This document shows, in pieces, positions 1-10,622 of a DNA stretch of 10,622 bases. Source of the stretch: an uncultured Methanosarcinales archaeon (GTDB lineage: Archaea; Nanobdellota; Nanobdellia; Woesearchaeales; CAZYIM01); assembly GCA_964647565.1 (NCBI GenBank), contig CAZYIM010000057.1, positions 1 through 10,622 on the forward strand. Reading direction: 5' to 3'. The position numbers were made by a program, and so were the translations under genes. The first letter of the stretch is position 1. Every line of letters begins with the position of its first letter. The notes beneath the pieces were generated by a model that ran no database searches, had not been told where the DNA came from, and saw nothing but the letters and a program-made list of their open reading frames with translations.

Positions 1-1194
1 ATAGTTTGTTTCTTCATTTTAATAGCTTTAATTCCCTCTGTTTCTGCAGTTGGTTTTGCAGGTGACGGAAAAATTCATGTAATCTATGAACCGGGTCTTG
101 AGATTTCAAGGAGCTACAACCTAATAGCAACTATCACTCCGCCAACCAACTATACCCTTAAGGTAGAAGGTGCGTTTGCAGACTATGTTGAGCTATCAAC
201 TACTAGATTCGAAAAAATTACGCCCAGGGATGCAGCAAGCTTTAGCTTCAATTTGAAGTTACCTGATGAACTTCCAGAACATCTGCAGACTCCGGGTATG
301 CAAGGGACCTTCATAAATCTGTGCGAAGAGCCTAAGAAATCTGGTGAAGCCGGCATGTTCAATGTGGTAACATGTGCAATCGTAGCAGTTGGAGTTTATG
401 TTTTACATCCAGATAAATATACAGAATCTGAGTTCAAGATACCCTATATCAATGAAGGAGAAGATATTATAGCAAAGTTAGAAATAACTAACTTTGGTCA
501 GAAGACTATCAACAGTCTTAAAGCAGATATAGAGATTAGCAATAAATCTGGTGCTGTTGTCAGGTCATTCTCAACTGACACCCGCTCTAATCTGGCTTCT
601 AAAGAAGAAGTTACTCTCCAAGGAAGCACACCCAGCCTTAACCTGCCCAATGGCAACTATGATGTAAAAGCCACATTATACTGGGATGGCAATACCGAAG
701 TACATCATGCACCATTCAAGATAGGCACACGAACAATTGACATTGACAGTTTCACAACAAGAGCAGATATTAACACGATAAGCAAACTGGATATTGTAGT
801 TTCCAGCAGATGGAACTCCAAATTAATAAATGTCTATGGTATCATTGAGATAAATAAGGACGATCAAAAACTTCTATTGAAAACACCACCTACAGACCTC
901 AGCCAGTTCGGTAGTGCCAAACTATCCACTTATTGGGATACAACAGATGGAAGCTGGGAAGAAGGCAATTATTCAGTAAAAGTAAGCATAACCATGAATA
1001 ACGAACCAGGCGTAGAAGAAACATTTATCCTCCAGCTCCTAAAGCCCGAACAAAAAAACTCTGATTCTAAGAGTACCAAGACTAAACTAAGCATCAATAA
1101 TACAACCATCATAATAGGAATAGTGCTTGTTGTGGTCCTGATATTGATTATATTCAATTTTTTCTTGCTGAAAAGAATAAGGGTGCTGAAATAA
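1..1194 (+). CDS. 5'-partial secreted, C-terminally membrane-anchored multi-Ig-like (CARDB/DUF916-like) surface protein
   Basis: Frame +1 is open from base 1 (IVCFFILIALIPSVSA-VGFAGDGK...), so the track's TTG start at 253 is internal. The first residues are a signal-peptide h-region ending in VSA. Beta-rich Ig-like segments follow (LEITNFG...GNYDVKATLYW; EEGNYSVKVSI), then a TM helix (IIIGIVLVVVLILIIFNFFLL) and a basic tail KRIRVLK; TAA at 1192-1194. Confidence 0.85.
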   Translation: MVCFFILIALIPSVSAVGFAGDGKIHVIYEPGLEISRSYNLIATITPPTNYTLKVEGAFADYVELSTTRFEKITPRDAASFSFNLKLPDELPEHLQTPGMQGTFINLCEEPKKSGEAGMFNVVTCAIVAVGVYVLHPDKYTESEFKIPYINEGEDIIAKLEITNFGQKTINSLKADIEISNKSGAVVRSFSTDTRSNLASKEEVTLQGSTPSLNLPNGNYDVKATLYWDGNTEVHHAPFKIGTRTIDIDSFTTRADINTISKLDIVVSSRWNSKLINVYGIIEINKDDQKLLLKTPPTDLSQFGSAKLSTYWDTTDGSWEEGNYSVKVSITMNNEPGVEETFILQLLKPEQKNSDSKSTKTKLSINNTTIIIGIVLVVVLILIIFNFFLLKRIRVLK

Positions 1195-1195
1195 A

Positions 1196-1639
1196 ATGAA
1201 GAGAAACCAACTGATAATTCTAATAGTAATGATCTTTTTTATTTGCATTGGTCTCACTTCAGTCGCATATACACTCTTCCTGAAAAGCAATAGTATGCCT
1301 ACAGTCATAGGAGTAGGCGTGATTGATATTGATGTTAAAATAGAGGATGTAGAAGGTATAGCGCTTATGGTCGACAATAATGCCCTGCCATTTGGTATTT
1401 TAGAGCCTGGCAGAGAAGCTGCCAGAAAGATATATGTTCATAATAATCTAAGCGAGACCTTGGTTATCCAACTTGAATTCTCAGGCGAAGTAGCTCCCTG
1501 GATGGGCATTGCAGAGGAAAGCTTCTATCTGGAGCCTGATGAAATAAGGGATGTTAAGGTAAGTATGACTGTGCCAGAGGATACTGCTAAAGACAGGAAT
1601 TATAGTGGCACTCTAAAAATATACCAGATACGAACCTAA
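1196..1639 (+). CDS. small membrane-anchored/secreted single Ig-like domain protein (147 aa)
   Basis: ATG 1 nt after the upstream stop; N-terminal hydrophobic helix (LIILIVMIFFICIGLTSVAYTLF); beta-sandwich-type motifs LPFGILEPG ... VKVSMTVP ... NYSGTLKI. Confidence 0.85.
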   Translation: MKRNQLIILIVMIFFICIGLTSVAYTLFLKSNSMPTVIGVGVIDIDVKIEDVEGIALMVDNNALPFGILEPGREAARKIYVHNNLSETLVIQLEFSGEVAPWMGIAEESFYLEPDEIRDVKVSMTVPEDTAKDRNYSGTLKIYQIRT

Positions 1640-1643
1640 GTGA

Positions 1644-1659
1644 GCAAAAATTTTATATA
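1644..1659 (+). promoter_or_regulatory. putative archaeal BRE/TATA promoter
   Basis: GCAAAAAT followed by TTTATATA (1652-1659), ending 24 nt before the ATG at 1684, in a 44-nt intergenic gap. Confidence 0.65.
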
Positions 1660-1683
1660 GTCCATTGTGCGGTAATTGATATA

Positions 1684-3684
1684 ATGAAAAAGAAATTTCT
1701 TATTTTCATAACCTATCTTACAATTATTCTGATTGTTCTACAGACAGCGTTAATCACGTATACAACCTATAAAACTTCATCTGATGCGGCCCCAAGCGGG
1801 GCGGTTGTTAAACAGGGTAAAGTTACAATTTGTATCACAGAAGTAATTGATGTCCTGGGATCAGCTGATTTCACATTATACGAACGGCAGAACTATTCAG
1901 CAAAATTCAACCATTCGCAAACCAATCTAACAGTACATATGGTATCTTATTGCCCACCTCCAAAAAGAAACCCGGGAGGAGGACCCATCTTTCAAATGAC
2001 ATCTGATGGGTGGATAAACTTCACTCCCGACGAGAGTTATCTTGAAGCTGACTATTCTGACGGAAGATATATCTGCCAAATATCTGTGATTGCAGATGAA
2101 TCATGGGAAGAGGACGAATGCTTTGCCTGCAATGACACATGGCCCATGTTCATTGTTAAGGATTACAACTATGCACCATATCCAATTGCAAATCTGTCTG
2201 ATACGGTCTGGCCTGCCAACACATCAGTCAGTGCTTTTGTATTAGATGAATATTTTGCAGATCCTGACAATGATACTCTAAGATATAATGTGACTGGTAA
2301 TGAAAATATTATTATCACGATATTGAATTCAAGCGAAGTCTACCTTTCATCATCCTGGTGTGGCATTGAGAATGTTTTTTTTACTGCAATAGATATATCC
2401 CGAGCTGCTCCGCATAATCTGACCAACTACAGCAATTGGGTCAAACTTGAGGCCTCCTGCGCTACTGAGGGCAGCGGATCTGGTGGGGCAGCAGGTGAAG
2501 GTGCAGGTGGTGCATCTATGGGTGGTGCCGGCATGTCTTTACCTTGTGTACCTGAATGGAAATGCTTCCCCTGGGGAGATTGTCAGCCAGATGGAAGCCG
2601 AACCAGACAATGTGTTGACGTAAATGGCTGTGATGCAGACCGCTATGAACAATATCTGACAGAATCCTGTGAATACAAAGTAGAAGAGAATTGTGTAGAA
2701 GACTGGCATTGTGATGAATGGGCTCCCTGTCAACCTGACAATACCCAAACCAGGGAATGCTACGACCAAAACGACTGTGGAACCCAGAATAACATGCCTC
2801 CTGCGACCCAATCCTGTATCTATATTGGCACCTGTTCAGATGACATTAAGAACTGTCATGATGATGCATGTGAGGAAGGAGTTGACTGTGGCGGGCCTTG
2901 CGATCCTTGTGCTGAAGTCCAAATGCCCATACCTATTGACGCCCAGGCAAAGATCACACCCCTTCTGATAATAACAACTATCTCAGCAGCCTTATTGATC
3001 CTGCTTTATGGTTACTTCCACAAACAGATAAACGCAAGTGTTGCCAAACTGGGTTGGAAACTTGCTGGCCAGATCATAAAGCCTATTCTTCTTGCTGACA
3101 AAGAAAAGAAGATTATCATGGAAATGTTATTAGCTTTAGAGAAACGCTTGAAAAAAGCCAAAAAGCTCAAAGAATCCCGTATGATAATCTCTTCAATCAT
3201 GAGATATTTCTATAAAAAACTCATGGATCTGCCCTCGGCATTTAAGATGGACGAATTTAATGTCAAGATAAAGCGTCTGAAGTACCCAGAAACCCTTAAT
3301 CGTATTCTTACATCCTTTGCTGAAAAGATCATAGATCTAGAGAGTGGTAAACTCCCGCTGAACCAACTCGAGATAGAGAACATGATTGAAGAATCCAGAG
3401 TCTTGGTATACCTGACTTCAAGATTCGTCAAAGAGGACATTGGCAAGGAGATCGCTGAGAAGAAGATAGAGACAACAGGTGTAAGCAAGATTGAAAAGAC
3501 CAGATTGATGATCTACAATACATATATTGCCATGCTTTTCAACGAAGTCGAGATCTGTAAGAAAAAATACATTGAGATAATCAATATTTACGATGATCTG
3601 CATCCAGACAAGAAGAAGAAGATTTATGAGGATTTTGCTCGCTTGTTTGATGAGATCAAGTATGTGATCAGCTGGAAAATATAG
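1684..3684 (+). CDS. membrane-spanning surface protein: cadherin-like ectodomain, Gly linker, Cys-rich TSP1-like repeats, TM helix, ~220-aa helical cytoplasmic tail
   Basis: 666-aa ORF. N-terminal hydrophobic helix; cadherin-type Ca motifs DYNYAP and YFADPDNDTLRY; Gly/Ala linker aa 263-283; two 6-Cys repeats aa 288-331 and 337-380; CSDDIKNC...EEGVDCGGPCDPC motif aa 384-409; TM aa ~424-445; Lys/Glu-rich helical tail. About 12 N-x-S/T sequons lie before the second TM and one after it. Confidence 0.88.
   Translation: MKKKFLIFITYLTIILIVLQTALITYTTYKTSSDAAPSGAVVKQGKVTICITEVIDVLGSADFTLYERQNYSAKFNHSQTNLTVHMVSYCPPPKRNPGGGPIFQMTSDGWINFTPDESYLEADYSDGRYICQISVIADESWEEDECFACNDTWPMFIVKDYNYAPYPIANLSDTVWPANTSVSAFVLDEYFADPDNDTLRYNVTGNENIIITILNSSEVYLSSSWCGIENVFFTAIDISRAAPHNLTNYSNWVKLEASCATEGSGSGGAAGEGAGGASMGGAGMSLPCVPEWKCFPWGDCQPDGSRTRQCVDVNGCDADRYEQYLTESCEYKVEENCVEDWHCDEWAPCQPDNTQTRECYDQNDCGTQNNMPPATQSCIYIGTCSDDIKNCHDDACEEGVDCGGPCDPCAEVQMPIPIDAQAKITPLLIITTISAALLILLYGYFHKQINASVAKLGWKLAGQIIKPILLADKEKKIIMEMLLALEKRLKKAKKLKESRMIISSIMRYFYKKLMDLPSAFKMDEFNVKIKRLKYPETLNRILTSFAEKIIDLESGKLPLNQLEIENMIEESRVLVYLTSRFVKEDIGKEIAEKKIETTGVSKIEKTRLMIYNTYIAMLFNEVEICKKKYIEIINIYDDLHPDKKKKIYEDFARLFDEIKYVISWKI
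2545..2823 (+). repeat. two intragenic 44-codon Cys/Trp repeats (2545-2676, 2692-2823)
   Basis: CVPEWKCFPWGDCQPDGSRTRQCVDVNGCDADRYEQYLTESCEY vs CVEDWHCDEWAPCQPDNTQTRECYDQNDCGTQNNMPPATQSCIY: ungapped, 19/44 identical by hand, with all six Cys and both Trp conserved. Confidence 0.9.
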
Positions 3685-3780
3685 TTCTAAACCTAATTCT
3701 TGGCCTTGAAAAAGGAAAAAACTTATACGCGAGAAATTAGAAAAAAAAAGATTTCTGAGCATAAATTGTTCTAAAAAAAG

Positions 3781-3795
3781 GAGAAAATTTATAAA
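3781..3795 (+). promoter_or_regulatory. putative BRE/TATA promoter for the RHH-RHH-adhesin unit
   Basis: Purine-rich GAGAAAA followed by TTTATAAA (3788-3795). An alternative TATA-like TTTATTAA lies at 3844-3851, 27 nt before ATG 3879. Confidence 0.55.
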
Positions 3796-3873
3796 TAGTT
3801 GAATAAGTTAATTAATTTAAAATAGTTAATTTGTTTAGATAAGTTTATTAAATAAAATAAGTTAAATAACTTA
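3793..3873. repeat. degenerate 9-bp tandem array (consensus AATAAGTTA), putative RHH operator
   Basis: Nine contiguous 9-mers: aaatagttg, aataagtta, attaattta, aaatagtta, atttgttta, gataagttt, attaaataa, aataagtta, aataactta. AGTT starts at 3797, 3806, 3824, 3842 and 3860. Perfect inverted repeat TAAGTTA-aa-TAACTTA at 3858-3873. Confidence 0.6.
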
Positions 3874-3878
3874 GTAAA

Positions 3879-4007
3879 ATGCCCAACATAAACATCATAA
3901 TTCCGAATGAGCTGCATAAGAACCTCAAAATAATTTCTATTGAAAAAGGTATAACTATGAAGGAGCTCATCCAGAAAACCCTAGAACTAGAAATTAAAAA
4001 TGGTTAA
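3879..4007 (+). CDS. small ribbon-helix-helix (CopG/Arc/MetJ-like) DNA-binding protein, 42 aa
   Basis: Hand translation MPNINIIIPNELHKNLKIISIEKGITMKELIQKTLELEIKNG*. It shows an alternating N-terminal beta strand, helix A (ELHKNLK), a G-I-T turn and helix B (MKELIQKTL), the canonical RHH pattern. Absent from the ORF track, whose shortest entry is 60 aa. Confidence 0.85.
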   Translation: MPNINIIIPNELHKNLKIISIEKGITMKELIQKTLELEIKNG

Positions 4008-4122
4008 TATCAACATCGAGATCAAAGAAAACGTACATAAAAACTTGAAGATAAATGCTGCTAAGAACGAGCAGACCCTTAAAGATCATATTATAGAGAT
4101 ACTAGAAAGGATTAAAAAATGA
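4000..4122 (+). CDS. second, paralogous ribbon-helix-helix protein, 40 aa
   Basis: Hand translation MVNINIEIKENVHKNLKINAAKNEQTLKDHIIEILERIKK*. 17/40 identical, ungapped, to the preceding ORF. Overlaps it by 8 nt and overlaps the next gene by ATGA (4119-4122). Confidence 0.83.
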   Translation: MVNINIEIKENVHKNLKINAAKNEQTLKDHIIEILERIKK

Positions 4123-7100
4123 AAAAACAGACCAAATATGCCCTTTTGACAATCAGCATATTAGTATTACTATCGCTTCTGGTATCTGCAATAACTTTCG
4201 ATTCAGATCCTACCATAAACAATCTACCACCAATCACAGGCGGTAATCTATCTGAAGTTATGTCCCGTACCAATTTGAATTGCAGTTGGAATGCAACAGA
4301 CTCAATACAGACCAATGTCAGCTGGTATAGAAATGGCGTTTCCATATTGAACAAGACCGTGCTGAGCAGCTATGATATAATTGAAAACAGTCAGACATCC
4401 AAAGGAGACACTTGGAACTGCTCAATTACCATTACAGACGGTATCCCCCCCTCCCTAACTAGTTGGTATGCAGTTGTGATCAGCAATTCACCCCCAGAAC
4501 CACCCCACGTCAGAGATTGGAATAGTGATGTCGTAATTAACTGGACACACGTCTATGAAGATCAGAATTTCCTATACCAAATAAATTCATCAGACATCGA
4601 CAATGATCCCTTGGTATTCAGCGTACTATCTCTAGAAAGCGCCCGCTCAGACTTATGTGCTGTTCTTACTCCTGATAATAATCCAGCATCAATCCGATGC
4701 AGCCCGATAGCAATGGATCTGGATTCCATTCATGTTCCCACAACAAGAAAAGTCAACTTCAAGGTAGATGAGAACATCGAAGGTATTGCTTATGGAATCT
4801 CGAAAACTATATACCTCAACATAACTCCTGTCAACGACACACCTATATTCATGGCAGGATTTCCAGACGATATCCTGACCTATCAAGGAAATAGAACCAA
4901 CTTCGACTATTATGATAGCGGTACAGGCAGGTACGGACACCTTATCTGGGCAGAGGATGAAGAAAACGATACTATTGGCTTCTCTCTAGGCTTGCCCCCT
5001 GCCCTAACAGGAAGATTAGAGATTGTATCTGTCACTGAAAATGCTCAACATGACTACAGAGCAGTGATGTCCTGGAATACTGCCACTACATATCCCGAAT
5101 TCAGGGATAGAGGCAACTATTCAATCAATGTCACTATCTTTCATACGGGGAACACCTCCAACAACAGGACATCTCCATTCCTTTTAGAGGTTATTCCTGT
5201 CAATACACCACCCAACATAACAGGCATAGGTTTTACGCCGACAGCACAAAATCAGAATTTTACATTGATCGTGAATGTGTCAGATGTCAATAACGATACA
5301 TTTATTTTCAACATGGTCGGGATAGCATGTCCATTATCCAATCCTTGGTCTCTTACTATTGTGAATAACGGTACATGGAACAATACTCGGAACCTAAGTC
5401 TAGGCCAAGCCATATTCAACAATACCTTAACTAATACACATGTCGCGTGCGACCACGTCAATGTCTCTGTAACAGATATAAACACACTTGGTGAAACCCA
5501 GGAAACAGTGTGGACCAATGTAACTTTAAATCTGATAAATGTTAATGATCCGCCTGTACTCAACCAGCTTAGCGGTTATCCAGGGAACACTGGAGGAGAC
5601 GATATGAGCAATCTTCTTGCTTATGCACATGGAAGTTTCTATTATAAATTGAATGCCACAGATCCAGACCTTTATGTAGGAGGTGAGGTGTTATCATACA
5701 GCCACAATTCAACAGCAGCTTTCTTTGATATAAATAATAATGGCGAAATCTTATTCACACCAAACAGCTCAGATGTAAATAACTACTCCATAAATATCAC
5801 TGTAATAGACATCAACTTTAGCAATAGTTCGAGAGTAATGACCCTAAGAGTGCTGCCAAATGAGATACCCTATTTCATTCCATCACTGCAGAATCAAACC
5901 AATATTAGCGAAGGCCTTAATTTCACATATCAGGTTAATGCAACAGATGCAGATGCAGACAACATAACTTATTCAGCCAGATTTGTTAATGGAAGCATCT
6001 CAGGATTCACCATAAACACAACAACCGGCCTGATTTGGGCTTTACCACAACAAGCAGAAATTGGAAATCATACCGTAAATATTTCAGTAATAGATGAACA
6101 TGGAGCCATAAATTGGAGCGTCATCATATTCGAGATTGTAAACAGGAATGATGCCCCCCTACTCACTAACTATGATTTTTCAACCCTTACAATAGTAGAA
6201 ACCCACGAAGCCACCTATTATATTGCAGCTACTGACAAGGATCTGGTCTTACCATCTACCTATGATAGTCTAACTTTCAATGTTTCACTCACCTGGCCGA
6301 TCAATTATTCTCTAAACTACAGCCTAGGGTCACAAATCACTGGAAATAGTACATCGACCATCAAATTTGTACTTAGACCTGTAGATGGCGATGCAGGCAA
6401 CTATTCAATGAACATCACGGTCTATGATAGTCTTGGAGAAGTAGATGTCAGACGCGTCACTTTCAATATTATAAACAGGTCTGCTCCACCAAACATTGCT
6501 AATGTGACTCCCTTTGGAATGCCCAAGAACAACAACTATAGCAATGCATGGACAGTCAATGACTTCCTGAATTCAATAACCTATCTACATATAACTGAAA
6601 ACTTACAGGATGATGTCACCAGGAACTGGCTCTTGTTTAACCACACAACCACGGATGAGAATCTGACTGGCATGACCTATACGTGGTATCTTAATGGAAC
6701 AGAGATCACTGGTTCAGAGCTTATGGAAAGAACACATACTTACAACAGGACCTTCGATTATTTCTCTGCAGGAACCTATAATATCACTCTCTTGGCAGAA
6801 GATGCAACCCTTGAATCAGATAGATTTTCCTGGATAGTAAATGTCACCAATGTTGACAGGGCTCCTGATCTGGAAACTCCCCTTGTAAATATCACTATCA
6901 CAGGATATGTTAATTCATTCTATAATTATTTCCTCTATTGGGGAGGCTCGGCCAAATTTGTAGATCCTGATGACGATTTAAACAATAATGAGATAATCGA
7001 TGGTAATGAATCCAGTGGACTGACTTATAATGCTACCACCTGCAATAAAGCCAACTTACAGATAATAAATCACACCTTGTTTGTTGATTCTACAGAACTG

Positions 7101-7973
7101 GGCATATGCTATGTTCTTTTCACTGCAGAGGATAATGATACCCTAAGTAAGACATCTAATATGGTAAAGATCAATATTTCCTATGTAACCAACAAGACAG
7201 AACAGCAAACCCAGATCTCTGGAGGAGGAGGAACATCTCGAACCATAACTGTACCCATACCTGAAGAGGTTGTTGTACCAGTACCTCTACAGATCATAAC
7301 ACCCAGCCTGATCTCCATATATAGGAACAGGACTATCAGGGTTCCAATCACAATTAAGAACAACTGGAACGATTCATTATTTGATGTCTCTTTGAACGTG
7401 TTATTAAATGCAACACACCCAGATATAAAATACAGTCTTACAAAAGACTATTTCCCTGACATTCCAAGTAATGCATCTGAAGAGATCTTCCTGACCATAT
7501 CCAACTACAGGCTTGGTGAGAATTTCGAGATTATACTTGGTGCCAATGTCAGCACACCTAATTATTATGACAAGGTAAAGATTGCTATCAACTCGATGGA
7601 AGGCAGCATGGGTGAGGCTGCTGAACAAAAAGTGACCTTTGCAAGGGATCTGTTAAGCCAGAATCCCGAATGTATGGAATTACAGGAAATACTGCTTAAA
7701 GCTGAAGACCTGATCAGAGCAGAGAAATTCAGGGAAGCAACTGATCATTTAGAGGGTGTCATTAATGGTTGTAAATACCTGATGAGTGCTCGTGAAAGCT
7801 TCGAAGAGCAGCCAACTCTGATCAGTGAAGTTAGGTCTACCCTAAAAATATATCAGAGTCAGTTATTATTTGCAGGTATTGGCTTGTTCGTGATTATTTC
7901 TGCAATCGTGACCATCAACAGCATAAGAAAACCAAAAAAACCAAAAGAAGAAGAACAAGCAAACGTCATCTAA
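4119..7973 (+). CDS. large (1284 aa) type I membrane surface glycoprotein/adhesin with tandem cadherin-like/putative Ig domains
   Basis: Signal peptide MKKQTKYALLTISILVLLSLLVSA. Repeated cadherin-type linkers (PVNDTP, PVNTPP, NVNDPP, PNEIP, NRNDAP, NVDRAP) are paired with DxDxD-like motifs (DIDND, EDEEND, TDPD, TDADAD, TDKD, DPDDD). Also a PKD-like segment (YTWYLNG...GTYNITL), a Gly linker, a CARDB-like domain, a helical stalk, a C-terminal TM (LLFAGIGLFVIISAIVTI) and a short Lys-rich tail. Confidence 0.9.
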   Translation: MKKQTKYALLTISILVLLSLLVSAITFDSDPTINNLPPITGGNLSEVMSRTNLNCSWNATDSIQTNVSWYRNGVSILNKTVLSSYDIIENSQTSKGDTWNCSITITDGIPPSLTSWYAVVISNSPPEPPHVRDWNSDVVINWTHVYEDQNFLYQINSSDIDNDPLVFSVLSLESARSDLCAVLTPDNNPASIRCSPIAMDLDSIHVPTTRKVNFKVDENIEGIAYGISKTIYLNITPVNDTPIFMAGFPDDILTYQGNRTNFDYYDSGTGRYGHLIWAEDEENDTIGFSLGLPPALTGRLEIVSVTENAQHDYRAVMSWNTATTYPEFRDRGNYSINVTIFHTGNTSNNRTSPFLLEVIPVNTPPNITGIGFTPTAQNQNFTLIVNVSDVNNDTFIFNMVGIACPLSNPWSLTIVNNGTWNNTRNLSLGQAIFNNTLTNTHVACDHVNVSVTDINTLGETQETVWTNVTLNLINVNDPPVLNQLSGYPGNTGGDDMSNLLAYAHGSFYYKLNATDPDLYVGGEVLSYSHNSTAAFFDINNNGEILFTPNSSDVNNYSINITVIDINFSNSSRVMTLRVLPNEIPYFIPSLQNQTNISEGLNFTYQVNATDADADNITYSARFVNGSISGFTINTTTGLIWALPQQAEIGNHTVNISVIDEHGAINWSVIIFEIVNRNDAPLLTNYDFSTLTIVETHEATYYIAATDKDLVLPSTYDSLTFNVSLTWPINYSLNYSLGSQITGNSTSTIKFVLRPVDGDAGNYSMNITVYDSLGEVDVRRVTFNIINRSAPPNIANVTPFGMPKNNNYSNAWTVNDFLNSITYLHITENLQDDVTRNWLLFNHTTTDENLTGMTYTWYLNGTEITGSELMERTHTYNRTFDYFSAGTYNITLLAEDATLESDRFSWIVNVTNVDRAPDLETPLVNITITGYVNSFYNYFLYWGGSAKFVDPDDDLNNNEIIDGNESSGLTYNATTCNKANLQIINHTLFVDSTELGICYVLFTAEDNDTLSKTSNMVKINISYVTNKTEQQTQISGGGGTSRTITVPIPEEVVVPVPLQIITPSLISIYRNRTIRVPITIKNNWNDSLFDVSLNVLLNATHPDIKYSLTKDYFPDIPSNASEEIFLTISNYRLGENFEIILGANVSTPNYYDKVKIAINSMEGSMGEAAEQKVTFARDLLSQNPECMELQEILLKAEDLIRAEKFREATDHLEGVINGCKYLMSARESFEEQPTLISEVRSTLKIYQSQLLFAGIGLFVIISAIVTINSIRKPKKPKEEEQANVI

Positions 7974-9055
7974 GAGCTTAAAGCAGAATAAAATTTATTG
8001 ATTTCTTCAAAATATTGCTGTTTTTCCTTCTCATCCAGCTCTTCATATTCTCTTTGTAGATCCTTGTAAACTGATTTTGCAGTTGCAACATCATTTTTTG
8101 CCAGACTCATCTCAATAACCTCAATCAGTTTTGGAATGTCAACTTCAGGTTCATCCTGGCTGTATTCAGGATCAGATTTCGGGGTCTCTAAGGCCCAATC
8201 AGAAGGCTTATCAGCACCGATCTCGTCAGGGATGGCATCAGGCTCCTCAACATCTCTTTGTGGTTCGGGTTGGGCTGTTGATTCTGAGACAGTCTCAATC
8301 TGAGAGATTGAAGCATATATTTTGTTTATATCCTCAAAATACTCAGCTTTTTTCGCTTCATCAAGAGCCTCATATTTAGCCAGTATTGATTTGTATAAGT
8401 TCTGAGCAGCATCTATATCATTCTTATTTAGATTCATGTATAGCAATTCAATCTTACTTTTCAGCTCATCTGGAGATGATTCTGGATCTGCTTCTTTCGA
8501 ACCTACTTGTGCCCCTTCAGGAACTTCAAAAGAGGGTCTACTAGCTAAAGACTCTTCGCTCATCTCTGAAAATGCCTTAGAAGATCCGTCTTCAACTGCG
8601 GCTTTGGCTATAGCAGTAGAACTGTCTTTAGCAGTTGAACTAGAAGAAACATGGAATATTTTTGCCAATAACCGGGTTTCAGACCTGGATTTCTGCTTTA
8701 ATATGTTACCTATAATTAATGAGTCAACGATTTTAACAAATGATTCTAATAGTTCCTTGAGTTCTTTTTGGTTAAACTTGTAGTCAGTATATTCGATGTA
8801 TCCAATGCTATTTAGAAACGTAAACAATTCAGATCTTATATCATAATTCAGGTAGACGTTTTTCAGCTCAGACTCTAATTCTGCAAAGGTGAATTCATAA
8901 TTAAGATTGAGATATAGTCTAAAAAAATCTTTAACAAGAGAATAAACCTCAAAATCATCAATCAAGTCCTTGCTCATAAGGTACGTAATTTTCCTAGAAG
9001 TGACTTCTTTTAACTCTTTTTTATTTAGTTCGAACTCCCCCCTCTTTGATTCCAT
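7970..9055 (-). CDS. soluble acidic protein: N-terminal DUF4129/BatD-C-like helical domain plus two three-helix repeats joined by disordered linkers
   Basis: 361-aa ORF with no signal peptide or TM. Helical domain aa ~37-110 (SLVKDFF...EFTFAEL...LFTFLNSIGYIEY); Ser/Glu/Pro-rich linkers; two 56-aa repeats; TATA box 24 nt upstream. The family name is a motif-level guess. Confidence 0.85.
   Translation of the reverse strand: MESKRGEFELNKKELKEVTSRKITYLMSKDLIDDFEVYSLVKDFFRLYLNLNYEFTFAELESELKNVYLNYDIRSELFTFLNSIGYIEYTDYKFNQKELKELLESFVKIVDSLIIGNILKQKSRSETRLLAKIFHVSSSSTAKDSSTAIAKAAVEDGSSKAFSEMSEESLASRPSFEVPEGAQVGSKEADPESSPDELKSKIELLYMNLNKNDIDAAQNLYKSILAKYEALDEAKKAEYFEDINKIYASISQIETVSESTAQPEPQRDVEEPDAIPDEIGADKPSDWALETPKSDPEYSQDEPEVDIPKLIEVIEMSLAKNDVATAKSVYKDLQREYEELDEKEKQQYFEEINKFYSALSS
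7979..8473 (-). repeat. two intragenic 56-codon helical repeats (8306-8473, 7979-8146)
   Basis: PDELKSKIELLYMNLNKNDIDAAQNLYKSILAKYEALDEAKKAEYFEDINKIYASI vs EVDIPKLIEVIEMSLAKNDVATAKSVYKDLQREYEELDEKEKQQYFEEINKFYSAL: ungapped, 23/56 identical by hand. Confidence 0.9.
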
Positions 9056-9079
9056 ATAGCCAATATAGAATAGAACTCG

Positions 9080-9087
9080 TTTATAAA
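9080..9087 (-). promoter_or_regulatory. putative TATA box of the reverse-strand gene
   Basis: TTTATAAA at 9080-9087, 24 nt upstream of the minus-strand ATG at 9055. Confidence 0.6.
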
Positions 9088-9150
9088 TATTATGTTTTTA
9101 TCTATTTACTTATGTCTTATAGTGTAAAGTTACTCTTCTAAAGTAGGACA

Positions 9151-9166
9151 GTAAAATATTTATATC
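9151..9166 (+). promoter_or_regulatory. putative BRE/TATA promoter of moxR-DUF58
   Basis: GTAAAATA followed by TTTATATC (9159-9166), 23 nt before ATG 9190; divergent from the 9080-9087 box. Confidence 0.55.
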
Positions 9167-9189
9167 AATATCAATATAAGAAAGATAAA

Positions 9190-10200
9190 ATGAAAAACAT
9201 AGCTTATGAAATTCCTGAAACAAAAGAATTAGATGAAAAAATCAAATATTATGGGGTTAAAATTCAACAAATAAGAGATGAGTTAGGTAAGATTGTGGTT
9301 GGTCAAAAGGAAATCGTCGATGGACTAATAGAATCACTCCTATGTGACGGCCTTGCCTTAGTTGAAGGTGTGCCCGGAACAGGTAAAACTCTGATCATAA
9401 AATCACTTTCAAAGATCACGGGCTGTATGTTCTCAAGAATCCAGTTCACTCCAGACTTACTACCGACAGACATCATAGGTCTTACCACCTATGAAGAGGG
9501 TAAGGGATTTTATACTGTAAAAGGCCCTATCTTTGCAAATTTTGTGATTGCAGACGAAATCAACAGGTCACCGCCTAAAGTACAGTCTGCATTGCTGGAA
9601 GGTATGCAGGAAAGACAGGTGACAATTGGAAAGGAGACTTTCAAACTGCCACATCCTTTCTTTGTAATGGCCACACAAAATCCTCTTGAACAACTAGGAA
9701 CCTATAAGCTTCCAGAAGCACAGGTAGATAGATTCCTTTACAAGCTCTCTATAAGCTATCCATCAACAGAAGAAGAGATCCTTATTCTCAAGCAGAACAT
9801 GACCCTGACAGACTTCGGCGAGTATAATCTGGAACCTATCCTCAATCCAGAGGAAATCAATGAGGCTCAGGAGTTTGTAAAAAAAATCTATCTAGACAAA
9901 AAGATAGAAAGATATATTGTAAAGATTGTAGAAGCTACCAGGAATCCAAAAAAATACAACATAGATTTGGGTAAATATATCCTATATGGCGCATCACCCA
10001 GGTCTAGTATAAGCCTCTTTATATCCTCAAAAGCTCATGCCATTATAATGGGCAGGGCATATGTAACTCAAAAGGATGTTAAAGAGATTGCTTTCAATGT
10101 TCTGCGTCACAGGATACTCTTGAATTTCGAAGGAGAAGCTGAAGAGATCAAAACAGAGCAGATAGTTCAAGAGATCCTAGACAAGGTACCTATACTTTAA
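9190..10200 (+). CDS. moxR: MoxR-family AAA+ ATPase (MoxR proper type)
   Basis: Walker A GVPGTGKT; RIQFTPDLLPTD; Walker B VIADEINR; QSALLEGMQE; sensor I ATQNP; YKLPEAQVDRF (Arg finger region); GASPR; LRHRI. Confidence 0.97.
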   Translation: MKNIAYEIPETKELDEKIKYYGVKIQQIRDELGKIVVGQKEIVDGLIESLLCDGLALVEGVPGTGKTLIIKSLSKITGCMFSRIQFTPDLLPTDIIGLTTYEEGKGFYTVKGPIFANFVIADEINRSPPKVQSALLEGMQERQVTIGKETFKLPHPFFVMATQNPLEQLGTYKLPEAQVDRFLYKLSISYPSTEEEILILKQNMTLTDFGEYNLEPILNPEEINEAQEFVKKIYLDKKIERYIVKIVEATRNPKKYNIDLGKYILYGASPRSSISLFISSKAHAIIMGRAYVTQKDVKEIAFNVLRHRILLNFEGEAEEIKTEQIVQEILDKVPIL

Positions 10201-10205
10201 CTAAA

Positions 10206-10622
10206 ATGGCTGTCCAAGAGTTAAGATTAGATCTTCTGCCAAGGTTCAAACAAGCTGAACTTAAGGTAAGGCAAGCTATCTTAAGCAAGATGCTTCAAGG
10301 AGAATGGACTACCATGTTCAAGGGAAGGAGTATGGAGTTCACAGGTTTTAGAAAGTATGAATATGGCGATGATGCTAGTCTGATAGATTGGGGCGCATCC
10401 CTGCGTGCCAAAGATATCCTAGTAAGAGAGTTCGAAGAATACAGGAATTTCGAGATATTCTTTATGTTAGATGTAAGCGACAGCATGCTGTTTTCCTCAA
10501 CAGGCAGATTGAAATGTGAGTATGCTGCTGAAGTACTCTATGCCATCATGTATGGCGCAATCAACAGCGACAATGCAAACGGCATGCGTATGATTAAAGA
10601 CGGGTTGAATAAAAGAAATGAA
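10206..10622 (+). CDS. 3'-partial DUF58 family (vWA-like) protein
   Basis: Not in the ORF track. Open to the window end: MAVQELRLDLLPRFKQAELKVRQAILSKMLQGEWTTMFKGRSMEFTGFRKYEYGDDASLIDWGASLRAKDILVREFEEYRNFEIFFMLDVSDSMLF... It carries the DUF58 signature (G..EF...R.Y..GDD...IDW.AS.R...VREFEE) and a MIDAS-like DVSDS, and starts 5 nt after the moxR stop. Confidence 0.95.
   Translation, partial: MAVQELRLDLLPRFKQAELKVRQAILSKMLQGEWTTMFKGRSMEFTGFRKYEYGDDASLIDWGASLRAKDILVREFEEYRNFEIFFMLDVSDSMLFSSTGRLKCEYAAEVLYAIMYGAINSDNANGMRMIKDGLNKRNE

Follow-up and report, generated by a model that had tools for sequence, protein, structure and literature searches.

Several small ribbon-helix-helix (RHH) proteins are known to control their own genes from repeated DNA sites. 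The omega repressor and MetJ bind short repeat arrays, the MetJ operator consisting of tandem 8-bp metboxes, and ParG autoregulates via repeat arrays, while the operators of CopG and Arc are each one pseudo-symmetric site of 13-21 bp. A single polypeptide, TraY of F-like plasmids, contains a fused pair of RHH repeats, and the duplicated units cooperate as an asymmetric pseudo-dimer. Hardly any DPANN archaea have been cultured and, to our knowledge, nothing is known about the regulation of their giant surface proteins, which are thought to mediate host attachment. An archaeal parallel to these systems is found in the Halobacteria, where a small RHH protein is co-transcribed with a structural gene in the CdrL-CdrS-ftsZ2 cluster; CdrS is reported there for every major archaeal group but DPANN (PMC7439475). 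The locus described below lies in a window of 10,622 nt (the whole stretch of DNA analysed) and combines two paralogous RHH genes, a periodic array in front of them and a giant surface-protein gene behind them. Our data suggest, with a probability of roughly two in three, that a surface-protein operon is controlled here by an RHH cassette of the omega/CopG/MetJ type that represses itself.

The first gene (RHH1; 3879..4007, forward strand, 42 aa) and the second (RHH2; 4000..4122, forward strand, 40 aa) share an 8-nt overlap (ATGGTTAA), and the TGA of RHH2 overlaps the ATG at 4119 of a 1284-aa gene by 4 nt (ATGA). The original prediction had picked out both ORFs at these lengths, counted them as 17/40 identical and pointed to the common stretches M-x-N-I-N-I-x-I and H-K-N-L-K-I; the stretches are present in both proteins and the identity is essentially right, with 17/36 identities in an ungapped BLASTP alignment (E 9e-7) and 18 identities in 40 common columns by our own count. 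The two proteins are paralogues, alike beyond chance, and they differ, as had been described, in helix B and in the turn at positions 19-25. The pair is not truly hidden, as had been supposed, since the protein sets of NCBI, JGI/IMG and ENA include the exact sequence of each and gene callers had therefore detected both. Within the assembled part of the genome (2.68 Mb, 86.9% complete), to which the uniqueness of both pair and array refers, there is no further close copy of either gene, the next tblastn match having an E-value of 0.08.

Both proteins are of the RHH type, as originally proposed, and on this Pfam, profile matches in the PDB, AF2 models and Foldseek all agree. The succession of strand, helix A, turn and helix B within about 40-45 residues that characterizes the Arc/MetJ/CopG superfamily is seen in the AF2 models of both (pLDDT 93.7 for RHH1 and 94.2 for RHH2), in which an extended segment (residues 1-9) is followed by two helices; the predicted elements are a strand at 1-9 and helices at 10-23 and 27-41 in RHH1, and helices at 10-22 and 27-39 in RHH2. 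Among the best rows of a Foldseek search run with the RHH1 model there are RHH proteins only (StnY, Arc, omega, CopG, ORF56 and ParG; TM 0.71-0.92), with 0 matches at E <= 0.001. Significant similarity to established RHH proteins comes from the family profile, built from 71 members, which matches ParG (1p94, E 4e-6), ParD (2an7, E 5e-5) and 56B (2kel, E 2.6e-3) in the PDB; omega follows at E 0.017/0.031 (2bnw/1irq). The 11 Pfam matches of the two proteins are every one to an RHH family and every one under the gathering score (best for RHH1, Antitox_RHH, 19.8 bits with a cut-off of 27.2; best for RHH2, ParD, 19.5 with a cut-off of 27.3), and the best NCBIfam match scores 19.2 against a cut-off of 87. 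Because no single curated RHH family of these collections (Antitox_RHH, RHH_10, ParD, FitA-like, HicB, Omega_Repress, RepB-RCR_reg, 56B_RHH) reaches its gathering cut-off, the proteins are assigned to the RHH superfamily and to no named family. All 71 family sequences have N5 and H13, and at least 90% have K17; the DNA-facing residues N3, N5, H13, K17 and K28 are kept in both RHH1 and RHH2, which makes the common DNA specificity proposed for the two copies plausible.

RHH1 and RHH2 are real, conserved genes for minimal RHH DNA-binding proteins. They are probably co-transcribed and translationally coupled and would head a three-gene operon, of which the third gene (4119..7973, forward strand) encodes a heavily N-glycosylatable, membrane-anchored surface protein. 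This 1284-aa protein starts with a signal or anchor segment and ends in a membrane anchor at its C terminus; it also carries Ig-like domains, a Big_9 match (E 1.6e-5) and 70 N-x-S/T sequons, and is probably the operon's cargo. In 22 genomes an orthologue of the giant gene lies directly 3' of the RHH gene or genes, and for 16 of these the alignment covers most of the length. On the other side, a gene for a 666-aa Cys-rich membrane protein (1684..3684, forward strand; 26 Cys), which has no Pfam match, is a conserved upstream neighbour with orthologues immediately 5' of RHH genes in 14 genomes; since the putative promoter and operator sit between it and RHH1, it is probably a transcription unit of its own.

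Gene content and protein length also bear on the proposal that the pair is an antitoxin, or a copy-control or partition regulator of a plasmid or other mobile element (HicB-, ParD-, ParG- or CopG-type), which we regard as highly improbable. The public names of homologues would suggest it, many of the proteins retrieved (searches covered proteins of 20-102 aa) carrying the JGI label 'predicted HicB family RNase H-like nuclease' and one NCBI record reading 'type II toxin-antitoxin system HicB family antitoxin', as would the weak Pfam and PDB matches to ParD, ParG, HicB, a RepB regulator and omega. The Pfam matches, however, are below cut-off and cover the generic RHH core only, and the conserved downstream partner in the 22 genomes is a secreted glycoprotein. 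The 10.6-kb contig carries no gene for a toxin, ParA, Rep or integrase, and the earlier statement that no toxin, ParA or Rep gene is adjacent is correct. Set against type II antitoxins (HicB/ParD/VapB-like), the two proteins have no C-terminal extension, ending right after helix B, and a genuine VapB-like RHH protein with a PIN partner (L012) looks different. The earlier view that this is not a toxin-antitoxin (TA) or plasmid module agrees with these results.

Upstream of RHH1 there is a TATA-like box (TTTATAAATA; 3788..3797, forward strand) with an A-rich stretch 5' of it, whose sequence suggests that it acts as the promoter of the RHH1-RHH2-giant gene operon and would set its transcription start. 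From just 3' of this box to 4 nt before the RHH1 start codon runs a putative operator array (3803..3874, forward strand; 72 bp) of two 36-nt direct repeats, 75% identical in the repeat search and equal to eight 9-bp units. It holds the exact 7-mers TAAGTTA (3804-3810 and 3858-3864) and TAACTTA (3867-3873) as well as the degenerate units TAGTTAA (3823-3829) and TAAGTTT (3840-3846), and the unit centres (3807, 3825, 3843, 3861 and 3870) fall on a single 9-bp lattice; TAAGTTA itself is a near-palindrome, symmetric except for its central base pair. The array is specific to the locus, being the sole cluster of at least three TAAGTTA/TAACTTA 7-mers in the assembly (background 0.107 per kb), while two exact 7-mers within 40 nt occur in 2 places, the other one inside a 558-aa open frame. 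It is the exact, clustered sites that are enriched and not the loose pattern, as ATAAGTTWA with 1 mismatch gives 10 matches over the whole window with 9.8 expected. No known RNA elements or tRNAs were found in the window, and a scan of it for bacterial promoters and terminators was uninformative, the host being an archaeon.

The same core recurs upstream of the RHH genes of relatives. An unbiased k-mer ranking over 50 related loci puts TAAGTTA/TAACTTA in first place. The 7-mer is found within 160 nt upstream in 47/50 loci, absent as an exact match in 3/50, and its 118 copies stand against an expectation of 1.46 based on the remaining sequence of the loci; the 50 upstream stretches of 200 nt hold 120 sites against 9.8 +/- 3.1 (maximum 22) in first-order Markov resamples, figures that overstate independence because the genomes are related and the motif was first noticed in some of the loci later counted. 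The sample itself is non-random, with 21 single-gene loci out of the 30 best-scoring and 28 tandem loci picked for being tandem. The 9-bp period is again apparent, 70/120 pairwise site distances being multiples of 9, and in 22/50 loci a TTTATAWA-like box begins 7-17 nt ahead of the first site. Separate operators for proteins with N3-type and R3-type strands were considered and rejected, the core being common to both (28/29 and 19/21 loci), as was the idea of more sites before pairs than before single genes (means 2.5 and 2.2 per locus). In relatives, none of the 7 RHH1-RHH2 gaps of at least 25 nt contains the 7-mer, so that there appears to be one upstream control region only.

The layout is that of auto-repressing RHH operons of the omega/CopG/Arc type, with the regulator within the operon and repeated sites overlapping its own promoter. 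In an RHH dimer the N-terminal strands would pair into a ribbon and use N3 and N5 to read the major groove, and such dimers most likely occupy the 7-bp near-palindrome on the 9-bp lattice at 3803-3874; cooperative coating of the array could then block recruitment of TFB or RNA polymerase, or promoter escape. The operon would in this way repress itself, holding the output of surface protein in check. The diverged copies may share these sites, whether they work as homodimers, as heterodimers or in both forms.

It has also to be considered that the proteins activate the operon or serve it as anti-silencers, or that they act in trans on a wider surface or secretion regulon. Different cargo does stand behind the same family and its TAAGTTA arrays, namely genes for roughly 750-aa FlaI/GspE-like ATPases in six relatives (G019, G061, G064, G065, G146 and G036, the G numbers here and below denoting relatives' genomes) and various secreted Cys-rich proteins in further genomes; up to 7 family matches occur in some genomes, which makes cross-talk between loci with a common operator plausible. 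An activating RHH protein is on record in the haloarchaea, where CdrS is reported to activate ftsZ2 (PMC7439475). The source genome (labelled G000), however, has a single pair and a single site cluster, so that nothing else there is to be regulated through the motif, and an array that fills the space from TATA box to start codon is in the classical place for repression and not for activation. We hold activation or a wider regulon to be quite unlikely and take the sign of regulation to be probably negative.

Family members, sought with a profile that gives E-values per genome of 2.4e-18 for RHH1 and 5.4e-15 for RHH2, are found in 132/301 genomes of the same archaeal order (E <= 1e-3). In a phylum-wide sample the family is present in 72/301 genomes (E <= 1e-5), namely the source genome, 65 others of its order and 6 from other orders of the class. 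Public protein sets add at least 511 clusters of homologues. The tandem arrangement is kept in relatives, as had been predicted, and 19 of the 30 RHH-RHH junctions in 29 tandem loci overlap or are no more than 4 nt apart. The purifying selection also expected is found for both copies where it is measurable in relatives, dN/dS of orthologous copies being 0.02-0.19 where dS is unsaturated; elsewhere dS is saturated, with dN of 0.06-0.25. These figures come from relatives, the source genome being without a close one; in four DNA runs (two studies) the contigs that belong to this organism are identical to the window and show no variants. No RNA run was found that covers 3300-4800.

The original prediction saw in this pair an obligate or tunable heterodimer, its divergent turn and helix B making an asymmetric dimer on a common DNA-reading ribbon. 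The overlapping genes, probably coupled, would give near-equimolar translation. Within families, orthology follows position, first copy with first and second with second, and each is under purifying selection (G006/G211, G185/G247 and G233/G287). Within pairs the DNA-facing positions are alike (N3 0.96, N5 1.0) and the turn and helix B are at 0.3-0.5; in the source genome about 45% identity is left between the copies, with the DNA-reading residues kept. A complex prediction for RHH1 with RHH2 scored 0.37 against 0.01 for the best control, a result classed as weak support and blind to hetero- versus homodimers, with runs agreeing in at least 93% of contacts, partner pLDDT of at least 78 and no interface reported. 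The mark applied to this score was reached by 116/157 solved complexes and 2/215 mismatched pairs, and at scores of 0.60 or less by 18/157 solved complexes and both passing mismatches; as RHH dimers have been solved many times, the pass may reflect structures already familiar to the predictor; it shows likeness and not mutual binding. Copy number speaks against a heterodimer, since 1 to 3 RHH genes stand before orthologous giant genes, with a single gene in G066, G169 and G288 and a triple array in G147. The pairs of G196 and G237 are 95% identical (dS 0.11 and 0.25), which marks them as recent duplicates or conversions, and the near-symmetry of TAAGTTA suits a symmetric dimer.

Nor do the copies sort by position into two clades. 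On a tree of 79 sequences over 42 columns, itself poorly resolved (4 starred branches of 76), labels for position show no more clustering than after shuffling (22 and 21 changes against 23.1 and 22.7), and among 19 genomes the same-order comparison gives the higher identity 72 times and the swapped comparison 67 times, with 32 ties. A single ancient A/B duplication is accordingly rejected at the scale of the order, and the two-copy state is best explained by tandem duplications or gene conversions that recur within it. Compared with 19 genomes, the source genome gives 12 swapped against 7 same-order results, which would fit a reversed order of its two genes with respect to some relatives but is not significant. 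The two copies are not always kept together as distinct types, as a heterodimeric regulator would have them. We consider a heterodimer, obligate or tunable, possible but doubtful, and its obligate form does not agree with the variable copy number, the near-identical pairs and the lack of two clades. The RHH pair, its tandem conservation, the selection and the non-TA character thus survive from the original interpretation, the obligate heterodimer is not supported, and the operon and operator context had been overlooked, including both gene overlaps, with that at the start of the 1284-aa gene, and the repeat array at 3803-3874.

In its furthest form, the idea would make the copies in the source genome a true heterodimeric RHH, with one DNA-reading ribbon and two different outer faces, polymerising on the 9-bp lattice over the whole leader, and the protein together with its TAAGTTA code a lineage-wide switch of the surface and secretion genes by which Woesearchaeota-type DPANN archaea make host contact; this we think unlikely. 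The locus offers a complete and directly testable regulator-operator pair, consisting of two synthesisable proteins of 40 aa, a 72-bp target and a conserved cargo gene. Because the 7-bp core and the 9-bp period stay the same as the module recurs across the whole order, one binding experiment would annotate hundreds of loci, many of which are now labelled 'hypothetical' or, probably wrongly, 'HicB antitoxin/nuclease' in public databases. No description of this module was found in the full-text literature on RHH/CopG proteins or on surface-protein regulation in DPANN/Woesearchaeota.

Of the described systems, omega of pSM19035 (1irq, 2bnw) shares with this locus a minimal RHH protein, presumably dimeric here as well, and short repeats, direct or inverted, that overlap the promoter, on which side-by-side dimers would be expected; the family profile matches omega at E 0.017-0.031, and superposition of the RHH1 model on 1irq gives TM 0.76. 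The locus differs in its period of 9 bp and its TAAGTTA core, in having two paralogous genes rather than one, in an archaeal host with a TATA-box promoter rather than a bacterial plasmid, and in a cargo that is a giant surface glycoprotein rather than copy-number, partition or toxin genes. CopG (RepA of pMV158; 1b01, 2cpg) and Arc (phage P22; 1par) are likewise RHH proteins of 40-50 aa encoded by the first gene of a self-repressed operon, and match RHH1 in fold (TM 0.85-0.89, rmsd about 1.1 A over 41-42 columns), but there is no significant sequence match to them, their setting is a bacterial plasmid or phage, and their single operator stands against a 72-bp periodic array. ParG of TP228 (1p94) is the best PDB profile match, over profile positions 2-41 including the strand, yet it has a 30-residue flexible N-terminal tail where the proteins here are a bare 40-aa core, and it partners the ParF ATPase in plasmid partition, with no ParF/ParA here. 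CdrL-CdrS-ftsZ2 provides the archaeal precedent of two consecutive RHH genes before the structural gene they regulate; CdrL and CdrS, however, belong to phylogenetically distinct RHH clades and are no recent paralogues, CdrL is a long protein with a zinc-ribbon domain, and the cargo is a tubulin homologue (PMC7439475). The asymmetric pseudo-dimer of TraY would be the end state of the heterodimer scenario, and a true heterodimer here would be its free-standing counterpart, although the units at this locus are separate genes with a copy number of 1-3. An RHH auto-repressor on a repeat array being a textbook principle, the value of the locus lies in its setting and its paralogy and not in the mechanism, and what we describe is most likely a known regulatory principle in an unstudied setting, the giant surface glycoprotein gene of a small-genome (DPANN-type) archaeon.

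Both small genes lie on the forward strand exactly where originally predicted, ORF1 (RHH1) at 3879-4007 encoding 42 aa and ORF2 (RHH2) at 4000-4122 encoding 40 aa. The original prediction had also called them hidden, but the exact sequences of both are present in NCBI, JGI/IMG and ENA protein sets and they had therefore not escaped gene callers, although their homologues there are mostly unnamed or labeled 'hypothetical'. A gap-free alignment of the two proteins has 17/36 identities (BLASTP E 9e-7), and both contain M-x-N-I-N-I-x-I and H-K-N-L-K-I. The assembly studied (G000; 86 contigs, 2.68 Mb, 38% G+C, 86.9% complete, 1.85% contamination), in which the 10,622-bp contig C57 corresponds to the window in full, contains no third close copy (next tblastn match E 0.08), and a family profile recovered ORF1 and ORF2 with no further member. 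All 11 Pfam matches of the pair were to ribbon-helix-helix (RHH) families (Antitox_RHH, RHH_10, RepB-RCR_reg, HicB, Omega_Repress, ParD, FitA-like and 56B_RHH) and all fell below the gathering score, while NCBIfam gave two weak matches for ORF1 and none for ORF2. A profile of 71 members (alignment A2) matched ParG (1p94; E 4e-6) across the strand and both helices, followed by ParD (2an7; E 5e-5), 56B (2kel; E 2.6e-3) and the omega repressor (2bnw/1irq; E 0.017/0.031). The AlphaFold2 models were confident (pLDDT 93.7 for ORF1 and 94.2 for ORF2), each showing two helices after an extended N-terminus. Foldseek with the ORF1 model returned nothing at E <= 0.001, E-values above this being usual for a 42-residue query, and its best rows were all RHH proteins (StnY, Arc, omega, CopG, ORF56 and ParG; TM 0.71-0.92). 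Taken together, the sub-threshold Pfam matches and the likeness in profile, model and Foldseek comparisons point to the RHH superfamily, under which we file both predicted proteins, and to no named family within it.

The 194-nt spacer upstream of ORF1 contains a TATA-like box (3788-3797; TTTATAAATA) and a repeat array (3803-3874) of two 36-nt direct repeats, equivalent to eight 9-bp units. Exact TAAGTTA units start at 3804 and 3858, an exact TAACTTA unit at 3867 and degenerate units at 3823 and 3840, and as read from the sequence a single 9-bp lattice holds the centers of all five; TAAGTTA is itself a 7-bp palindrome except for its central base pair. The whole assembly has 286 copies of TAAGTTA/TAACTTA (0.107 per kb), yet a cluster of at least three occurs only upstream of ORF1, and two copies within 40 nt are found in just one other place, inside a 558-aa open frame. 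The same spacer has a 28-nt direct repeat (3700-3727 and 3766-3793; 79% identity), each copy ending TATA-like (CTTATA/TTTATA), which could represent a promoter module that was duplicated upstream of the putative operator. In three of four DNA runs, contigs otherwise unlike the window, apparently from other organisms or loci, match 43 nt of the spacer (3723-3765) apart from a 4-nt deletion; this stretch may represent a conserved intergenic element.

The array is also found in relatives. We compared 50 loci: the window itself, 21 with a single RHH gene drawn from the 30 that scored best, and 28 chosen for being tandem. K-mers were ranked by enrichment in the 160-nt region preceding the first RHH gene, with the remainder of the loci as background. 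The top-ranked k-mer was TAAGTTA/TAACTTA, present in 47 of the 50 loci (118 copies vs. 1.46 expected). Resampling of the upstream regions (500 composition-matched first-order Markov resamples) gave 9.8 +/- 3.1 sites (maximum 22) against the 120 observed, and 70/120 site-to-site distances were multiples of 9; p-values for these counts overstate the case because the motif was first spotted in some of the loci counted, the genomes are kin and within-locus distances are non-independent, but the effect sizes are large all the same. A further 39/120 distances equal 4 or 5 modulo 9, corresponding to a half-shifted palindrome (TAAGTTAACTTA), the flanks of the sites repeat adjacent units at a distance of 9 bp, and none of the other periods tried between 7 and 11 gave a comparable excess. 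In 22 of the 50 loci, the first site has a TTTATAWA-like box that begins 7-17 nt ahead of it and often abuts it (e.g., TTTATAAATAAGTTA), and no site occurred between first and second RHH genes in seven gaps of at least 25 nt. Exact TAAGTTA is absent upstream of the triple RHH array of genome G147 (locus L069, contig C6), where three RHH genes overlap in ATGA fashion before a gene for a 993-aa surface protein, and that branch may use a diverged site.

Within the window, the end of ORF1 overlaps the start of ORF2 by 8 nt (ATGGTTAA) and the stop codon of ORF2 overlaps (ATGA) the start of a giant gene (4119-7973, forward strand), so arranged that the three would be read from a single transcript. 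The 1284-aa product has a hydrophobic N-terminal segment, a C-terminal membrane anchor, Ig-like domains (Big_9, E 1.6e-5) and 70 N-x-S/T sequons. Three further surface or membrane protein genes precede the RHH genes on the same strand, the last of which (1684-3684) encodes a Cys-rich protein of 666 aa with 26 cysteines; no Rfam families or tRNAs were found in the window. Convergent with the giant gene, the two stop codons overlapping by 4 nt, is a reverse-strand gene (7970-9055) for a 361-aa acidic protein with no Pfam family; in G114, the orthologue of the Cys-rich neighbor has a C-terminal (cytoplasmic) region similar to residues 36-110 of this protein (36% identity over 75 aa; E 2e-8). At 9190-10200 lies a gene for a MoxR-type AAA+ ATPase (AAA_3, E 2e-57; AAA_lid_2), followed after 5 nt by a DUF58 gene (10206-10622) running off the contig end, and MoxR with DUF58 is a usual pairing.

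A search with ORF1 only gave matches in 22 of 41 related genomes at E <= 1, four of them with tandem pairs; the relatives all share the order of G000, fall in different families and have genomes of 0.6-2.3 Mb, a range exceeded by the G000 assembly, the sole sampled member of its family. The family profile matched 132/301 genomes of the order at E <= 1e-3 (the 301 include two flagged as unpublished, on which no conclusion depends) and, at E <= 1e-5, 72/301 genomes of a phylum-wide sample, namely G000 with 65 further members of its order, and six genomes from other orders of the class. Public homologues formed 511 clusters at E <= 1e-3 among 801 candidates, labeled Candidatus Woesearchaeota or Nanoarchaeota. 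Tandem arrays occur in at least 29 published genomes including G000, with three copies in G147. Giant-gene orthologues (25-35% identity; for 16 the alignment spans most of the length) directly follow the RHH gene(s) in 22 genomes, after a pair in 19 and a single gene in three (G066, G169 and G288), and the Cys-rich neighbor is kept upstream in 14 genomes. At six other loci, five with pairs and one with a single RHH gene (L047, L055, L056, L061, L066 and L020, from G019, G064, G061, G146, G065 and G036, respectively), TAAGTTA sites are present and the RHH genes are translationally coupled to genes of ~750 aa for FlaI/GspE-like ATPases; these proteins carry a 'KRDYEYDY' motif, their likeness to secretion or pilus ATPases being judged by eye. 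Elsewhere assorted secreted Cys-rich proteins or, in G012, a DHH-family gene lie downstream, and stop/start overlaps are common across the RHH loci. In G006 the same pair, with identical scores, occurs on two contigs (C1:1863-2150 and C25:4748-5035), either a real cassette duplication or an assembly duplicate. A different RHH type (MTNITLAIP.../MPNLTLAIP...) is seen at G000:C15:30977-31099 and in locus L012 of G027 (1501-1877; ~74 aa), there followed by a short gene that is PIN-like by eye; it is an ordinary VapB/VapC-like module without TAAGTTA and distinct from the ORF1/ORF2 family.

Between orthologous copies that share at least 70% of their amino acids, dS was mostly saturated, dN was 0.06-0.25 and dN/dS, where dS was estimable, was 0.02-0.19 (e.g., G006/G211 first copy 0.19 and second 0.028; G185/G247 second 0.048; G287/G233 first 0.096). 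Selection therefore maintains both members in relatives, as the predicted conservation under purifying selection would have it; four DNA runs showed no variants of the sequence of G000, which has no close relative. Identity within pairs ranges from 0.42 to 0.95, and the expected common DNA-reading strand with divergent turn and helix B recurs in relatives: candidate DNA-facing or phosphate-contacting residues are shared (N3 0.96, N5 1.0, H13 1.0, K17 0.89, K28 0.89), and divergence falls at position 7, in the turn and in helix B. The pairs of G196 and G237 are 95% identical (dS 0.11 and 0.25), and that of G105 (L070, G105:C10, 2001-2260; dS 0.24, dN/dS 0.77), with changes concentrated in helix B, may be under relaxed or diversifying selection after recent duplication. 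In a poorly resolved 79-sequence tree, pair members are mutually nearest in G279 (starred), G105, G065, G237 and G196, positional orthology holds within families only, and 'first' and 'second' labels cluster no more than shuffled ones, in agreement with an identity test (72 same-order vs. 67 swapped, 32 ties). Pairs thus arise repeatedly by duplication or conversion and then persist for family-level times.

The data best support an auto-repressing RHH cassette, in which RHH dimers would read TAAGTTA via the N3/N5 ribbon and align on the 9-bp lattice from TATA box to start codon, and the dimer array would limit transcription of the RHH operon and hence giant-glycoprotein output. Of the original interpretation, a conserved and selected RHH pair that is neither a toxin-antitoxin nor a plasmid module stands, whereas the heterodimer is hypothetical. 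Prediction of the ORF1/ORF2 complex scored 0.37 (best control 0.01; 'weak support'), with at least 93% contact agreement among runs and partner pLDDT of at least 78, but the score has no power to separate hetero- from homodimers and, given the many solved RHH dimers, the pass may reflect likeness only. For comparison, 116 of 157 solved complexes and two of 215 mismatched pairs passed; both of these mismatches, but just 18 of the 157 complexes, did so with scores of 0.60 or less. Variable copy number, near-identical pairs, the absence of A and B clades and the symmetric site all make an obligate heterodimer unlikely as a general property of the pairs, although the 45%-identical pair of G000 may be an exception.

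Functionally, the proposed auto-repressing cassette is nearest to the omega repressor, MetJ, CopG, Arc and ParG. The omega operator consists of arrays of 7-bp heptads and that of MetJ of 8-bp metboxes, whereas the cassette in the window has a 9-bp period, a TAAGTTA core and an archaeal TATA promoter. Our search of full-text literature on RHH, CopG and surface-protein regulation in Woesearchaeota/DPANN found no description of an RHH/TAAGTTA module, and the sections consulted of a review of archaeal 'dark matter' present RHH proteins as antitoxins only (PMC6393860). The nearest archaeal precedent is cdrL-cdrS-ftsZ2 of Halobacteria, with two RHH genes before a regulated structural gene, and the same study reports CdrS from every major group of archaea apart from DPANN (PMC7439475). 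The cassette is highly tractable by experiment and conceptually unsurprising: the regulatory principle is known, while the lineage is unstudied and the variant new, its family differing from known systems in having a giant surface glycoprotein or a secretion ATPase as cargo and in its recurrent paralogous pairs.
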